Source: an uncultured delta proteobacterium (GTDB lineage Bacteria; Desulfobacterota; Syntrophobacteria; Syntrophobacterales; Syntrophobacteraceae). Taken from it: DNA of 64,000 nt. The translations under genes and the position numbers were made by a program. Location of the stretch: the NCBI GenBank assembly GCA_963808625.1, contig CAWEHK010000010.1:1-64000 (forward strand). The letters run 5' to 3'. The notes under the pieces were generated by a model. That model worked only from the letters and a program-made list of their open reading frames with translations. It was not told where the DNA came from and searched no databases. Positions 1-64,000 of this stretch are shown here, piece after piece. Every line of letters starts with the position of its first letter. Within the stretch, counting starts at the first letter, position 1.

Positions 1-673
1 CACCAAGGAACTGCTCAACCAGGTCCACCAAAATACGAAGTTTGACCTACTGGTTCCCACGCCCATGCAACCTGATCTTCGCAAGCAGCTCGCCATCATC
101 CCTCCCGAACGCTTCATGCGCCGTTGGGCGGGCTTTGCCACAACAAAACTGCCCTTCCAGATCACCAACGCACAAACCAATCCCTTCTTCCAGTTCGTTC
201 AGCGATCGGGTGAACAAGCAAGCGATTGGACTTTCAAGGCGTTTCTTGCCACCGCCGACTATGATGAAGTTGATGCTCTTACCCTTGACTATCCCAAACG
301 ATGGCACATTGAAGAATTTTTTAATGCCAATCAAGCTCTAGGGAATCGGGCTGGTACACAAAACCTCAATATCCGCTACGGTCATATGACCATGGCGCTC
401 ATCGCCCAGACGGTCATCCACCAGCTTCGCTCACAACTCGGTGAACCTGTATCTACCTGGGAGGCCAGCCACCTCGCACATGATCTCTTCCTCGGCCTCG
501 ACGGGGACGTTCGGGTTTCGGATAATACCATCATTGTCACCTACTACAACGCTCCCAACGTAGAGCAGCTTCGCGAACACTACCAGCACCTTCCAGAAAA
601 GCTACGCGCAGAACATGTTGACCCTCGCATCCCCTGGCTTTACGGCTACGAGCTCGACTTCCGCTTCCGATAG
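1..673 (+). mobile_element. Transposase, C-terminal part (DDE-type; 5' end outside the window)
   Basis: ORF 65-673 contains YPKRWHIEEFF, a Y-x2-R-W-x-I-E motif typical of IS4-superfamily transposases. Confidence 0.7.
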
Positions 674-739
674 CTCTCCTGACTCTATTCTTCCTCCGCT
701 AACGCGAGTCACGTAAACTCGCCGCTAAAAAGCACTGCC

Positions 740-1216
740 TTAGTGGGAAGGTAAGCGTTGTCTTCGTACAGTGGAGCAAGAAGAACTGGCACGCTTTCCT
801 GTGTACCGAAGCCGGCATGGAGATCGCGGAGATTCTCGACTATTACTCTCGACGCTGGGTAATAGAGGTCTATTTCAAAGACTGCAAACAGATGCTGGGG
901 TTAGGTAAAGGCCAAAGTGAAACGTTTGATGCCGTCGTGGCTTGGGCATCCATTGTCATGGTCCGGTATTTGATTCTTATCCATATCCTGGTCAAAAGGC
1001 AGGTTTTGGCCCCTCGGTCCTCTATTTCAGGAACTTGCTCAGGAGCATCTCCAACTGGCTCTGATCCAATCCTTTTAGACCCGTATTCGCCAGGTTTTCA
1101 TGCTGTCAAGTCAACTATTTTCTTCCAGCTTTAACTCAAATGAGTTTCTCCATATGCTTGATGTGATTGAGAATTCGTTTAATGACTTCCAACTGGAAGG
1201 GTGTGCGAAACTTTAG
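740..1216 (+). mobile_element. IS4/IS701-like transposase fragment (pseudogene) with a possible right end GTGCGAAACTTTAG
   Basis: YSRRWVIEVYFKDCKQMLGLG motif; no N-terminus; frameshifted C-terminus. Confidence 0.7.
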
Positions 1217-1673
1217 CGATTATATATGGGATCGAATAGTGGAGCTCTGGCCACGTTTGGAAGCCCTATACCGCCCAACAACATTAGTCCTGAACCAGGA
1301 TAATGGTCCCGAATGCCAGAGCGGGCGGACACAATTAATTAAAAGAGCCGTAGATTTCGCAAATGAGCACGGAGTCAAAATCCAGCTTGCCTACTATCCT
1401 CCTTACCATAGCAAGTACAACCCTGTCGAACGGACACACGGTGTGCTCGAACAACATTGGAATGGCATGCTACTAACAGATGTAGAAACCACCATAAGAA
1501 TCGCGGAAAATATGAAATGGAAAGGCAAACATCCCGTCGTCACGCTTGTCAAAAAGGTCTATGAGAAGGGGGTGAAACTGACGAAGAAGGCAATGGCAGC
1601 TTATGAGGCAATGATCAGAAGACTTCCAGGATTGGAGAAATGGTTCGTGGAGATCAATCCGTGCAATGCATAA
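1217..1673 (+). mobile_element. ISAzo13-like transposase, C-terminal fragment
   Basis: DNGPE...IQLAYYPPYHSKYNPVER...LEQHWNG...YEKGVKL motifs. Confidence 0.8.
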
Positions 1674-1679
1674 GTCTGG

Positions 1680-2632
1680 ATGTCTTTTTATTGCCACTGG
1701 CCTAACAGTCGTCTCCCTCTTGCCTTGCGTTTTGCCACCATTGAGATCAGCGACATCGATCTCGCTCGTGAAGTGGTTGAACAGGCCATCAACAACCTGG
1801 CAGCTCATGCGACAATCGCCTCCCTGGCGGTGGATCGTGGATTTACCGACGGCAAGTTCTTGTGGTGGCTGCAACCATGCACATCATTTTCTATATCCCG
1901 GCCAAAACCAACATGCACGTTTACACCGATGCCCTCTCGCTGATTGATAACGGCATCCGAGAAACCAGGGATAAGACCCGCTCGGTTGGAAGTGGAAAGA
2001 ATAAGACCACGGTCGTGGATCACTGGGACATTGTGGGAATCGAGCAACTCACCTCGGCGGGATTCTACGGAGAGCTCGGCAGCGGCAGTCACGAAGATCG
2101 CAAAGACTTCACGGCCAATCCCATCAATGCCGTTGTGGTTCTTGACGATCCTTACAAACGCAACCACCCCGACTCCGATACTTTCGTCATCCTCACCAAT
2201 GGTCCTGTCACCAAACCCTTCATGGTCTATGATGGCTATGATGCCCGCAGTGAAATCGAAAATGGGCTCTTCCGGGAGGCAAAGCAGGGATGGTTCATTC
2301 AGAGGTCGCCTCGAAACAATGCCGATTCTTTTCGATCCCATGTCTACCTCACGCTTGTGATGATGGCCCTCACCGTTGCCTTCCAAACGTGGATGGATCG
2401 ACAGGATGAACTCGCACAAAAAGGGCAGGAAACGGGAATCCGCAAGTTCCGTGAGAAAGTCAGACAGGAAAACGGCAACAAACTCATCGTCTTCGACGAG
2501 GACCGCTACGCCATCTTTGACACCTATGAGGTCTTCATTCTTTGCGGAACCAATGTGCGCAAGCCAACCGGCGTTGCTGAACTGATCACCAAATCAGACA
2601 TCCTGCGCAAATATCGGGTGCTGATCGAGTAA
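1680..2632 (+). mobile_element. DDE transposase fragment, frameshifted near 1875
   Basis: LAVDRGFTDG (DRGF) and YDARSEIENGLFREAKQGW motifs. Confidence 0.7.
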
Positions 2633-2879
2633 CTTCACACCCTTGCCGCATTGAGACACCCATCCGTTGGCACCCACCTCGCTTCTCCCACGACAGGTGC
2701 GCCACCAGTTTCTGCTCGGTCTCTCATCTTCCGCCCAAACATCCCTTACTCTGGTCTTTCAGCATTCCCATTTGGGTGCGTCCCTCATTCTTGATCGCTC
2801 TTGAACCCCTACCTCGCACTCACACGGGGCATCCTGACGTTCCTCCTCTCCTCAGCTCACCTTATGTCGAATATCCAGC

Positions 2880-3235
2880 GGAATTCGCATCGTTTGCAGT
2901 GAATGGGCCCGGCGACGACAATGTAACACTCCGCCACCATTTCGAACTACCCAATCTGGCAGGCAAAGACCTTGGCAAGGAAATGTATCGTAAGGTGCCG
3001 TGGGCGACTTCACGCAAGATACGGAATATGGTTCTATCAGGGGATCTCGTCAACGCCGGGCGATCTGGAGCTGCATCGCGTGGCGGCGTTCAGCACCGAT
3101 TATTCCAGCGGGGTGATTTACAGCCCTCCGCGCGACCTTGAATACATCCGAGCCGGCGGCTGGCCTTCCCTCTCCCTTTTGCCCACGGACCAGATCTGGC
3201 TCGCGCCCTTGTTGAACAGATCGCAAAGTGGCATT
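2880..3235 (+). pseudogene. N-terminal remnant of a protein resembling the kinase-like partners of radical SAM/SPASM cassettes
   Basis: Joined frames read HHFELPNLAGKDLGKEMYRKVPW...LHRVAAFSTD...SLSLLPTDQIWLAPLL and stop before any P-loop; family recalled from memory, not searched. Confidence 0.4.
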
Positions 3236-3653
3236 GCTCCGTCACGGGTGTGATCACCTTTTCCATTGCGGCGCCGGCGCGAACAGCTTCACGGTCAGTT
3301 ACGACGGCCGGTTCCGGCTCTGCTCTTCGCTTTGGGCCGCAGGGACCACCTACGATCTTAGCGCGGGGACGCTCGTCGACGCTTGGCAGCATCATGTCGC
3401 ACGCGTGCGGGAGATGCGCTCTCAGCGCCGGGAGTTTCTCGAATCGTGCCGCAGGTGTGCCCTGATGAACCTTTGCTTCTGGTGCCCCGCGCATGCCCAT
3501 CTCGAGACCGGCATGGTCGACGGCTGGTCCGAATACTTCTGCCGGGTCGCCCACGCCCGGTCAAGCCTGATCAAAGATGGCATGCCTGGATCTCCCTCGG
3601 GCCTTTCGTGCACTCGTTTAAACCCCTCCATCCAGCCGGCTGACGACATTTAA
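3228..3653 (+). pseudogene. SPASM domain (C-terminus of a radical SAM protein); catalytic core missing
   Basis: LFHCGAGANSFTVSYDGRFRLC...CRRCALMNLCFWCPAHAHLETG...YFC; no CxxxCxxC core upstream. Confidence 0.8.
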
Positions 3654-3819
3654 ATGGCCTTTTCCCGGTTTGACCGCGGGGGCGATCCTCGCATCAATTC
3701 GCAAGCGTTCTGCAGAGCCCACCTTTTCCGTCGGCTTCGAGGCTTGAAACACCTGTCGACCTGCACCACGATGCTTATGGTAATTTCTTGTGCGTGAGAT
3801 ACAGATAGGCCAATTTTGC

Positions 3820-3848
3820 TTGACAGTGCCGCTTCGTCCTATGAAAAT
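3820..3848 (+). promoter_or_regulatory. Putative sigma70 promoter
   Basis: TTGACA-17 nt-GAAAAT. Confidence 0.4.
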
Positions 3849-4040
3849 GCGGCGTTGTTCCTGCCTGTGACGTAAGGGAAGTGCTCACGAGTAAGCTCTC
3901 GCTTTAGGCTCAGCACCACACCAGATGAAGTTGGAATGTTCTGGTGAGCCACTGCAGGCCAGTCTGACAGCAATGGATTACGTTTGGGGGAAAACGTGTA
4001 GTTTATTTATCATCACACCATGTTTGGGAGGAGGAGCGCA

Positions 4041-5290
4041 ATGCTAAGAGAGAGATCGAAGAATAGAGCTTTTTCTGGTTTGTGTGTAGTGGGCTTTCTG
4101 ATTCTACTTGCAGGGCTGGCCCTCACAGAGCAGGCGCTCGCTCAGCAGGTGCTGTACCGGGAAATCTTTCCGGCTGCCGGTGCGGCAAGGTATCAGAACG
4201 CCATTGACGCAGGATGGTTTGCCGAGCGCAAGGGCGGCGTCTCCACGAACGAACTGTCGATTTTTACCACGACCCTGCCCCCCTCGACCGCCGGCGTCAA
4301 TTCATGCTCCAATACATCAGCTCCGGACAGTAATCTGTTCTGGTCCCCCAAGACTCATGACATCCTGCTCTACACAACGGAACTGAACGTGCCTGTCGCG
4401 AATATCACCTCGATCAGTTGGGACAGCAAGAACAGTTTCGATTGCAGCAGTTGCAGCTGCAATGGTTCTTCGCAGCCCGATCAGGCATGTCGCAACAAGA
4501 GCAAGATGCGCACGGCCATTCTAATCGGCGGCACCTGGTACGTTTCCGATGACTACTTCACGACCCAGACAACGGACATGACCTATGACGGTGGCAATAA
4601 CCGGTGGAATTCCAACGTGTGGGAAACCCACCTCTATCAGTTGGCGGGAAAAACCTATGGAATTTATGATATTGCTATTCCCAGCGCCGGCCGCATCCGA
4701 GATCCGGGACAAACGCTGCCGACCAGCGGCATCGTCGCGGGTTTCGGGCTCTTTCTTGACGGCGATATCGCCGGTACGATCCGGATCGACAACTACACCA
4801 TCCTCGGTTTTTGGTACAACCTGAGCGGGCCCTGTGCCCCGCCGGCAAATCCTGCTCTCAAGGTAACAAAGGGGGCCTCCTTATCGCCAAGTGGACCTTT
4901 TGAGCCTTTCCTGAGTGTCATACAGGGCTCGACCGTTTACTATCAAATCATCGTCTCCAATGTGGGCGATGTTGATCTCCAAAATGTCAGCCTGAACGAC
5001 AGCGTATCTGGTCCTTTCCCTTGCGGGGGCGCGTCTTCTCTCTGCCTGCGCCCGAGTCTGAGCCTTATACCTGCATCTATTTTGCGGAGATCAACTCGAA
5101 GATAACAAACGTCGCAACCGCCACGGGATATTACCGGGAAACGGAAGTTTCACAATCTGCCAGTGCCACGGTTCAAATGACAGCACCTGTCCCCACCATG
5201 ACCGGCCTGGGTATGCTGTTCTTCGTACTGCTTTTATCAGGATCAGTTGTCTGGTTCATGAGATGGAACAAAGCAGCCCAGGGTAGATGA
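4041..5290 (+). CDS. Exported protein: signal peptide, DUF11-like Ig domain, IPTL-CTERM-like C-terminal anchor (frameshift near 5030)
   Basis: RBS AGGAGG; hydrophobic leader ending ALA/QQ; LKVTK...VYYQIIVSNVGDVDLQNVSLND; tail VPTMTGLGMLFFVLLLSGSVVWFMRWNK. Confidence 0.7.
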
Positions 5291-5513
5291 TAGTCCAGTT
5301 TAGACGGCTGAGAATTTTTCAGCTTGGAAGTTAATGGCAAAATGGCGATAGACCTCAGGGGCTTCGGGGACGGAGCCCCGGAGATAAGATCCGTGATCCT
5401 CTGAGCTTTCCATGTTGCTCCCACCCGGAGATTTCCTCCCAATTGCCAGTTTCGGTGGACATCGAAAGACGTTCCCCCCACGTCAGATAGATCCCTGCGA
5501 GGAACAGCGTATC

Positions 5514-5546
5514 GTAGGGTGGGCACAGCGCTTTATCGTGCCCACG
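5514..5546. repeat. GTAG-type REP-like palindrome
   Basis: GTAGGGTGGGCAC-agcgctttatc-GTGCCCAC. Confidence 0.6.
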
Positions 5547-5695
5547 AGGATTGGATGAGAGTTGCTGCCGCGTTGGTCTAGACTCCATAAACCATGGGAA
5601 TTGGGTCAGCCGGGATCGCTCCGCACCCAATATCTTGATTTTTCAGTTGCTCCGCATTCAGCAAACATGTTAAACAACCCTGATTTAATCAAATC

Positions 5696-5768
5696 GCACA
5701 CCCCTTGGACCTTTTGGTGTCCGGTCGCTTGTCAAAACCGGCATGAAACGGGGGTGGAGGCTAAAACC
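5696..5768 (+). promoter_or_regulatory. Probable rpsB (S2) autoregulatory leader
   Basis: CACACCCC...GGGGGTGGAGGCTAAAACC hairpin directly upstream of rpsB. Confidence 0.5.
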
Positions 5769-5783
5769 AGAAGGAGGAATACG

Positions 5784-6596
5784 ATGGCAATTGTCGGAAT
5801 GAAACAACTGTTGGAAGCCGGGGTCCATTTCGGGCATCAGACCCGCCGCTGGAATCCCAAGATGAAGCCGTTCATTTTTGGCGCTCGCAACGGCATTTAC
5901 ATCATCGACCTGCAGCGCACGGTCAGGCTTTTCCATGGGGCCTACCAGTTCGTCACCGAAGCGGCCGCCGCGGGCGAAAGCGTCCTCTTCGTCGGCACCA
6001 AACAGCAGGCCCGGGACACCATCCAGGAAGAAGCGCAACGGTGCGGCATGTACTATGTCAATCAGCGCTGGCTTGGCGGGATGCTCACCAATTTCAAAAC
6101 CATCAAGTTAAGAATCGACCGCCTGAAGGAACTGGATGCGATGGTCGAGGATGGCAGCATCAACCGTTTCCCCAAGAAGGAAATCCTCCAGCTGCAGAAC
6201 GAACGAGAAAAACTGGAAAGGAATCTGGGCGGCATCAAGGACATGACCCGGTTGCCGGGAGCGCTTTTTGTGGTGGACACGAACCGGGAAAATATTTCGG
6301 TTCTGGAAGCCAACCGACTCGGCATTCCCGTGGTGGCAGTTGTTGATACCAATTGCGATCCCGATGTGATCGACTATCCCATTCCTGGAAATGACGACGC
6401 CATCCGGGCCATTCGCCTGGTCACCTCGAAAATTGCCGATGCCTGCGTCGAAGGACGGCAGCGCTACGCAGAAAGCCAGCAGGCCTTTGTGGACAAGGAG
6501 CTTCCTTCCTATGAAGAGGTCCCGGCGGGACAAATCCTGAGTGAGGAAGAAAGCGGGCCGGAAGTGGAGATCGTGAATCCCCTGCCCGAAACCTGA
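5784..6596 (+). CDS. rpsB: 30S ribosomal protein S2
   Basis: [32 protein letters not shown]. Confidence 0.98.
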
Positions 6597-6859
6597 AACG
6601 GAAGCTGAGTGAGTGATGGTTGCTCATTGAAGGGATGAACAGAGGCTTGCCCGGCCTTCTCGCTGCAAAGAACCTGTCAGATTCAAAGCCGACACGATGC
6701 CGCGCAGGCTTCTGGAAAGTCTTCTCCTGGTAAGGGGAAGGCCGTAAGCGGCGGGTTGGAAAACCCGCCCTCCGCTGGAGTCTTCCCCAGGCGCGAGGAA
6801 GACTGCGCGGATCATAAGGCATCTGTCACTAAAGATCCACCTTAGGAAGGAGAAGTGCT

Positions 6860-7453
6860 TTGGAAATAACCGCTGGAATGGTCAAGGATTTAAGAGATAA
6901 GACGAACGCTGGAATGATGGACTGCAAGAAGGCCCTTCAGGAGAACGCAGGGGACATGGAAAAGGCCGTCGATTTCCTCCGCCAAAAAGGGCTGGCCAAA
7001 GCCATGAAACGCTCGGGCAGAGAAGCTTCCGAGGGGATGATCCATGCCTACATCCACGGCGGCGGACGCATCGGGGTCCTGGTGGAAGTAAACTGTGAAA
7101 CCGACTTTGCGGCAAAAAGCGAGGATTTTCTGGAGTTCACAAAAAATATTGCGATGCAGATTGCTGCGGCCAATCCCCTGGCGATCCAGCAGGAGGACAT
7201 CCCGGAAGACGTCATTCAGCGGGAACGAGCCATTTATATGGCTCAGGCCAAAGAAACCGGAAAGCCCGAAAATATTCTGGAAAAGATGGTGGACGGCAAG
7301 ATGCGCAAATACTATGAAGAGTGCGTCCTCCTGCAGCAGACTTACGTCAAAGATCCGGACAAAACCATTCAGGATTATCTGAACGAACTGGTCGCGAAGA
7401 TCGGAGAAAAGATCATCATTCGCCGGTTCGCCCGGTACCAGCTCGGCGAATAG
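6860..7453 (+). CDS. tsf: Elongation factor Ts (short form)
   Basis: VKDLRDKTNAGMMDCKKAL; EVNCETDF. Confidence 0.97.
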   Translation: MEITAGMVKDLRDKTNAGMMDCKKALQENAGDMEKAVDFLRQKGLAKAMKRSGREASEGMIHAYIHGGGRIGVLVEVNCETDFAAKSEDFLEFTKNIAMQIAAANPLAIQQEDIPEDVIQRERAIYMAQAKETGKPENILEKMVDGKMRKYYEECVLLQQTYVKDPDKTIQDYLNELVAKIGEKIIIRRFARYQLGE

Positions 7454-7528
7454 GATTTTAGATCAGGGAAAGAGAAGGAGTGGGCTATGCCCACCTTCTG
7501 GTTCCCATGTCCGGAACGGATGCCAGCA

Positions 7529-8269
7529 ATGAGCCAGACCGAACACCCTCTGTATCGTCGGATTCTCCTCAAATTGAGCGGTGAAGCGCTGATGGGGAAG
7601 GAGTCGTACGGGATTGACACCCTTGTTCTCCGACAAATAGCGGAGGAAATTCGCGAGATCCATGGGTTGGGTGTTGAGATTGCCCTGGTGATCGGTGGCG
7701 GAAACATCTTTCGCGGGATTTCCGGGGCTTCCCAGGGCATGGATCGCTCCACTGCCGACTATATCGGGATGCTGGCCACGGTGATGAATGCCCTGGCTCT
7801 GCAGCAGGCCCTGGAGAAACTCGGAATCCCCACCCGCGTGCAGTCGGCAATCGACATCACCGAGGTGGCGGAACCCTATATCCGGCGCCGGGCGATTCGC
7901 CACCTGGAAAAGGGCAGAATCGTCATCTTTGCTGCCGGAACCGGACTCCCGTTTTTCACCACCGACACCACCGCCGCTCTGCGGGCCATCGAGATTGGAG
8001 CGGAAATCCTGATGAAAGCCACCAAAGTGGATGGCGTCTATCCGACGGATCCCGAGCAGGACCCTTCTGCCAGTAAATATGACCGGATCACTTACACCGA
8101 AGTCCTGCAGAAGAACCTCAGAGTCATGGACGCCACTGCCATTTCGCTCGCAAGAGAACAGAATATGAGGATTGTGATTTTCAACTTGAGGAACAAGGGC
8201 AATATCAAAAAGGTTATTTTGGGAGAACCAATAGGGACCGTGGTGGAGGGAATCGTTCATGTTGAATGA
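7529..8269 (+). CDS. pyrH: UMP kinase
   Basis: [26 protein letters not shown]. Confidence 0.97.
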
Positions 8270-8817
8270 TATTTATGCGGACGCCGAAGATCGCATGAAT
8301 AAGGCTCTGGAAAGCCTCGAACGTGATTACAGGAAACTGCGCACAGGAAGGGCATCGGTTTCCCTGGTGGACGGGATCAGAGTGGCATATTACGGCACCT
8401 CGACTCCCCTTAGCCAATTGGCGACGCTTACGATACCTGATCCCCGCACGATCATGATCCAGCCTTGGGATATTTCCATCATCGGCGAGGTTGAAAAAGC
8501 CATCTTGAAATCCGAGCTGGGCCTCACGCCAATGAATGATGGCAAGCTCATCCGGATCAACATTCCTCCCCTGACCACCGAGCGGCGTCGAGAGTTGGTC
8601 AAAGTGGTCAAGAAGATGGCCGAGGAAGCCAAGGTTGCCGTGCGCAATATTCGGCGGGATGCCAATGACATGATCAAAGATCTCAAAAAGGACAAAGAGA
8701 TCTCCGAAGATGAGCAGTTCCGGGCCCAGGAGGAGACTCAAAAGGTCACGGATGATTTCATAAAGAAGGATCGACGCCCTTTACACTCTGAAAGAAAAAG
8801 AGATCCTGGAAATTTGA
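8259..8817 (+). CDS. frr: Ribosome recycling factor (1-nt indel near 8769)
   Basis: [24 protein letters not shown]; corrected end KEKEILEI*. Confidence 0.95.
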
Positions 8818-9586
8818 TGACGCCACCGCTCGATCCGGAGAGACTTCCACGCCATATCGCCGTGATCATGGACGGCAATGGACGCTGGGCCAGAGAGCGC
8901 AACCGCAGTCGCATCTTTGGACACCGTGAGGGAAGCAATTCCGTGCGGGAGATCGTGAGCTGTTGCCGGAGACTGGGGATTCCCTATCTGACGCTTTACG
9001 CCTTCTCCAAAGAGAACTGGCAGCGGCCGGATCGGGAGGTGAAGGCCCTGTGGCGGCTTCTCAAAAGTTTTCTGAAATCTCAGTTGCCGGAGATCATCGA
9101 AAAAGAGATACGATTGCGTCACCTTGGGGACGTGGAAGGCATTCCCAAGGATGTGGCGGAGGAACTCCAGGCGGCGGTGGCGGAAACCGCACACTACGAT
9201 AAACTCACCTGAGTCTGGCCATCAATTACGGGGGAAGGCAGGAGATCACCAGGGCCGCAAGACTGTTTGCGGCTGAGGTTCAGCAGGGCAAATGCGACCT
9301 GCACGAGCTTTCCTCTGAGCGCTTTTCCCAATACTTTTTCACCGCTGAATTCCCTGACCCTGACCTGATGATCCGCACGGGGGGCGAATATCGCCTCAGT
9401 AATTTCCTGCTGTGGCAACTGGCGTACGCGGAGCTTTACATCACCAGGGTGTTGTGGCCTGATTTCAGAGAACCCCAATTTATCGAAGCCTTGTGCGAGT
9501 ACCAGCGAAGAGAACGCCGTTTTGGAAAAACCAGCGAACAGGTTCGCCAAACGAAATCTCGAACAGGCAAGGCTAAGCCCTTATAA
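8817..9586 (+). CDS. uppS: Undecaprenyl diphosphate synthase (frameshift near 9209)
   Basis: [42 protein letters not shown]. Confidence 0.95.
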
Positions 9587-9589
9587 ACA

Positions 9590-10431
9590 ATGTGGAATTG
9601 GCATCAGCTCGACTCACATAAGCAGCGCCTGGTCACCGGGACTGCTTCTCGGAGTGCCGCTGCTCGTCGCCTTGGCTGCCGGTCCCTACTGGATGTTGTG
9701 TCTCCTCGTCGGGCTTGCTGTCCGGAATCGGCCTCTGGGAACTGCAGCGGATGATTTTTCATGAGCCCTTGTCCCGGCCATGGCAGGCGTATTTCATCCT
9801 GGCAGGTTTGCTGTTGCCTCTGGCGGCCTCCTGGGGAGGATTTACAGGACTTCATTGCGCCCTCATCACCATCTTTCTCGCCGCGTTTTCTGGGCCTTCT
9901 GGCTTCCTCGCCGCTGGACCCTGCCGGACTCCCTCGCTGTCGCTCACCTCTGCTTGGGCTGGCTTTACATCCCTTACCTTCTGTCCTATGTATTACTGAT
10001 TGGTCGGCTTCCGGAGGGAAGTTTGTGGGTCCTTTACCTTGTTCTTTGTCAATGCTGCCAATGACATTGCAGCGTTATACAGCGGCCGGCATCTTGGACG
10101 TCATAAATTGTATGAGGCCGTGAGCCCAAAGAAAACGATTGAGGGCGCGCTGGGAGGCTTGTTTGCCAGTGTGTTGGTGGGTATGGTTTATGGGACACTC
10201 TTTTTCAAGGGGATAGAGACGTGGGAAATCCTGCTTCTCAGTGGGGTCCTGGCCTTACTGGGTCAGGGCGGCGATCTCATTGAATCCATGATCAAGCGGA
10301 TGGCCGGGAGGAAGGATTCCAGCGAGCTCCTCCCGGGCCATGGTGGCATTTTGGACCGGCTGGACAGCTTGCTTTTTGTAATTCCGGCAACTTTTTTTTA
10401 TTTGGTGTGGAACACGGCAAGATTACTCTAA
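9590..10431 (+). CDS. cdsA: Phosphatidate cytidylyltransferase (several indels)
   Basis: SPKKTIEG; DLIESMIKR...KDSSELLPGHGGILDRLDS. Confidence 0.9.
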
Positions 10432-10434
10432 ACG

Positions 10435-11606
10435 ATGATGACAAAAAAGGCCCTCAGTATTCTCGGAAGCACCGGCTCCATCGGCGTAAGCACACTCGAT
10501 GTGGTCCGGCAATTTCCGGAGCGATTTGAAGTCGTCGCGCTCGCCGCCGGCCGCAATATCGATCTGCTTTGCGAGCAAATCAAGGTCTTTCGGCCTTCGC
10601 TGGTTTCCGTCCTCGATCAGCACCTCGCCGTGCAGTTGCAGCAGCGCTTCCAGTTACAGAGCCATCAACCGGAGGTGCTCTTCGGCCGGGAAGGGTACGA
10701 GCGTGTAGCCGCCTGCCCGCAATCCCGGATGCTGGTCTCCGCCATGGTGGGGGCTGCGGGGCTCCTGCCTACCCTCGCCGCCATCGAAGCCGGCAAGGAC
10801 CTGGCCCTGGCCAATAAAGAAACGCTGGTGATCGCCGGCGAAATCGTCATGCGGCTCGCAAAGTCCAAAGGCATTCATATCCTCCCAGTGGACAGCGAGC
10901 ACAGCGCTATCTTTCAGGCGCTTCAGGGGAACCATCGCGAAGCTTTGAAGCGCATTCTGCTTACCGCATCGGGGGGACCTTTTTTCGCCAAAACGCCCGA
11001 CGAACTGGCGGCGGTGACGCCCGAGGCAGCCTTGCGCCATCCCAATTGGACCATGGGCAGGAAGATCACCATCGACTCCGCCACCCTCATGAACAAAGGG
11101 TTGGAAGTCATCGAAGCGCACTGGCTCTTTGGCGTCCCGGCGGAGCAGATTGCCATTCATATTCATCCGGAGAGTATTGTCCACTCCATGGTGGAGTATA
11201 TCGACGGGTCGGTCATCGCCCAGATGGGAATTCCGGACATGAAAATTCCCATTGCCTATGCTCTGGCCTACCCGGAACGTCTGCCGGTAGAGGGCCCGCC
11301 CCTGGACCTCTTCCGCCTGCGGAACCTGAACTTTTATCCTCCCGATGAGGAGAAATTCCCGTGCTTGCGCCTTGCCTATGAAGCCTGCCGACGCGGCTCG
11401 ACCCTGCCGGCGGTGCTGAATGCGGCGAATGAGGTTGCGGTGGATGCCTTTTTGGATGGCCGCATCACGTTCCTGGAGATTCCGCAGGTCATCGAAACGG
11501 TCATGAAATCTCATCGGGTTGCCCCTTCGCTGACTCTCGAAGCCATTCTGAAGGCTGACAGTGGGCGCGGCAGGAAGCGCAAAGGCTGACGACGTGTTCA
11601 AACTGA
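10435..11606 (+). CDS. dxr: 1-deoxy-D-xylulose 5-phosphate reductoisomerase (indel near the 3' end)
   Basis: LGSTGSIG; LANKE; LPVDSEHSAI; MNKGLEVIEA. Confidence 0.97.
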
Positions 11607-11628
11607 CTCATAAAACAAGGATCGCATC

Positions 11629-12717
11629 TTGGTAACTACAATCTTATCCACCATTGTCGTTTTGGGGTTATTGATTTTCGTCCATGAACTGGGCCATTTC
11701 CTGGTGGCCAAGCGGTCCGGAGTGACGGTGCTTCGTTTCTCACTGGGTTTTGGACCCAGGCTTTTCGGGTTCAAGCGGGGCGATACGGACTACTGTGTGT
11801 CCCTCATTCCACTGGGGGGCTACGTCAAGATGCTGGGTGAGGAACCGGGAGAAGAGATCGATGAAGCGCAGCGGGCCACCAGCTTTTCGTCTCAACCGGT
11901 TGCCAAGCGAATCGCCATCGTGCTGGCCGGTCCGTTCTCGAATTTCCTTCTCGCTATTATCATCTTTGCCCTTATTTACGCCTTTTCCGGCATCCCCCAA
12001 CTCACCCCGGAAATCGGGTCCGTAAGCGCCAACTCACCGGCTGAGCAGGCGGGTCTCATCGCCGGGGATAAAGTCACCACCATCAACGGAAATGCAATCA
12101 GGGACTGGGAAGAGCTTTCCGGGCTCATCGAAAGACTCGGAGTACAGCCGCTGTCGCTTCAAATCGAACGCGGTGGGGAACCGATGATGATCAAAGTCAC
12201 TCCCCGGGTGACTGAGGTGAATAACATCTTTGGGGAGCCCATCAAACGCGCCGTGATTGGCATTACCGCTTCCGGCAAAATTGTCATGAAGGAGGCCAAT
12301 CCCCTCTATGCCGTCTATTACAGCCTGGTTCAGACCTGGCATCTGAGCAAGCTTTTTGTCGTCACCATCGGGAAGCTCCTGGAGGGCGTCGTTTCCGTCA
12401 AGACTTTAGGCGGGCCGATTCTGATTGCCCAAATGGCAGGCCAGCAGGCAAATGAAGGATTACTCAATCTGATCCATTTCATCGCCTTGATCAGCGTGAA
12501 TTTGGCCGTCTTGAATCTGCTTCCCATCCCCGTTCTCGACGGAGGCCATATCCTGTTCTTTCTGATTGAAGGATTGCTCGGCCGGCCCCTTGGTCAAAAG
12601 AAAATCGAATGGGCGCAAAAAGCCGGGATGCTCCTTCTCCTCGTCCTCATGGTCTTCGTATTTTACAATGACATCATGCGCTTGATGCCCGGACACAAGC
12701 CGGATTTTCTGCCTTAG
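11629..12717 (+). CDS. rseP: RIP metalloprotease RseP
   Basis: HELGH; PDZ domain; NLLPIPVLDGGH. Confidence 0.95.
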   Translation: MVTTILSTIVVLGLLIFVHELGHFLVAKRSGVTVLRFSLGFGPRLFGFKRGDTDYCVSLIPLGGYVKMLGEEPGEEIDEAQRATSFSSQPVAKRIAIVLAGPFSNFLLAIIIFALIYAFSGIPQLTPEIGSVSANSPAEQAGLIAGDKVTTINGNAIRDWEELSGLIERLGVQPLSLQIERGGEPMMIKVTPRVTEVNNIFGEPIKRAVIGITASGKIVMKEANPLYAVYYSLVQTWHLSKLFVVTIGKLLEGVVSVKTLGGPILIAQMAGQQANEGLLNLIHFIALISVNLAVLNLLPIPVLDGGHILFFLIEGLLGRPLGQKKIEWAQKAGMLLLLVLMVFVFYNDIMRLMPGHKPDFLP

Positions 12718-12768
12718 GACCGGCTGGCACAAGGCAACTGTCCCCAGGACAGGGAAGATTGCTCCCCT

Positions 12769-13464
12769 ATGAGAATCCTTGCCGTTGACACCTCGACAGC
12801 GTCGGGGAGCATTGCTCTGCTCGAGGGCGCTCGCGTGATGGCCGAGTGGACGCTGCAGTCCTCTCAGACTCACAACCGCCGCCTGCTCAAGAACATCGAC
12901 CTATTCCTGAGCGAGCTTGGATGGACCATCGACTCTCTCGACGGCTTCGCCGTAACCATCGGTCCCGGGAGCTTCACCGGTTTGCGCATTGGGGTGACGA
13001 CGATCAAGACGCTTGCCTGGGCTACCGGTAAACTTTTTGCGGGGATTTCTTCACTGGATGCTCTTGCCGCCCCTTTCGGTTTTGCCGCCCATCCGATTTG
13101 CCCTCTCATCGACGCCCGCAAAAGCGAGATATACTTCGCCTTCTATCAGCCCGACGCACAAGGTGCAATCCAGCCTTCAACGCCCTCCCAGGTGGCCTCT
13201 CCTGAACAGATCATGGAAAGAATAGAGCGTCCCACCATCTTCTGTGGCGATGGCTGGCCGCTATGTCAGGAATTGTTTTCAGCAAGACTTGGACCTTGGG
13301 CAATGGCGGCTTCCAGTCCCTTTCATATCATCCGGGCAAGCCACGTGGGAGAACTGGCGCGCAAGAGATTCGAGGAACAGCAGGTAGAGGACCCGGTCAC
13401 TGCTGTTCCTCTCTATGTGCGGCCGGCCGAGGCGGAAATCCTTCACCCCCACCGTGCCTCATGA
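12769..13464 (+). CDS. tsaB: tRNA t6A biosynthesis protein TsaB
   Basis: ILAVDTST; GPGSFTGLRIG; IDARKSEIY; PLYVR. Confidence 0.93.
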   Translation: MRILAVDTSTASGSIALLEGARVMAEWTLQSSQTHNRRLLKNIDLFLSELGWTIDSLDGFAVTIGPGSFTGLRIGVTTIKTLAWATGKLFAGISSLDALAAPFGFAAHPICPLIDARKSEIYFAFYQPDAQGAIQPSTPSQVASPEQIMERIERPTIFCGDGWPLCQELFSARLGPWAMAASSPFHIIRASHVGELARKRFEEQQVEDPVTAVPLYVRPAEAEILHPHRAS

Positions 13465-14147
13465 GCGCACACGTCACCAGGTCGAAAGACGGGGTGACCG
13501 ACGCAGAGAAAACCCGTAAAGCCATTCTCCGATCGCTCGGGAGGGCCCGCAAGCTTGGCCGGATCACCCCGGTGACCGCATCGGCCCTGAAAAATCGTTG
13601 CTTTCCGATTACCTATTTTCTTCGTAACGTGCTGACTCTTCAAAAGGAAACCGGGTGGATGCAAGGTTGTCGGCGGGTTCAGAACAACCGCCTGCTCAGG
13701 CTGCTCGACGAACGAGCCCGCATTTTTCTCGCGGTGCGAAAATGGATCATGGCGAGGCGGGAGGAAGATGGATGGCGAACGCAGATACGGTCTATCCGCC
13801 AGGGTCCCTTCTTACCATCGGGCTATTGCCGCCACTGTGGAGGTTGTTGTGAAATTGCCAGCGGTCTTCCTGATTTTCCACCCGAGACAGCCATCCCTCT
13901 GCGCTGGCGGCACATTTTCGGCGACGGCCTGGGAAGAGGCCATCGCTTCTGTGCCTTCCTTTGGGAGCTCAACGCCTCGGGGCGAAGCCTTTGCGCCATT
14001 CACCCGTGGCGCTCCAATCCCTGTCGCGTCTTTGAAAAGGAAGAATGTGACTATTTCATGAAAGATCTGGAAACGAACCCTCTCTTCGATCCCAAAGCCT
14101 TCTCAGTGGCGTGCCGTCGGCTCTCCCATCTGATTAATCGCGGATAA
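13461..14147 (+). CDS. YkgJ-like cysteine-cluster (Zn/Fe-chelating) protein
   Basis: CRHCGGCC...CAFL...CAIHPWRSNPCRVF. Confidence 0.7.
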   Translation: MSAHVTRSKDGVTDAEKTRKAILRSLGRARKLGRITPVTASALKNRCFPITYFLRNVLTLQKETGWMQGCRRVQNNRLLRLLDERARIFLAVRKWIMARREEDGWRTQIRSIRQGPFLPSGYCRHCGGCCEIASGLPDFPPETAIPLRWRHIFGDGLGRGHRFCAFLWELNASGRSLCAIHPWRSNPCRVFEKEECDYFMKDLETNPLFDPKAFSVACRRLSHLINRG

Positions 14148-15161
14148 CTGCCACCTGGAACCGCCGACGTCGCGGCAGAAAGTCCAGAATTCCTGGAACT
14201 TTACCGGATTGAGCTTGTCGCCTGCGACGACCTGCCCGGTTTTGTCATCGACGCGTATAGTCCAGAAGGTTGGCGGTAAAGAGTACGGTCACGTAGTCTT
14301 GCCCAGTTTCCTGCCAGGCTTCGCTGATCTCAACTTTTCTGACGGCAATATTTTCCAGCCGGTTGCTCCGGCCTTGCTGCTTCATCTTGCTCAAATTCAC
14401 TCTGGAAAAAACCGGACATCTCCGCCGTCAGCATGTTTTCAATTCCTTCCAGGCTGCGGTTCATCCATCCCGCCTGGATACGGAAGAACATGTCCTGTAC
14501 GAGCTCCTTGAAAGCTTCCTCGTTAAATCCGGGATCGATCCGGCGGATCTGATCCAGACCTCGATCCAGGTCGTCATCGTAGGTGCCGGGAACGTTCTGA
14601 AAAGCCCCGCCGTAGGAAGCACCAGGCGCGGGTCCGTATGGCGTCTCGGCCCGGGAGGAGACCACATCGCCATAGAATGAAGCCGTTTCCTTTTGCAGTC
14701 GCCATCTCTTATAAAATTTCCAGCCGAAGTAACCCAGCAAGGCCAGAATGATGATATCGAAAAGCCCTATCCCGCCGCCTCCACCAGAGGCCGCCAGGCC
14801 CACTGGCGTAACCTCCCCTGCTGCCAAAGAGCATGTTGCCAAGAAACCCGCCGGCAACGCCTCCGGCCAATCCCTGCAGGAACGGACTGCGACTGAATCA
14901 CCCCGAAGAAGGCTGGTTGGCAGGACCCGGAAAACTACTCGATCCCGGAGCGCCGATCCCGGAGCCCGGAGTGCTCGATGGTCTGCTGGGAGAGGGGCTG
15001 GATGGCATGCTGGGCGTCGAAAAACTCCTACTGCCGCGACTGCCCGATGATCCCCCTCCTCCGGCCCTTGCCCAGGCACTGGATTCAAGCATGGTCGAAA
15101 TCAGAAAAAGCATGAAGATAATTATCGTAACAGCGAAACAAAGTCTCTTTCTCTTCTCCAT
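14103..15161 (-). CDS. Tim44-domain membrane protein (several indels)
   Basis: ARAGGGGSSGSRGSRS; DPGFNEEAFKELVQDMFFRIQAGW; EFWTFCR. Confidence 0.85.
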
Positions 15162-15514
15162 TTTTGGCTGCGCTCCTCTTCGAGGGTTTAGCAGAATCGC
15201 CGAGAGGAAGTAATCAGTCACGGCCCCGGCGTGTGTCTAGGCACCTGATAGAATTCAATATAGCAAAGCATCGGTGCGGTGACAACCTTCATCATTTCAA
15301 TAGCCGTCATGCTCCTCCTTACGCCTCGCATCCCGGCAACGAGCGGCTGTTTCTTCTCCTTGCGCCCTCATAAAAAATTATGAGATCAGCGGTGAGGTCC
15401 TTTTGGCCACAAGGCAGTCATGATGCTCCAACGGCTTCACAGCTTGGGGACATGCATGCCGGCCTGTCGCGTCCGATAAGCCCCTTTCGACCCCATCACA
15501 ACGCTCCACCAGCC

Positions 15515-15543
15515 TTGACAAAATCATGATACGCGCTCATAAT
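15515..15543 (+). promoter_or_regulatory. Sigma70 promoter
   Basis: TTGACA-17 nt-CATAAT. Confidence 0.6.
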
Positions 15544-15586
15544 CGCCACGAGTAATGAGGATCATCGTGCTAATCACAATACAAGA

Positions 15587-15997
15587 ATGGAGGACCACAT
15601 GGAGGAAAGACCGGAAGATTATGCAAAGTACTGGGTGGAACAGGCGATAAAGTTTTACAAAGCGGTTGGCAAACAGGTTGCGTTGGCCGAATTCTCGAAT
15701 CCCAACGGCATGTTTATTCAAGGTGAAATGTATATCTTTGTATTGAGCTCTACAGGCACAATGCTTGCGCACGGCGTCAACGAACGATTTGTGGGGATCG
15801 ACTTCATTGACGTTAAAGATGCGGATGGCAAGCTCTTCGACCGAGAGATCGTGTCTACCGCCAACGCTCAAGGTAGCGGCTGGGTGGAATACAAATGGTA
15901 TCACCCAAGAAGAAACCGAGTGCTACCCAAAATGGCTTATTTTCAGAAGGTGGATGATGTGATCGTCTGCAGTGCGGTTTACAAGGATGAGGATTAA
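15587..15997 (+). CDS. Stand-alone single Cache domain protein
   Basis: GEMYIFV...LAHG...VKDADGKLF...GWVEYKWYHP...PKMAY. Confidence 0.85.
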   Translation: MEDHMEERPEDYAKYWVEQAIKFYKAVGKQVALAEFSNPNGMFIQGEMYIFVLSSTGTMLAHGVNERFVGIDFIDVKDADGKLFDREIVSTANAQGSGWVEYKWYHPRRNRVLPKMAYFQKVDDVIVCSAVYKDED

Positions 15998-16160
15998 GGC
16001 AAGACCGCCTCTCATTAGCGCAGCCAAACCCCAACCCGTTGCCTTTTTTCTCTGGCGGAAAGGGCGGGCAATGCTCTTTTCCAGATTCATTATCCCAAGG
16101 GCGAGGTTCCTTTACCCCTTCCTTTCGTAGAGCCACGAGCGCCCATCCCTTTGCAGGAAC

Positions 16161-16201
16161 AAAAAGAGCAGGCAACGGAAACCCTCCTTTGCCTGCTCTT
16201 T
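16161..16201 (-). terminator. Intrinsic terminator downstream of the ech operon
   Basis: AAAGAGCAGGCAA...TTGCCTGCTCTTT stem with an A5 tract on + (U tract on -). Confidence 0.7.
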
Positions 16202-16278
16202 CATTGTTCAGGGCTGGGCAGCACCAGTTTTCTTCACGCCCGCCGCCGCCCAGCGATAACTCTTGCCTTCTGCCTTCT

Positions 16279-16635
16279 TTAAATTGGCGTGCGCGGCCGC
16301 TTGCCTCGCGCCTCGTGAACCTCAATCGGCTTGGTGTAAAAAGGGGTACGCCACTTGAAGACCAAGTCGATGGCATCCCCCGGACAAGCGAGAACACAGA
16401 CTTCACAAACGATACAGCGGGCCGGATAGAAGGTCAGCGTCCGCTTTTCCTTATCGATGGAAATCGCATCAGCGGGACATCTCGTGGCACATAAGCTGCA
16501 CAGCATGCACTTGTCGTCGTTAAAGGTAATGTGGCCCCGAGCATTTTCGAAAGGCTCACGCACCTGAACCGGATACATCCTCGTTGCCGGTCCACCGAAA
16601 AAATTCCTCAGAATGGTGGGTAACATCAACGCCAT
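16279..16635 (-). CDS. echF: Ech hydrogenase 2x[4Fe-4S] subunit
   Basis: ATRMYP; CMLCSLCATRCP and CIVCEVCVLACP. Confidence 0.9.
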   Translation of the reverse strand: MALMLPTILRNFFGGPATRMYPVQVREPFENARGHITFNDDKCMLCSLCATRCPADAISIDKEKRTLTFYPARCIVCEVCVLACPGDAIDLVFKWRTPFYTKPIEVHEARGKRPRTPI

Positions 16636-16658
16636 TCGCTCAACGCTCCTTTCGCTTC

Positions 16659-17741
16659 TTATCTCTCAGTACAGGAGATGCATGGGTCAAGAGAGTGGAT
16701 ATTCACCGGCACGTCCGCGAGCTGACAACCAGGCAGCAGGATGAGCACTGAGGGCAGGTTGGCAAAGGTCGGTGTGCGTATCTTCATGCGTTCGAGGTGG
16801 CGGGTGCCGTTCCCCTTGGCGTAATAGTAGAGCTCTCCACGGGGCGCCTCGGTGCGCACGACCGCTTCATTGGCCGGCGGACTGCCCTTGACTTTTACGG
16901 CAATCTCACCTTCCGGCAGTTTGCTGAGCGCCTCCATTTGCAGATCGATAGCCTGGAAGAGCTCCCTGGCCCTGACCAGCATGCGGGCATAACAGTCGCC
17001 AGCGGTTTCCACGATCGGCTCGTAATTGAGCTCACCATAGGCGCTATACTTGGTTAAGCGAGCATCCTCACTGACTCCGCTACCCCTCAAAGTGGGCCCG
17101 ACGCATCCCAGCGCCATGGCCTGTTCTTTCGTCATAACCCCGACACCCACGGTCCTGGATTTAACGGTGTAGTCGTTGATGAGTACGTTCACCAGGTCGT
17201 CACTTGCCTTCCGAACGAGATTCAGGGTATCGATAATGGTTTTCTTCTGGGCGTCATCGATATCCCGTCTCACCCCACCGACAACGTTCACCGACTGGAT
17301 GACCCGGTGCCCGGCAGTCTGTTCGAGGATATCAAGCACTTTCTCTCTGATGCGCCAGAATTGCAGGAACATGCTTTCGTACCCGAAGGCATCCGCAAAC
17401 AGCCCCAACCAGAGCAAATGACTGTGAGTCCGGCACATCTCCGCCCAGATCGTACGCAGGTATTTTGTGCGGGGGGGGATATCAAGCGGCCACAGTTGTT
17501 CCATTGCCAGCACTACCGACTCGCTGTGTTGGTAACTGCAGATCCCGCAAACACGCTCGCAAAGATAGATGTTCTTGGCATACTCGTTCAGTTCGCATGC
17601 CTTTTCTATTCCCCGGTGGCCATAACCGATAACCGGCACAACCTCCACAACCTTCTCATCTTCGTAGGTGATCCGCAACTGTACCGGTTCCGGCAGCACC
17701 GGATGCTGGGGTCCAAATGGTACTGTCGTACGTGTAGCCAT
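16659..17741 (-). CDS. echE: Ech hydrogenase large [NiFe] subunit
   Basis: GPQHPVLPEP; ERVCGIC; EAPRGE; terminal DPCISCTER. Confidence 0.95.
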   Translation of the reverse strand: MATRTTVPFGPQHPVLPEPVQLRITYEDEKVVEVVPVIGYGHRGIEKACELNEYAKNIYLCERVCGICSYQHSESVVLAMEQLWPLDIPPRTKYLRTIWAEMCRTHSHLLWLGLFADAFGYESMFLQFWRIREKVLDILEQTAGHRVIQSVNVVGGVRRDIDDAQKKTIIDTLNLVRKASDDLVNVLINDYTVKSRTVGVGVMTKEQAMALGCVGPTLRGSGVSEDARLTKYSAYGELNYEPIVETAGDCYARMLVRARELFQAIDLQMEALSKLPEGEIAVKVKGSPPANEAVVRTEAPRGELYYYAKGNGTRHLERMKIRTPTFANLPSVLILLPGCQLADVPVNIHSLDPCISCTER

Positions 17742-18133
17742 TAACTGTCTCCTTTCGACTCAGCCCCAGCCTCAACCGCAACCTTCTTCGGTTTCAACAT
17801 AGGCGTCGTCGGGCTGTCATGGGCCAGCATCAGGTGTCCGCCATAGTCAATGGCCAGATCCTTGACCTTCAGCCCAAACAGCTCTTTCATTTCGTTTTCG
17901 ATCAGCAGGGTGGAAAGGGTGACCCCGGTGAGGCTTGGGACTTCCTCATCCTTTCCCACGGTGTAGCGCAGGCACGTTAAATTGACCCCGCGGTTGGCGC
18001 TGAAGAAATAGGTCACCTCCAGCTTCTCATCCTGGTCATTGCAAACCGCGGTAACGAACTTCGCTCCCGCATCCAATAACTTTTTGCCTTCATTCACAAT
18101 GTCGTTTTTGGTAATCTGTATTATGTTTTCCAT
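17741..18133 (-). CDS. echD: Ech hydrogenase subunit D (NuoC-like)
   Basis: VPSLT...ENEMKELFG; operon position. Confidence 0.85.
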   Translation of the reverse strand: MENIIQITKNDIVNEGKKLLDAGAKFVTAVCNDQDEKLEVTYFFSANRGVNLTCLRYTVGKDEEVPSLTGVTLSTLLIENEMKELFGLKVKDLAIDYGGHLMLAHDSPTTPMLKPKKVAVEAGAESKGDS

Positions 18134-18148
18134 TATGTGCTCACTACC

Positions 18149-18577
18149 TCATAGGTTGGCGCTGGCTAGTTTCTGCAAGGCTAATACGACACCATCGATG
18201 ATCGCTTCCGGACGCACGGAACAGCCCGGGATATAGACATCCACGGGAATGACCTTGTCAACACCACCAAGCACATTGTAGCAGTTGTGAAAAACACCGC
18301 CCGTGGAGGCACAGGTCCCGACAGCGATGACCATTTTCGGACCGGGGACCTGCTCATACAAATTCCTGAGCACCCGCGCCGTACGCCTGTTTACCGGCCC
18401 GGTGACCAGCAAAACATCGGCATGCTTCGGGTTACCCATGTTGACGATGCCGAAGCGTTCCACGTCATAGAGAGGAGTCAGACAGGCGAGCACCTCAATA
18501 TCACAGCCATTGCATGAGCTGTTATCGAAGTGCATAATCCAGGGTGATTTTATGCGAGAATTATGTATCAGACCCAT
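18149..18577 (-). CDS. echC: Ech hydrogenase small subunit
   Basis: KSPW...SCNGCDIE; NPKHADVLLVTG; GTCASTGG; PGCSVRPE. Confidence 0.93.
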   Translation of the reverse strand: MGLIHNSRIKSPWIMHFDNSSCNGCDIEVLACLTPLYDVERFGIVNMGNPKHADVLLVTGPVNRRTARVLRNLYEQVPGPKMVIAVGTCASTGGVFHNCYNVLGGVDKVIPVDVYIPGCSVRPEAIIDGVVLALQKLASANL

Positions 18578-18582
18578 GTCTC

Positions 18583-19446
18583 TTACGATACCCCCTTGGT
18601 GAAATAAATATAAGCAATGTTGAGAACTCCGAGAATCAATCCAACCGTCCAGCTTAAGCGCACCATCCATGGGGCCGTCATTCTCGCAGCGATGTTATCG
18701 ATCAGCAATTCGAGTAAGAATGCAGCCAGCGCAATCAAGATACCCACCCAGAGAGGATTCGTCCAGAACAGGGCGACAATCCCCAGCACCAACACAATTT
18801 CATACCATTCAGCCAACTGGTAGAGAGCGTAGTACGGACCAGAGAATTCCGTGGTCACCCCCTTTACGATTTCCTGATGCGCATGATGCGAAGTCGATAT
18901 GTCAAAAGGCGATTTGCGCATCTTTATTGTTAGAACATACAGAACGGCAATGAACAAGGGCCACAGACTATAAATCAAGGGCCTTGACTGGTTGAAAATC
19001 TCGCTGATGAGAAAGGTCCCATTCTGGGCGTAGATCCCAATCGCCAGAAGCAGCAGTACGGGCTCATACGCCATGATCTGGAGCAGCTCCCGGTTTGCTC
19101 CAAAATGAGAATAGGGAGATTTCGTGCTGAATCCACCCAGCACCAGCGCAACACCGGCAAATCCGAGGAGAAAAACCAGGACCAGAAAATCCGACTGGAA
19201 GACCAGGCAAAGCAGACTGGCTACCATGAAAACCAGATACGCATAAATCCACACAAATTGCAGCCGACTGACGGCGATACGTTCTTTCCCAATCAGCTTA
19301 AAGAAATCGTAGAACGGCTGCAAAATAGGAGGACCATAGCGACCCTGCAGGCGAGCAGTGATTCTCCGGTCGATCCCGAAGAGCAAGCCTCCGATAATGG
19401 GCGCAACAACGATTGTAACAATCAAGAGAAACAATTGTTTCATCAT
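18583..19446 (-). CDS. echB: Ech hydrogenase membrane subunit B (NuoH-like)
   Basis: DRRITARLQGRYGPPILQPFYD; KSPFDISTSHHAHQE. Confidence 0.93.
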   Translation of the reverse strand: MMKQLFLLIVTIVVAPIIGGLLFGIDRRITARLQGRYGPPILQPFYDFFKLIGKERIAVSRLQFVWIYAYLVFMVASLLCLVFQSDFLVLVFLLGFAGVALVLGGFSTKSPYSHFGANRELLQIMAYEPVLLLLAIGIYAQNGTFLISEIFNQSRPLIYSLWPLFIAVLYVLTIKMRKSPFDISTSHHAHQEIVKGVTTEFSGPYYALYQLAEWYEIVLVLGIVALFWTNPLWVGILIALAAFLLELLIDNIAARMTAPWMVRLSWTVGLILGVLNIAYIYFTKGVS

Positions 19447-21398
19447 TTCAGAATCACCCCGCATCCAATCATGATCACCAGAAGTAAGATAGCTATTGTA
19501 TTTACAACAGGATTCAAGGTCTTTTCACCCAGACTATCCTGGAAATAATAGCCGCCAAGAATGACTTTTGTCTTTGTATCGGCTTCTGCCAAATATTCAT
19601 CCGCATCCATGGCGCCGGACTGCTCACCGCACATGTATACCGGGCGCAATTCGGTAGGCTTCAGCCCGACAAAGATGAGAGGCAAGAGAACCGCGATACC
19701 AAAGACCGCGTACAAAGCCCATACCGGGAAGTACCCTAAAAGCCCCTTAACGGTTACGGATGTACCTGATAGGGACATGTTGTCCCAGCCTGAAGCGAAA
19801 ATCTGGGTGCCGGAGATGACGTTATGCGCCGCGGAGGCAACAAAGTTCTGATAAATTGGCGCAACCCCGATGCCGACGACGAAAATCCCCACCAGAAGAG
19901 TCCACAGCGGAACCGAGTAGCTCAGCGAAAGCTTTTCGAAAGGCCATCCCAATTTTGGCAGGACCTGCAGGAGCCGTCCCAACCATTTGGTCCAGAAGAC
20001 AATCGTCATGGTGCTTGCCAGAACAAACAGGACGGCCGCCAGGGGAATTCGGTAAGCGGCTTCGAGAGCGATCCATTTGCCCAGGAGCATACCGAAAGGA
20101 GGAAGGAACATGGAGAGGATGCCCAGGGCCGTAATAAGGGTAGTGAGCGGCGCTTTGGCGGCAAGGCCTTCCATGTCTTCGATATCTCGGCTCCAGATCA
20201 GGTGCTCGATGGTGCCGGCGCAGAGGAAGAGCATACCTTTGGAGATCGCGTGGAAGATAATGAGCAGGATGGCCGCGGCAATCGAGAGTGGCGTGTTGAT
20301 TCCGGCACAGGCGATGATCAAGCCCAGGTTGGCGATGGTCGAGTAAGCAAGCACGCGCTTGCCCGTTGACTGACTGATGGCCAGGGCTGAGGTGCCGAAG
20401 AAGGTAAAGGCGCCGACAATGGCAACGGCCGTGCTCACATAGGTCCCGGCAAAAGCGGGAGCAAGCCTGAGCACGAGATAAACGCCGGCTTTGACCATGG
20501 TGCTCGAATGGAGCAACGCGGAGACCGGTGTGGGTGCCACCATGGCTCCCAGAAGCCAGGACTGGAACGGCATCTGGGCGGCTTTGGTACAGCCGGTATA
20601 GCAGAGCAGCGCCACCGGCAGCAGCAGAAGCGTACTCTGAAGAGTCCCGCCAATGATATTCTGCATGGACAGGGCGGCCGCGCCTCCCTGGGTGACATAC
20701 AGATAAATGATCGCAATAATAAACGCCGTGCCACCCGTGGAGTTCATCCACAGAGCCCGCGCCGCGTTCTTTATGGCGATTTCTGTCTTATCGTGGGAGA
20801 TCAGCATGAAGGAGCACATGGTGGTGACTTCCCAGAAGAAGTACAACCAGACCAAATTGTTGGCGAAAACGAGACCGTTCATGGCCCCGAGGAACAAAAC
20901 CAGCCAGAAAAGGAACCTGGACTGTCTGGATTTTTCCACATGAGCATGATGTTCATGATCATACATGTAGCGCAATGCATAGATACAGATAAGCGAGCCT
21001 ACAATGGAAATAACGAGGCACATGATGATCGCCAGGTTATCGACAACAAAAGCCGGAGCGACCTCAACATGGGCTTTCATCACGAATTCGAAGTATGCGA
21101 GCGGAATCAACTGAGTGATCGCGAATATGAGCACCAGCCAATTCTTTAATGAAAAGCCCAAGTAAAGGTAAAAAATCAGGATGGCGTAATCAAGCACTTC
21201 TATTACCAAACCCCAGTTAAACCCGGTCGGGGTGTAGGTAAATGGACCTTTTACTACAAAAAGGATACTGTTAGCAATCAAGGTTAGCGCTGTTACGACA
21301 ACAACGACATTCCGCGCATAGTAGTCGCGAACAAGAAATATGACAAGTCCCGCTAGTAGTGGTAGCAAGATGGCAACCGCCATCATCCCATCAGTCAT
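19443..21398 (-). CDS. echA: Ech hydrogenase antiporter-like subunit A (NuoL-like)
   Basis: WLLGAMVAPTPVSALLHSSTMVKAGVY; LAYSTIANLG. Confidence 0.93.
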   Translation of the reverse strand: MTDGMMAVAILLPLLAGLVIFLVRDYYARNVVVVVTALTLIANSILFVVKGPFTYTPTGFNWGLVIEVLDYAILIFYLYLGFSLKNWLVLIFAITQLIPLAYFEFVMKAHVEVAPAFVVDNLAIIMCLVISIVGSLICIYALRYMYDHEHHAHVEKSRQSRFLFWLVLFLGAMNGLVFANNLVWLYFFWEVTTMCSFMLISHDKTEIAIKNAARALWMNSTGGTAFIIAIIYLYVTQGGAAALSMQNIIGGTLQSTLLLLPVALLCYTGCTKAAQMPFQSWLLGAMVAPTPVSALLHSSTMVKAGVYLVLRLAPAFAGTYVSTAVAIVGAFTFFGTSALAISQSTGKRVLAYSTIANLGLIIACAGINTPLSIAAAILLIIFHAISKGMLFLCAGTIEHLIWSRDIEDMEGLAAKAPLTTLITALGILSMFLPPFGMLLGKWIALEAAYRIPLAAVLFVLASTMTIVFWTKWLGRLLQVLPKLGWPFEKLSLSYSVPLWTLLVGIFVVGIGVAPIYQNFVASAAHNVISGTQIFASGWDNMSLSGTSVTVKGLLGYFPVWALYAVFGIAVLLPLIFVGLKPTELRPVYMCGEQSGAMDADEYLAEADTKTKVILGGYYFQDSLGEKTLNPVVNTIAILLLVIMIGCGVILK

Positions 21399-21836
21399 CT
21401 GCCTATCTCCTTAAAATGAATTTGCCTGCCCGGAATAATTCTTCGTCAATCAAAAAAGCGTCCTATATAATCAATCACCTCCTTTATGGGACCAACACAT
21501 CTCCTCAAAGCTCAGTGGGGAGAATGCCTAAAACCCTTGCAGGATGTGTCTTTCAAATTACTTCACCTGGTGGATTTGGGCGGAGAGAATTGCTGCGAAA
21601 TCACCTTACCATCACCACTCTCCATGATTTTCATAACTTCAAGTGCGATGCCAAGTCAAGCAAAAAGTTTCACAGACTCAGAAATGCGGCGGGTGGTATC
21701 CCTCAACCCCTGCCGGGCCGCAGGAAGGACCGGAGGCGGCTGAGATTTATGGAAAAAGTGGCTCGGTAAAACAAACAAGGGCGCCCCGCCACGGTCCGCA
21801 GGCGGACACCCAAAAGCCAGTGAGGATAACGCGTTA

Positions 21837-21852
21837 TGTGAACAAATTCTCA
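21837..21852. promoter_or_regulatory. Candidate Rex-type operator upstream of ech
   Basis: TGTGAA-caaa-TTCTCA (11/12 match to TGTGAA-N4-TTCACA). Confidence 0.35.
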
Positions 21853-22040
21853 CAGAACAACCCAAAACCGGCGTTTGCCTCTGGTGCAGCAAAACGCCGT
21901 CACTTCATGCAACTACCTCTTAATCCGAATCATAACCAACCGCTCACCAGGCGTATCAGCCACCAGCATCGCCCAGAGCGCCAGGTGAAGATTTCCAATA
22001 ACCCAGATCGGGATGGAAAGCGAAGATTTTTTGAGCAAGC

Positions 22041-23930
22041 CTATATTTCGATTTGAACCCCAAGCTCGACCACACGACCAGGCGGGATACCAAAGTAATC
22101 GATTGCACTGCGAGAGTTTCGAGACAGGAACGCAAATAACGCCTTTCGCCAGCGCAGGAACTTTGACTTGCCGGTGGTAATAAGGGTCTCCCGTCCCAGA
22201 TAATAACTAATGGGATAGAGACTGGGGATGATGCCGGCTTCCAAAGCCTTCTGCATGATCTGCGGCACATTGGGGGTTTCCATGAACCCATAATAGGCCA
22301 GCACCCGATGGAACCCTTCTCCCAGTTCCTCAAACTTCACCCGTTCGCTATCGTCCACCGAAGGAAAATCCATCACCTGAATGGTCAAAAGCAGCACCCT
22401 CTCGTGCAAAACCTGATTGTGCTTGAAATGATGCAAGAGGGAAGGAGGAATAAATTTCGACGATGACGCCATAAAGACCGCCGTGCCCGAAACGCGGTGC
22501 ACACCATGGCCGGCCACGTCTTTCAGGAACGTCTCAATGGGGATGAGGGAGCTGATCAGGCGTTGATAAAGTGCTGCCCGTCCATCCTTCCAGGTGGTCA
22601 TGATCAGGACGATGAGCGCCGCCACGGCCAGGGGAAACCAACCGCCATCAAAGAATTTGAGCAGATTTGACCCAAAATACATGGTGTCGAAAATGAGGAA
22701 CAGACCTACCAGGGGGACCGTCTTACGCAACGACCATCCCCAGGTCCTTGTGGCGACAAAAAAATAGACCACCGAGGTAATTCCCATATTGGCCGTGACC
22801 GCGACCCCGTAGGCGCCGGCAAGCCCGCTGGATGCTTTGAAGACCAGCACCAGACCGATACAAACGATCATCATCATCCAATTCACTTCCGGGATGTAGA
22901 TCTGTCCTTCCGTGGTCTCAGACGTGTGGACGATGGTGACCCGCGGGCAATATCCCAACTGCACCACCTGCCGGGTCAGGGAGAAGGCACCCGAAATCAT
23001 CGCCTGAGACGCGATTACCGTGGCGATCGTCGAAAGGCCCACCATGGGATAGAGCAGCGACTTGGGAACCAAACCGTAGAAGGGATTGACGGCAAGGTCC
23101 GGACGTTCGAGAAGCAGCGCACCCTGCCCGAAGTAATTCAGGATGAGGGCCGGAAAAACGAGAGAAAACCACGAGATGCGGATGGGATTGCGACCGAAAT
23201 GGCCCATGTCCGCATAGAGCGCTTCTCCCCCCGTGATGCAAAGCACCACCGAACCAAGCACCACCAGGCCATGCACATGATGCTCGGCAAAGAAACGGAA
23301 CGCATAAACCGGATTGAAAGCAAACAGAATGTGCGGATTCTGCAGGATATGCATCACTCCCAACGCGGAAAGGGTCGCGAACCAGATCATCATAATCGGG
23401 CCGAAGACCCTGCCGATCCCCGCCGTTCCATGACGCTGGACCAGAAAGAGCAGGAAGAGAATCGTGCAGGTAAGCGGCACGATAAAGCTTTGCGCCGCAC
23501 TGGTCGCCACCTCTAACCCTTCAACGGCAGACAGCACACTGATTGCCGGGGTGATGAACCCATCACCGTAAAGCAACGCAGCCCCCGTCAGGGCAGCAAA
23601 AACCACGATACCGCGAGCCCGCTTAGACCCCAGTTTCTCAGCGGATGGCACCAGGGCGAGCAAGGCAAAGATGCCGCCTTCACCGCGATTGTCGGCACGC
23701 ATCATGAACGTGATATACTTGATGCTCACCACAATCGTGAGCGACCAGGCAACCAGCGACATAACGCCCAGGATGTTGGCCGCATTTGGCTCTACCGCAT
23801 GGGTCCCATGGAAGCATTCTTTAATGGTGTAAAGAGGGCTGGTGCCAATATCGCCGTAGACCACGCCCAGAGCTCCCAGCGCAAGCCCCAGGAAACGCGA
23901 CTTTGAAGTTGGCGTCCGTTCTTTTTGCAT
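22041..23930 (-). CDS. kup: Potassium uptake protein Kup
   Basis: GVVYGDIGTSPLY; GEGGIFAL; GGEALYADMGHFG. Confidence 0.96.
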   Translation of the reverse strand: MQKERTPTSKSRFLGLALGALGVVYGDIGTSPLYTIKECFHGTHAVEPNAANILGVMSLVAWSLTIVVSIKYITFMMRADNRGEGGIFALLALVPSAEKLGSKRARGIVVFAALTGAALLYGDGFITPAISVLSAVEGLEVATSAAQSFIVPLTCTILFLLFLVQRHGTAGIGRVFGPIMMIWFATLSALGVMHILQNPHILFAFNPVYAFRFFAEHHVHGLVVLGSVVLCITGGEALYADMGHFGRNPIRISWFSLVFPALILNYFGQGALLLERPDLAVNPFYGLVPKSLLYPMVGLSTIATVIASQAMISGAFSLTRQVVQLGYCPRVTIVHTSETTEGQIYIPEVNWMMMIVCIGLVLVFKASSGLAGAYGVAVTANMGITSVVYFFVATRTWGWSLRKTVPLVGLFLIFDTMYFGSNLLKFFDGGWFPLAVAALIVLIMTTWKDGRAALYQRLISSLIPIETFLKDVAGHGVHRVSGTAVFMASSSKFIPPSLLHHFKHNQVLHERVLLLTIQVMDFPSVDDSERVKFEELGEGFHRVLAYYGFMETPNVPQIMQKALEAGIIPSLYPISYYLGRETLITTGKSKFLRWRKALFAFLSRNSRSAIDYFGIPPGRVVELGVQIEI

Positions 23931-24226
23931 GAGGTAACCATTCAATTCGTTCTAAAAAGTCATTCCGACTTTCATGCCAGGCCCTTATAGCAGAAACACT
24001 GGAACTTTAAACCTTTAAATGAAAACCATCTAATAACCTTGACCATTTCCACCCAAGCACATAACCTTTTAAAGGCTGGCCGCAAATTAACTGAGAACAA
24101 GAAGAAGAAATAGTGCCGAGCGCGGCGCCTTAGGTGTTCCGTGAAGGCGCCCTTGGCTGAACTCCGATTCATCAGACCAACCATGTCATCACCTGGCATG
24201 ATGGCATGTGGAAAAGTGAGAAATCA

Positions 24227-25560
24227 ATGGCAATCGTAGCGATCGTTGGCAGACCAAACGTTGGCAAGTCCACTCTCTTCAACCGTATGAGCCGGAGAAA
24301 CCAGGCTCTGGTCGGAGACCTTCCGGGCATTACCCGCGACCGCAACTACGCGCAGATCAACTGGGAGGAAAAAACCTTCACCATCGTCGATACGGGCGGG
24401 TACGTCTCGCTGGAGAGCTCAGGCATGGAGGACCTGACACGGGAACAAATTTTGATCGCCCTTGAGGAAGCCGACATCATTGTCTTCGTTGCGGATGGCA
24501 AAACCGGATTGCACCCGGAGGATTCCTTTCTGGTCGATCTCCTGCGCCGCACCTCCAAACCGATTTTCTTTGCCGTAAACAAGATCGACGGTCCGGAACA
24601 GAGGCGAAACATCCCTGAATTCTATGAGCTGGGGCTTGATAACATTTATCCGATCAGTGCCGCCCATGGTCTTGGGGTGGGGGAAATCCTGACGGACGTG
24701 GCGGATGCGATTCCGGAGACGGTCCAAGATGCGGGGGACGATACCGGTGCGGAGGAAATACGGGTGGCGATAGTGGGTCGTCCCAACGTAGGAAAATCAA
24801 CCCTTGTCAACCATCTGCTGGGAGCGCAACGGGTCATCGTCAGCCCCAGTCCCGGCACCACTCGCGATTCCGTGGACTCCTGCTCGAACACAGGGGACAC
24901 CGCTACATGCTGATCGATACCGCGGGCATACGCCGGAAAGGCAGGACCCGTGAGAGGCTGGAAAAAATCAGCGTCCTCAGGGCCCTGCAAAGTGTCGACC
25001 GGAGCCATGTGAGCATCATTCTGCTCGATGCGACGGAGGGGGTTGCCGACCAGGACCTTCATATTGCGGGATATATCCAGGAGCGCTACCGCGCGTGCAT
25101 CATCGGCATCAATAAATGGGATGCCGTGGAGAAGGACGGCAAACAGACGGCGCGCTTTCTGGAGGAAGTCCGGGATCGCTTCCGGGCTTTTCCATTCGCG
25201 CCCATCCTTACCTTCTCCGCCCTGAGTGGCAAGCGTGCAGCCAGAATCATTCCGACCGTCCGCGAAGTTTTTCAGCAATACAGCCAACGGATCACCACCG
25301 GCATCCTTAATCGCGGCCTGGAGCAGGCCTTACAGCATCACGAACCGCCGGTGGTAAGAGGACGCAGGCTCAAATTCTATTATGCCACCCAGGCCTCGAC
25401 CAGACCCCCAACCTTCGTCCTGTTCTGCAACTATCCGGACTCGATTCACTTTTCCTACGAGCGTTACCTGACAAATCAGTTCCGCGAAGCCTTCGGCCTC
25501 GGTAAAACCCCGATTCGTCTTGTCTTCCGCGGACGCGAGGGGAGAGAAAAAGGCGATTAA
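24227..25560 (+). CDS. der: Ribosome biogenesis GTPase Der (frameshift near 24885)
   Basis: Two GRPNVGKS motifs; DTGG/DTAG; YERYLTNQFRE. Confidence 0.95.
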
Positions 25561-25620
25561 GAAACTGTCCAGAAACAACTCGCACACATTTCAGCCTCAT
25601 TTCTAAACACGAAGAAATCA

Positions 25621-25666
25621 CTTCGTGTCGCTTTGTGCTCTTCGTGTTCTTCGTGTTCTTCGTGGT
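25621..25666. repeat. 9-nt tandem repeat (CTTCGTGTT)n
   Basis: About 5 degenerate units. Confidence 0.7.
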
Positions 25667-25701
25667 AAAAGAAGGCCTCTTATTTTTGGAAGTCCCCCAA
25701 G

Positions 25702-25845
25702 TACAGTGCGTCAGAATGAACCGTCCATTATCCCATGACGTCATTCCCGCATTTGGGCGGGAATCCAGATGCCTTTGACTCTCTGGACCCCCGCCAGGAG
25801 CATGCGAGGGTGACATCCGGAGGACCCATTCAGAAACGTTCTGAG
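25702..25845. mobile_element. MITE-like element, copy A (degenerate ends), carrying a CGTC-type REP doublet
   Basis: TACAGTGCG...GTCCA left end; CGTCATTCCCGC...GCGGGAATCCAG...CTGGACCCCCGCC..GCATGCGAGGGTGAC. Confidence 0.5.
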
Positions 25846-25850
25846 GGAGC

Positions 25851-26681
25851 TCAGGTATCCACCTTCCCTGCCAGCCCGGCAAGAAGCCGGATGAAGGATT
25901 CCGCCTCTTCTTCGCGCCCCCGTTTCCTGCACCCACCGCTGTAAATACGGCACTTCTTTCTCAGGGCTTGCAGCGCAGCCTCCCGCTGGCTGGGAGAGAG
26001 AGTTTCCCGCTCCAACAGTTTTGCCAGGGCCTGGATGCGGTAACGGTCCAAGGCCGGGATGGTGTTGGAAAGCTGATCAGCATGGCCGCCGCGTTTGATG
26101 GTCAAGGCTTCATCGACAAGCCCGACAGGATAGCGACAGCCGATCCGCAGCCACAGGTCATAGTCTTCACAGGCGGGAAGGGATTCATCGAAGAGCCCCA
26201 CGGCCTCGAACACTTCACGGTGGATGACTACCGCCGAGGGGCTGATCAGACAGCGCTCAAGGAGTCGCGAAAAAACATAGCCGCGCGGTTTCTTATGATA
26301 TTTTTTGGGATTCAGTTTACGCCCGTTTCTCATCCAGATTTCTTCGGTCTGGCAGATTCTGAACTGGGGATGCCTGCTCAGGAAGTCAAGCTGCATCCGG
26401 AGCTTTTGGGGCAGCCAGAGATCATCGGAATCCAGGAATGCCAGCCATTCGCCCACAGCGGCTCGAATTCCGGTGTTTCGTGCCGAGCTTACCCCGGTGT
26501 GGGGCTGCTGAATGGCGCGGATGGCCAGTCCAAAACCGGCAAGGGCCGCCGCCGTATCGTCCACCGAGCCGTCATCCACAACAATCACCTCGAAGGCGGC
26601 GTCTTGCTGGGCGAGGACGGAGGCGATCGCCTCCCTTACCAAGTGGCTGCGATTGTAGGTGGGAATGATGACGCTTACCAT
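25851..26681 (-). CDS. Glycosyltransferase family 2
   Basis: VSVIIPTYNR; VVDDGS; ARNTG; FLDSDD; EDYDLWLR. Confidence 0.93.
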   Translation of the reverse strand: MVSVIIPTYNRSHLVREAIASVLAQQDAAFEVIVVDDGSVDDTAAALAGFGLAIRAIQQPHTGVSSARNTGIRAAVGEWLAFLDSDDLWLPQKLRMQLDFLSRHPQFRICQTEEIWMRNGRKLNPKKYHKKPRGYVFSRLLERCLISPSAVVIHREVFEAVGLFDESLPACEDYDLWLRIGCRYPVGLVDEALTIKRGGHADQLSNTIPALDRYRIQALAKLLERETLSPSQREAALQALRKKCRIYSGGCRKRGREEEAESFIRLLAGLAGKVDT

Positions 26682-26708
26682 GACCGGCTCAAAAGTAGTC
26701 CCGAGTTA

Positions 26709-26757
26709 TGAGTCCTGAGTGCTGAGTCCTGAGTGCTGAGTGCTGAGTGCTGAGTCC
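26709..26757. repeat. 7-nt tandem repeat TGAGT(G/C)C x7
   Basis: Read directly from the sequence. Confidence 0.9.
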
Positions 26758-26778
26758 CGAAAAGCGCTGCTAGCTGTG

Positions 26779-26865
26779 TATCGCACCACACAATTAAGTG
26801 TCCCTTTGTAACATCGTCATTCTCGCGAAGGCAGGAACTCGGACACTCATTTCGGTACAGCTGTA
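26779..26865. mobile_element. MITE-like element, copy B (internally deleted)
   Basis: TATCGCACCACACAATTAAGTGTCC ... GGACACTCATTTCGGTACAGCTGTA, one REP half inside. Confidence 0.6.
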
Positions 26866-26883
26866 CCGGGTCTCATTAGTTAG

Positions 26884-27035
26884 TTTCCATTCGGAAGCTC
26901 CGCAGATTTGGAATTAGACCGTAGGGGAGGGGTTCATCCCCTCCCGACATGCGCTGAATTCATTGCCAATTTCGGGAGGACATAAAATCCGCCCCTACGT
27001 TCGTCTGATTCGAGCAATGGGTTTCCGGATGAATA
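26884..27035. repeat. GTAG REP doublet (REPIN-like) inside a longer imperfect inverted repeat
   Basis: GTAGGGGAGGGG...CCCCTCCCG / CGGGAGG...GCCCCTAC; flanks CATTCGGAAGCTC..GAATTAGAC vs GTCTGATTC..GGGTTTCCGGATG. Confidence 0.65.
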
Positions 27036-27072
27036 CCAGTTATGGTTGGAGAGTGCCCCTCGGACATGACGG

Positions 27073-28815
27073 TTACCCGCTGAATCCGAGCCACAGCATG
27101 GCCGCGGCGCCATAGCCGATCAAGACCGACTCGATCAGCGTCTCATAAAGAGGATCTTCTTTCAAACGCCTCTTGCGATACATCCGAAGCTGCCACCCAT
27201 AGGCCGCCGCCACCGGAAACAATGCGTAGGCAAAGCTTGAACTGAGCCCCCCCAGGGGCCCGACGACCGCGGAAAACAACAGCAATGCCAGCATCCAGGT
27301 AAGGAAATGCGTCGTTCGCCTTTCTCCGAGCAGGACCACCAGGGTTTCTCTCCCCACGAGGCGGTCGCCACGCACCGCCATGAGATCCAGCAGCGCCGTG
27401 CGCACCAGGACGACCAGGAACACAACCCAAAAAGCGTACGCCATCTGAACGTAGGAATAGTGCAAAGCCGGTATCAGGGGTGCTATGGCCGTAACACATG
27501 CCCAGGCAACGGGGATGGAAAACGTCTTCGAGGTTGGAATATCCTTGATCTTCAGAGCCGACAGCTTCCGCCACCTGGCAGGCAGGATCCCCGGCACAGC
27601 ATAAATAAGGCCAAGGAGGATCAAAACGACGAGGAGACAAAATGTCATGAAACCAATAGAGACAGCAATCCCGAGAGAGATCGCCAACGCCGCCACACTG
27701 GTTCTGGTAAAGGCTGATCGCCAGCGATGGTAGAAGGCAGCCCGTCCGGGATCATTCAATTGGATCGCATTGCGATCCAGGTAGATATTCAACGAGTGCA
27801 TGGCAAACGCATACGAAGCAGCCATGGCGCTTTCCGCCAGGGAGCCGGGAAGCTTCATCAGGGCGTGCACGGCAACAGAAAGCAGCGCCGCTCCCAGGGC
27901 AACGTAGGCATTTGCATAAGCGAGCATTTCCAGGATTCGCTTGAGTTTGACCCGCAAACCGGAGGATTCGGGTTGGATAGACTCCAAAAACTGGACCACA
28001 TTCCGGATGATCCAGTTGGGGGTTGACGCTCCCGCCGATACTCCCACCGAGGAATAACGGGCCATCTCCTGCTGGTTCAAGTCCGCTTCCGTTTCCACAT
28101 AATAGGTGGGGACTCCGCACTCGCGGCCAATTTCCGCCAGCCGCAGCGTATTGCCGCTGTGGTACCCGCCCACCACTACCATCGCCTCAACCTGGGAACA
28201 CAACTGCCGGACCTCGGCCTGCCGCTGATGGGTCGAGTCGCAGATCGTGTTCTTGACCACGCCATGAGGGTAGCGTTTGAGAAATTGCTCCTGAATTTCG
28301 GCGAAGATCTCTTCGTTCTGAGTGGTTTGAGCAACCAGCAAAACCTTCTCCCAATCCTCGGGAAGGTCGCTTATCTGCTCCGGTCGATTGACGACTCTGC
28401 CCCGGCCTCCCGTGTATCCGAGCAAACCGATGACTTCGGCATGGTCCGCATCCCCGACAATGACCGTGTAAAAGCCGTGGCGGGCATGTCTTTTGATCAC
28501 CGCGTGAACCCTTGCTACGCGTTTACAGGTGGCATCCAGGAGGGTGGCGTTGATGCCGCGCAGCCGCTGCCGCTCATGGGGTGGAATCCCATGAGCACGA
28601 ATCACCACTCTTTTCCCGCTGCAGTTTTCTAAATCGTTTTCCTCGCGGATTCCTTTCTCTTCGAGCATGGCCAGGACCTGCCGGTTGTGAATGAGGGGGC
28701 CGAAGGTACAGATCCTTTCCCCCTCCTGGCGCTTCTGAATGGCCTCAAGAGTAATCTCCAGGGCATCCTTCACCCCTTTGCAGAACCCCGCGGTTTTAGC
28801 CACGAAGACTTTCAT
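27073..28815 (-). CDS. ispH: IspH (LytB) fused to a C-terminal UbiA-like prenyltransferase membrane domain
   Basis: AGFCKGV, LIHN, IRAHG, DATC, QTT, TICDST, SAGASTP; then TM domain with NIYLD..D and DLMAVRGDRLVGRETL. Confidence 0.9.
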   Translation of the reverse strand: MKVFVAKTAGFCKGVKDALEITLEAIQKRQEGERICTFGPLIHNRQVLAMLEEKGIREENDLENCSGKRVVIRAHGIPPHERQRLRGINATLLDATCKRVARVHAVIKRHARHGFYTVIVGDADHAEVIGLLGYTGGRGRVVNRPEQISDLPEDWEKVLLVAQTTQNEEIFAEIQEQFLKRYPHGVVKNTICDSTHQRQAEVRQLCSQVEAMVVVGGYHSGNTLRLAEIGRECGVPTYYVETEADLNQQEMARYSSVGVSAGASTPNWIIRNVVQFLESIQPESSGLRVKLKRILEMLAYANAYVALGAALLSVAVHALMKLPGSLAESAMAASYAFAMHSLNIYLDRNAIQLNDPGRAAFYHRWRSAFTRTSVAALAISLGIAVSIGFMTFCLLVVLILLGLIYAVPGILPARWRKLSALKIKDIPTSKTFSIPVAWACVTAIAPLIPALHYSYVQMAYAFWVVFLVVLVRTALLDLMAVRGDRLVGRETLVVLLGERRTTHFLTWMLALLLFSAVVGPLGGLSSSFAYALFPVAAAYGWQLRMYRKRRLKEDPLYETLIESVLIGYGAAAMLWLGFSG

Positions 28816-28847
28816 CGTGTATGCTCACCTTTTGAAAAGAACCATTA

Positions 28848-28997
28848 CTCACCGCAGAGACGCAGAGAGCAAAGCAAAATCCTACAGAATTCCTGGAAAT
28901 CGCAGGTTAGGAAGAGGGACGCAACAAGAATTCTCTGCACTGCTACGTGCAATTTAATTTCTTGTTTCCTCTGCGACCTCTGCGTCTCTGCGGTGAG
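28848..28997. repeat. 150-bp element bounded by a perfect 20-bp inverted repeat
   Basis: CTCACCGCAGAGACGCAGAG / CTCTGCGTCTCTGCGGTGAG. Confidence 0.8.
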
Positions 28998-29114
28998 ACA
29001 TTATGTTTCCCACCTGCACGGGTATAGCAGGTTCATTGTGACTTGACAATCGGGCGTCAGACGTTCAGAAACGTTCTGAACATTGCCGCGGGCAACTGGT
29101 GAAGGAAACGCTGC

Positions 29115-30036
29115 ATGGAGTCGATGGCCGGAGTCGATGTCGCCATTCTGGGGGCCGTTCCCCAGGAGATCATGGCCTTATCCGAACTTTTGGAAACCTG
29201 CCGGGTATTCTCGTTTCGGCGCCAAACCATCTGGGTTGGAAAGCTGGCACACCTTTCCGTGCTCATGGGAACAACAGGGCTCGGGAAAGTCAACGCTGCC
29301 ATCACGACCGCCTCCCTCCTGGAGCGCTTTGCGGTTGCCCAGGTCTGGAACGTCGGTTGTGCCGGGGCCTATCCCGAAGGCCCGCTCCGGGTCGGCGATG
29401 TGCTCGTGACCAAGGTGGCCCTGTGCGGGGACGAAGGGGTCATAACGCAAGAGGGCGTCCAGTCGGTTTCCGAGATTGGGATTCCGCTTGTGGTCGACAA
29501 GGGCGTGGCATTCTTCGATCGTTTTCCCCCTCACTGGGATGAGAACCTGGAGGCAATCATCAACCGGACCCCGCCGGGGTATTACCGGCAAGCAAGAGGC
29601 CCCCGGCCGGAACGCGCTGTTTTGCATGCCGCAGAGGACGGGACCGGCTTCCGCAGACGCGACGACACACTGGACCACCCAATCGATGAGCTAAAGGCTC
29701 CCTCAGGACCCTCGCCACGTTCCGGGGAGGCGGAAGCAGACCTTTTCCGCCTGGTGCAAGGCCCGAGCCTTACCGTCGGTATGGCAAGCGGTGACCCGGA
29801 AGTGGCGAGTGAGCGCTTTCGGCGCTCACGGCGCCTATGCCGAGAACCTGGAAGGCAGCGCGGTTGCCCAGGCCTGCCTCCGTTTCCAGGTCCCGATGGT
29901 GGAGTGTCGTGGGATGAGCAACGTGGCGGGGATCCGCGCGAAAGAAACCTGGCAACTGGAAAAGAGCGTTGCTCATTGTCACGGTATCGTTATAAACTGG
30001 CTCGAAACCTTACAGTCGCTTATTGTTAATGGTTAG
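29115..30036 (+). CDS. mqnB: Futalosine hydrolase (MTA/SAH nucleosidase family; frameshift near 29820)
   Basis: GLGKVNAA; NVGCAGAY; ENLEGSAVAQ..ECRGMSN; adjacent to mqnD. Confidence 0.8.
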
Positions 30037-30107
30037 TCGTTAATCGATCCCTGCCCCCCAACCCCGCCGCCGCGGGGATGAGGAGTTCCGGCGACAGACG
30101 GGAGAAT

Positions 30108-30213
30108 ATGGACGGAATTTTGCGCATTGGCTACTCACCGTGTCCCAATGACACGTTCATCTTTTTTGCCCTGACGGAAGGGCGCATCGATACGGCACCC
30201 TATCATTTCGAGG
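30108..30213 (+). pseudogene. mqnD: 5' fragment of 1,4-dihydroxy-6-naphthoate synthase
   Basis: LRIGYSPCPNDTFIFFAL signature; similarity ends after about 35 codons at a REP half. Confidence 0.8.
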
Positions 30214-30273
30214 TGGACTCCCGCTGGAAGCATGCGCGGGTGACGGTTGGAGGGATTTTTTGGACACCCTCTT
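30214..30273. repeat. Right half of a CGTC-type REP element
   Basis: TGGACTCCCGCTGGAAGCATGCGCGGGTGACG resembles 46037-46068. Confidence 0.65.
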
Positions 30274-30307
30274 AGGCATAGTAATCAACAAATAGGAGAG
30301 GTTTTCG

Positions 30308-31446
30308 ATGACTTCACATCCCCTTCCATACATGCTGTTTCCGTACTCGGTTCTGTCTGAACAAGAATCCCGCCACCTGTCGGTCCTGCTTCCATGCCTG
30401 GCGGTGCTGCAGGTGATTCGCCCGCCTCTGACCCCCGGTTGGCTGCAAAACCAGATCACCGGATGGCCCGTGATCACGGAACAGGAACAGCTCAAGACGC
30501 TCAAACTCTGCTTGCAGGGTTATCAGCAATTTGCCGCCGTCCACGGGGAAAATAGCGTGCTTGCTTCGTTGCGTCTGGATCAGATTTCCAGGGACTTTGC
30601 CGAGAGTCGTTTTCGCATCCAGACGAACTGAAGAAAAGTGATTCCGATGAATTGGATGATTCGGAAAAAGCACTTCTGGAAGCGGCGATTTTCCTGGAGA
30701 TGGCCAGGGATTTGGAAGAAAAAGAGATAGAACTGGAGGCCGGTTTTAATCAGATCAGTAGCCTTGAGGGCGCCTTCCGCGAGGTCCTTGGGATTTCGGA
30801 CGAAGAAGAGCTGGCCGACGCCATCGAAACCTTGAGCCCACCGCTGAGGTCTGAGAAAGCTTACCTTTCTTTTATGCTTCCCAAACGGATTGAATCGTGG
30901 CTTCGGCTGTTTTCCAATAACCTGCCCGAGGCCTGCCCGACCCTGGTGACGACTTCGGAACAGGTCCTGGAGGAACTTTTCGAGCCGGTGCGCGTAGCCT
31001 GCGAACGAACCGGGAAAACCTTGGGACCCAGCGCCTGATTTTAGGCTCCATCCCCGCGCTCGATGACCTTCCGCCGGCGGAATTCCTCAGCCTGCTCAGC
31101 AACCCGGAAGCATCCCCCTTGCTCGCATCCGTCCTGGCAGTGCTTGCAAAATACGCTCCTCTCGCCTCATGACACCGCCAGTCGCGAACAATTGTCGGAG
31201 GCCTTCGAAACCCTGCAAGACTATCTCCGGCTTTACCGCCGGGAAGTCGGCCTGCCCGACGGCGCCGAGATCCAGATGGACCTGGTCTATGACAACGCGA
31301 TAAGATGGAGCACCCTTCATCAATATTTTGAGCAGGTGGGTAATTTTGAGCAGTTCACGGGGGACTCTTGCCCGGATGATTCGATCAAGATCCTGGTATG
31401 CCGAGTTATGATTTATTTCTCTGCTCTCGATCTCCGGGAACGTTGA
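30308..31446 (+). CDS. Hypothetical protein (two apparent indels)
   Basis: RBS GAGAGG; three consecutive same-strand ORFs. Confidence 0.55.
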
Positions 31447-31517
31447 ATCCCACAATTTCTTCGTATTTCTATTCGGTCATTCGTATTGGAATTGGATATT
31501 CGGTTGCGTTCTCAGTT

Positions 31518-33236
31518 CTATAGCTTGCCCGACCGGAGAATCGACACAATCAGCCAGACCCCGAGGATGGTTGCAACGACGTAGCCGGTCAGGCCAAAGA
31601 GGGCGGTCAGAGAGACCTTATTCAATCCCAGGAACGGGACCGTAAGTTCCAGCACTTTTTCCGAAGAATTCAGGACCAGCGCGGCAGCGATGATGGATGC
31701 CGCAATGATCACTCCAATGGTCAACCGGTTCACGCCCTTCTCAAGGTGCGTATCGAGAAGCTCGAAGCCGCTGTGCACCAGTTCCAGCCGCTGCCTTCCC
31801 TGGGCCGTCGCGCGCAGCACATCGTTCACATACTTGGGAATGGTCTTGCCATAGGTCGCCAGGGCGCGAGCATCCCGGCCCAGGTTCTTGAGCATGCTCC
31901 GGGCGTCGTACCCGCGCTGCAGCAGCTCCTTCGCGTAGGGTTTGGTCACTTCGAGAAGGCTGGCATCGCTGCCGAGGATCTTTCCCAGGGCTTCCGTCTG
32001 GATGAAGGTCTTGAGCAGCAGCAGGAGATTTCGCGGCAGGCGGATACGATATTTCAGGATCAACTGCATCAGTTGATCGTAGACGTCGCGCACCGAAATG
32101 TTTTGCAGGGATCGCCCATAGAAGGACTCGCTCATGTCCTTGAGGTCGGTGCGAAAGGCCTTGAGGTCCATGGCCTCGTCACTGACCAGCCCGGCGTCCA
32201 GCAGGGCATCCATCACCATATCGTAATCATGCTCGGCATAACCCAGGAAAAGATTCGCAATCTCGCGCATCATCTCATCATCCAGGTAGCCGGTGATGCC
32301 GAAGTCAACCAGGCCGACGCGCCCGTCGCGCATGACAATCGTATTCGCCGGATGCGGGTCGGCATGGAAGAAGCCGAATTTCATCAGTTGCCGGGAAAAT
32401 GAGCGGAGGCCGATCAGGGCGATTTCCTTGGGGTCAATCCCCATGGCGCGCATGGCTTCGACCTGGTCCATCTTGACCCCGTCAATGTGTTCCATGACCA
32501 GGACCGATTTCGACGTGTAGTCCCAGTAGACCCTCGGGATGTAGATTTCTTCGTCGTTCTTGAAGTTGAAGGCGAACTTCTCGATGCTGCCGGCTTCGAT
32601 CAGCATGTCCAGTTCCCGAAAGATCACCCGCTCGAACTCCTTGACCAACATTGACGACCCCGAGGATGCGGCCCATCTCGAAGGCCTTTTCAATCCGGTT
32701 CGCCAGAAAATACATGAGGCGGATGTCTTCCCGGATTTTCTTGTCGATCCCGGGGCGAATGACCTTGACGGCAACCTTTTCTCCGCTGAAGAGTTTCGCC
32801 ACGTGGACCTGGCCGACGGACGCCGCCGCCACGGGCTGGGACTCAAAGTCCTGGAAGATCTTGTCCAGCGGCCGCTTGAGCTCACTTTCGATCACGCGCT
32901 GGATCTCGGGAAAAGGAGTCGGGGGGACCTGGTCCTGAAGCTTCTTGAACTCCTCGATGTACTCGGGAGGGAAAATATCCGCCCGCGTGCTCATCAACTG
33001 CCCCAACTTGACGAAGCTCGGACCCAGCTCTTCGAGAGCAAGACGCACCCGGACCGGAGAGGGAAAACCGGGTTTGCCAGGAAGCGCATCAGACTCAGAG
33101 ACCTCCCCGGATTTCTTCTCCCGCGCCCCGGACGCTGATCAATCAGGTTCCCAAACCCGTGTTTCGCGAGGACCCGGGTGATGGTCCCGAATCTTCTCAT
33201 CCCCCTGAAACCGGACATGCTTCCAAGCAGCTTCAT
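31518..33236 (-). CDS. AarF/UbiB family atypical kinase (indels)
   Basis: LGPSFVKLGQ; AASVGQVH; FFHADPHPAN; DFGITG. Confidence 0.9.
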
Positions 33237-33473
33237 GCAGATCTTTCCTCAACCCTCCGCACGAGCATCTCAATCTCCCCTCTGCCTCGCAAGCCAAGTC
33301 GGATAGAAGCTGGCCCACTCCCCGAAGTCCAAGACCCAGTCATCATCCTCTGGTTCTTCACCGCTCGGATAGGCAGCAAAAAAGGTTTCAGAACGAATAC
33401 CAAACCTACGCTCAAACTCAAGCAGTGCTTCTTCGAGTGCATGAATGTCCAATAATATGTTGCGCAGGCCCAC
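33233..33473 (-). CDS. Small acidic antitoxin-like protein (resembles TumA-type partners of DUF6516), orphan
   Basis: IHALEEALLEFERRFGIRSETFF...DDDWVLDFGEW; family from memory. Confidence 0.45.
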
Positions 33474-33486
33474 TGTTAACCTCTAT

Positions 33487-33726
33487 TCAAAAGGAGTAAA
33501 CGGGCATACAAACCTCACGGTATGCCTTTCTCCGGCCTCGCAGGTTTTCCTGAATCGTCTTCAGTACATTGGCCGCATAGTAACGCGTACCACACTCCCT
33601 GCATACACCTGCAGGCACATTCTCAAATTGTACGTAGCCGCCTCTGACCTTACGATGAAGAGTGACACGCCTTTCGGTGATTGGCCCGCCACAATACTCA
33701 CACGTTTCATTTTCCCAAAAGCCCAT
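33487..33726 (-). CDS. YgiT/MqsA-type zinc finger protein
   Basis: CEYCGG...ENVPAGVCRECGTRYY. Confidence 0.85.
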   Translation of the reverse strand: MGFWENETCEYCGGPITERRVTLHRKVRGGYVQFENVPAGVCRECGTRYYAANVLKTIQENLRGRRKAYREVCMPVYSF

Positions 33727-33743
33727 CTTATTCTCTTCCCGCT

Positions 33744-34019
33744 CTACCTTCCAGGTTTGTCCTCATAGACTGTTATGACACGAACTTTTCCCGACAGGGT
33801 GACGCGGCATACAACCCCAATGGCGCGGCCATCCAGAGCCGAACCGATCAATTCGTACTTCCCCTCTCTCGGCCAGCTTCTTCGGATCTTACCAGTCAAA
33901 ATACCCTGTTCAACATCATAGATATCGAAGTCATCCGCATCCGCTTCATCATAAGCATGTTCGATAAGGTAGTACAGGCCGTTACGGACGAGAGCTTGAA
34001 TTTGTTTGATCTTACTCAA
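33744..34019 (-). CDS. DUF4258 protein (putative RelE-like toxin)
   Basis: EHAYDE...DVEQGILTG...VRVITVY; paired with the zinc finger gene. Confidence 0.8.
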   Translation of the reverse strand: MSKIKQIQALVRNGLYYLIEHAYDEADADDFDIYDVEQGILTGKIRRSWPREGKYELIGSALDGRAIGVVCRVTLSGKVRVITVYEDKPGR

Positions 34020-34020
34020 A

Positions 34021-34114
34021 GTTGGCCACCTCGACCAGGGTTGTCACCAGATCCACACGCCTCGTGTTGCTACACCGAAGGGACTGCGAGAGGAGCGATA
34101 TCAATAGAAATCAT
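34021..34114 (-). pseudogene. Remnant of a PIN/VapC toxin
   Basis: ATGA overlap with the RHH gene; MISIDIAPL and LVTT-LVEVAN pieces. Confidence 0.4.
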
Positions 34115-34362
34115 CTTTTCCCGCCGAATCGCTCCCTGAGAACTCCTCTTGTCATCATTGACAATTCTCCTCTGCCGCTTTCTGCCTCGCCGACCAAATC
34201 GCGGGTCAGCTCGTAAGGTTTCTTTCCTTCTTCCTCAAGCACCCTGCCGCAAAAATCCCTGACGGATCGCTTGAGGATCTCCGTCTTGGTGGTTCGGAGG
34301 ACTTTCGCTGTCCTATCGAGCATCGCCCTTGTTTCTGCGTCGAGTCTCACGCTGACAGGCAT
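34111..34362 (-). CDS. RHH/CopG-type antitoxin
   Basis: MPVSVRLDAETRAMLDRTAKVLRTTKTEILKRSV; GRGELS. Confidence 0.8.
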   Translation of the reverse strand: MPVSVRLDAETRAMLDRTAKVLRTTKTEILKRSVRDFCGRVLEEEGKKPYELTRDLVGEAESGRGELSMMTRGVLRERFGGKR

Positions 34363-34468
34363 TGGGTGCCCCTCGACCTCCCAGATTCTATCGCATCCAG
34401 TGATTATCAAGTTCTATTATGGGTGGTTACCCTGTCAAGAAACGAGTTTGCCGAAAACCGTTGAGGAC

Positions 34469-35201
34469 CTACTCCTTCGCCTTGTTCACACAAAGGAACG
34501 CCACGACAAACATCACCGTCCCGAGTCCTGCCAGAATAAGATATGAGAACGCCTCCGGCGCCTCGCCAAACGCCGTGCTGCGGATTATCTGGGCGGCATG
34601 AGTGAGCGGCAGCAGATGCAGGATTTTTTGCGCCCACACGGGCATGCGGTCAACCGGGAAAAAGGTGCCGCCAAGGAAGGCCATCGGGGTGATGACGAAG
34701 TTGGTGAGCAGGGCCTGATCGGCGTGGGACCTGACCACCATGGCCAGGCACACGGCGAGGGAGGCGAACAGAAAACTGTTGAGCAGCACCGCCAGCCAAA
34801 AAAATAGATTGTACGAAAGCACGACCCCGGAGAGCAGCCCAATCACGATGATCACCGCTACCGACAGCAGCGCCCTGGTGATCCCGGCCAGGACTTCGCC
34901 GGTTACGTAGGCAATATTTCGATCGGCGCCGCCTGGAATTCCTCGAAGATGCGCCAGTAGAATCTGGCAATGTTGATTTCGCTGGCAATGGCAAAAGCCT
35001 GCGTCATGCTGCTCATGGCCACCAGCCCGGGCACCAGGAACTCGAGGTAGGACCGCCCCTGCACCTGGACCCCCTGCCCCATCCCGAGACCGAAAGCGAC
35101 GAGATAGAGCAACGGGCCGACGGACATGGAGGCAAGCTGCGGAAGAACTTCTTCCTCAAAATCAGCAGCTCGCGCCGATAAATGGCCAGGCACCCTCTCA
35201 T
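34469..35201 (-). CDS. ABC-2 type permease (indels)
   Basis: YLEFLVPGLVAM; ITPMAFLGGTFFP; LLPLTHA. Confidence 0.85.
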
Positions 35202-36036
35202 GGTAAAACCTTCTTGCCGGTCACCGCCAGGAAGACATCCTCGAGGTTCACCCGGCGCAGGTGAAGCCTCCGTGCCGCTTTTCCAGGTGCCGGTTGGCCT
35301 CCTCCCGCGATTGAAAAAAGATGGTTTCCATCTCGCCATCGACGATCTCATCGAGGGCCCACGCTCCCAGCCTCGCCATCAGGTCCTGGGGGGTATCGAC
35401 GGCCACGATTCTCCCTTCGTCCAAAAAGGCGACGCGCTCGGCCAGAAACTCGGCTTCCTCGATGTAATGCGTGGTGAGAAAGATCGTGGCGCCACCCTGC
35501 TGAATGCTCTTGACGAGGGACCAGATGCGCCTTCTGATGGTCGGGTCGAGACCCACGGTTGGTTCATCCAAGAACAGGATTTTGGGAGCATGCATCATGG
35601 CGCGGGCAACCATCACCCGTCTTTTCAGGCCGCCGGAGAGGTGCTTAATGGGGCTGCTCCGCCGTTCTTTGATCCCGATATAATCGAGCAACTCGTCGAT
35701 CCTCGCCGCTCTTTCCCGCGCGGCCATGTGAAACAGTCTGCCGTGAATGTCCAGGTTCTCCTGGACGGTAAGCTCATGATCAAGATTGATGGTCTGCGGC
35801 ACAAGACCGCATTGTCTCTTGGCCTCGAGCGACTCCCTCACCACGTGATAGCCATGGACATAGGCATCACCGGATGTCGGGTTCGCAAGACCGGTCAGGA
35901 TTTTGATAGTGGTCGTCTTGCCCGACCCGTTCGGCCCCAGGTAGGCGAAGAGCTCCCCCTCACCGACCTCGAGGCTGACCCCCTTCAGGGCCTGAATGGC
36001 GCCGTAGTTCTTGGTCAGATTTTCAATTCTGATCAC
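35198..36036 (-). CDS. ABC transporter ATP-binding protein
   Basis: GPNGSGKTT; LSGGLKRR; LDEPT; TTHY. Confidence 0.93.
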
Positions 36037-36184
36037 GGAATGTCTCGTCGAAAGTGCATGATCCCCTTGAGGTCCCCGGCAGAGAGATAAAAAGCGCAGA
36101 GTGGGTTATCATTGAAGGCATTGAAGATCTGCACAGGATGGAACACGATAGTCGGTATCAAGTCCTATAATCCGTCAGAACGGT

Positions 36185-36568
36185 TCACCAATATCTTGTC
36201 ACTTGATAAGCATCGAAAGCCCCGTCCGTGCTTATGATAGGCAGTTTTTCCTTCAACCCCTGTGCGATCAACAGGCGATCAAAAGGATCACGGTGATGAT
36301 AGGGAAGTTCGGTGACAAGAGAGAGATGATCGATTTGAATTGGCAGAATTTCAATCTGGTTTGTGTCCAGTTGCTGCCTGATGAATTCGTTATATGGCAG
36401 CGGAATTGTCAATCTTCCCAAGCTGATCTTGATGGCCATTTCCCACAAGCTTGAGACGCTGAGAAACAGTTCGTTTCTCTCAGTCATCAACTGTTGAGCC
36501 AAGCCACTCAAACGAGGATCGTCACTAATAAACCAAAGGAAAGCGTGAGTATCCACGAGCAGCCTCAT
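36185..36568 (-). CDS. VapC PIN-domain toxin
   Basis: LLVDTHAFLW; SLWEMAIK; HRDPFDRLLIAQ. Confidence 0.93.
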   Translation of the reverse strand: MRLLVDTHAFLWFISDDPRLSGLAQQLMTERNELFLSVSSLWEMAIKISLGRLTIPLPYNEFIRQQLDTNQIEILPIQIDHLSLVTELPYHHRDPFDRLLIAQGLKEKLPIISTDGAFDAYQVTRYW

Positions 36569-36795
36569 GACATGTATTCCTGAAAGTCAGCCAGTGGTTC
36601 ATCGAAATCCTCTCTCATTCGTATGAGGCCCTTCGCACTCCCAGGTCGGCGACAGGGTTGCTCCTCCTCAGGGATGCGAATAACCCTCAGCACTGGCCGC
36701 TCTTTTCGAGTGATCAAGACTTCCTCGCCCTGAAGCGCATTTTCGAGGATCTCACCCCAATTCTTCTTTGCCTCATCCAATTCAACATGACGCAT
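36565..36795 (-). CDS. Phd/YefM-family antitoxin
   Basis: DEAKKNW...GEEVLITR...RRPGSAKG...DFDEPL. Confidence 0.88.
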   Translation of the reverse strand: MRHVELDEAKKNWGEILENALQGEEVLITRKERPVLRVIRIPEEEQPCRRPGSAKGLIRMREDFDEPLADFQEYMS

Positions 36796-36877
36796 TGCAT
36801 AAGTTCCTTTCTCCTGCATCTTGCCTCTCATATCTTCATATAAACCCTGCAACCGCGCAACTCAAGCATTGAACAAA

Positions 36878-37055
36878 GAGGAAAGTCCTGGTCGGCCGTG
36901 ATAACTATTCGGCCTTCACGGCGGGCCATTTCCAGCAATTCCGTATCCGTAGCCCGGTCTTTTCCGATCTGGTGAGCATGTACGCCCTCGTGCCCATGGG
37001 CCTCCAGGACTTCCAACAGGAGTGCGGAGACTGGCATATCCAGAAGCACTTTCAT
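36878..37055 (-). pseudogene. DUF5615 PIN-like toxin, truncated
   Basis: MKVLLD...DTELLEMARREGRIVITADQDF, then similarity is lost. Confidence 0.75.
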
Positions 37056-37285
37056 GAGGCAAACTCAACGACCTGCTCATCCGCCAAAAAGGCTGCGTAC
37101 GAGAGCGCCTCCTGAATGTCCTCGACTTCAAGATAGGGGTATGATTTGAGAATGGATTCCTGAGTTTCACCGGCAGCCAGGAGTCCAAGCAGGCGAGACA
37201 CAGGGAATCGCAGCCCCCGAACGGTAGGCTTCCCACCACAGACTTCAGGGTTTACAGTGATCCGTTGAAAGGTCATGGGAAACAT
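37052..37285 (-). CDS. DUF433 antitoxin
   Basis: RITVNPEVCGGKPTVRGLRFPV...YPYLEVEDIQEALSYA. Confidence 0.9.
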   Translation of the reverse strand: MFPMTFQRITVNPEVCGGKPTVRGLRFPVSRLLGLLAAGETQESILKSYPYLEVEDIQEALSYAAFLADEQVVEFAS

Positions 37286-37519
37286 CTCCTTTCCGTAACA
37301 TCAAACACGGCATCTCTCAAACATTATCGTCCACCTCGCGTTCTTTATCAAGGCTGACGGTACTTACGCCGCTGAAACCAATGAGCTGAACTACAATCAT
37401 AGGGGGTTCGCTTTCGGGTAGCGCCTCAAGGTCATCAAAGAGGGCGAGTCGCATGGCCCCGAGGATTTCTGCTTCTATCCGAAGTAACCTGCCTTTTCGC
37501 CTGAACCTTAACGGAAGGC

Positions 37520-37610
37520 TTGGCAGGAGGCGTGAAGCCAAAGACCGGATGCGAACCCATGGAAGAATCAAGAAAGTGCCGTCATAGGCAATCAAGCAGA
37601 GGTTATTTCC
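37520..37610 (-). pseudogene. DUF4338-like fragment
   Basis: FLILPWVRIRSLASRLL. Confidence 0.45.
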
Positions 37611-37647
37611 GCGCACCGTGTTTTCGGTGGAAATGGAACAGATGCAG

Positions 37648-37704
37648 TTGACTTTCCTACAATCGCATGTTTTCCTGAGCAGGAAAACTACTGTTTCCAG
37701 GAAA
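37648..37704 (+). promoter_or_regulatory. Promoter with overlapping inverted-repeat operators
   Basis: TTGACT; GTTTTCCTG-ag-CAGGAAAAC; TTTCC-a-GGAAA. Confidence 0.55.
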
Positions 37705-37711
37705 ATGAGTC

Positions 37712-38803
37712 ATGTTTAGCGAGAAAGAGATAATCCGGAAATTTGAAGAGGGCGGGGTATCATTGCCACCGCTGCAGCTTCGACTTTCCTCTCGAAAAGA
37801 GGGAGCTGGCGACAGTGGGGCGGATGCAACCATCGAGGTCTGCTTGGGTGAGCAGCGGGAAGAGTTTGCAGTCGAATTCAAGGCCCAATCCACACCGAGA
37901 GTCCTGCGTGAGGCAATGTACAGGGTAAGAGCCGCAGTTCGTGATACGGGACTAAATCCTATGATCATTGTCCCCTATCTCAGTGAGGATGCGCTCAGGG
38001 AACTCGATGTTGAGGGTGTGAGCGGATTAGATCTATGTGGAAATGGCATCGTGGTTGTGCCGGGCAGGATGTTTGTTTATCGCACCGGCAATCCTAACCG
38101 CTTTCCCAGTTCAGCCCCCATCAAAAACATCTATCGCAAGAACACTTCGATGATAGCCAGGGTATTCCTGGTTCGACCGAGATTCAATCGGGTCACGGAG
38201 ATAATGGAAGAAGTCAATCGACGCAATCTCCTGTCCAGATGGGCGGGACAGCCAATAGCGCTCTCCACGGTATCGAAAGCGATCAAGGGGCTGGAAGACG
38301 ACATGATAGTGGGCCGAAAAGGTTTCGCTCCCAGTCTGCTTCAGGCCGAGAAGCTCCTTGACAGGTTGTCGGAGAACTATGCCGAGCCCAAAGTGGGGCA
38401 ATTCATGAATTGGAAGCTGCCGCTGCCTTCAGGAGCGGGGAAATCTGAGGATATGTTGAAGGAAGCTTTCCGGAGCGGCATTCCAGCGGTTGTTACCGGC
38501 ACCAGTTCGGTTTCCAGGTATGCGGTTATGCAGTCGGGAGATACGCTCCGCATTTACTGTCCCGACCCTAAAGACTGGCTTGCAAAACTTCCAGGTGATC
38601 AGTCCGATCGTTTTCCGACCTTCTCGATTATTCAAACGGAAGACGCATCGGTTTACTTCGATGCCAGATCCCATGAAGGAATAATTTGGGCTTCACCGGT
38701 TCAAACTTATCTAGAGTTGATGAAAGGCGACAAGCGGGACCAGGAAACGGCTGCGCAGGTGAGAGATACAATTCTTCGGCAGCTCAAGGAGGATCAGCCC
38801 TGA
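37712..38803 (+). CDS. AbiEi-like type IV antitoxin/regulator with an N-terminal PD-(D/E)xK-like domain
   Basis: ADATIE..FAVEFK; VPYLSE; LDLCGN; HTH ALSTVSKAIKGL; ASPVQTYLEL...DKRDQETA. Confidence 0.65.
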   Translation: MFSEKEIIRKFEEGGVSLPPLQLRLSSRKEGAGDSGADATIEVCLGEQREEFAVEFKAQSTPRVLREAMYRVRAAVRDTGLNPMIIVPYLSEDALRELDVEGVSGLDLCGNGIVVVPGRMFVYRTGNPNRFPSSAPIKNIYRKNTSMIARVFLVRPRFNRVTEIMEEVNRRNLLSRWAGQPIALSTVSKAIKGLEDDMIVGRKGFAPSLLQAEKLLDRLSENYAEPKVGQFMNWKLPLPSGAGKSEDMLKEAFRSGIPAVVTGTSSVSRYAVMQSGDTLRIYCPDPKDWLAKLPGDQSDRFPTFSIIQTEDASVYFDARSHEGIIWASPVQTYLELMKGDKRDQETAAQVRDTILRQLKEDQP

Positions 38804-39696
38804 ACGGAATCATTACGTTGACCACCGCCTTGCTCGATCTGTCCAACGAACTAAGGGGTACGGATTTGAGCCTGATCGTGGGGGGTGGCTTCGGTATCTA
38901 TCTCAAATACCGTGACTTACTGGAGACAGGCTCACGAACTCTTTTGAGTCGTTGGCCGGAGCCGCGTTCCACAAACGACCTTGACCTTTTCCTTCGTACA
39001 GAGCTTCTGGCCGATTCCCGGCGCTTGGTGCCACTTGTCAAGGCACTGGATAAATTAGGTTACAGGCCGGTTGAAACAGCCAAGTACTATCAGTTCTACA
39101 GGCCCGGTTCAGAAGGCGGAGAGGCCGGCAGTTCGAAGATCGATATCTTGACCGGTCCCGAACAAACCTTGAGAGATGCCGGTGTCATGGCCAAGGACCG
39201 TCGTGCTCGCCCGAGGCCCAAAATACCTCTCCATGCCCGTACCTTGGATGAAGCACTGACATTGGAGGAACATCTCAAGGAGGTCATTATCGATGGCCGC
39301 CGGAGCGGTGGTGAAAACGAAACTGCCGCGGTCTTTTTGCCTCATCCTTTCACGTTCATTATGATGAAGCTCTTTGCTCTGAGAGACCGAATCGATGATT
39401 CGGAGAAAGACTGCGGGCGTCATCATGCTCTGGATCTCTATACGACCCTTGCCATAATGACGGAAGAGGAATGGGAGGTTTCCATCCAACTTCACAAGAG
39501 ACATATCTCAGATGCCAAAATGATCGAGGCAGGTGAGTTGGTACGCCAGCTTTTTGGGGATGAATTCAGTCGTGGAGTACTGAGGCTGAAAGAAAACATC
39601 TACTATCGCCCCGACTTTCAGGTGAAAGAATTTCTCCAAGCTCTTAGAGACCTATTTACTCAGGCCAAAGGTAAGCGAAAGGACTGGCGCCGATGA
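38800..39696 (+). CDS. AbiEii-like nucleotidyltransferase toxin
   Basis: LIVGGG...PRSTNDLDL; KIDIL; MKLFAL; HALDLY. Confidence 0.7.
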   Translation: MNGIITLTTALLDLSNELRGTDLSLIVGGGFGIYLKYRDLLETGSRTLLSRWPEPRSTNDLDLFLRTELLADSRRLVPLVKALDKLGYRPVETAKYYQFYRPGSEGGEAGSSKIDILTGPEQTLRDAGVMAKDRRARPRPKIPLHARTLDEALTLEEHLKEVIIDGRRSGGENETAAVFLPHPFTFIMMKLFALRDRIDDSEKDCGRHHALDLYTTLAIMTEEEWEVSIQLHKRHISDAKMIEAGELVRQLFGDEFSRGVLRLKENIYYRPDFQVKEFLQALRDLFTQAKGKRKDWRR

Positions 39697-40003
39697 GCCG
39701 GCAGTTGGCAATAAGGCTGATGAAAAGGTCCCTTCCCGCGCCCCCCTAAGGCTCTTGAAGAACAGAGAGATTTCTCCGAATGGAGGTCGGGTCGTGAGGA
39801 GAGACGGGTAATTCCAAGGGCAAACAGCTCAAAGACAGATCAAATCCGCAACGGCCAGATCCCGCATCTGATTGCACCCTCCGGCAACTGAAATATTGAA
39901 CAATCCTTCTAAACGCTTTATAGTAGCCCCACTTTGAACCTGGAGAGTCCACAGCAGTCCTCGATGCGGGACCAGAGGCTGAAAGGCTGAAGGAAAAATA
40001 CCC

Positions 40004-43000
40004 ATGGCTTACGATGTTGGAATTGACGTTGGTTCGGTGAGCATCAACTGCATGGTCATTGATGAGCGCCAGCAGGTGGTGCTCGAAACCCCATATATTC
40101 GCCACTTTGGGCTCTTTTTCGAAGAGACCCTCAGGCTGCTTCAGGAGCTCATGGCTTCCTGGCCGCAGGGGCCTGACGGCATCCGCTCCCTTACCTTTAC
40201 CGGAGTCAACGGGCAGCTCCTGGCGGAAATTCTGGCGGCGCCCTATGAAGTGGAGACGATTGCGCAGATCCTCGGCGCCACGCACCTGGCGCCGGGCGTG
40301 CGTTCCATTATAAGCATCGGCGGGCAGGATGCATCGCTCTTCCAGCTCGCCTACGAAGGCGATCAGTGGCGCCTGGAAGCCTTCAACATGAACGGCCCCT
40401 GTGCCTCGGGAACGGGCTCGTTCATGGATCAGCAGGCCGAGCGGCTGGCCTTGTCCATGTACGGCGCCGAGTTTCACATGGACCAGGAAAAGCTGCAGCA
40501 GACCCTCGAAGATTTTATCGCCCTGGGGCTGCAAGCGACCTATCCCGCTCCGGTGGCATGCCGCTGCACCGTGTTCACCAAATCCGACATGATCCATTTG
40601 CAGAATAAGGGCGAATCGCTGCCCAACATCATCGCCGGGCTGCACTACGGGAATGCCGCCAACTATATCAGCACCATCGTCGGCCAACCGGCAGCTTGCG
40701 GAGCCCATCGTCTTCATCGGCGGCATGGCTTCCAACCGGCTGCAGGTCAAGGCCTTTCAGCACTATTTTCCCGACCTTCAGGTGCCTGCTCATCATACTT
40801 CCCTCGGCGCCCTCGGCGTCGCCCTGCAGGCGCAAAAGCAAGGCTGGCGGAACCAGGTGGACGTTTCGCGCCTGGGCCTGAATAACACTCCGACTCGAAC
40901 ATACCATTTTCCTGCTGCCGACCGTCTGGAACTCGAGCTGACCCACTTCGATCCGGACAACACCCTGTCGCCCTGGCAGACCCGGCGGAAAGCGGCAACC
41001 CAGGTTTTCCTGGGGGTGGACATCGGCTCGACTTCGACCAAGTATGCCCTCATCGACGACAAGGGGCAGATCCTGCACAAGTGCTACGTTCCAACCCAGG
41101 GAAAACCCATCGAAGTCACGCAGCGGCTGCTCCGGACGCTCGAAAAAGAGGTTGGCAGCCGGGTGCGGCTGATGGCCATCGCGACCACCGGCTCCGGGCG
41201 CAACGTGGTGGGTGATTTCCTCGATGCCGACCTCATTATTGATGAAATCACCGCCCACGCCCGAGGGGCCGTCGCGGTAGACCCGGAAATCGACACGATT
41301 TTTGAAATCGGCGGCCAGGATTCCAAGTACATCAGGATCGAGAATACCCATCCCCTGGATTTCGACATGAACAAGGTCTGCGCCGCCGGGACCGGCAGCT
41401 TCCTGCACGAGCTGGCCAACAAGATGAAGATCAATATCGTCGGCGAGTTCCAGGAAGTCGCCCTGGCGGCCGAAACCCCGATCCATCTTGCCGAGCGCTG
41501 CACGGTCTTCATGGAGTCCGACCTGGTGAGTTACGCCCAAAAGGGCGCCAGGCGTGAGGATCTCATTGCCGGCCTCTGTTACGCCATCGTCTACAACTAT
41601 CTCAATCGGGTCGTCGAGAAACGCTTCATCGGCCAGCGGATCATGTTCCTGGGCGGGCCTTCGCTGAATAAGGGGATCGTCGCAGCCTTCGAGAAAGTCT
41701 TGGGAAAGCCGATCCTGGTGCCCAAACATCGGGAGGTCATGGGGGCTTTCGGGGCGGCCCTCGCGGTGCGGGAGCTCTACCACAAGGGAGAAATTACCTG
41801 CAAGAGCCGCAACCTGGAGAGACTTGCAGGCTCCGAGGTGCAGTGTTTCAGAAACCATCTGTACGGCGGACAAGAAATGCCATAACGAGTGCAAGCTGAA
41901 GGTCTACGATTTTGGCGGGCACAAGAGCATCTGGGGAGGGGATTGCGGGCGTTACGAGGCGGGCCGCTATGAGGGTCTGCACCAGGTGAATTATTTTTTG
42001 GAACGTCAGCAATATTTCCAGGAGGCCATGGAAGAAAAAGGCACCTCCCTGTTTGAAGTCGCGCGCGGGGACCTGCATGCCCGAGCCGACGGTGGGTGTT
42101 CCTCTGGCCCTGCACAGCCTGGAGTGGGGAATTTTCTGGTCCCATCTCTTTGCCGAACTGGGTTTCACGGTCCTGCTGAGCCCTCGCACCAACAATAAGA
42201 TCGTCCTGACCGGCGTCGAAAGCATGACCGCCGAGACCTGCTTTCCGGTAAAGGTGTTCCACGGTCATGTGCAGCTATCTCTCTGGATCGGGCCGAATAC
42301 CTTTTTCTGCCGAATGTGATCGATATGCCTACGCCTCAGGCGCAGGAAACAGGCTTTTTCTGTCCCCTGGTGGAAAGCTCCCAGTACATGGTGCGGGCGG
42401 CTCTGAACATCCCCGACCAACGCCTGATCCGGCCGACTCTGTATTTGAAAGAGGGTCCGGAGCATCTGGTGGAAGCCTTCCACAAGGGTCTGCCCCAGCG
42501 ACCTGCAGCCCGGGCGGGCGGGCCTCGAGAGGGCGGTGCAGAAGGCATGGGACAGGCAAAGCGCCTTTCGCCGGAAGCTCTTCGAGCGCGGTCGGGAGGT
42601 CCTGCGGGAGGTGGCTCCCGGCGAAGCCCTGTGGGTCGTCACCGGGCGTCCGTACAATCTTCACGACGAAAGGTCGAACTTCCAACTGGGAAGACACCTG
42701 GCCAAACTGGGAATCAGGGCCTTGCCGATGGATTATCTGGACGTCGATGCCGAGGATTTGAGCGATTTTCCGACGGATGTACTGGGGCCAGGGGGCGAAG
42801 ATCCTCCGCACGGCGAAGCTCATCGCGCGCACGCCGAATTGGTACGGCGTCCACCTCACCAACTTCAGCTGCGGCGCCGATTCCTTCATCGAACATTTCT
42901 ATCGGCATATCCTGCGGGAAAAACCGTCGCTCATTCTGGAACTGGACGAGCACAGTGCCGTGGCGGGACTCCTGACCCGCATCGAAGCCTATCAGAATGT

Positions 43001-43076
43001 CGTGAAAAATCTACAAGACAAATCCCTGAAAATTCACTATGAAGCAGAAGCACCATTCGAGGCCTTGTGCCGGTAG
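40004..43076 (+). CDS. CoA-substrate-specific enzyme activase: two BcrAD/BadFG domains plus a DUF2229-like domain (PlsA/Ger-like; several indels)
   Basis: GIDVGS / GVDIGSTSTK; two IGGQD; CASGTGSF / CAAGTGSF; two RCTVF; TCFPVK; GRPYN; FSCGADS; ELDEH..TRIEA. Confidence 0.88.
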
Positions 43077-43109
43077 CTCACTGACGGAGGGATAACACAG
43101 CATATTAAT

Positions 43110-44474
43110 ATGTCACAACCGCCTGATCTGCATGCCTTTCATCGTTTACAGACCAGCGTAAAGCAGTTCAACGTTTCGGGAAGAACGCTTCTCATGCCGG
43201 ACATGGCTCCTTTCGGCGTGCGGCTCCTTGCGGCGTCCTTTCGCGCCGTCGGGGTCGATGCCCTGGTCATCGACACCTATAAGGGCTTGTCTCTGGGAAG
43301 GGAGTTCACCTCCGGCAAGGAATGCTTTCCCTGCCAGGTGACCCTGGGCGATATCCTCCACCACCTGGAAGAGGAAAAGAAGCGCCTGGGCGCAGCGTTT
43401 TCTCCGGAGCGATACGTCTATTTTCTTCCGGAAGCCGACGGCCCCTGCCGCTTCGGCATGTATAACAAGCTCCAGCGACTCATTTTGGACCGTTTCGAGG
43501 AATTCAAAGATATCCCCATCGTCTACGTTTCCACCGAGAATGCTTATGCCACCAACGGCATCATGCCTGCCGATCGCGCTCCGATTTTTCGCAAGCTGGC
43601 CTTTGTTGCCGTCATCATCGCCGATGTTCTGGACCGCACGGTGTGGCGGGTACGCCCCTACGAACGGCGGCCGGGAATGACCGATGCCTTCATGGAAAAG
43701 GCTCTGCAGGACATGGTTTCGCGGATTGAAGAAATCGGCGCCCGGCCTCGATTTCCATAAACTGTATCGACTGCTCGAAGACATTGTCGCAACGGCCCGC
43801 ACCTTTATCGATCCTCGGCAGCCTCCGCGCCCCCGCATCGGTATTGTCGGCGAAATCTATCTGCGCACCCATCCGGATTCCAACCAGAATATTGTGCGGC
43901 AACTGGAGGAGTTCGGGGGAGAAGTCGTGGATGCATCCCTGGGCGAATGGGTCAATTTCGTTGCGTTTGAACGGGCGCGAAAGCTGCGGCGACAATGGAA
44001 AATCGCGTGGAAGGAAAAAAACCATCAGACGCTGCGGCAGGTCAGCCGGAAATGGCTCGGATATCGAAATCGAAAAGCTTTACCAGGCATGGCGCCAGCA
44101 CCAGGTTTACGCGGAGCGCCAGGAAGCATCTGGATATCCAACCGGATCACAGCATCGGCCGGATTGAACGCCGACTGGATGCCAACCGCCTCTTTAGCTT
44201 TGACATTGGCACGGAAGCTGCGCTCAGTATTGGCGGAGCATTGGAATACGCCCATCACGGCTTTAACGGCATCGTCAACGTCTTTCCTTTCACCTGCATG
44301 CCGAGCACGATCTGTTCGGCGATTCTGAAACCCCTGCTCCATCAGATGCGAATCCCCTACCTTGACGCTCCTTATGACGGCGCCATCCAGCCTAATCGAG
44401 AAGTCGCCCTGCGCACTTTTCTTTACCAGGCGAAACAGCATCTTGCGTCCAGGCTTACGGGGAAAGAACAATAA
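43110..44474 (+). CDS. HGD-D-like reductase partner (PlsR-like; indels)
   Basis: GKECFPC; GPCRFGMY; IGIVGEIYLR; PFTCMP. Confidence 0.82.
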
Positions 44475-44483
44475 GGTTTAGCG

Positions 44484-45961
44484 ATGGCAAATCAAACCAT
44501 GATCATCAATGCGGTACATCCGGAAGAATTCCGGATCGCTATCGTTGAAGGGCAATCGCTGGAAGGTTTCTTCATCGAAACCGCAGCCCGCACCAAGATT
44601 TCCGGTAATCTCTACAAAGGCATTGTGACCCACGTCCAGCCCAGCCTGCAGGCCGCCTTCGTCAACTATGGCATGGACCGCAACGGCTTCCTTCCGCTGT
44701 CGGATATCCACCCGGAATACTTTCTCAATGAGGTGGAAGAACCGGTGAGGATTCAGGATGTGGTGCAGCCCGGCCAGCAAGTGCTCGTCCAGGTGGTCAA
44801 GGAGGAGATCGGCAGCAAAGGGGCCCTGCTCACAACCTATATTTCCCTGGCCGGTCGCGATGTGGTGTTGATGCCGGGACAGTCGCAACGGGGCGTATCC
44901 CGAAAAATCGAAGACGAAACCCAGCGCGAGCGGCTTGCGAACCCTGGTCAACGATCTCAGGATGCCGGAGGAATTTGGGGTGATTCTGCGCACGGCGGCA
45001 GAAACCGCACCAAGCGGGAAATCGTACAGGACTTCAACCATCTCATGAAGATCTGGGAGGAAATCAAGAAGCAGGTTGAAGACGCCCCGGCGCCGGCCCT
45101 TATTCACAAAGATCAGGACTTGGCCCTGAAAATCCTTCGCGACTATTTCAATCCCAACATCAAGACCATCCTGGTGGACGACCGGGAGGTTTTCAAGACG
45201 GTCAAAGAGTTCTTGCGCATCATCAGCCCGGCGCACCAGCGGGTCGTAAGATTTTACAAAGATGAGGGCCCGATCACCAACAAGTTCAATCTGGAAGACC
45301 AGATCGAACAGATCTTCCGCAAAAGGGTGCCGCTCAAATCGGGCGGCTCCCTGTTCATCGACAGCACCGAAGCCCTGGTGGCCATCGATGTCAACTCAGG
45401 GCGGACCAACGGCAACGGGGTGCTCGAAGAAATGGTCTACAAGGTCAATTTGGAAGCGGCCGCTGAAATCCCTCGCCAACTGCGCCTGCGAGACCTGGGA
45501 GGCCTGATCGTAATCGATTTTATCGATATGCGCGACAGTCGCCATTCGCGGGAAGTGGAACGCCGCTTCAAGGAAGAAATCAAGAAGGACAAGGCCAAGA
45601 TCACCGTGGGCCGGATTTCCCGCTTCGGATTGCTGGAGCTTTCGCGCCAGCATCTGGGGCTGAACATCATGCGCGGGTCTTTCGGCGAATGCCCGGTATG
45701 CCATGGGGTCGGCCTGGTCCGCTCCATCGAAGCCCTCGCTTTGAGTCATCTGCGCAAGATCTGGCTCACCCTCACCCACAAGAAAGCCGCCACGGTCAAG
45801 GCCACTCTCAACGTCGAGGTGGCCAACTACCTCCTCAATCAAAAGCGAAGCGATCTCATCCAACTCGAAGAACGTTACAAGACCAGCATCGCCATTGAAG
45901 GCTCCGCCGCCATTTTGCCCACGAGGGCCATGTGGAATACATCGCCGGGGAGACGATGTAA
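44484..45961 (+). CDS. Rne/Rng family ribonuclease
   Basis: GNLYKG; QAAFVNYG; IDVNSG; LRLRDLGGLIVIDFIDM; CPVC. Confidence 0.93.
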
Positions 45962-45963
45962 AA

Positions 45964-46106
45964 TACAGCTGCGCATGAATGAGTGTCCAATATCCAATCG
46001 TCATGCCCGCGAAGGCGGGCATCCAGGCTTTCTTTCTGGATTCCCGCCAGAAGCATGCGGGAATGACGGCTGGGAACAGATGGTCACTTTATTCTGTGGA
46101 GCGGTA
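45964..46106. mobile_element. MITE-like element, copy C, with a REP doublet
   Basis: TACAGCTGCGCATGAATGAGTGTCCA ... TGGTCACTTTATTCTGTGGAGCGGTA (17/26 inverted identity, TA at both ends). Confidence 0.7.
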
Positions 46107-46126
46107 CAGAGCGGCACTGAGCGCAA

Positions 46127-46808
46127 TTACACGATCACATAGCGCTTGATGGTGTGGACCACTTCATCCGGGTCATCGAGAACGCTGAAGAGGTCCAGAT
46201 CCTCTTCGGAAATGTAGTGGCGGGTCAAAAGCGTATTTCGAATCCAATCGGCGAGCCCGCTCCAGTAATCCTTGCCCGACCAGAATAACCGGGAAAGGGC
46301 TTGATGCGGTGGGTCTGAATGAGCGTCAGGGCTTCAAAGATCTCATCGAAGCGTGCCAAATCCCCCCGGCATCCCGATATAAGCCTGACCGTACTTGACG
46401 AACATGACCTTGCGCACGAAGAAATACTGAAAGTCGAGTTTGACATTGGCATAGGGATTGGGTTCCTGCTCCATGGGCAGCACGATATTCAGGCCGGCGG
46501 ACTTTGCTCCCCCTTCCCTGGCCCCTTTGTTTCCCGCCTCCATGATTCCGGGGCCACCTCCGGTGAGGACGTTGAAGCCGTTTTCTGCCAACTTCCTGGC
46601 GATGGTCACCGTTCTTTCGTAGATTTCGTCGCCGGGCTTGACCCGGGCCGACCCGAAAATGGTAACGGCAGGGTAGATCTCCGCCAGTGTTTCAAAACCA
46701 TCCACCAACTCGGCAAGGATCTTGAAAAGCCGCCAGGAATCATTGACGGTTATGGCATCGACGAGATATTGTTTTTCCGGCGATTTCCGGTGTCCTTCTC
46801 CCTCGCAT
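46127..46808 (-). CDS. LOG/TIGR00730 family protein (indels)
   Basis: VTIFGSAR; TGGGPGIMEA; FFVRKVMF; PGGFGTL. Confidence 0.9.
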
Positions 46809-47126
46809 GATCAGCCCCTAGGCACGTTGAAGAGCAAGGATAACTCTTTCGTAGAGTGCACTCAAAAGAGGCGGTATTATACAGGAGAATAGGGCTGAGG
46901 GAATGAGGAACATCGAAAGGCCGCAGGCAGTGCGGACAGCGGTGCGCCCGCGCGGAATGCTCTTGCAGCGGCAAGGTTCCGGAAAAAGTGATTGAATCCC
47001 TTAAGAAAATAAGCTATTAGCCCGTGGAAAACGAGACTGTGCTCCTACAATACGAACATAAGACTTCTACGGCTTTCCTCGAGAGAAGGAAGTCAGGTTT
47101 CTTTGGATAAGCGGAGGCCATTTGCC

Positions 47127-47398
47127 ATGGAGATGAAGGTTTTTGTGAAGGCGGCCCTGAAAAAGGTCAGCCAAAAAGTCGCTGACGGAAGTCTTGGACA
47201 AACACGAAGAAGGATATGACGACGCCGGAAGAGATGCTGCTGGACTGGATCTGGATCGAGCTCAAAGAAGAATCTCCGGATAAGGATGCCGTCATCTCTA
47301 TGGAACTGGACGATCTCTATGAGATCATCGAAAGTTCGGCCGACATTTACGAGGACTACCAGATCCTTTTGGAGACGATTCGCTCGGGGAACGGTTGA
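47127..47398 (+). CDS. Small acidic hypothetical protein (indels)
   Basis: RBS GGAGG; EEMLLDWIWIELKEE; followed by a terminator. Confidence 0.55.
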
Positions 47399-47424
47399 TG
47401 AAAATATTATCGGCAATACTTCTC

Positions 47425-47454
47425 AGCGCCTGTTATCGGGCGCTTTTTTTGTTT
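47425..47454 (+). terminator. Intrinsic terminator
   Basis: AGCGCC-N8-GGCGCT followed by a T tract. Confidence 0.75.
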
Positions 47455-47470
47455 GAGAAATTTGAGAAAA

Positions 47471-48653
47471 ATGATGAAAAGTAATCTCAAGCGCATCGAT
47501 CTTGTCCCCGGCCGAGAAAGGCGTCTGCTGCAAGGACACCGCTGGGTCTTCAGCAATGAAATCTCGACGACCGTCACAATTCGAACCGGGAAGCTGGGTG
47601 ACCGTCTATTCCAGCAAGGGGGTTTGCCTCGGAGCGGGATATGTCAATCCCCATTCCCTCATCGCCGTCCGACTGGTCTGCCCCCCGCACCAGGAGCCAT
47701 CCGAAGACTTCTTTCGGCATCTCGTGAAGAAAGCGGCAGCGCGCCGCCAGACCATGGTTCTACCCGGATTCCTCCTGTGCCCGGGTGGTCTATGGTGAAG
47801 CAGACGGTCTGCCGGGCTTGATCGTAGATCGCTACGGTGAAGTGCTGGTTTACCAGATCACCACCTTGGGAATGGCGTTGATGGAGGACCTGGTTAAAGG
47901 AAATACTACTCGATCTGTTCCACCCAAAGCCCTGGTTTATCGCCACGACACTCCCGTGCGCACGCTCGAAGGACTGCCGCTGGACAAGGGGATTGCCTAC
48001 GGTGAGGTTCCTGATCCGTGCTGGATCGAAATTGACGGAATTGAATTCTGTGATCGATCCCCTGAACGGCCAAAAAACCGGGTTTTACCTTGACCAGCGC
48101 GATAACCGCCAGGTCCTCCGCCGCTGGGCAAAAGGCAAGAGGGTGCTCGATCTGTTTTGTTACAATGGAGCATGGGGCCTGTCAGCGGCACCGCAGGAGC
48201 AAAGGAAGTACTCGGGGTGGATCAATCGTCCGAGGGCGTCATGCTGGCCCGGAGAGCGCCGCCAGCAACAACCTCGAGAACATCTGCCGGTTTCAGGAAG
48301 AGGAGGTCTTTTATTTTCTTAAGACCCTCAAGAAGGGAACCTTCGACATCATCGTCCTGGACCCGCCCGCCTTCGCCAAAACCAAGAGCGCCATTCCGCA
48401 GGCCATAAAGGGTTACACCGACCTCAATCGCCGAGCCATGCTGGCTTTGGAGCCCGGGGGGATGCTGGTCACCTGCTCCTGTTCTTATCATTTGACGAGG
48501 AAATGTTTCGAGAAGTGCTGCATAAAGGCCGCGCAGGCAAGCGGGAGGCAATTGCGGGTGCTCGAAGCCCGCGGCCAGGCAATGGATCATCCCGTGCTCC
48601 TGGCCATGCCTGAAACCCGCTATCTCAAGTGCACCTTCCTGGAAGTACTCTAA
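47471..48653 (+). CDS. RlmI-like class I SAM rRNA methyltransferase (several indels)
   Basis: GHRWVFSNE; DGLPGLIVDRY; GQKTGFYLDQR; LDPPAF; ETRYLK. Confidence 0.88.
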
Positions 48654-48657
48654 CCGG

Positions 48658-49378
48658 CTAATTCTTCAAATAGCCTTCGAGCGCCTTTTGGTTGAACCCG
48701 GACATTTTTATGCCGTTCCCCAGTATGATCAGTGGGGTCCCTGAGACACCAAGCTGGGTCGCCAGGGCTTTGTGCTTTTGGAGCATCTTCTCGCCCGATT
48801 CACATTTGTCGACCGTCAAGGGTTTATCGGCATGAGCGAGATCGAGGGCTGCTTCCGGATTGCTGTCACAGAGAATCTTTATGCTTTTTTCGGTAGCGTT
48901 CGGGTGCATATCAAGAGGGAACAGGAAGACATAAAGCGTATAGTCGGTCTGGGTTTTGAGCCAGTCGTAGGCTTTCTTGCAGTAGGGGCAGTCGACATCG
49001 GTGATCAGGTAGAGCGGCTTTGCTCCGCTTCCCTTCTTGATGACGATGGCATCCTTGAGGGGCAACTTGGAGACGTCCACCTTGTTGACCTCGTCATAGC
49101 GATCCTTGGTCAGATTTACCTTGTCCTTGTTGATCAGACTCCCCCCCGTAAGCATATAGGAACCGTCTTTGGTGATGTAGACGATCTGCTTATCTCTCCC
49201 GGGCATTGAGGCAACGACCTCATAGAGATTTCCCAAGTCCTTGACCGTCTCCACGGAGACCTGGTCGGTAAAGATGGATTTCACGATCGGCATGTGCTTT
49301 AACCTTGGCCGCAAGATCTGCCGCGTGGAGTGGTGAAGCAAGCGCCAGCAGCAGGAGTACGAGTAATGCTCTTTTCAT
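48658..49378 (-). CDS. DsbC-family thiol:disulfide isomerase (indel after the signal peptide)
   Basis: TDVDCPYC; GVSGTP; dimerisation domain; signal peptide. Confidence 0.88.
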
Positions 49379-49466
49379 TCTAGGCTCCTTGAATTGACTC
49401 TGAAAAAAACCGTTGACCGTTCTGCCATAACATCCGGCGCGCACTGACCCGCAAAGCTCCGCTTGG

Positions 49467-49635
49467 TACAGCACCACAGCATAAAGTGACCATAAGCCAA
49501 GAACGTCATTCCCGCATGCTCCCCGCCGAAAGCCTGCGGGGACAAGCTTTGGCGGGAATCCAGAAGAAAAGCCTGGATGCCCGCCTTCGCGGGCATGACG
49601 GGCCGGTATGGGACACCATTTATGTGGAGCTGCTA
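49467..49635. mobile_element. MITE-like element, copy D (inverted relative to C), with a nested hairpin
   Basis: TACAGCACCACAGCATAAAGTGACCA ... GGACACCATTTATGTGGAGCTGCTA; core nearly identical to the reverse complement of copy C. Confidence 0.7.
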
Positions 49636-49926
49636 CTTTGGTTCATCCGCCTCCCTGCAGGCGCATGCGGTGTCGGTGCAAATCGGCGTCCCGGCCGGAC
49701 AAGATCTGCGCTTTCCCCCGTCATGCGGTGCGTGCAGCTGCATCTCATAACATAAAGGTCAATGCGAAGCTACCGTAACCATGCCAATCGGCCCCAGAAT
49801 TATGGCCATCCCATCCGGCACCAGGCCCGGCCTCATGTCGCCAGGCCGGAGGCCGCCCCGGCAGCGTCACCGGAATTGCTGACGAACCGTGGGAATCTCC
49901 CGTTCTCGCCCGCTTCATGGCTGGGT

Positions 49927-51090
49927 TCAGGCCTCGCCTCGGGCGGGGTATTGCAGCAGGAGACTGATGAGGAAACCGGCGACGGGCAGGGCCCCGATGC
50001 ACTGCAGGGCAAAGGGAACTCCGAAATGGTCCGCAATGACCCCCAGGAGCGTCACCCCTATCCCTCCGGCCCCGATGGCAAAACCAACGAGGAGGCCCGA
50101 AGCGACGCCGAGGTTTCCCGGCAGGAGATTCTGCCCCATCACCACCGTCACCGAAAAGGTGGAGATGAGGATCATGCCGAGCAAGGTCACCGTGGCCAGG
50201 AGCATGAAGCCCTGAAAGTAGAAGATAAAGGGGAACAGAACCGCGCTCCCGAGCATGGATAACCGCAGCCAGAACCGGTGGCCCCATCGGTCGGCGAGGG
50301 GAGAGCCCGCCAGCGTCCCGAAGACGCCGCCCAGAAGAAGCATGCTGACAAGTTTTCCCGCAACGACCGGGTCCCCCTTGAGGAAATCGATGTAGTAAAA
50401 AGGGATATAGGTCATAAGGCCCATCTGTGTCCAGGTTCTCATGACAATCACGCAGATGAGAATGAAGATTGCGCGGTAGGCGCCCTCGGGTTGCTGGAGC
50501 GTGGCTTTGGACCTGGCCGACGCCTCGGCCTTGGGAATGGCAACCGTTTTGCGGAAGATGATGATCGCAATGGTGAAGACCAGGGACGGGAGAACCATCC
50601 AGGGCAGCGAGGAAAACCCGAGGTAGTTGACGATCGAGAGCGCGAGAATCGGACCCAGTGCCATCCCCGCATTTCCGCCTACCGAAAAGACGGACATGCC
50701 GGTTGCCATTCTCTCGCCGGTAAAGAAACGCGCGGTTTTGAATCCTTCGGGATGATACGAGGCGATTCCCAGGCCGCTCACGGCAACCAGAAGCAGGATC
50801 ACGAAGTAATTCTGAGTCGTTGCCAGCAGGGAGAAACCCACTCCGGCAAGAAACACGCCCAGGGGCAGCAGAAAAGCCTTTTCCTTTTTGTCCGAAAGAA
50901 ACCCGAAGAGCGGCTGGACCACGGAGGAAGTGATATTGCCAACGATGAGAATCATGCCCGTTACGGTGTAAGAAAGCCCCAGGTTTTCCTTAAGGAAAGG
51001 CAGAATGGCCGGGAGCGCACCCTGGTAGGTGTCGACGACCATATGGCCACAGGAAAGGAGGAGAAGGACCTTGAGGTTAAACTTAGTCAC
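49927..51090 (-). CDS. MFS transporter (Fsr-like)
   Basis: GHMVVD; QPLFGFLSD; YHPEG; SVGGNAG; LADRWG. Confidence 0.9.
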   Translation of the reverse strand: MTKFNLKVLLLLSCGHMVVDTYQGALPAILPFLKENLGLSYTVTGMILIVGNITSSVVQPLFGFLSDKKEKAFLLPLGVFLAGVGFSLLATTQNYFVILLLVAVSGLGIASYHPEGFKTARFFTGERMATGMSVFSVGGNAGMALGPILALSIVNYLGFSSLPWMVLPSLVFTIAIIIFRKTVAIPKAEASARSKATLQQPEGAYRAIFILICVIVMRTWTQMGLMTYIPFYYIDFLKGDPVVAGKLVSMLLLGGVFGTLAGSPLADRWGHRFWLRLSMLGSAVLFPFIFYFQGFMLLATVTLLGMILISTFSVTVVMGQNLLPGNLGVASGLLVGFAIGAGGIGVTLLGVIADHFGVPFALQCIGALPVAGFLISLLLQYPARGEA

Positions 51091-51158
51091 TATTGCGGTT
51101 GATAGTTGAGAGTTGATGGTTGATGGCTGATGGTTAGGAGGAGAAGGACCTTGAGGTT
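51056..51158. repeat. 23-bp direct repeat flanking a degenerate 7-nt (GTTGATG) array
   Basis: AGGAGGAGAAGGACCTTGAGGTT at 51056 and 51136. Confidence 0.9.
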
Positions 51159-51307
51159 GACCTCGGTCGCTCTCCCCATGGCAGCCCTAAAGGATGGCGA
51201 TTTCTCCAATCCGCCGTCACGGCTTCCAAGGGTCATGAATGGCACTTGCTCACTCCGGCCTCTGAAAATTCTCTTTCGCCTCGCCGGTTCCCGAGCTCCA
51301 GTTCGTT

Positions 51308-51349
51308 GGTTCGCTGGTTCCCAAGCTCCAGCTTGGGAACCAGCGAACC
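51308..51349. repeat. Perfect 20-bp inverted repeat (REP-like), with a partial extra copy at 51286
   Basis: GGTTCGCTGGTTCCCAAGCT-cc-AGCTTGGGAACCAGCGAACC. Confidence 0.85.
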
Positions 51350-51353
51350 CCGG

Positions 51354-52916
51354 TCACAGCAGCGGCATCCAGCTCTCCTCGTCGGTGAATTCCGAGATGG
51401 CGGGCTCCCCTCGCAGGTGCTCCAACTTATTCAGACCATCAATGAGCGCCTTGGCGCTGGCCAGGACGATGTCGGAAGCCACGGCCCGTCCGTTCACCAC
51501 CAGGCCGCCCTCTTCCAGGCGCAGGGTAACCGCGCCTTGAGCATCGCTGCCGGGGGTCGCGGCAGTGACTTCATACTGGGTTAGCTTAGGATTGCGGCCG
51601 GTCATTTTAAAGATGGTCCGGAAAGCAGCATCCACCGGTCCGTTGCCAAATCCGGAATCGTTCAGCACCTGCCCTTCCACTTCCAGTTGCACCGAGGCAT
51701 TGGGGACCGAGATCGAGCCGGCGGCAACGCTGAGATGCTGGAGCCGGAAGCGCGGGGCGCCGGAAGGAAGTCTTGAGCTGATAAGGAGCTCGAGGTCGGC
51801 ATCGAAGACATTTTCCTTCTTTTCCGTGAACTCCTTGAAGTCGGCATAAAGTTCCTGGAGTTGGGCGCCTTCGAACGCGTACCCCAATTCTCCAAGGCGG
51901 TTTTGAAACTGTTCCAGGCTGGTGCCGGCGGTGAGGGTGTCACCCGTCAGTTGAATCCCCAGCTTCTCCGGCTGCAAGGTCCCATAAGGAGGTTTCTCCT
52001 CGGTGTCGGACAGTTGCGGCACCATCACTTCGTGGACGAAAGCATTCTCTCCCACCACCGCCTTGTGTGGCCCCAGGTTGATCCCGGTGAGAAGCCTTAC
52101 CAGGCGGCTTGCCGGATAGACCTGGTTGAGCCGGATGCCCAATTGCGCGTCAAATTGGTCGGCATGGACGCTCAACACCGCTGCCAATTCTTCCAGGCGT
52201 GCGTTGCCGGCTCTTTCCCCGATGCCATTGACGGTGCAATGCACCTGGCCGGCCCCGGCGGTTATGGCGGCAAGGGAATTGGCCATAGCCAGGCCCAAAT
52301 CATTGTGGCAGTGCACGCTGAACACAACCTGGTCAAACTGCGCCACCTGATCACGCAAATGCGCGAAGAGCCTGCTAACATCAGCGGGGGTAGCGTAGCC
52401 CACGGTGTCCGCCAGGTTGATGGTCGTGGCCCCTGCTGCCGCCAGTGCAGCCACCAGCTCGACCACTCTCTGCGGGTCGGCGCGGAAGGCATCCATCAGG
52501 GAGAATTCCACGTCCGCGGTGTACTGTTTCGCTTGCTGGACGGCGAAAACTGCGAGCGCCACGGTCTCGGCTGCGGTCTTTTTCAGGAAATGATCCCGGT
52601 ACTCGCGCGACGCCGGTACCACCGTGTGAATTCGCGGAAGAGGTCGCTCCTTTATCGCTTTCCATGCGATCTCGAAATCTCGGGGATTGGTGGCGCGGGC
52701 AAAAACGGCAAGGATCGGACCTTCGACCTCCCCGGCGATGCGTTCGGCCGCTTCAAACTGTTCCTGAGAAGCCGCCGGAAAACCAATTTCCAGCACATCG
52801 ACCTGGAGCCGCGCAAGCTGTTTGGCGAGGCGAACCTTCTCGTCAATGCTCAGGATCGCCCCGGGCGATTTCAGGCCGTCACGGAGGGTCGTGTCAAAGA
52901 TTAGAATCTTCCGCAT
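51354..52916 (-). CDS. leuA: 2-isopropylmalate synthase-like protein, divergent
   Basis: [30 protein letters not shown]; regulatory domain GNGPVDA. Confidence 0.75.
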
Positions 52917-53114
52917 TGGCTGCTCCTTGCATGGAAACAACGATTCCATGTCATGATTGTCTAAATTTATTTATCTGATTTTGGAAACTTCCATGGCGTT
53001 TTACGAAGATAGTTACAGCAGGCCGGAACCTTGTCAACTTTTTTTTGCCTGGGGTTCACCGGTTCATTTTTTCTTGGCCATGAATTCCTTCGGTGACGAT
53101 TCGCGTCACCCTCC

Positions 53115-53182
53115 GTGGAGCAGGCTTTCCAGCCTGTCGGCCGGCTCAGGGAGACTCAGGCAGGCTGGAAAGCCTGCCCTAC
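53115..53182. repeat. GTGG/GTAG REP doublet
   Basis: GTGGAGCAGGCTTTCCAGCCTG ... CAGGCTGGAAAGCCTGCCCTAC. Confidence 0.75.
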
Positions 53183-53339
53183 ATAATCAATTTTGTGAAG
53201 TTCCTTGGCGAAAAATTTGTATAATGCTTTTTCTGAGGCCTTTCCAAATGGTCTCAGATGGTTACGGCCGGCTTGCCGATGATGATCAGCAAGCCGAAGG
53301 AAAAGGTTCCCCTTACAAGGCATCGATCACACGTGAAAA

Positions 53340-53968
53340 TGAATTCGGAAAAAAACCTTGGAGACCGCAGCGAGAAAGAGAAAACTTCGACCCATCAAGG
53401 CCTCGTCAATTTTTTCTTCGAGCTGGGCATGCTCAAGCGGACGCCCCGTTCCGGCTTTCAGTTCCTGAGATCAGGGCAGGAATCGGTGGCTGAGCATTCT
53501 TATCGGGTGACGCTCATCGGCTTCACTCTGGCGCGCCTTACACCGGACGCCGACCCCTTCAGAGTGGTCAGTCTTTGCCTCTTTCACGACGTCCCGGAGG
53601 CCCGGACGGGCGACCTCAATTATGTCAACAAACAATATGTTACGGTTCATGAACAGGAAGCCATCAACGATCTTGCCAAAACGCTCCCCTTCGGTGAGGA
53701 CTTCCGCGCGGCGCTGGCCGAGTACCGGGCGCAGGAAACCATCGAGGCCAGGCTTGCCCACGATGCCGACCAACTGGACCTCATCCTCGAACTGAAAGAG
53801 CAGAATGACCTCGGGAACGTGTATGCGGATCAGTGGATCCATTTCGCCCAGAAACGGCTCGTGACCGGCATTGGCAAGGAACTGGCCGCGCAGATCCTGG
53901 CCACCGATTCCACTGCCTGGTGGTTTGAAGGCCACGATCACTGGTGGCACAAGAATCAGGAAGGCTGA
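53340..53968 (+). CDS. HD-domain hydrolase (YfbR-like)
   Basis: LKRTPRSG; ESVAEHS; LFHDVPEARTGD; HDADQLD. Confidence 0.9.
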
Positions 53969-54345
53969 TCCCGTTTGCGCCGGTCCGCAAGGGAAACGAC
54001 CTTGCCTCTCCCCTTTGATTTGGCCGCCTCGCCCGTGGGCTCCAGCGGGGCCGCGGGTCCCTGGATCGCAGTGGGTTCCCCAGACTTGGATTCAACCGTT
54101 TCTTCGATCTCTTCGGGGGAGACCACCTTGACCATTCTCACCGGGCGTCCTCCCATGGTGAACTCGTCGCCCTCGATATAGGCCCGCCTCAAGATCCAGG
54201 TGGCCACCACCAGCGGCATCTGCAGGATGAGCAGCTTCACCTGGTACCAATGCGGTTTCAAGTCCGGCCGGATCATTTCGACACGGGCAAAAAAGGCCGG
54301 ATTGCCTTCAATATACACGAGCACCAGATCACCTGGCTGAACCAT
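53956..54345 (-). CDS. Hypothetical protein
   Basis: RBS GAGAGG; clean ORF. Confidence 0.7.
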   Translation of the reverse strand: MVQPGDLVLVYIEGNPAFFARVEMIRPDLKPHWYQVKLLILQMPLVVATWILRRAYIEGDEFTMGGRPVRMVKVVSPEEIEETVESKSGEPTAIQGPAAPLEPTGEAAKSKGRGKVVSLADRRKRDQPS

Positions 54346-54754
54346 GGGCTTTTCCTCTCATACGTCCACAGAATAAAGCCGCCGAAAACATGTCGGATCT
54401 GCCCCACCTTGGCGAGGGGCAACCCATCGCATTAAGCATTCGGGTGGTGCGTTAACGCGCTACGGTTCGCATGATAGCACTTACTGAGCCGCTGCACAAT
54501 GCGGGGTTGAACCATACCGCTGGATACCACGATTTGAAGATAGGATTGCGAGGGCTTCGAGTGAGCGCTTATCGCGAGGAGACCTGCATGTGATCGTGGA
54601 TAACCAATCCGCCCGCCAGCACAAGAAGCCGTTATCTCATCTATCGGCAGCCTCGCGGATGATCACCGGTTGCATCCGGTACCGGCATGAACGTGTCATC
54701 CTGATCCGTGGTTCCACCTGCCGACATGTGGTTGGTCGTACTACTGCAATGATT

Positions 54755-55254
54755 TCATTCCAATGTTTTGCGCAAAAGGATTTCGTCCGAGCCGGAGCTT
54801 ATCAGGTCGGGCAAGGAGACCAACTCGGAGAAGCCGAGGGACCGATAGAATGAACGGGCGCCCGCGTTGAACGACGAAGTGAGATCCAGATATTCGGTGC
54901 GGCTTTGGGACATTGCGCCTGGAGCCATGAGATGATCTCACGGCCAAGGCCACGCCTTTGGTGCTCATCGAGCACGGCCAGCAACTCCAGGCAGGGGCCT
55001 CGAAGCCATGGGTAGCGCACGCAAACCAATCCCTTTACCGTTGGCCCGACAAAGACGACAAAACGATACAGAGCGGGATCAGGCCGGAGCAGGTACTGCA
55101 GCAGCCCTTCAGCGCTGTATCCAAGGGTCAGCCAGGGATCCATCGCGGCAAGTTGGTTGCTGAGGGGCCCAGCTTCGTTCTCTGTCAAAGAGGCCAGAGG
55201 GCATGATGGTAACTGGTATAACGTCTCAGAGAACGGTGCCGTAATAAATGTCAT
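54755..55254 (-). CDS. GNAT acetyltransferase (indel near 54880)
   Basis: LAVLDEHQRRGLG; corrected end SFNARARSFYRSLGF. Confidence 0.82.
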
Positions 55255-56459
55255 TTCTTTCCCACGCCGGATATTCGATCATATCGAAGATTATCTCCGG
55301 GCTTCATTTCATAGCATTCACCCACCGCAGACGCTGAGCCGGAAGCCAGGAGTTCGCTGATGGTAACGAACGTATAGCCCGCCTGCAGCAATTTCGGGAT
55401 AAATAAAGGCAACGCTTCCGCGGTAGCATGCCCCCGCCCATTGGCATGGCAAACGATGATCGAGCCGGGCCGCGTTTTTTCCAGAATCTCTCTGCTTATT
55501 GCACCGGCAGGCTGTCTCGGTGCGGCATCGCCGGTAACCACACTCCATTGTATCGCCGGCAATCCGGAACGAGCGAGGAAATCCAGAGCTTCCTTATTGC
55601 ATGTTCCATAAGGAAAACGAAAGGTTAGCGGCACATTGGGGATTCTTGCGATCTCGTCGGGCGCAACACTTTGCGCGCAGGGCTTTGCCGCCAGCTCTTC
55701 CCACAGGAGCTCATATTGCGCTTGCGTCCAGAGCACCTCTTCGCCAATTCCTTGCGTGTCCAGAGCACGGAAGTTCCGGTGGGCCCAACCGTGATTCCCG
55801 ATTTCAAAGAGCGGGTCAGCCATGAGCTGCATGGTCTTTTCCGGATGTGAGAGCATCCATTTCCCCGAAGCAAAAAAGGTGGCTTTCACCTGGTTGCGCC
55901 GCAGGGTGTTGACGATATCGGCATCGTACCCGGTTATTTCACCCGGCCCTTCGCAAAGATCAAAGGTGAGGGCTATGGGCTTCAGGTTGTCTCTCGGTTT
56001 TACACTTCGAATCGAATTCTGAAACTCGGCTGAGAGAGCCTTCAGCGTATTTTTCGGCAGCATCTTTCCGGGCAAAGGACGGGACCTTGCACCTACGGAT
56101 TTTGTGATCCGCTTTTCCTGCGCTGAACCCTCCAGCTCTTTGGGAGACCAGCAACGATCCAGGATCGCCTGTGAGCCGAAAGTCCGTTGCACCACTTCAG
56201 GATCAGCGGTTGGCGGCGGCATGCCGGCAGTTTCACCCGGCGGCACAGTCACTGTTCCTGCTATATCCTTCGAGTTGGGAGCGGCAGCGGTCGTTTGGTC
56301 GGCCAGACCCAAGGCAACACCACCCGCCGGGAAGCCCACGGCGATAAGGATCATGAATGCAATCAGTGGTCGCTTCGTGGCTGCAATCCCATGTTGAAGA
56401 TGGTTTCGTCTCGTCCTCTGTCTATCAAGATGCCAGCTTGGGGCCGCCATAACAGTCAT
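55251..56459 (-). CDS. Polysaccharide deacetylase (start uncertain)
   Basis: IALTFD; ATFF; EIGNHGWAH; FRFPYG; GSIIVCH. Confidence 0.9.
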   Translation of the reverse strand: MTVMAAPSWHLDRQRTRRNHLQHGIAATKRPLIAFMILIAVGFPAGGVALGLADQTTAAAPNSKDIAGTVTVPPGETAGMPPPTADPEVVQRTFGSQAILDRCWSPKELEGSAQEKRITKSVGARSRPLPGKMLPKNTLKALSAEFQNSIRSVKPRDNLKPIALTFDLCEGPGEITGYDADIVNTLRRNQVKATFFASGKWMLSHPEKTMQLMADPLFEIGNHGWAHRNFRALDTQGIGEEVLWTQAQYELLWEELAAKPCAQSVAPDEIARIPNVPLTFRFPYGTCNKEALDFLARSGLPAIQWSVVTGDAAPRQPAGAISREILEKTRPGSIIVCHANGRGHATAEALPLFIPKLLQAGYTFVTISELLASGSASAVGECYEMKPGDNLRYDRISGVGKK

Positions 56460-56469
56460 TCAAGTAGAA

Positions 56470-56530
56470 TGGTGCCTGGGACGAGACTCGAACTCGTACA
56501 GAGATGAACTCCGAGGGATTTTAAGTCCCT
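56470..56530 (-). tRNA. 3' part of tRNA-Leu(UAA), serving as the att site of the integrated element (not a complete tRNA)
   Basis: Minus strand AGGGAC-TTAAAA-TCCCT, long variable arm, GTTCGAGTC T-loop, CCA; D-arm and 5' acceptor strand replaced by AT-rich DNA. Confidence 0.9.
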
Positions 56531-56572
56531 CAAAATAATTTTCACTCATTTTCACATATTTTAATAAAACGC

Positions 56573-56600
56573 TTGACATAACAAGGTTTATCGCTATTCT
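56573..56600 (+). promoter_or_regulatory. Putative integrase promoter
   Basis: TTGACA-16 nt-TATTCT. Confidence 0.55.
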
Positions 56601-56691
56601 ATCTTCACTGAGTTTAACTCAGTTTGGCCTAAGTTCACCCCAAAGTGTGGGATAAATGTGGGATAGATTTTCAAGGACCAGGAGGCCGACC

Positions 56692-57912
56692 ATGCCAAAA
56701 TGGATCAAAACGAATGTTGAAGGTGTCCGCTATCGGGAACATCCCACCAGGAAACATGGAGTCAGGCGCGACCGCTATTATAGCATCCGCTACAGGCTTA
56801 ATGGTAGGGTCCTGGAACAGGGCGTGGGTTGGGCGTCTAAGGGCGTAACCCTCGAAGATGCTGTCACCAGACGAAAAGAGCTCACAGACAACAAAAAGAA
56901 GGGAAGCGGACCCCTCACGATCAAAGAACAACGAGCTGAGAACGAAGCGAAACGCGAAGCTGAAACCGTCAAGCGCAAACGGGATGTGGAGGCCAACAAG
57001 ACCCTCTCCGAATACTGGAAGGAATCATATTTTCCTGCGGCTCAGCGATCCAAGAAAGCGAGCTCATGGTGTAAGGAAGAAACCCATTTCCGACTGTGGA
57101 TAGGACCCCTCTTCGGAAAACTTCCCCTGCGATCCATCGGGCTCAAGCAATGGGATGAACTCGTCAAGACCCTATCGGCTAAAGGGCTATCCCCGCGCTC
57201 AAAGGAGTACATCTGCGGCACTCTGCGGCGGATTCTGAAGCATGCCTATGACCGGCGCATGGTGGATGATTCCCCACCATCAGGCAAGCGGATCGGTGTC
57301 ACCGGGCCTGGGAAATAACCGGCGCCTTCGCGTGATCTCCCATGAGGAAGAGGCCGCGATTATGGAGAATCTCTCCGTCACCGATATGAACGCATGGCGG
57401 ATAACTCGTTTCTGTTTTCTTACTGGGTGCCGAGCCGGGGAAGCCTTCGCGTTGACCTGGCAGAACGTTGACCGTCAAGCGGTGTGATTGTCTTTGCTGA
57501 AACAAAGAACCGCGATCCCCGGACCATCCCGCTATCAAAACCATTGATGGACCTGTTTGATTCCATGGAGTCAGGAACCCCGGGCCAGCACGTTTTCACC
57601 AAAGCGGACGGATCACCATATCTCGAAGCTCCAAGCGCATTCAGGTCGGCTGTCAAGAATCTCGGGTTCAATCAGGACTACTCGAAACGGGACAAGCTGG
57701 TTTTTCACTCCATCCGGCACACGGTTGCCACCCGGTTAGCTCAGCGTCTTGGACCCCGTGACCTTATGGACGTTATGGGCTGGCGTACCGTTCAGATGGC
57801 AATGCGCTATGTTCACGGCAATGAAGATGCCAAAATGAAGGCACTTGGGATGCTCGGGGCCATACCTGAAACGGGCAAAGTCCTGCCTTTCAAGAATGTG
57901 AGCAACAAATAA
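56692..57912 (+). CDS. Tyrosine integrase (indels near 57312 and 57483)
   Basis: TGCRAGE; ETKN; FHSIRHT; MRYVH; N-terminal arm-binding region. Confidence 0.93.
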
Positions 57913-57917
57913 TCACT

Positions 57918-57971
57918 TTCCAGGGATAGCCGGCGGGCGACAAGCGGGAATCCTCACCCGCTTCCCTGGAA
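57918..57971 (+). ncRNA. Structured RNA motif after the integrase (int-alpA-like candidate)
   Basis: TTCCAGGGA/TCCCTGGAA closing stem and inner AGCGGG/CCCGCT stem. Confidence 0.4.
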
Positions 57972-58000
57972 CCCATGAGGACCGATTAGAGGAGTCGGAC

Positions 58001-58690
58001 ATGGAAAAGTGCAAGCATGATATTGTTGTGTGTTTAGCTGAAACAGAAAAAGAGGCAACCAAAATCATTGAATCACTGACTGCTTTGCATCCAGATTTGA
58101 CCGTATCGAGCGTGCAAAATAATCTGGATAGGCTCCTGAGCATACTCCCTTCATCCACCAGGAAGAAAACCTCCGAGGTCGTTCAAGATATTATGGCGCA
58201 CCAGTATTTTCTTGCTGCATACGAAATAAAACGGCTGATTGCGATACTTGATGGGCATGATTCTGTTGAATCGATCAACCCATGGCTGCTAGCGGATGCA
58301 ATGTATCACATCGGACTCAGGCAGGGCATGTTAAACGAATCCAAATGGCTTTTTCGTGATGACTTTTCCGGGATAGTTCGCTCTCTGCTTGCAAGGGATG
58401 ATCGAAAGAGTGGGCATGAACAAGAAGACATCATCCGTCAACGGTTGTTTGATGATTTTGAAGAGTATGCGCGCGGAAGAATTGCGAAAGGCTACACAGG
58501 GAGCGCCACAACCCTCGTTCGGACTGCATTAAATCTCCCGAAGTTTAGCAAGTTGAAAGCGGCAACAACCCCGGAAATGGATAATAGTGGCGGGCCTATG
58601 GATGGAAAGATCACGAAACGGGCTTTGATTAAGGTAAGGCGGCTTGAGGAGTCTGCCAGGAAACTACTCAAAAACGCGTCTCAAAAATAA
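58001..58690 (+). CDS. Hypothetical protein
   Basis: RBS GAGGAG; 229-aa ORF. Confidence 0.75.
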   Translation: MEKCKHDIVVCLAETEKEATKIIESLTALHPDLTVSSVQNNLDRLLSILPSSTRKKTSEVVQDIMAHQYFLAAYEIKRLIAILDGHDSVESINPWLLADAMYHIGLRQGMLNESKWLFRDDFSGIVRSLLARDDRKSGHEQEDIIRQRLFDDFEEYARGRIAKGYTGSATTLVRTALNLPKFSKLKAATTPEMDNSGGPMDGKITKRALIKVRRLEESARKLLKNASQK

Positions 58691-58839
58691 CCCCAACTAT
58701 TCCCGTCATACGACCAACCTTCATTTTTTGTGCCCGATAGTCTATTGGGCTGCCTTCTAGTCTATCAAGCAATTTGACATGTAATTCCAATAGCTTATGC
58801 TTGCATCACACTGAATCATTAACAGAAGGAGATTCAACG

Positions 58840-59112
58840 ATGCAATGCGATCTAACAGCGCTCAAGAGCAAGTGGCCCAGCGCCTATGTCGCGCGGCGCG
58901 AGGTGGGTATTTTCACTGGCGGGATGATCAGCCCCGGAACCGTGGCCAACGCGGATTGCAAGGAGGAGGGGCCGCAGGGAGCAATCAGAGTGGGCCGGAA
59001 TGTCGCCTATCCCGTGGAAAGTTTCATCGCTTGGCTTGAGACCAGGGTTTCGGTGAAGAGGGGCGATATGAGCAAGGTTCGAGCCGGCAAGAAACGGACC
59101 AGGCTGCAATGA
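58840..59112 (+). CDS. AlpA/excisionase-like DNA-binding protein
   Basis: ISPGTVANAD...GPQGAIRVGRNVAYPVESFIAWL; RBS AAGGAG. Confidence 0.7.
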   Translation: MQCDLTALKSKWPSAYVARREVGIFTGGMISPGTVANADCKEEGPQGAIRVGRNVAYPVESFIAWLETRVSVKRGDMSKVRAGKKRTRLQ

Positions 59113-59182
59113 CCAGGGGCAAAAATAGCAACGCCCGGCGGCGACCGGGCGGCAGGGTGAAACACTCAAAGGCTGGTTCAAA

Positions 59183-61147
59183 ATGACACATTTGGTTGAA
59201 AATGTCAAGCCTGACCTAATTCCCGAAATCAAATCAAGGCTCTCCTGCCGGACCTTATATCAGCGATTGTGGCCGGACAAGTTTCGGGAAAAGGACAACT
59301 GCCTCTCCTTCTGTCACGATGACCGAACGCCCTCCTGCCAGGTGAGCAAAGAGGCGGCTTACTGCCATACCTGCAAGCGAAAATTCGATGCATTAGACCT
59401 GTATTGCGAAGGGACCGGCCTTTCAAAAGGCGATGCGATCCGCGAATTGGCAAAGGAACTCGGGCTCAACAATGGGAGCGAACCATCAAAATCAAACACC
59501 GATTTCACGGCACAGTGGACTCGTCTCGAGCGGAACTCTCTGGCGCCGGGGGCAATTGCCTACCTCGAACAGGAAAGATCTTTGAAGGGTATTGTTGAGC
59601 CATTAAAGAAGACTCACCTTATCGGGTTTTCACCAAGGACAACGCAATGGCCTGCTGCGGTAGCCTTTCCTTTGACGGATTGGCAGAGAACGACACTGCA
59701 AGGGATTCAGTATATCCCAATCGGTGGAGGCGATAAGAAATTCGCCAAAGGCACTCCGGCAAAGGATGTTTTTTTTCGCATGGACGGCAGCGGCGGCAAT
59801 TACCTCGTGCTCACCGAGGGCATTGTTGATTGCCTGTCCGTTCTCGTGGCCTGCAAGACGATTGACGTTGACGTGGCCGCGATCCTCTCCGCCGGATTCG
59901 TTGATAAGCTGGCCCATGTTCCGGGAAACCCCGTTCTGTTCTTCGATAATGACGACAAGGGCCGCGAAGCCACCGCCAAAGCGATCAAGATCACGAAAGG
60001 GAATTGCCGGGTTGTCGATTGGACTATGGCCCCGGCAGGGATGAAAGATTGCAACGATCTCCTGCGGGACGGCCATGCCGATATCATTGAACGCATGATC
60101 CAGGCTTCCAGGATGCCGGAAGACACGACCGACGACGAGCCACCCATTACAATCATATCAGGCTTGGACCTGATATCCGCCGATCTCGGGCACGACAACC
60201 CTGTCATTGTTAAATTGCTTGGCGAAAAGGAATCACTGCTTCTTACCGGGGCCTCCGGCATCGGAAAAAGCCTTTTCGTCAACAATGTTGCCTTGGTTCT
60301 GGGAGATCCGCCCTTGACTGGATTGTGGGGAATGTTCCCAATTCCCAAAGCCGTCAGCAGCATTTTCGTGCAGTCGGAGAACTCCGCCAAAGCCACCCAG
60401 AGGCGTTTAAAAATGATCATGGAGGGAGCACCCTATCTCCGGGGCGGCATCGAAAGAATATTCTATCCCATGATCAAAGACGATATCCGGCTCATTGGTG
60501 ATCTTCAGGAACACGATTTCCAAGAACGGTTGAAGGAAATCATCGCTGCAACCAGGGCCGGCTTACTGATACTTGATCCGCTCATTTCCTACCACTGGAA
60601 AGATGAAAACAGCAATTCAGATATGCGGAAGACTCTGGACTGTCTGACCCTCATTTCTGAGGATAGCGGAGCTGCCTGTCTTGTTGTTCACCATGTTGGC
60701 AAGAACGGAATGAGTGCTCGCGGTGCGTCCGCTATTGAAGATTGGGCTGCAAACATTCTGGCGTTGGAAGAAGTGACACGACATGACAAGACTTTCATCC
60801 AGGCTACCCACAAAAAATCGCGGAACTTTGACAGAGTTCAGCCGTTCTTTTTGGAGCGGACCCGATATCTGGAACTACTGAAGGCGGACCCGCAAGAGGT
60901 TGCCGGAGTCATTGACGTGCTGGAAGCACTCAAGGATGCAGGTGGAGAGGTGAATAAGAAGTCTGAGTTCATCGAGTTGGTAGTTGGTCGGATGAATTGC
61001 AGTGAGGTTACTGCCAGACGAGCCATCGCTAAGGCTCAAACAAGCGGTCTTGTCGTTGAGATCAAAACCGGAAGGAAGAAGGCGTTCAAATTGGCGAACA
61101 GTGATCATGACCCTGAGAATAGTGATCACCACGATAGTGATCAGTGA
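59183..61147 (+). CDS. Primase-helicase: CHC2 zinc finger, TOPRIM and RepA/AAA_25 helicase
   Basis: C..HDDRTPS...CHTC; TEGIVD; FDNDDKG; KDCND; GASGIGKS; LILDPL; VHHVGK; RGASA. Confidence 0.9.
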   Translation: MTHLVENVKPDLIPEIKSRLSCRTLYQRLWPDKFREKDNCLSFCHDDRTPSCQVSKEAAYCHTCKRKFDALDLYCEGTGLSKGDAIRELAKELGLNNGSEPSKSNTDFTAQWTRLERNSLAPGAIAYLEQERSLKGIVEPLKKTHLIGFSPRTTQWPAAVAFPLTDWQRTTLQGIQYIPIGGGDKKFAKGTPAKDVFFRMDGSGGNYLVLTEGIVDCLSVLVACKTIDVDVAAILSAGFVDKLAHVPGNPVLFFDNDDKGREATAKAIKITKGNCRVVDWTMAPAGMKDCNDLLRDGHADIIERMIQASRMPEDTTDDEPPITIISGLDLISADLGHDNPVIVKLLGEKESLLLTGASGIGKSLFVNNVALVLGDPPLTGLWGMFPIPKAVSSIFVQSENSAKATQRRLKMIMEGAPYLRGGIERIFYPMIKDDIRLIGDLQEHDFQERLKEIIAATRAGLLILDPLISYHWKDENSNSDMRKTLDCLTLISEDSGAACLVVHHVGKNGMSARGASAIEDWAANILALEEVTRHDKTFIQATHKKSRNFDRVQPFFLERTRYLELLKADPQEVAGVIDVLEALKDAGGEVNKKSEFIELVVGRMNCSEVTARRAIAKAQTSGLVVEIKTGRKKAFKLANSDHDPENSDHHDSDQ

Positions 61148-61352
61148 GGGGTGAACACCTTGCAAACCTATACAGCGCAACAGTTTAGCAATTGTGATCA
61201 TTGTGATAGTGATCATTCCTGGGTGATCACCTTTGCAAGTAATTGAATTTATTACATATGTGAATAGTGATCATAGTTGTCTCTATAGAGAGAGAAAGGG
61301 TGATCACAATCCCTTTCTCTCTACTGAGACTATAGCCACAAGAAGGTGATCA
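61101..61352. repeat. Iteron array (9 x GTGATCA) with hairpin; putative replication origin
   Basis: Copies at 61101, 61122, 61137, 61194, 61209, 61223, 61267, 61300, 61346; AT-rich 61240-61266. Confidence 0.8.
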
Positions 61353-61354
61353 GA

Positions 61355-61615
61355 ATGAAAATCATTTTATCGGATCGAGTTAAGGCGGTTGTCGAAGATA
61401 GGCCTTTTCCGGATCTCTCTATTGAGGAACATCCCCTTTTGCTGGGGTATCCAAATCAGGACGGCCAGGTCAAATGCGTTTACTGTCTCTCCTACCGGAA
61501 TCACCGATGCACTCATGGTCACCAGTTGGACGGGATATCCCTGCTTCGGGAGTGCGGCGACTTCGGGTTCAACCGAGATGCGTATCAGGACTTCTATTCC
61601 AACATGAAGGGATGA
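61355..61615 (+). CDS. Small Cys-containing hypothetical protein
   Basis: KCVYC...RC...REC. Confidence 0.55.
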   Translation: MKIILSDRVKAVVEDRPFPDLSIEEHPLLLGYPNQDGQVKCVYCLSYRNHRCTHGHQLDGISLLRECGDFGFNRDAYQDFYSNMKG

Positions 61616-61827
61616 TGACAATGGATGAGGACGAACGCCAAGACGTGGCCGGTGCACTCGGCGACATAGCTAGCCAACTGAAGTATCTGGGCAACGGCAA
61701 TGCCGCAACCCAGATGGGCGCTATCGAAGGTCTCGCCATGCAAGTGAAGGCGGGGCTGGATGGTATTGCGGAAGGGCTTCATGCGATTGCGAAGGCCATT
61801 GAGGATCACGTCATGGAGCTGATGTGA
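61612..61827 (+). CDS. Small helical hypothetical protein
   Basis: ATGA-coupled; LKYLGNGNAATQMGAIEGLA. Confidence 0.6.
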   Translation: MMTMDEDERQDVAGALGDIASQLKYLGNGNAATQMGAIEGLAMQVKAGLDGIAEGLHAIAKAIEDHVMELM

Positions 61828-62711
61828 TGATGACAGCAATTAATGAGTCTAGACCGATAAAACAGCGCCGGACGAAATCGGATATGTCAGAGCTGCGGTC
61901 AATCATTTACTCCGTGGTGGAAGAAGACGAACCGATGACCGTCCGCCAGGTCTTCTATCGCCTCGTCACTATGGGAGCTATAAACAAGACAGAGGCCGAG
62001 TATAAAACAACAGTGGTGCGCCTCCTTGGTGATATGCGGCGGGAAGGCCAGTTGCCTTTCCGATGGATTGCAGACAATACGCGATGGGTGAGACAGGCAA
62101 GAACTCACAATTCTGTGCATGACGCTTTAGAGTGGGGCGCCATGAACTATCGCCGGTCGCTATGGTCTGAGGTGCCGGCCTATGTGGAGATATGGCTTGA
62201 AAAAGAAGCGCTGGCAGGAGTGCTCTTTGACGTAACGCATGAATGGGATGTCCCTCTATATGTGACCCGGGGATACCCGAGCTTGTCTTTCTTGCATAGT
62301 TCCGGTCAAGAGATCCGAGGCCGGCAAGATCCCACATATCTCTACTACTTTGGCGACTTGGACCCGAGCGGTGTGGATATTTCGAGAGTGGTCGAGCGGG
62401 GTATCCGAGAGTTTGCTAATAGAGCAGAGATTTATTTTGAGCGTGTGGCTGTCAACTCAGAACAGGTTGACGAGTGGGACCTACCGACCAGACCGACTAA
62501 GCAAACAGACAGTAGGGCTCATAATTTCCATGGCGAGAGCGTGGAGGTTGACGCGATTCTCCCCGATCGTTTGCGCGATCTGTGCCGTTGGGTGATCGAG
62601 AAGCATTTACCACAGGAAGAACGTGAAAGAGTGCTTGCGATTGAAACAGCCGAGCGAGAGTCATTTCAAGAGATTGCTGGTAGGTATTGGCAACAGCAGC
62701 CGAACGCTTGA
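61824..62711 (+). CDS. Stand-alone Top6A/Spo11-like (Mini-A-like) protein
   Basis: MTVRQVFYRL (wHTH Tyr); WLEKEAL; TRGYPS; FGDLDPSG; FERVAV; EVDA. Confidence 0.78.
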   Translation: MMMTAINESRPIKQRRTKSDMSELRSIIYSVVEEDEPMTVRQVFYRLVTMGAINKTEAEYKTTVVRLLGDMRREGQLPFRWIADNTRWVRQARTHNSVHDALEWGAMNYRRSLWSEVPAYVEIWLEKEALAGVLFDVTHEWDVPLYVTRGYPSLSFLHSSGQEIRGRQDPTYLYYFGDLDPSGVDISRVVERGIREFANRAEIYFERVAVNSEQVDEWDLPTRPTKQTDSRAHNFHGESVEVDAILPDRLRDLCRWVIEKHLPQEERERVLAIETAERESFQEIAGRYWQQQPNA

Positions 62712-62814
62712 AAGGCGGCTGAATGACACACCAAGTCACAAGGTGTGCGGGAAGGCCCACGCAGTAAGGAGTTAGGAGTATGGCAACTGACAGTAAATCA
62801 GGTGGTTGGATAAA

Positions 62815-63267
62815 ATGAAGATACTGATCGACACGCGCGAGCAGCTCCCCTACCAGTTCGAGACCGACGCCGAGCCCGGCAAGCTGGACGTGGGCGACTA
62901 TTCGATTATGGGTGGTGAAAGCCTGGTGGCGGTCGAGCGCAAGACGGTTGACGACTTGGTTCAGTGCCTGACGACCGAACGGGACCGCTTCGAGCGCGAG
63001 CTATACCGGGGGAGGTCCCTGGATTACTTCGCCTTGGTGATCGAGGCGAGCCTGAGTGACCTGGCAAATGGCCGTTACAAGTCCCAGGCGCACCCGAAGG
63101 CGATGATTCAGAGCTTGTTGACGTTCAGCGTCCGATATGGGCTTCCCATCTTCTTTGCGGAGAATAGAGGCTATGGCGCGCGGGTGACTGAAAGCCTGCT
63201 GCTGAAGTATGGCCGGGAGTTGGAGCGGCGTTGCCAGCAGATGCAGAAGCTTAATGAAAAGGACTGA
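62815..63267 (+). CDS. ERCC4-domain nuclease
   Basis: IDTREQ; LDVGDYS; VERKTVDDL. Confidence 0.9.
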   Translation: MKILIDTREQLPYQFETDAEPGKLDVGDYSIMGGESLVAVERKTVDDLVQCLTTERDRFERELYRGRSLDYFALVIEASLSDLANGRYKSQAHPKAMIQSLLTFSVRYGLPIFFAENRGYGARVTESLLLKYGRELERRCQQMQKLNEKD

Positions 63268-63273
63268 AAAGTT

Positions 63274-63663
63274 ATGAATACTCCCAGGGAAAGGCTGACT
63301 CCCAAGCAGCAACGGGCATTGACGGCTCTTTTGACAAGCCCCACCCATGTGGAAGCGGCACGGAAGGCGAATATGAGCGTAACCTCGTTATGGCGCATCC
63401 TTCGGAATGAACGGTTCCAGGAAGTCTACAGGGGTATGCGAAAACAGATCATGGAGTCCGTCATCTGGAAGGCACAGCAATCCTGCGGGGAGGCTCTTGA
63501 TACTCTGATGACGATCAACCGAAATGAGGAAGCCAACGATTCACCGAGGCTTCAAGCAGCAAAAGCACTGCTGGAGGTGGGTTTCAAAGGCTATGAGATC
63601 GAACACATGGAAGAGCGCCTCGCAGTGTTGGAAGCCAGGCAGAATGAACTGGGGGCATTATGA
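63274..63663 (+). CDS. HTH protein, terminase small subunit-like
   Basis: LTPKQQRAL...EAARKANMSVTSLWR...F; RLQAAKALL; C-terminal coiled coil. Confidence 0.6.
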   Translation: MNTPRERLTPKQQRALTALLTSPTHVEAARKANMSVTSLWRILRNERFQEVYRGMRKQIMESVIWKAQQSCGEALDTLMTINRNEEANDSPRLQAAKALLEVGFKGYEIEHMEERLAVLEARQNELGAL

Positions 63664-64000
63664 AGCTGGATGGTATGAAGTCGGTAACAAGGCCGGCAGT
63701 CCACAAGAAGCCGGCAAGCAAGAGTATCGAGCAAGCACCGCTCACATGGCTTTCTCTGGTTGCTCAGGATGAACCGGCGCCGGGGGCTGTGCCGGCATTG
63801 GTTGAGGTGTGGAAGCAGCAGAACGTGGAAGAGGTCGAGGAGCAGCCACCGGAGGAGAAACCGGCGTCATTCCCACCGGCGCCACGATACCGGCTTAATG
63901 CGGATGGAAGCTTTTCGGTTTTCGACCCGCCGCCTGCGATTTACATTCCTGAGCCGCCAAGATGGGTGAGCGGCCATGAGGCCAATGCGATTCGGGAAAG
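63660..64000 (+). CDS. Pro/Glu-rich hypothetical protein (partial)
   Basis: ATGA overlap; frame open to the window end. Confidence 0.5.
   Translation, partial: MKLDGMKSVTRPAVHKKPASKSIEQAPLTWLSLVAQDEPAPGAVPALVEVWKQQNVEEVEEQPPEEKPASFPPAPRYRLNADGSFSVFDPPPAIYIPEPPRWVSGHEANAIRE

Follow-up and report, generated by a model that had tools for sequence, protein, structure and literature searches.

An uncultured delta proteobacterium of the Syntrophobacteraceae (GCA_963808625.1) carries, integrated at 56464-69912, a 13.4-kb element of a probable PICI-like satellite lineage, none of which was found described in such hosts in the literature searched. The element is probably a phage satellite: its predicted small terminase would turn the packaging motor of a helper phage towards element DNA. 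This subunit, of a type shared with streptococcal satellites and mostly accompanied by very small peptide genes that resemble part of it, suggests that the element likely travels in the capsids of a phage. The window, that is, the whole stretch of 64,000 nucleotides that was analysed, ends within the element, which extends 5.9 kb further (C10 numbering continues that of the window). The features are the following.

56464..56530, no strand: left att, a perfect repeat of 67 bp that takes in the 61-base 3' part of the minus-strand gene tRNA-Leu(TAA)
56641..56663, no strand: perfect repeat of 23 bp that contains tandem TGTGGGA and recurs at C10:69782-69804
56656..57912, +: tyrosine integrase in three pieces (PF00589, 1e-13; phrog_1)
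58001..58690, +: 229-aa ORF without family match
58840..59112, +: 90-aa ORF, likely AlpA/Xis-type regulator
59183..61147, +: primase-helicase, 654 aa, with CHC2 zinc finger, Toprim and AAA_25 (phrog_239, 1e-33)
61101..61352, no strand: likely origin, with 9 GTGATCA sites, an inverted repeat and low GC
61346..61827, +: a pair of small ORFs (89 aa, 71 aa)
61824..62711, +: Mini-A, a stand-alone type IIB topoisomerase A-subunit homologue (phrog_6247, 1e-58)
62806..63267, +: ERCC4/XPF-family nuclease (PF02732, 4e-14)
63274..63663, +: TerS-like protein with HTH, long helical hairpin and C-terminal E-x-x-E-x-R-L-x-x-L-E tail (phrog_2538, 1.5e-6)
63660..64000, +: 132-aa ORF, truncated where the window stops
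Beyond the window, in order: 66-aa likely HTH protein, 94-aa ORF, 225-aa helical-hairpin coiled coil (64586-65263, C10 numbering), 72-aa ORF
65550-66082, beyond the window: three short ORFs, 66, 52 and 62 aa, each starting M...R-L/I-x-x-L-E
66147-69423, beyond the window: variable cargo, with five ORFs on the minus strand, one of them DUF6804, and one of 237 aa on the plus strand
C10:69846-69912, beyond the window: right att, overlapping an intact tRNA-Leu(TAA), c[69852,69939]

The two att copies are perfect repeats that bound the element, the right one lying within the intact tRNA gene. The first-pass annotation had recognised a 61-bp tRNA-Leu 3' fragment and had proposed that a second copy be sought in an intact tRNA-Leu to the right; the fragment (56470-56530) is indeed part of the 67-bp repeat, and the right copy gives the element its size. 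The 23-bp end repeats are likely arm-type sites of the integrase. No vacant att site was demonstrated in relatives; one genome of the same genus has a related element end at the same tRNA.

Genes for capsid, portal, large terminase, tail, lysis and conjugation are all missing from the element, and the profile scans, extended over the 5.9 kb past the window, bear out the absence of virion, lysis and conjugation genes noted at first for the visible part. The 14 ORFs scanned past the window's end gave no virion, lysis or conjugation match; among 25 ORFs or ORF pieces of the whole element, terS was the sole virion or T4SS match, and Pfam scans of these 25 detected no relaxase or type IV secretion genes, the mark of ICEs and IMEs. 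With neither virion genes nor a T4SS to the right, the element is not an ordinary prophage or ICE, nor does it encode the capsid, portal, large terminase and head-tail proteins of its own that distinguish cf-PICIs. It does possess several hallmarks of PICIs, namely an integrase with specific att sites, a primase-replicase followed by an iteron origin and a small terminase homologue; it also lacks virion genes such as those for tail, holin and portal, and its size (13.4 kb) is close to the usual 15 kb or so. The satellite layout proposed initially (int, regulator, pri, ori, terS, all on the plus strand) thus holds for a bounded, satellite-sized, capsid-less integrated element.

The 90-aa ORF, initially labelled alpA-like, matched no Pfam, PHROG or NCBIfam profile; its assignment as a likely regulator is based on homologues that fall in the interval from int to primase in L022, L024, L025 and L081-type elements, and on an HHalign probability of 94% against a hand-picked set of eight small HTH proteins. 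The putative origin contains 12 GTGATCA/TGATCAC matches (nine sites) compared with none in the rest of the element and a genome-wide background of one per 4.6 kb. On contigs C48 and C53, homologues of the 89-aa ORF adjoin replication genes that have decayed, and a further decayed replication module is present on C47.

The integrase, correctly identified from the outset as int, is not a single frame: its three pieces are separated by two frameshifts, near 57310 and 57480, that leave the net length unchanged, and it aligns to the L022 integrase as a single read-through. The frameshifts are possibly assembly errors; if real, the present copy of the element may be immobile. A decayed prophage that has lost its virion genes would also account for a frameshifted integrase, for the phage origin of the genes and for the company of other decayed modules in the genome. 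However, the att copies at both ends are perfect, virion genes have left no remnant, the terS type of the window matched no full-length phage among the 50,697 phage records searched, and the same capsid-less layout with att pairs recurs in unrelated genomes (L022, 9.4 kb, and L122, 9.2 kb), so that this explanation is largely refuted and appears extremely improbable.

The Top6A-like protein of the first-pass annotation is a member of the published Mini-A family (PMC7671362), with the RxxY/FY tyrosine, E + DxDxxG and a WELDAL-like box (here VEVDAI) in about 300 aa. Its catalytic motifs are intact (R41-QVF-Y45, E126, D178-L-D180-PS-G183, VEVDAI), and no GHKL match, as expected of a B subunit, was detected in the element. 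The adjacent nuclease, of the ERCC4/XPF family, has the motifs GDY and ERK-x-x-x-D. A sister element on contig C2 of the same genome, which differs in integrase, in tRNA site and in replication gene and has MerR_1 and HTH_17 matches, shares this region (94% identity over 61838-63218 and 89% over 63738-65782), including late ORFs past the window, and its Mini-A and ERCC4 are 94-99% conserved. Such conservation, the intact motifs of both enzymes, their location between ori and terS and a weak JetD-like Toprim match of Mini-A (E 4e-4), which was the sole result of a PADLOC scan for defence cargo, could be taken to indicate that the two enzymes are a module devoted to interference with the helper, damaging phage DNA and defining the family; the first-pass annotation had raised damage to helper DNA as one of several possible roles. 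This reading now seems decidedly improbable. Among the loci examined, profiles for Mini-A, ERCC4 and the TerS-like protein co-occur in the two elements of this genome alone; the search for the triplet in other genomes thus came back to the sister element. Partial pairs were found in one locus each (Mini-A with ERCC4 in L026, ERCC4 with the TerS-like protein in L123), most terS-like elements lack both enzymes, and both are normal in intact tailed phages (Mini-A in 78 records, ERCC4 in 53). Mini-A and ERCC4 are ordinary phage DNA-metabolism genes and only occasional passengers in these elements; the capsid-less elements with Mini-A are the present one, C2, L022, L025 and L026. In L172 a full GHKL+Top6A-Toprim fusion is encoded near ERCC4 in place of Mini-A, which fits a self-serving role in topology. 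A single-query search with the window's Mini-A found no relative in IMG/VR or JGI metagenomes, an ERCC4 alignment search recovered 21 viral and eight metagenome loci, none with Mini-A or A4-type terS, and no literature joining Mini-A, satellites and topoisomerase was found.

The gap in identity between the sister elements covers terS, the TerS-like proteins being 35% identical at the amino acid level: terS has been swapped between two otherwise near-identical late modules of one genome. As the sole gene exchanged, it behaves as expected of a specificity factor. The structure model of the TerS-like protein has a pLDDT of 92; Foldseek placed phBC6A51, NV1 TerS and PaP3 TerS at ranks 1-11, with weak E-values (0.01-0.3), and the top two VIA matches were phBC6A51 and the SF6 TerS DNA-binding domain at Z 6.5, in a range that the tool deems common. 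Among 50,697 phage records, the protein matched 18 (16 labelled 'Streptococcus satellite phage Javan' and two unannotated ones of 6-11 kb) and no full phage, and a relative, L043, matched 38, of which 34 are streptococcal satellites; 72,556 plasmid records yielded one weak match. No capsid, portal or tail families were detected near the relatives (134 ORFs at 23 loci), 10 of these loci having an integrase, 18 a primase, helicase or initiator, and four (L117, L118, L121 and L126) a large terminase gene adjoining the same terS-like gene. Of 401 genomes from the phylum, 14 have this terS type, including 11 from which the search profile was built, and 14 of the 25 inner branches of the TerS tree are unresolved.

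A different explanation is a helper-independent, integrative, self-replicating island, similar to cargo tycheposons or StCIs and moving as free DNA or in vesicles, in which the TerS-like protein and its peptides form a transcription or partition complex. One relative matches PF13022, a family of generic HTH proteins; L123, a contig of 7.3 kb whose ends are identical over 148 bp, gave no integrase match; and stand-alone terS-like and peptide pairs exist in Dehalococcoidia, where, at nine loci with a full-length match, the gene lies mostly amid host genes with no integrase match, which leaves room for a role of the protein beyond satellites as well. Moreover, no helper was found, the 84.6%-complete host genome containing no TerL, portal or capsid, and StCIs, the satellites of Streptococcus thermophilus, are described in passages of PMC13376191 as having been demonstrated to transfer through natural competence, transduction itself being untested. 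Against this stand small terminases as the closest structural neighbours, the four loci with an adjoining large terminase gene and the exchange of terS alone between sister modules, and we regard such an island as unlikely.

For the PICI-like satellite, the mark that recurs is not the Top6A-like, ERCC4 and HTH triplet but a terS-like gene ending E-x-L-E-x-R-L-x-x-L-E together with short ORFs starting R-L-x-x-L-E. The signature was found at 19 of 25 loci compared with 19 of 400 controls, and small elements without capsid genes bear it in several phyla; in the present element, the peptides are encoded 1.9-2.2 kb downstream of terS rather than adjoining it. We tentatively entertain, as a possibility that remains doubtful, a cross-phylum satellite superfamily united by this packaging cassette (a satellite-restricted TerS and one to three partner peptides copying its tail) and not by integrase or replicon, with members in deltaproteobacteria, Bacillota including streptococci, Acidobacteriota and Planctomycetota. 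The peptides were also considered as mimics of the large terminase N-terminus, which was rejected: one TerL (L126) starts similarly but the others seen do not. The 225-aa coiled coil matched an Atlas Psu cluster (0.93, with a low recognition score); a Psu/Sid-like scaffold was not established, PF07455 giving no match and fold searches generic hairpins alone. This protein has one non-self homologue among 1.84 billion representatives, coiled coils occupying the same slot in other elements show no detectable homology to it, and no capsid-redirection (capsid-morphogenesis) gene was identified in the element.

Under the satellite reading, a helper phage would induce the AlpA/Xis-like gene, the element would excise at the 67-bp att and replicate from the GTGATCA origin, and ERCC4 and Mini-A could resolve branches and tangles in the newly replicated element DNA and so make it packageable. 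TerS would then recruit the large terminase of the helper, while the R-L-x-x-L-E peptides, in the weakest step, might pair as coiled coils with the matching TerS tail and so tune or block terminase assembly.

The streptococcal Javan satellite prophages are similar in that they are described, in parts of PMC6813308, as 6-18 kb in size, with integrase and primase and without virion genes. Their TerS-like protein is the same (over about 115 aa, 29-35% identity). Both of the records opened have a coiled-coil-like gene of 190-200 aa ahead of it and, after it, an ORF that starts with a similar motif. They differ in the divergent arrangement of repressor and integrase, the core genes being co-oriented here, in the absence of Mini-A and ERCC4 from the two records, and in coiled-coil proteins with no detectable homology to that of the present element. 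This TerS type thus already exists in streptococcal satellites, where it is annotated only as a hypothetical protein. Reportedly, the 2017 work of Martinez-Rubio on PICIs of Gram-positive cocci may already name the streptococcal gene terS. The word 'terminase' is absent from the main text of Rezaei Javan et al. 2019 (PMC6813308).

Gram-negative PICIs of the EcCICFT073 type share the order int, regulator, pri-rep, ori, terS (parts of PMC6092414 and PMC10085698) and, as portrayed in portions of PMC6092414, the size of about 13 kb, the specific att and the lack of structural or lysis genes, whereas the present element has no identified capsid-morphogenesis gene and a regulator that scores on no AlpA profile. 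Passages of the SatelliteFinder study place PICIs mostly in Proteobacteria and Firmicutes, and 'Deltaproteobacteria', 'Desulfo' and 'Chloroflexi' do not occur in its main text (PMC10085698); no literature was found on Desulfobacterota phage satellites with a terminase small subunit. Published Mini-A proteins are similar in length, motifs and, in the passages describing them, the absence of a nearby B subunit, but come from viruses and proviruses (PMC7671362) rather than capsid-less elements. PICI-like tycheposons are likewise tRNA-integrated and 10-20 kb long, with a tyrosine recombinase, primase and terS or capsid; excerpts of the same source characterize them as free of cargo, in contrast to the approximately 3 kb here, and mention tycheposon-related elements for Deltaproteobacteria (bioRxiv 10.1101/2020.12.28.424599).

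These findings extend a satellite-associated terS type to environmental deltaproteobacteria and turn a hypothetical gene of well-studied streptococcal satellites into a candidate small terminase, testable at once in non-pathogenic streptococci. The terS tail and the R-L-x-x-L-E peptides provide a marker for satellites that profile tools would miss, and in exchanging terS between two sister elements of one genome nature has already set up an experiment on specificity. If the superfamily reading is true, the peptides would remodel or jam terminase rings in a manner not previously described, streptococcal satellite prophages would gain an unrecognised packaging gene, and Mini-A would acquire its first small, testable genetic context.

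The window corresponds to C10:1-64000. The tRNA fragment at the left end of the element lies within a perfect 67-bp repeat (56464-56530), and a repeat search of the source genome (4.8 Mb, 54 contigs, 84.6% complete) recovered a sole second copy at C10:69846-69912, on the same contig, overlapping an intact tRNA-Leu(TAA). The matching att copy sought to the right of the window thus exists and sizes the element, with 13,382 bp separating the two copies. A second perfect repeat of 23 bp sits just within either end (56641 and 69782), placed as integrase arm sites would be. In one genome of the same genus, the same tRNA is adjoined by 105 bp resembling the right end of the element.

The content of the element downstream of the terS-like gene (63274..63663, + strand) is as follows.

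Right half of the element, in order
After the terS-like gene: ORFs of 132, 66, 94, 225 and 72 aa, in this order
65550-66082, after the 72-aa ORF: three peptides of 66, 52 and 62 aa
After the peptides: cargo, about 3 kb

Profile scans of these 14 ORFs detected no virion, lysis or conjugation families, so that the lack of virion and conjugation genes first noted in the window extends to the right-hand part. PADLOC yielded no match among the 9 of the 14 ORFs scanned. In its model (pLDDT 75; from a three-row alignment), the 225-aa protein forms a long helical hairpin; its identification as Psu, an Atlas lead only, found no support from PF07455 or three fold searches.

On the left, the identity of the primase-helicase is clear from profile matches, and the element's 12 GTGATCA/TGATCAC matches are all confined to 61101-61352. 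The 90-aa ORF matches nothing in the Pfam, PHROG or NCBIfam libraries; its homologues occupy the integrase-primase interval in other elements, and it aligns (probability 94%) to 8 small HTH proteins, a set picked by eye as AlpA/Xis-like. The integrase is split into three reading-frame pieces (shift near 57310, return near 57480), which could be either real decay or assembly error. A frame change was found in 5 of the 13 orthologous genes tested, one of them another mobile integrase, and from this small sample the assembly looks prone to frame errors. As one sign of many assembly indels, a polysaccharide-export gene at C2:14200-17000, presumably of the SLBB type, is spread over several frames.

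The Top6A-like protein (295 aa) contains the RQVFY motif, E126, DLDPSG and the VEVDAI box, the features listed for Mini-A in PMC7671362, and its key residues are invariant across 11 aligned sequences. Of 401 phylum genomes, 14 (this one included) had a Mini-A match, as did 78 phage records; ERCC4 matched 53 phage records, phi105 and haloviruses among them. The first-pass annotation had proposed the combination of Top6A-like, ERCC4 and HTH genes as the mark of a satellite family, a proposal that did not hold: in profile searches over all loci examined, Mini-A, ERCC4 and this terS type co-occur in this genome only. The Mini-A-ERCC4 pair recurs in L026 and the ERCC4-terS pair in L123. L026 is a close analogue of the element: besides a primase and ERCC4, it encodes a DUF5681 protein that shares the C-terminal tail of the TerS-like protein, together with two peptides, a coiled coil, Mini-A and an integrase. 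In 7 of 21 viral loci, the 7 being near-duplicate groups of three and four, ERCC4 is immediately followed by a DUF5681 or terS-looking gene. An 877-aa GHKL and Top6A-Toprim fusion is encoded near ERCC4 at L172:5553-8183. Mini-A and ERCC4 may have an accessory role in processing the DNA of the element itself.

Several further loci carry parts of this gene set. The L172 fusion is Topo VIII-like, and its element also has MerR-like, HTH, primase and ERCC4 genes. The IMG/VR contigs L081-L088, most of 9-20 kb, contain ERCC4; most also have int, a homologue of the alpA-like gene, primase genes and a DUF5681 or terS-looking gene, which in four of them precedes a tape-measure-looking ORF. A 9.4-kb element at tRNA-Arg(CCT) with a 51-bp att (L022:4502-13958) carries an intact relative of the window integrase, an alpA-like gene, a primase and Mini-A, and lacks ERCC4 and the terS type of the window.

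Compared with PICIs as described in PMC6092414 and PMC10085698, the element has the sequence-level features except a confirmed regulator and a capsid-redirection gene. PMC13376191 shows that satellites of streptococci are also able to move as free DNA, so the rather unlikely scenario of helper-independent spread of the element stays in play. Judged from its genes, the element would work like a PICI, and the kind of element initially proposed stands, unlike the gene triplet as its mark. No TerL, portal or capsid gene was detected in this 84.6%-complete genome with three Pfam models and ten protein queries; a lytic helper would not reside in the host genome. A limited literature search, covering main texts, found no prior description of such an element.

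The same genome harbors a second satellite-like element, of 11.4 kb, at tRNA-Thr(CGT) (C2:17430-28787; L002), with 45-49-bp repeats. Its integrase is intact, MerR and HTH_17 genes are present, and the replication slot is occupied by an unrelated 924-aa gene without a Pfam match. It is 94% identical to the window over 61838-63218 and 89% over 63738-65782. The late module is thus found as one block on unlike integrase/replicon backbones. The gap between the blocks spans the terS-like gene, whose products share only 35% identity, so terS differs within the module; the C2 copy lacks an in-frame start. A third att copy of the C2 element (31454-31502) closes off a further 2.7-kb island, two genes of which we take to be an HTH/metallopeptidase and a PIN-type partner. 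Additional integrase/primase modules with kinship to both elements, either decayed or frameshifted, are present at C47:30000-36000, C48:52700-57758 and C53:1-1400.

The TerS-like protein matches phrog_2538, and its model (pLDDT 92) combines an HTH domain with two long helices. Foldseek placed phBC6A51, NV1 TerS and PaP3 TerS highest, at E-values of 0.01-0.09, none being under 0.001; the leading VIA neighbours, at Z 6.5, were phBC6A51 and the SF6 TerS DNA-binding domain, and generic coiled coils scored nearly as high. A search of 50,697 phage records with the window protein gave 18 matches, 16 to streptococcal satellite prophages and 2 to unannotated records of 6.3 and 11.5 kb; a relative gave 38 (34 streptococcal satellites, 3 short records and one 30.7-kb virus). 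Of the 401 phylum genomes, 14 matched a 16-row terS profile to which 11 of them had contributed rows. The 28 of 64 GTDB parts scanned gave 36 loci; the best 24 of these (E 2e-9 or lower) belong to Bacillota, deltaproteobacteria, Planctomycetota, Acidobacteriota and Dehalococcoidia. Around 25 chosen loci (same-strand ORFs of at least 150 aa within 8 kb; 134 proteins, top five hits each; 2 loci had no qualifying ORF), no capsid, portal or tail families were detected, a local absence because several contigs are short, and a large terminase lies near the terS-like gene in 4 loci, of which three are close relatives. In these four, L117, L118, L121 (8346-10405) and L126, and also in L024, a large terminase adjoins a terS-like gene with no capsid gene seen; the terS-like gene appears by eye to be of the same type in L117-L126 and of another type in L024, and in L117 an 893-aa tape-measure-looking ORF comes after the terminase pair.

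The tail residues E108, R115 and E120 are invariant in the 16 terS rows. In 14 of 36 loci with a full-length match, a short ORF opening with R-[LIV]-x-x-[LIV]-E begins no more than 350 bases 3' of terS, compared with 10 of 600 random positions. Among the 22 loci lacking such an ORF are 9 from Dehalococcoidia and both elements of this genome, where the peptides lie 1.9-2.2 kb 3' of terS. Two streptococcal records miss the motif expression, with ORF starts similar by eye. A looser motif, picked after the data had been seen and with the 9 Dehalococcoidia and this genome's two loci left out, was found in 19 of 25 loci vs 19 of 400 host gene ends, and in 8 of the 12 loci that had supplied no profile rows. 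Past the first 15 residues, peptide alignment detected no similarity. The R-L-x-x-L-E tail is absent from two prophage terS genes that stand ahead of TerL and portal genes. Conceivably, the peptides bind TerS.

In Dehalococcoidia (L130-L140), a divergent terS-like gene lies among host genes, mostly with no integrase match; some genomes have it at two places. An ORF opening like MNxLxxRxxALRRK often lies downstream of it, and the two may be a minimal mobile cassette or may have been domesticated. The Marinococcus halophilus contig L123 (1-7318) has identical 148-bp ends and is likely circular; it encodes a helicase, ERCC4, a 217-aa helical protein, the terS-like gene and one peptide, and represents a cultured, tractable member.

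Follow-up and report, generated by a model that had tools for sequence, protein, structure and literature searches.

By its sequence, the product of the gene at 61824–62711 is an ordinary member of the Mini-A family, which has already been described and is very widespread. Its members are stand-alone, phage-type relatives of the A subunit that cleaves DNA in topoisomerase VI/Spo11. The gene lies in the 64,000-nucleotide stretch of DNA that we analysed (the window), at the beginning of contig C10. We consider it moderately probable that the protein forms homodimers, depends on Mg2+, cuts DNA by way of a covalent 5'-phosphotyrosyl link and serves the replication or recombination of the island that carries it. 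The original prediction had called the protein an orphan. This label is wrong, because the family holds 6,571 word-indexed matches, and its profile relatives amount to 11,875 cluster representatives at 50% identity. Phrog_6247, a "DNA topoisomerase" family, matches residues 15–288 of the protein (E 1.2e-58), and 78 phage records hold relatives. What does stand is the assignment to the A-subunit-only type IIB homologues of the Mini-A kind, with Tyr/Arg and TOPRIM residues that are intact and conserved.

The protein and its relation to Mini-A and Top6A

Mini-A proteins are the subject of a paper by Takahashi, Da Cunha, Krupovic, Mayer, Forterre and Gadelle (NAR Genom Bioinform 2019/2020; PMC7671362). 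According to the parts of this paper available to us, they are about 300 aa long, carry the motifs RxxY/FY, E and DxDxxG as well as a T2BI box at the C-terminus (signature xWELDAL), have neither the N-terminal B-binding part nor a B subunit, and occur in viral or proviral settings. A figure legend among these parts names a protein of Pseudomonas phage NP1 as an exemplar (Takahashi et al. 2019). BLASTP aligns our protein with the NP1 protein (AND74899.1) at 39% identity over 223 aa (E 4e-41), and the alignment pairs (island/NP1) TVRQVFY with TIRQLYY, LEKEALAGVL with VEKEALAGVL, GDLDPSG with GDHDPSG, and ESVEVDAI with ESWELDAL. The RxxF/Y-Y winged helix and the TOPRIM E and DxDxxG are the same as in NP1 and phrog_6247, and a C-terminal T2BI box is present in a variant form. 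The length of 295 aa fits as well, and the modelled winged helix begins at about residue 17, without an N-terminal B-binding part. The carrier differs: here it is an 11–13 kb tRNA-integrated island without capsid or tail genes, and not a complete phage. Pattern scans of viral and metagenome contigs with the Mini-A sequence alone found no relative, the patterns being too specific; alignment-based scans succeeded.

The gene begins with GTG at 61824 on the + strand, with further ATG codons at 61827 and 61830 and a GGAG at 61815–61818, and ends at 62711. Promoter and terminator scans returned no more sites than they did in shuffled sequence. The winged-helix (5Y-CAP) domain covers about residues 17–108 and holds R41 and Y45; the TOPRIM domain (about 107–261) holds E126, D178xD180xxG183 and the C-terminal box S239-VEVDAI-245. 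All motifs quoted in the original prediction (TVRQVFY, EK, DxDxxG and ExDA) are intact in the translation, as T39-V-R41-Q-V-F44-Y45, E126-K127, D178-L-D180-P-S-G183 and E241-V-D243-A244, and they are invariant or nearly so among homologues. With MAFFT we aligned the query and all 270 homologues fetched (271 sequences, drawn from at least 10 phyla) and counted how well each residue is conserved. In the winged helix, R41 is found in 265/265 sequences and the putative catalytic tyrosine, Y45, in 264/266, while 264/266 have F or Y at position 44. The TOPRIM residues are just as constant (E126 in 270/271, D178 in 271/271, D180 in 270/271 and G183 in 269/271). The C-terminal box is somewhat freer, with E241 in 247 of 266 sequences and D243 in 231 of 264, plus E in 22. 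Judging by this alignment, the conservation of the motifs is far beyond chance.

The T2BI box reads SVEVDAI here and aligns with SWELDAL of NP1. E241, D243 and A244 are kept, and the exchanges are W to V, L to V and L to I. A V in place of the W is found in 240 of the 266 sequences of the clade; throughout this clade, SVEVDAI appears to stand in for the signature described in the paper.

The AF2 model of the full-length protein (pLDDT 83.1) predicts two domains, a winged helix and a TOPRIM domain, and its best structural matches are Top6A. With Foldseek these are 9o8p_A (M. mazei Top6, E 3.7e-4) and 1d3y_A (M. jannaschii Top6A, E 7.7e-4). Whole-chain TM-scores to Top6A are low (0.33–0.36) because the orientation of the domains differs. 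Domain by domain, 1d3y is the best or tied-best match for both. In VIA, the modelled TOPRIM domain (residues 107–260) aligns to 1d3y_A with Z 9.8 (rmsd 4.5, 142 aligned), and MksG (8b7f_A, Z 9.5) and JetD (7til_B, Z 9.1) are almost level with it. The model of the N-terminal domain (pLDDT 87.5) aligns to 1d3y_B with Z 7.9 (rmsd 2.2, 65 aligned), and only to chain residues 71–142, which span R99 and Y103. A Zur regulator matches this domain equally well (Z 8.3), and Foldseek with the domain alone returned nothing at E ≤ 0.001. Taken alone, the N-terminal domain is, as modelled, a generic winged helix.

Sequence comparisons reach Top6A only below the usual thresholds. A profile of 57 sequences had a sole sequence match in the PDB, 1d3y_A (E 0.094). 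This alignment sets Mini-A residues against the catalytic Arg and Tyr of Top6A and against its E/DxD, which binds Mg2+: R41/Y45 falls on the ReayY motif (R99/Y103) and DxD on DgDpyG. The R41/Y45 stretch by itself scores a sub-threshold -1.4 bits. Searches of PDB sequences by phmmer with the protein and with a 32-sequence profile gave no match. Both library models missed their thresholds on Mini-A, Pfam TP6A_N with 13.3 bits where 26 are required and NCBIfam Top6A (NF003335), over the TOPRIM region only, with 21.6 bits where 424 are required.

Compared with Top6A, Mini-A is about 100 residues shorter and has no N-terminal Top6B-binding part. The original prediction had also noted that no GHKL subunit was in view, and this agrees with our searches. 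None of the 17 island ORFs scanned with Pfam contains a GHKL, Top6B or transducer domain, and the island shows no ATPase of another kind that could be recognised as a partner. Genome-wide, in a genome that is 84.6% complete, both the Top6B transducer (PF09239) and the canonical Top6A N-domain (PF04406) are absent; the positive controls of these searches matched in four archaea. For JetD, a genome-wide search with PF09664 gave no match, but its control likewise matched nowhere. We also looked for the Top6B or jetABC partner that might lie just outside the window, and rejected it: in the 18.6 kb of contig past the window end, the island ends at 69912 and an ABC-transporter region follows, with no large ATPase and, as in the island itself, no SMC-like JetABC/MksBEF genes. 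With no N-terminal B-binding part and no Top6B found in the genome, Mini-A would therefore not be an ATP-driven strand-passage enzyme of the known type.

The islands that carry Mini-A

Mini-A is carried by a 13.4-kb island (C10:56464–69912) that sits in a tRNA-Leu gene and ends in 67-bp repeats. Its features are the following.

attL, 56464..56530, no strand: perfect direct repeat of 67 bp that duplicates the 3' portion of tRNA-Leu(TAA) (67/67 in a blastn self-comparison)
Tyrosine integrase, 56656..57912, + strand: three reading frames, 56656–57318, 57242–57487 and 57484–57912
Primase-helicase, 59183..61147, + strand: DnaG-type zinc ribbon, Toprim and AAA_25 helicase
Iteron cluster, 61101..61352, no strand: GTGATCA, present nine times on the + strand and in several cases lengthened to the palindrome GTGATCAC; repeat families D1, D2 and D6
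Cys-rich ORF of 89 aa, 61346..61615, + strand: no Pfam or PHROG match
Small ORF of at most 117 aa, 61474..61827, + strand: stop overlaps the Mini-A start; absent from the island on contig C2
Mini-A, 61824..62711, + strand: stand-alone Top6A/Spo11-like protein of 295 aa, from phrog_6247, NP1 BLASTP, AF2 model and residue conservation
ERCC4-type nuclease of 153 aa, 62806..63267, + strand: intact GDY...ERKxxxD motif; local neighbour of Mini-A
TerS-like ORF of 129 aa, 63274..63663, + strand: phrog_2538 terminase small subunit (E 1.5e-6) and phrog_51 (E 3.6e-3), no Pfam match; a weak assignment
attR, C10:69846–69912, beyond the window end: within the intact tRNA C10:69852–69939 (- strand)

The repeats, the integrase and the primase-helicase bear out a mobile-element setting. 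ARAGORN finds the intact tRNA-Leu at attR (L003 6852–6939), and a weak tRNA match at attL (56481–56543, - strand) stays under the Rfam gathering score. The outer pieces of the integrase match Phage_int_SAM_3 (E 3e-4) and Phage_integrase (E 1e-13) in Pfam, and the middle piece aligns with the box-I region of the integrase from a second island, on contig C2 (E 7e-7). The split gene is either a pseudogene or the result of assembly errors. The primase-helicase matches AAA_25 (1.4e-20), Toprim_2 (6.8e-8) and Zn_ribbon_DnaG (1.1e-4) in Pfam, as well as phrog_239, DNA primase/helicase (1.2e-33). It is followed by the iterons, two small ORFs and Mini-A, and the second of these ORFs (61474–61827) has a weak DUF7273 match (E 0.0056) below the cut-off. 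The iteron cluster is the likely replication origin of the island: it contains 12 of the 28 GTGATCA matches in the window, where shuffled sequence leads one to expect 8.96 ± 3.28 matches over the full 64,000 nucleotides. That Mini-A lies just 3' of an origin, as originally stated, is thus plausible, at a distance of about 470 bp.

Phage satellites and phage-inducible chromosomal islands typically carry an integrase, a primase-helicase with an adjacent iteron origin and a small-terminase-like gene. The islands described here are similar. They are 11–13 kb long and integrated in tRNA genes with direct repeats, with the integrase at one end; in the C10 island the primase-helicase is followed by iterons, a TerS-like ORF is present, and there are no capsid or tail genes. 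The likeness is tentative, and it is blurred by the C10 integrase being split over three frames and by the weak TerS-like assignment. The island may also be a decayed prophage.

The island on contig C2 of the same genome holds the Mini-A–ERCC4 module as well, at 94% nucleotide identity, with homology beginning at 61838 and a Mini-A that is 98% identical. Otherwise the two islands differ in their primases, integrases and tRNA targets. On C2, Mini-A directly follows a 924-aa primase, and the TerS-like ORF is missing. So is the GTGATCA cluster, with one TGATCAC in 13 kb. We considered the iterons as a target of Mini-A and rejected them on these grounds: with a nearly identical protein next to a different primase and no cluster, Mini-A is therefore not tied to that origin.

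The neighbouring ERCC4 nuclease

As the original prediction said, Mini-A lies directly upstream of an ERCC4 nuclease gene. The nuclease is well recognised (Pfam PF02732, E 3.6e-14 and 53.3 bits, with the cut-off at 24; phrog_3490, E 5e-26; partial matches to NCBIfam Hef/Xpf), and its translation contains GDY...ERKTVDD. It had been proposed that the two proteins form a dedicated break-and-process pair, in which, as with Spo11, a break is followed by a structure-specific nuclease. This proposal found no support in a comparison with other loci. No ERCC4 gene was found by phmmer (E ≤ 10) and a motif regex in 160 related Mini-A loci (1.54 Mb), a sample of relatives none of which exceeds 61% identity, the 74–80% identical proteins P0002–P0006 being left out. 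Pfam found none among 112 immediate neighbours of Mini-A. From the other side, we looked at 19 further ERCC4 genes from the order to which the host belongs, and not one has a Mini-A beside it, including the closest at 73% identity. Across 96 genomes of this order ERCC4 is common (28/96) and Mini-A rare (5/96, the other Mini-As being at most 33% identical).

What could be said for such a pair is that the two genes are adjacent on the same strand with a gap of 94 bp, that the catalytic motif of the nuclease is intact, and that two otherwise different islands share the module. But these islands belong to one genome and are the only places where the pairing was seen, hence they are not independent observations of it. 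In two other loci, L168 and L176, a homologue of the 89-aa ORF (61346–61615) lies directly upstream of ERCC4, which suggests that Mini-A was inserted into an older arrangement of small ORF and ERCC4. We regard a dedicated pair as very improbable. Most likely, ERCC4 is an independent cargo or repair gene of the islands and no dedicated processing partner.

What Mini-A may do

The gene neighbourhoods of related Mini-As point towards DNA replication. The commonest immediate neighbours are replication proteins: a primase or helicase (Prim-Pol, AAA_25, DnaB, D5_N, VapE, DUF5906 or G2P) lies directly beside Mini-A in 21 of the 69 related loci examined, and in the remaining 48 no replication protein recognisable by Pfam does. 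A member of an integrase or serine recombinase cluster is found within 8 kb in 38 of the 69. In phage NP1 the genes on either side code for DNA ligase and a RecA-like ATPase, and the same block contains primase/helicase, RNase H-like and RecB-like genes. At the same time, head, packaging or tail genes follow 3' of Mini-A on the same strand within 8 kb in 13 of 39 sampled loci. Hence, the gene may sit at the boundary between replication and packaging rather than strictly within replication.

If Mini-A serves the element's own replication or recombination, as we favour, it would form a homodimer whose substrate would be the replicating DNA of the element. By analogy with Top6A, Tyr45 would attack DNA in trans with the TOPRIM domain of the partner. 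The predicted product is a Mg2+-dependent cut with a covalent 5'-phosphotyrosyl link, and ATP-driven strand passage would not occur.

One could also argue that Mini-A aids the maturation or packaging of DNA by cutting or untangling replicated concatemers just before the terminase acts. Some terminases are assisted by accessory HNH nucleases. Mini-A and ERCC4 lie directly upstream of the TerS-like ORF, and other loci have head, packaging or tail genes downstream: Mini-A is followed after about 450 bp by a large terminase in L081 and after about 840 bp by a major head/protease fusion in L046. We nevertheless think that this role is unlikely. The TerS-like assignment is weak and the C2 island keeps Mini-A without that ORF, there is no terminase among the 112 immediate-neighbour proteins, which are most often replication proteins, and the NP1 gene is surrounded by genes for replication and recombination. 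A position at a module boundary would be expected for any last gene of an early region. A role as a conflict nuclease of the JetD or MksG kind, with which the island would attack the chromosome of its host, a helper phage or rival elements, seems quite improbable. JetD and MksG (Wadjet/MksBEFG; 7TIL, 8B7F) also combine a Top6A-type TOPRIM with an N-terminal DNA-binding domain, their TOPRIM domains match the model nearly as well as Top6A does, and there are weak matches to PADLOC JetD (E 4e-4, residues 153–193) and Pfam DUF2399 (E 0.074). Isolated MksG, moreover, cleaves DNA without ATP in vitro (PMC10123090, in the parts available to us). The same parts describe the 5Y-CAP-equivalent domain of MksG as having no Tyr candidate, whereas R41 and Y45 are invariant or nearly so in Mini-A. 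The JetD/MksG matches are confined to the TOPRIM core, the SMC-like genes of these systems are missing nearby, and Mini-A genes are found in phages and islands as part of the replication modules, and not in defence islands.

It is also highly doubtful that Mini-A lacks catalytic activity and has merely retained the Top6A fold as a protein that binds DNA or regulates. The near-total conservation of the catalytic residues across all these phyla would be hard to explain without catalysis. In favour of such a protein, the N-terminal domain is as close to the winged helices of transcription factors as to Top6A, the literature searched contains no experiments on any Mini-A, and the papers found report no activity.

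Our results suggest that the Mini-A family keeps the full set of residues for the DNA-breaking chemistry of topoisomerase VI and Spo11 without an ATPase partner. Besides complete phages, small tRNA islands without structural genes also carry it. Directly beside Mini-A one most often finds the primase or helicase of the element itself, and ERCC4, the attractive-looking nuclease partner, is most likely a local accident. Together, island carriage, these neighbours and the apparently accidental ERCC4 point to replication or recombination of the element, and not to a two-gene break-and-process system or to defence. A more far-reaching version is distinctly unlikely in our view: Mini-A could be a self-sufficient, ATP-independent, Spo11-like double-strand breaker with which small tRNA-integrated satellites and temperate phages start or resolve replication by recombination, and which stays covalently on the 5' ends that it makes. 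In the present lineage, an ERCC4 nuclease would have been joined to it in order to clear or process these ends. If Mini-A were such a self-sufficient breaker, it could be taken as a living model for the ancestor of topoisomerase VI and Spo11 that had the A subunit only.

A new member of the Mini-A family

The protein encoded at 61824–62711 almost certainly belongs to Mini-A, since it is 39% identical to the gene product of Pseudomonas phage NP1 over 223 residues (direct BLASTP, E 4e-41), with every motif in register: TVRQVFY/TIRQLYY, LEKEALAGVL/VEKEALAGVL, GDLDPSG/GDHDPSG and ESVEVDAI/ESWELDAL. Takahashi et al. (PMC7671362), who defined the family and name NP1 as one of the examples they aligned, describe Mini-A as stand-alone topoisomerase VI A-subunit homologues, some 300 residues long, which viruses and proviruses of bacteria and archaea encode. 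They are marked by RxxY/FY, E, DxDxxG and a C-terminal "T2BI" box (xWELDAL), and have neither the N-terminal B-binding segment nor a nearby B subunit. The sole departure of our clade is the T2BI box: it reads SVEVDAI here, and 240 of 266 sequences carry V in place of W. Our translation contains T39-V-R41-Q-V-F44-Y45, E126-K127, D178-L-D180-P-S-G183 and E241-V-D243-A244, so that the ORF and the tyrosine and TOPRIM motifs of the original prediction are present exactly as described.

Among sequence models, curated cellular families scarcely detect the protein, whereas a phage library detects it clearly. Pfam TP6A_N scores 13.3 bits (cut-off 26) and DUF2399 reaches E 0.074; NCBIfam Top6A scores 21.6 bits against a cut-off of 424, confined to the TOPRIM region, and PADLOC JetD matches the TOPRIM core only (E 4e-4). 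In PHROG, residues 15–288 match phrog_6247, annotated "DNA topoisomerase" (E 1.2e-58). Of 7,667 candidates from a word-indexed search, 6,571 passed E≤0.001, with identities mostly near 60%, and a 32-sequence profile found 11,875 representatives of 50%-identity clusters at E≤0.001 (2,739 of these at E≤1e-30). Relatives occur in 78 phage records (tblastn), several annotated "DNA topoisomerase", including Pseudomonas phages NP1, PaMx25 and JG054, Xylella phage Sano and Listeria phage LWP01. A quick tree of 71 sequences intermixes no fewer than 10 phylum labels, and the two copies from our source genome form their own long branch in it. Full-text searches of openly available main articles on Mini-A yielded the 2019 description together with reviews and phylogenetic papers citing it; no functional study was found among them. 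The gene is real and intact, and its product adds one more ordinary representative to an already described family.

The Top6A-type catalytic set is under strong purifying selection. Counts come from aligning the query and its 270 fetched homologues together in MAFFT; smaller alignments agree.

Conservation of motif residues in Mini-A
R41: kept in 265/265
Y45: kept in 264/266
E126: kept in 270/271
D178: kept in 271/271
D180: kept in 270/271
G183: kept in 269/271
E241: kept in 247/266
D243: kept in 231/264, with E in a further 22

An AlphaFold2 model (mean pLDDT 83.1, pTM 0.68) has a winged helix at the N terminus and a TOPRIM domain at the C terminus. Searched against the PDB with Foldseek, the full model matches Top6A first (9o8p_A, E 3.7e-4; 1d3y_A, E 7.7e-4) and then the MksG nuclease (8b7f_A, E 8.2e-4), with low whole-chain TM-scores (0.28–0.36) because domain orientation differs. 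In VIA-align the TOPRIM domain (about 107–260) aligns with 1d3y_A (Z 9.8, rmsd 4.5, 142 aligned), MksG 8b7f_A (Z 9.5) and JetD 7til_B (Z 9.1). The N-terminal domain modelled alone (pLDDT 87.5) is a generic winged helix: its match to Top6A 1d3y_B (Z 7.9, rmsd 2.2, 65 aligned, chain 71–142, the segment with R99/Y103) is tied with one to a Zur regulator (Z 8.3), and Foldseek gives it no match at E≤0.001. Searches of PDB sequences by phmmer and the 32-sequence profile had no match; a 57-sequence profile found Top6A 1d3y_A only (E 0.094), aligning DxD to DgDpyG and, where the alignment falls below threshold, R41/Y45 to ReayY. Hence two doubts attached to the original prediction, that the tyrosine might not be conserved or might lie off the Top6A site, did not materialise: Y45 is conserved, and fold and profile would put R41/Y45 at that site, exact superposition being supported rather than proven.

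Two islands in one genome

On contig C10, Mini-A lies between perfect 67-bp direct repeats (56464–56530 and C10:69846–69912; interval 13.4 kb), the second inside tRNA-Leu(TAA) (C10:69852–69939).

Features of the C10 island
56656–57912: tyrosine integrase split over three frames (56656–57318, 57242–57487, 57484–57912), the middle piece carrying the box-I LTGCRAGE region
Between integrase and primase-helicase: two unknown ORFs
59183–61147: DnaG-type primase fused to AAA_25 helicase
61101–61352: GTGATCA iteron cluster (12 of the window's 28 matches)
Downstream of the iterons: two small ORFs followed by Mini-A and ERCC4 in that order
61346–61615: 89-aa Cys-rich ORF, upstream of Mini-A
61824–62711, + strand: Mini-A, 295 aa (GTG start at 61824, ATG at 61827 and 61830, GGAG at 61815–61818)
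62806–63267: ERCC4 nuclease directly downstream of Mini-A (Pfam PF02732, E 3.6e-14; phrog_3490, E 5e-26; GDY...ERKTVDD)
After ERCC4: weak terminase-small-subunit-like ORF (phrog_2538, E 1.5e-6)
From there to the island end: further unknown ORFs

The split integrase reflects either decay, in which case the island would be immobilised, or frameshifts introduced during assembly. Capsid, portal, large-terminase and tail genes had no match in this island. Elsewhere on the contig, a dispersed repeat of about 65 bases (C10:71480–71736, outside the window, and window 49552–49602; 76–92% identity) is present on upwards of 40 of the genome's contigs, frequently in both orientations, and resembles a REP/MITE-like intergenic repeat.

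A second Mini-A and ERCC4 copy, at 94–95% nucleotide identity, lies on contig C2 in an island of about 11.3 kb whose flanking repeats correspond to the 3' portion of tRNA-Thr(CGT). Three direct copies of this portion (C2:17430–17478, 28743–28787 and 31454–31502) suggest two tandemly integrated elements, the 11.3-kb Mini-A island and a 2.7-kb remnant that encodes an ImmA/IrrE-like regulator (HTH_3/Peptidase_M78). Unlike C10, the C2 island has a different integrase and, directly 5' of Mini-A, a different primase (924 aa, phrog_16593/29234). A small Cys-rich ORF likewise precedes Mini-A there. Since the islands are similar in size, differ in integration and replication genes and are both without structural genes, we infer a family of satellite-like integrative elements rather than two independently decayed prophages.

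The original prediction placed an origin just upstream of Mini-A. The iteron cluster alone accounts for 12 of the 28 GTGATCA matches in the window, where shuffling predicts 8.96 ± 3.28 over the whole stretch. An origin is plausible, but goes with the primase-helicase of C10; the C2 island, whose Mini-A is 98% identical, lacks such iterons.

Within the island no ATPase partner could be recognised, whether of Top6B type or of another. Neither a GHKL ATPase nor an SMC-like protein was found among the 17 island ORFs scanned with Pfam or in the ORFs beyond it (the window is C10:1–64000 of a contig of 82,663 bases). Six-frame searches of the genome detected neither the Topo-VIb transducer (PF09239) nor TP6A_N (PF04406), with positive controls in four archaea; this absence is not absolute, because the genome is 84.6% complete. 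PF09664 (JetD C-terminus) gave no match in the same kind of search, and neither did its positive control.

Neighbours of Mini-A and ERCC4

Mini-A sits in mobile elements with replication-module neighbours. Immediate neighbours (112 proteins of at least 80 aa) came from the 69 of 80 genome loci where ORF picking recovered Mini-A. At 21 of the 69, a neighbour has Prim-Pol, AAA_25, DnaB, D5_N, DUF5906, VapE-like or G2P replication domains (Pfam); others are DUF3854 (1 locus), HTH_36 (2), an HTH_17 excisionase-like ORF (4) and integrase (2). Integrase/serine-recombinase clusters, identified from one representative each, have members inside the 8-kb flank at 38/69 loci. Downstream, PHROG was run on 86 of 260 eligible ORFs (same strand, 250–700 aa) from 39 loci, and 13 loci had head, packaging or tail matches; hence many carriers are real temperate phages. 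Mini-A tends to lie in the early or replication region, sometimes last before the packaging module: it can be the last early gene because a major-head/protease fusion (locus L046, 9643–11508) and a large terminase (locus L081, 2157–3863) start within about 1 kb downstream. In NP1 (KX129925.1, 3845–6511) it has a DNA ligase gene on its upstream side and one for a RecA-like ATPase on its downstream side; primase/helicase, dUTPase, RNase H-like, ThyX, RecB-like exonuclease and helicase genes belong to the same block. NP1 Mini-A is annotated "hypothetical protein"; the label "putative DNA topoisomerase" is on another CDS, of 63 aa, farther along.

The proposal that Mini-A and ERCC4 form a "break-and-process" pair found no support in comparisons. 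We sampled the best 80 of 206 confirmed loci from species-representative genomes (217 pattern matches) and the best 80 of 594 from metagenomes (599 pattern matches), 49–61% identical to the query (1.54 Mb, 7,223 ORFs of at least 70 aa). ERCC4 was found in none of these 160, by phmmer with both copies (E≤10) and a GDx...ERKxxxD regex, nor by Pfam among the 112 neighbours. Within the host's order, ERCC4 homologues occur in 28/96 genomes and Mini-A in 5/96 (the other four at ≤33% identity), and Mini-A lies within 1.5 kb of 0/19 other ERCC4 loci, the closest ERCC4 (73% identity) included. The pairing is therefore local to this genome's two islands, which are not independent observations, although linkage may extend slightly within the nearest lineage (74–80% identical relatives). 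A homologue of the 89-aa ORF directly precedes ERCC4 at two loci of the order (L168, about 1948–2196, − strand; L176, about 1341–1472), which hints that Mini-A and a 117-aa ORF were inserted into an older small-ORF/ERCC4 arrangement. It may be ERCC4, rather than Mini-A, that has the 89-aa ORF as its small conserved partner.

A possible role in covalent cleavage

By comparison with type IIB enzymes, Mini-A would dimerise via its TOPRIM domains, as the Top6A dimer architecture suggests (relevant passages of PMC13040014). Each Tyr45, positioned by R41, would attack one strand, using the Mg2+ site of the partner subunit (E126, D178, D180). The outcome would be a staggered double-strand break whose 5'-phosphotyrosyl links could be resealed or processed (type IIB summary in PMC10123090). 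ATP-driven strand passage is not expected, because the ATPase gate is missing.

By this analogy, and with replication genes so often adjacent, covalent cleavage linked to replication or recombination is a tentative reading of the role, to which we would give a little under an even chance. That Mini-A helps in packaging or maturation is unlikely, although packaging genes follow it at some loci. Somewhat less probable still is a JetD-like conflict nuclease: the TOPRIM domain resembles JetD and MksG closely, Top6A ranks first, and no SMC-like protein accompanies the gene. We consider it very improbable that Mini-A and ERCC4, adjacent in both islands and apart at the other loci compared, are a dedicated pair, and just as improbable, given the retained catalytic residues, that Mini-A is a non-catalytic binder, its generic winged helix notwithstanding. 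Taken as one statement, that the protein is a Mini-A and may act through covalent cleavage in replication or recombination of its mobile element, the proposal is slightly favoured.
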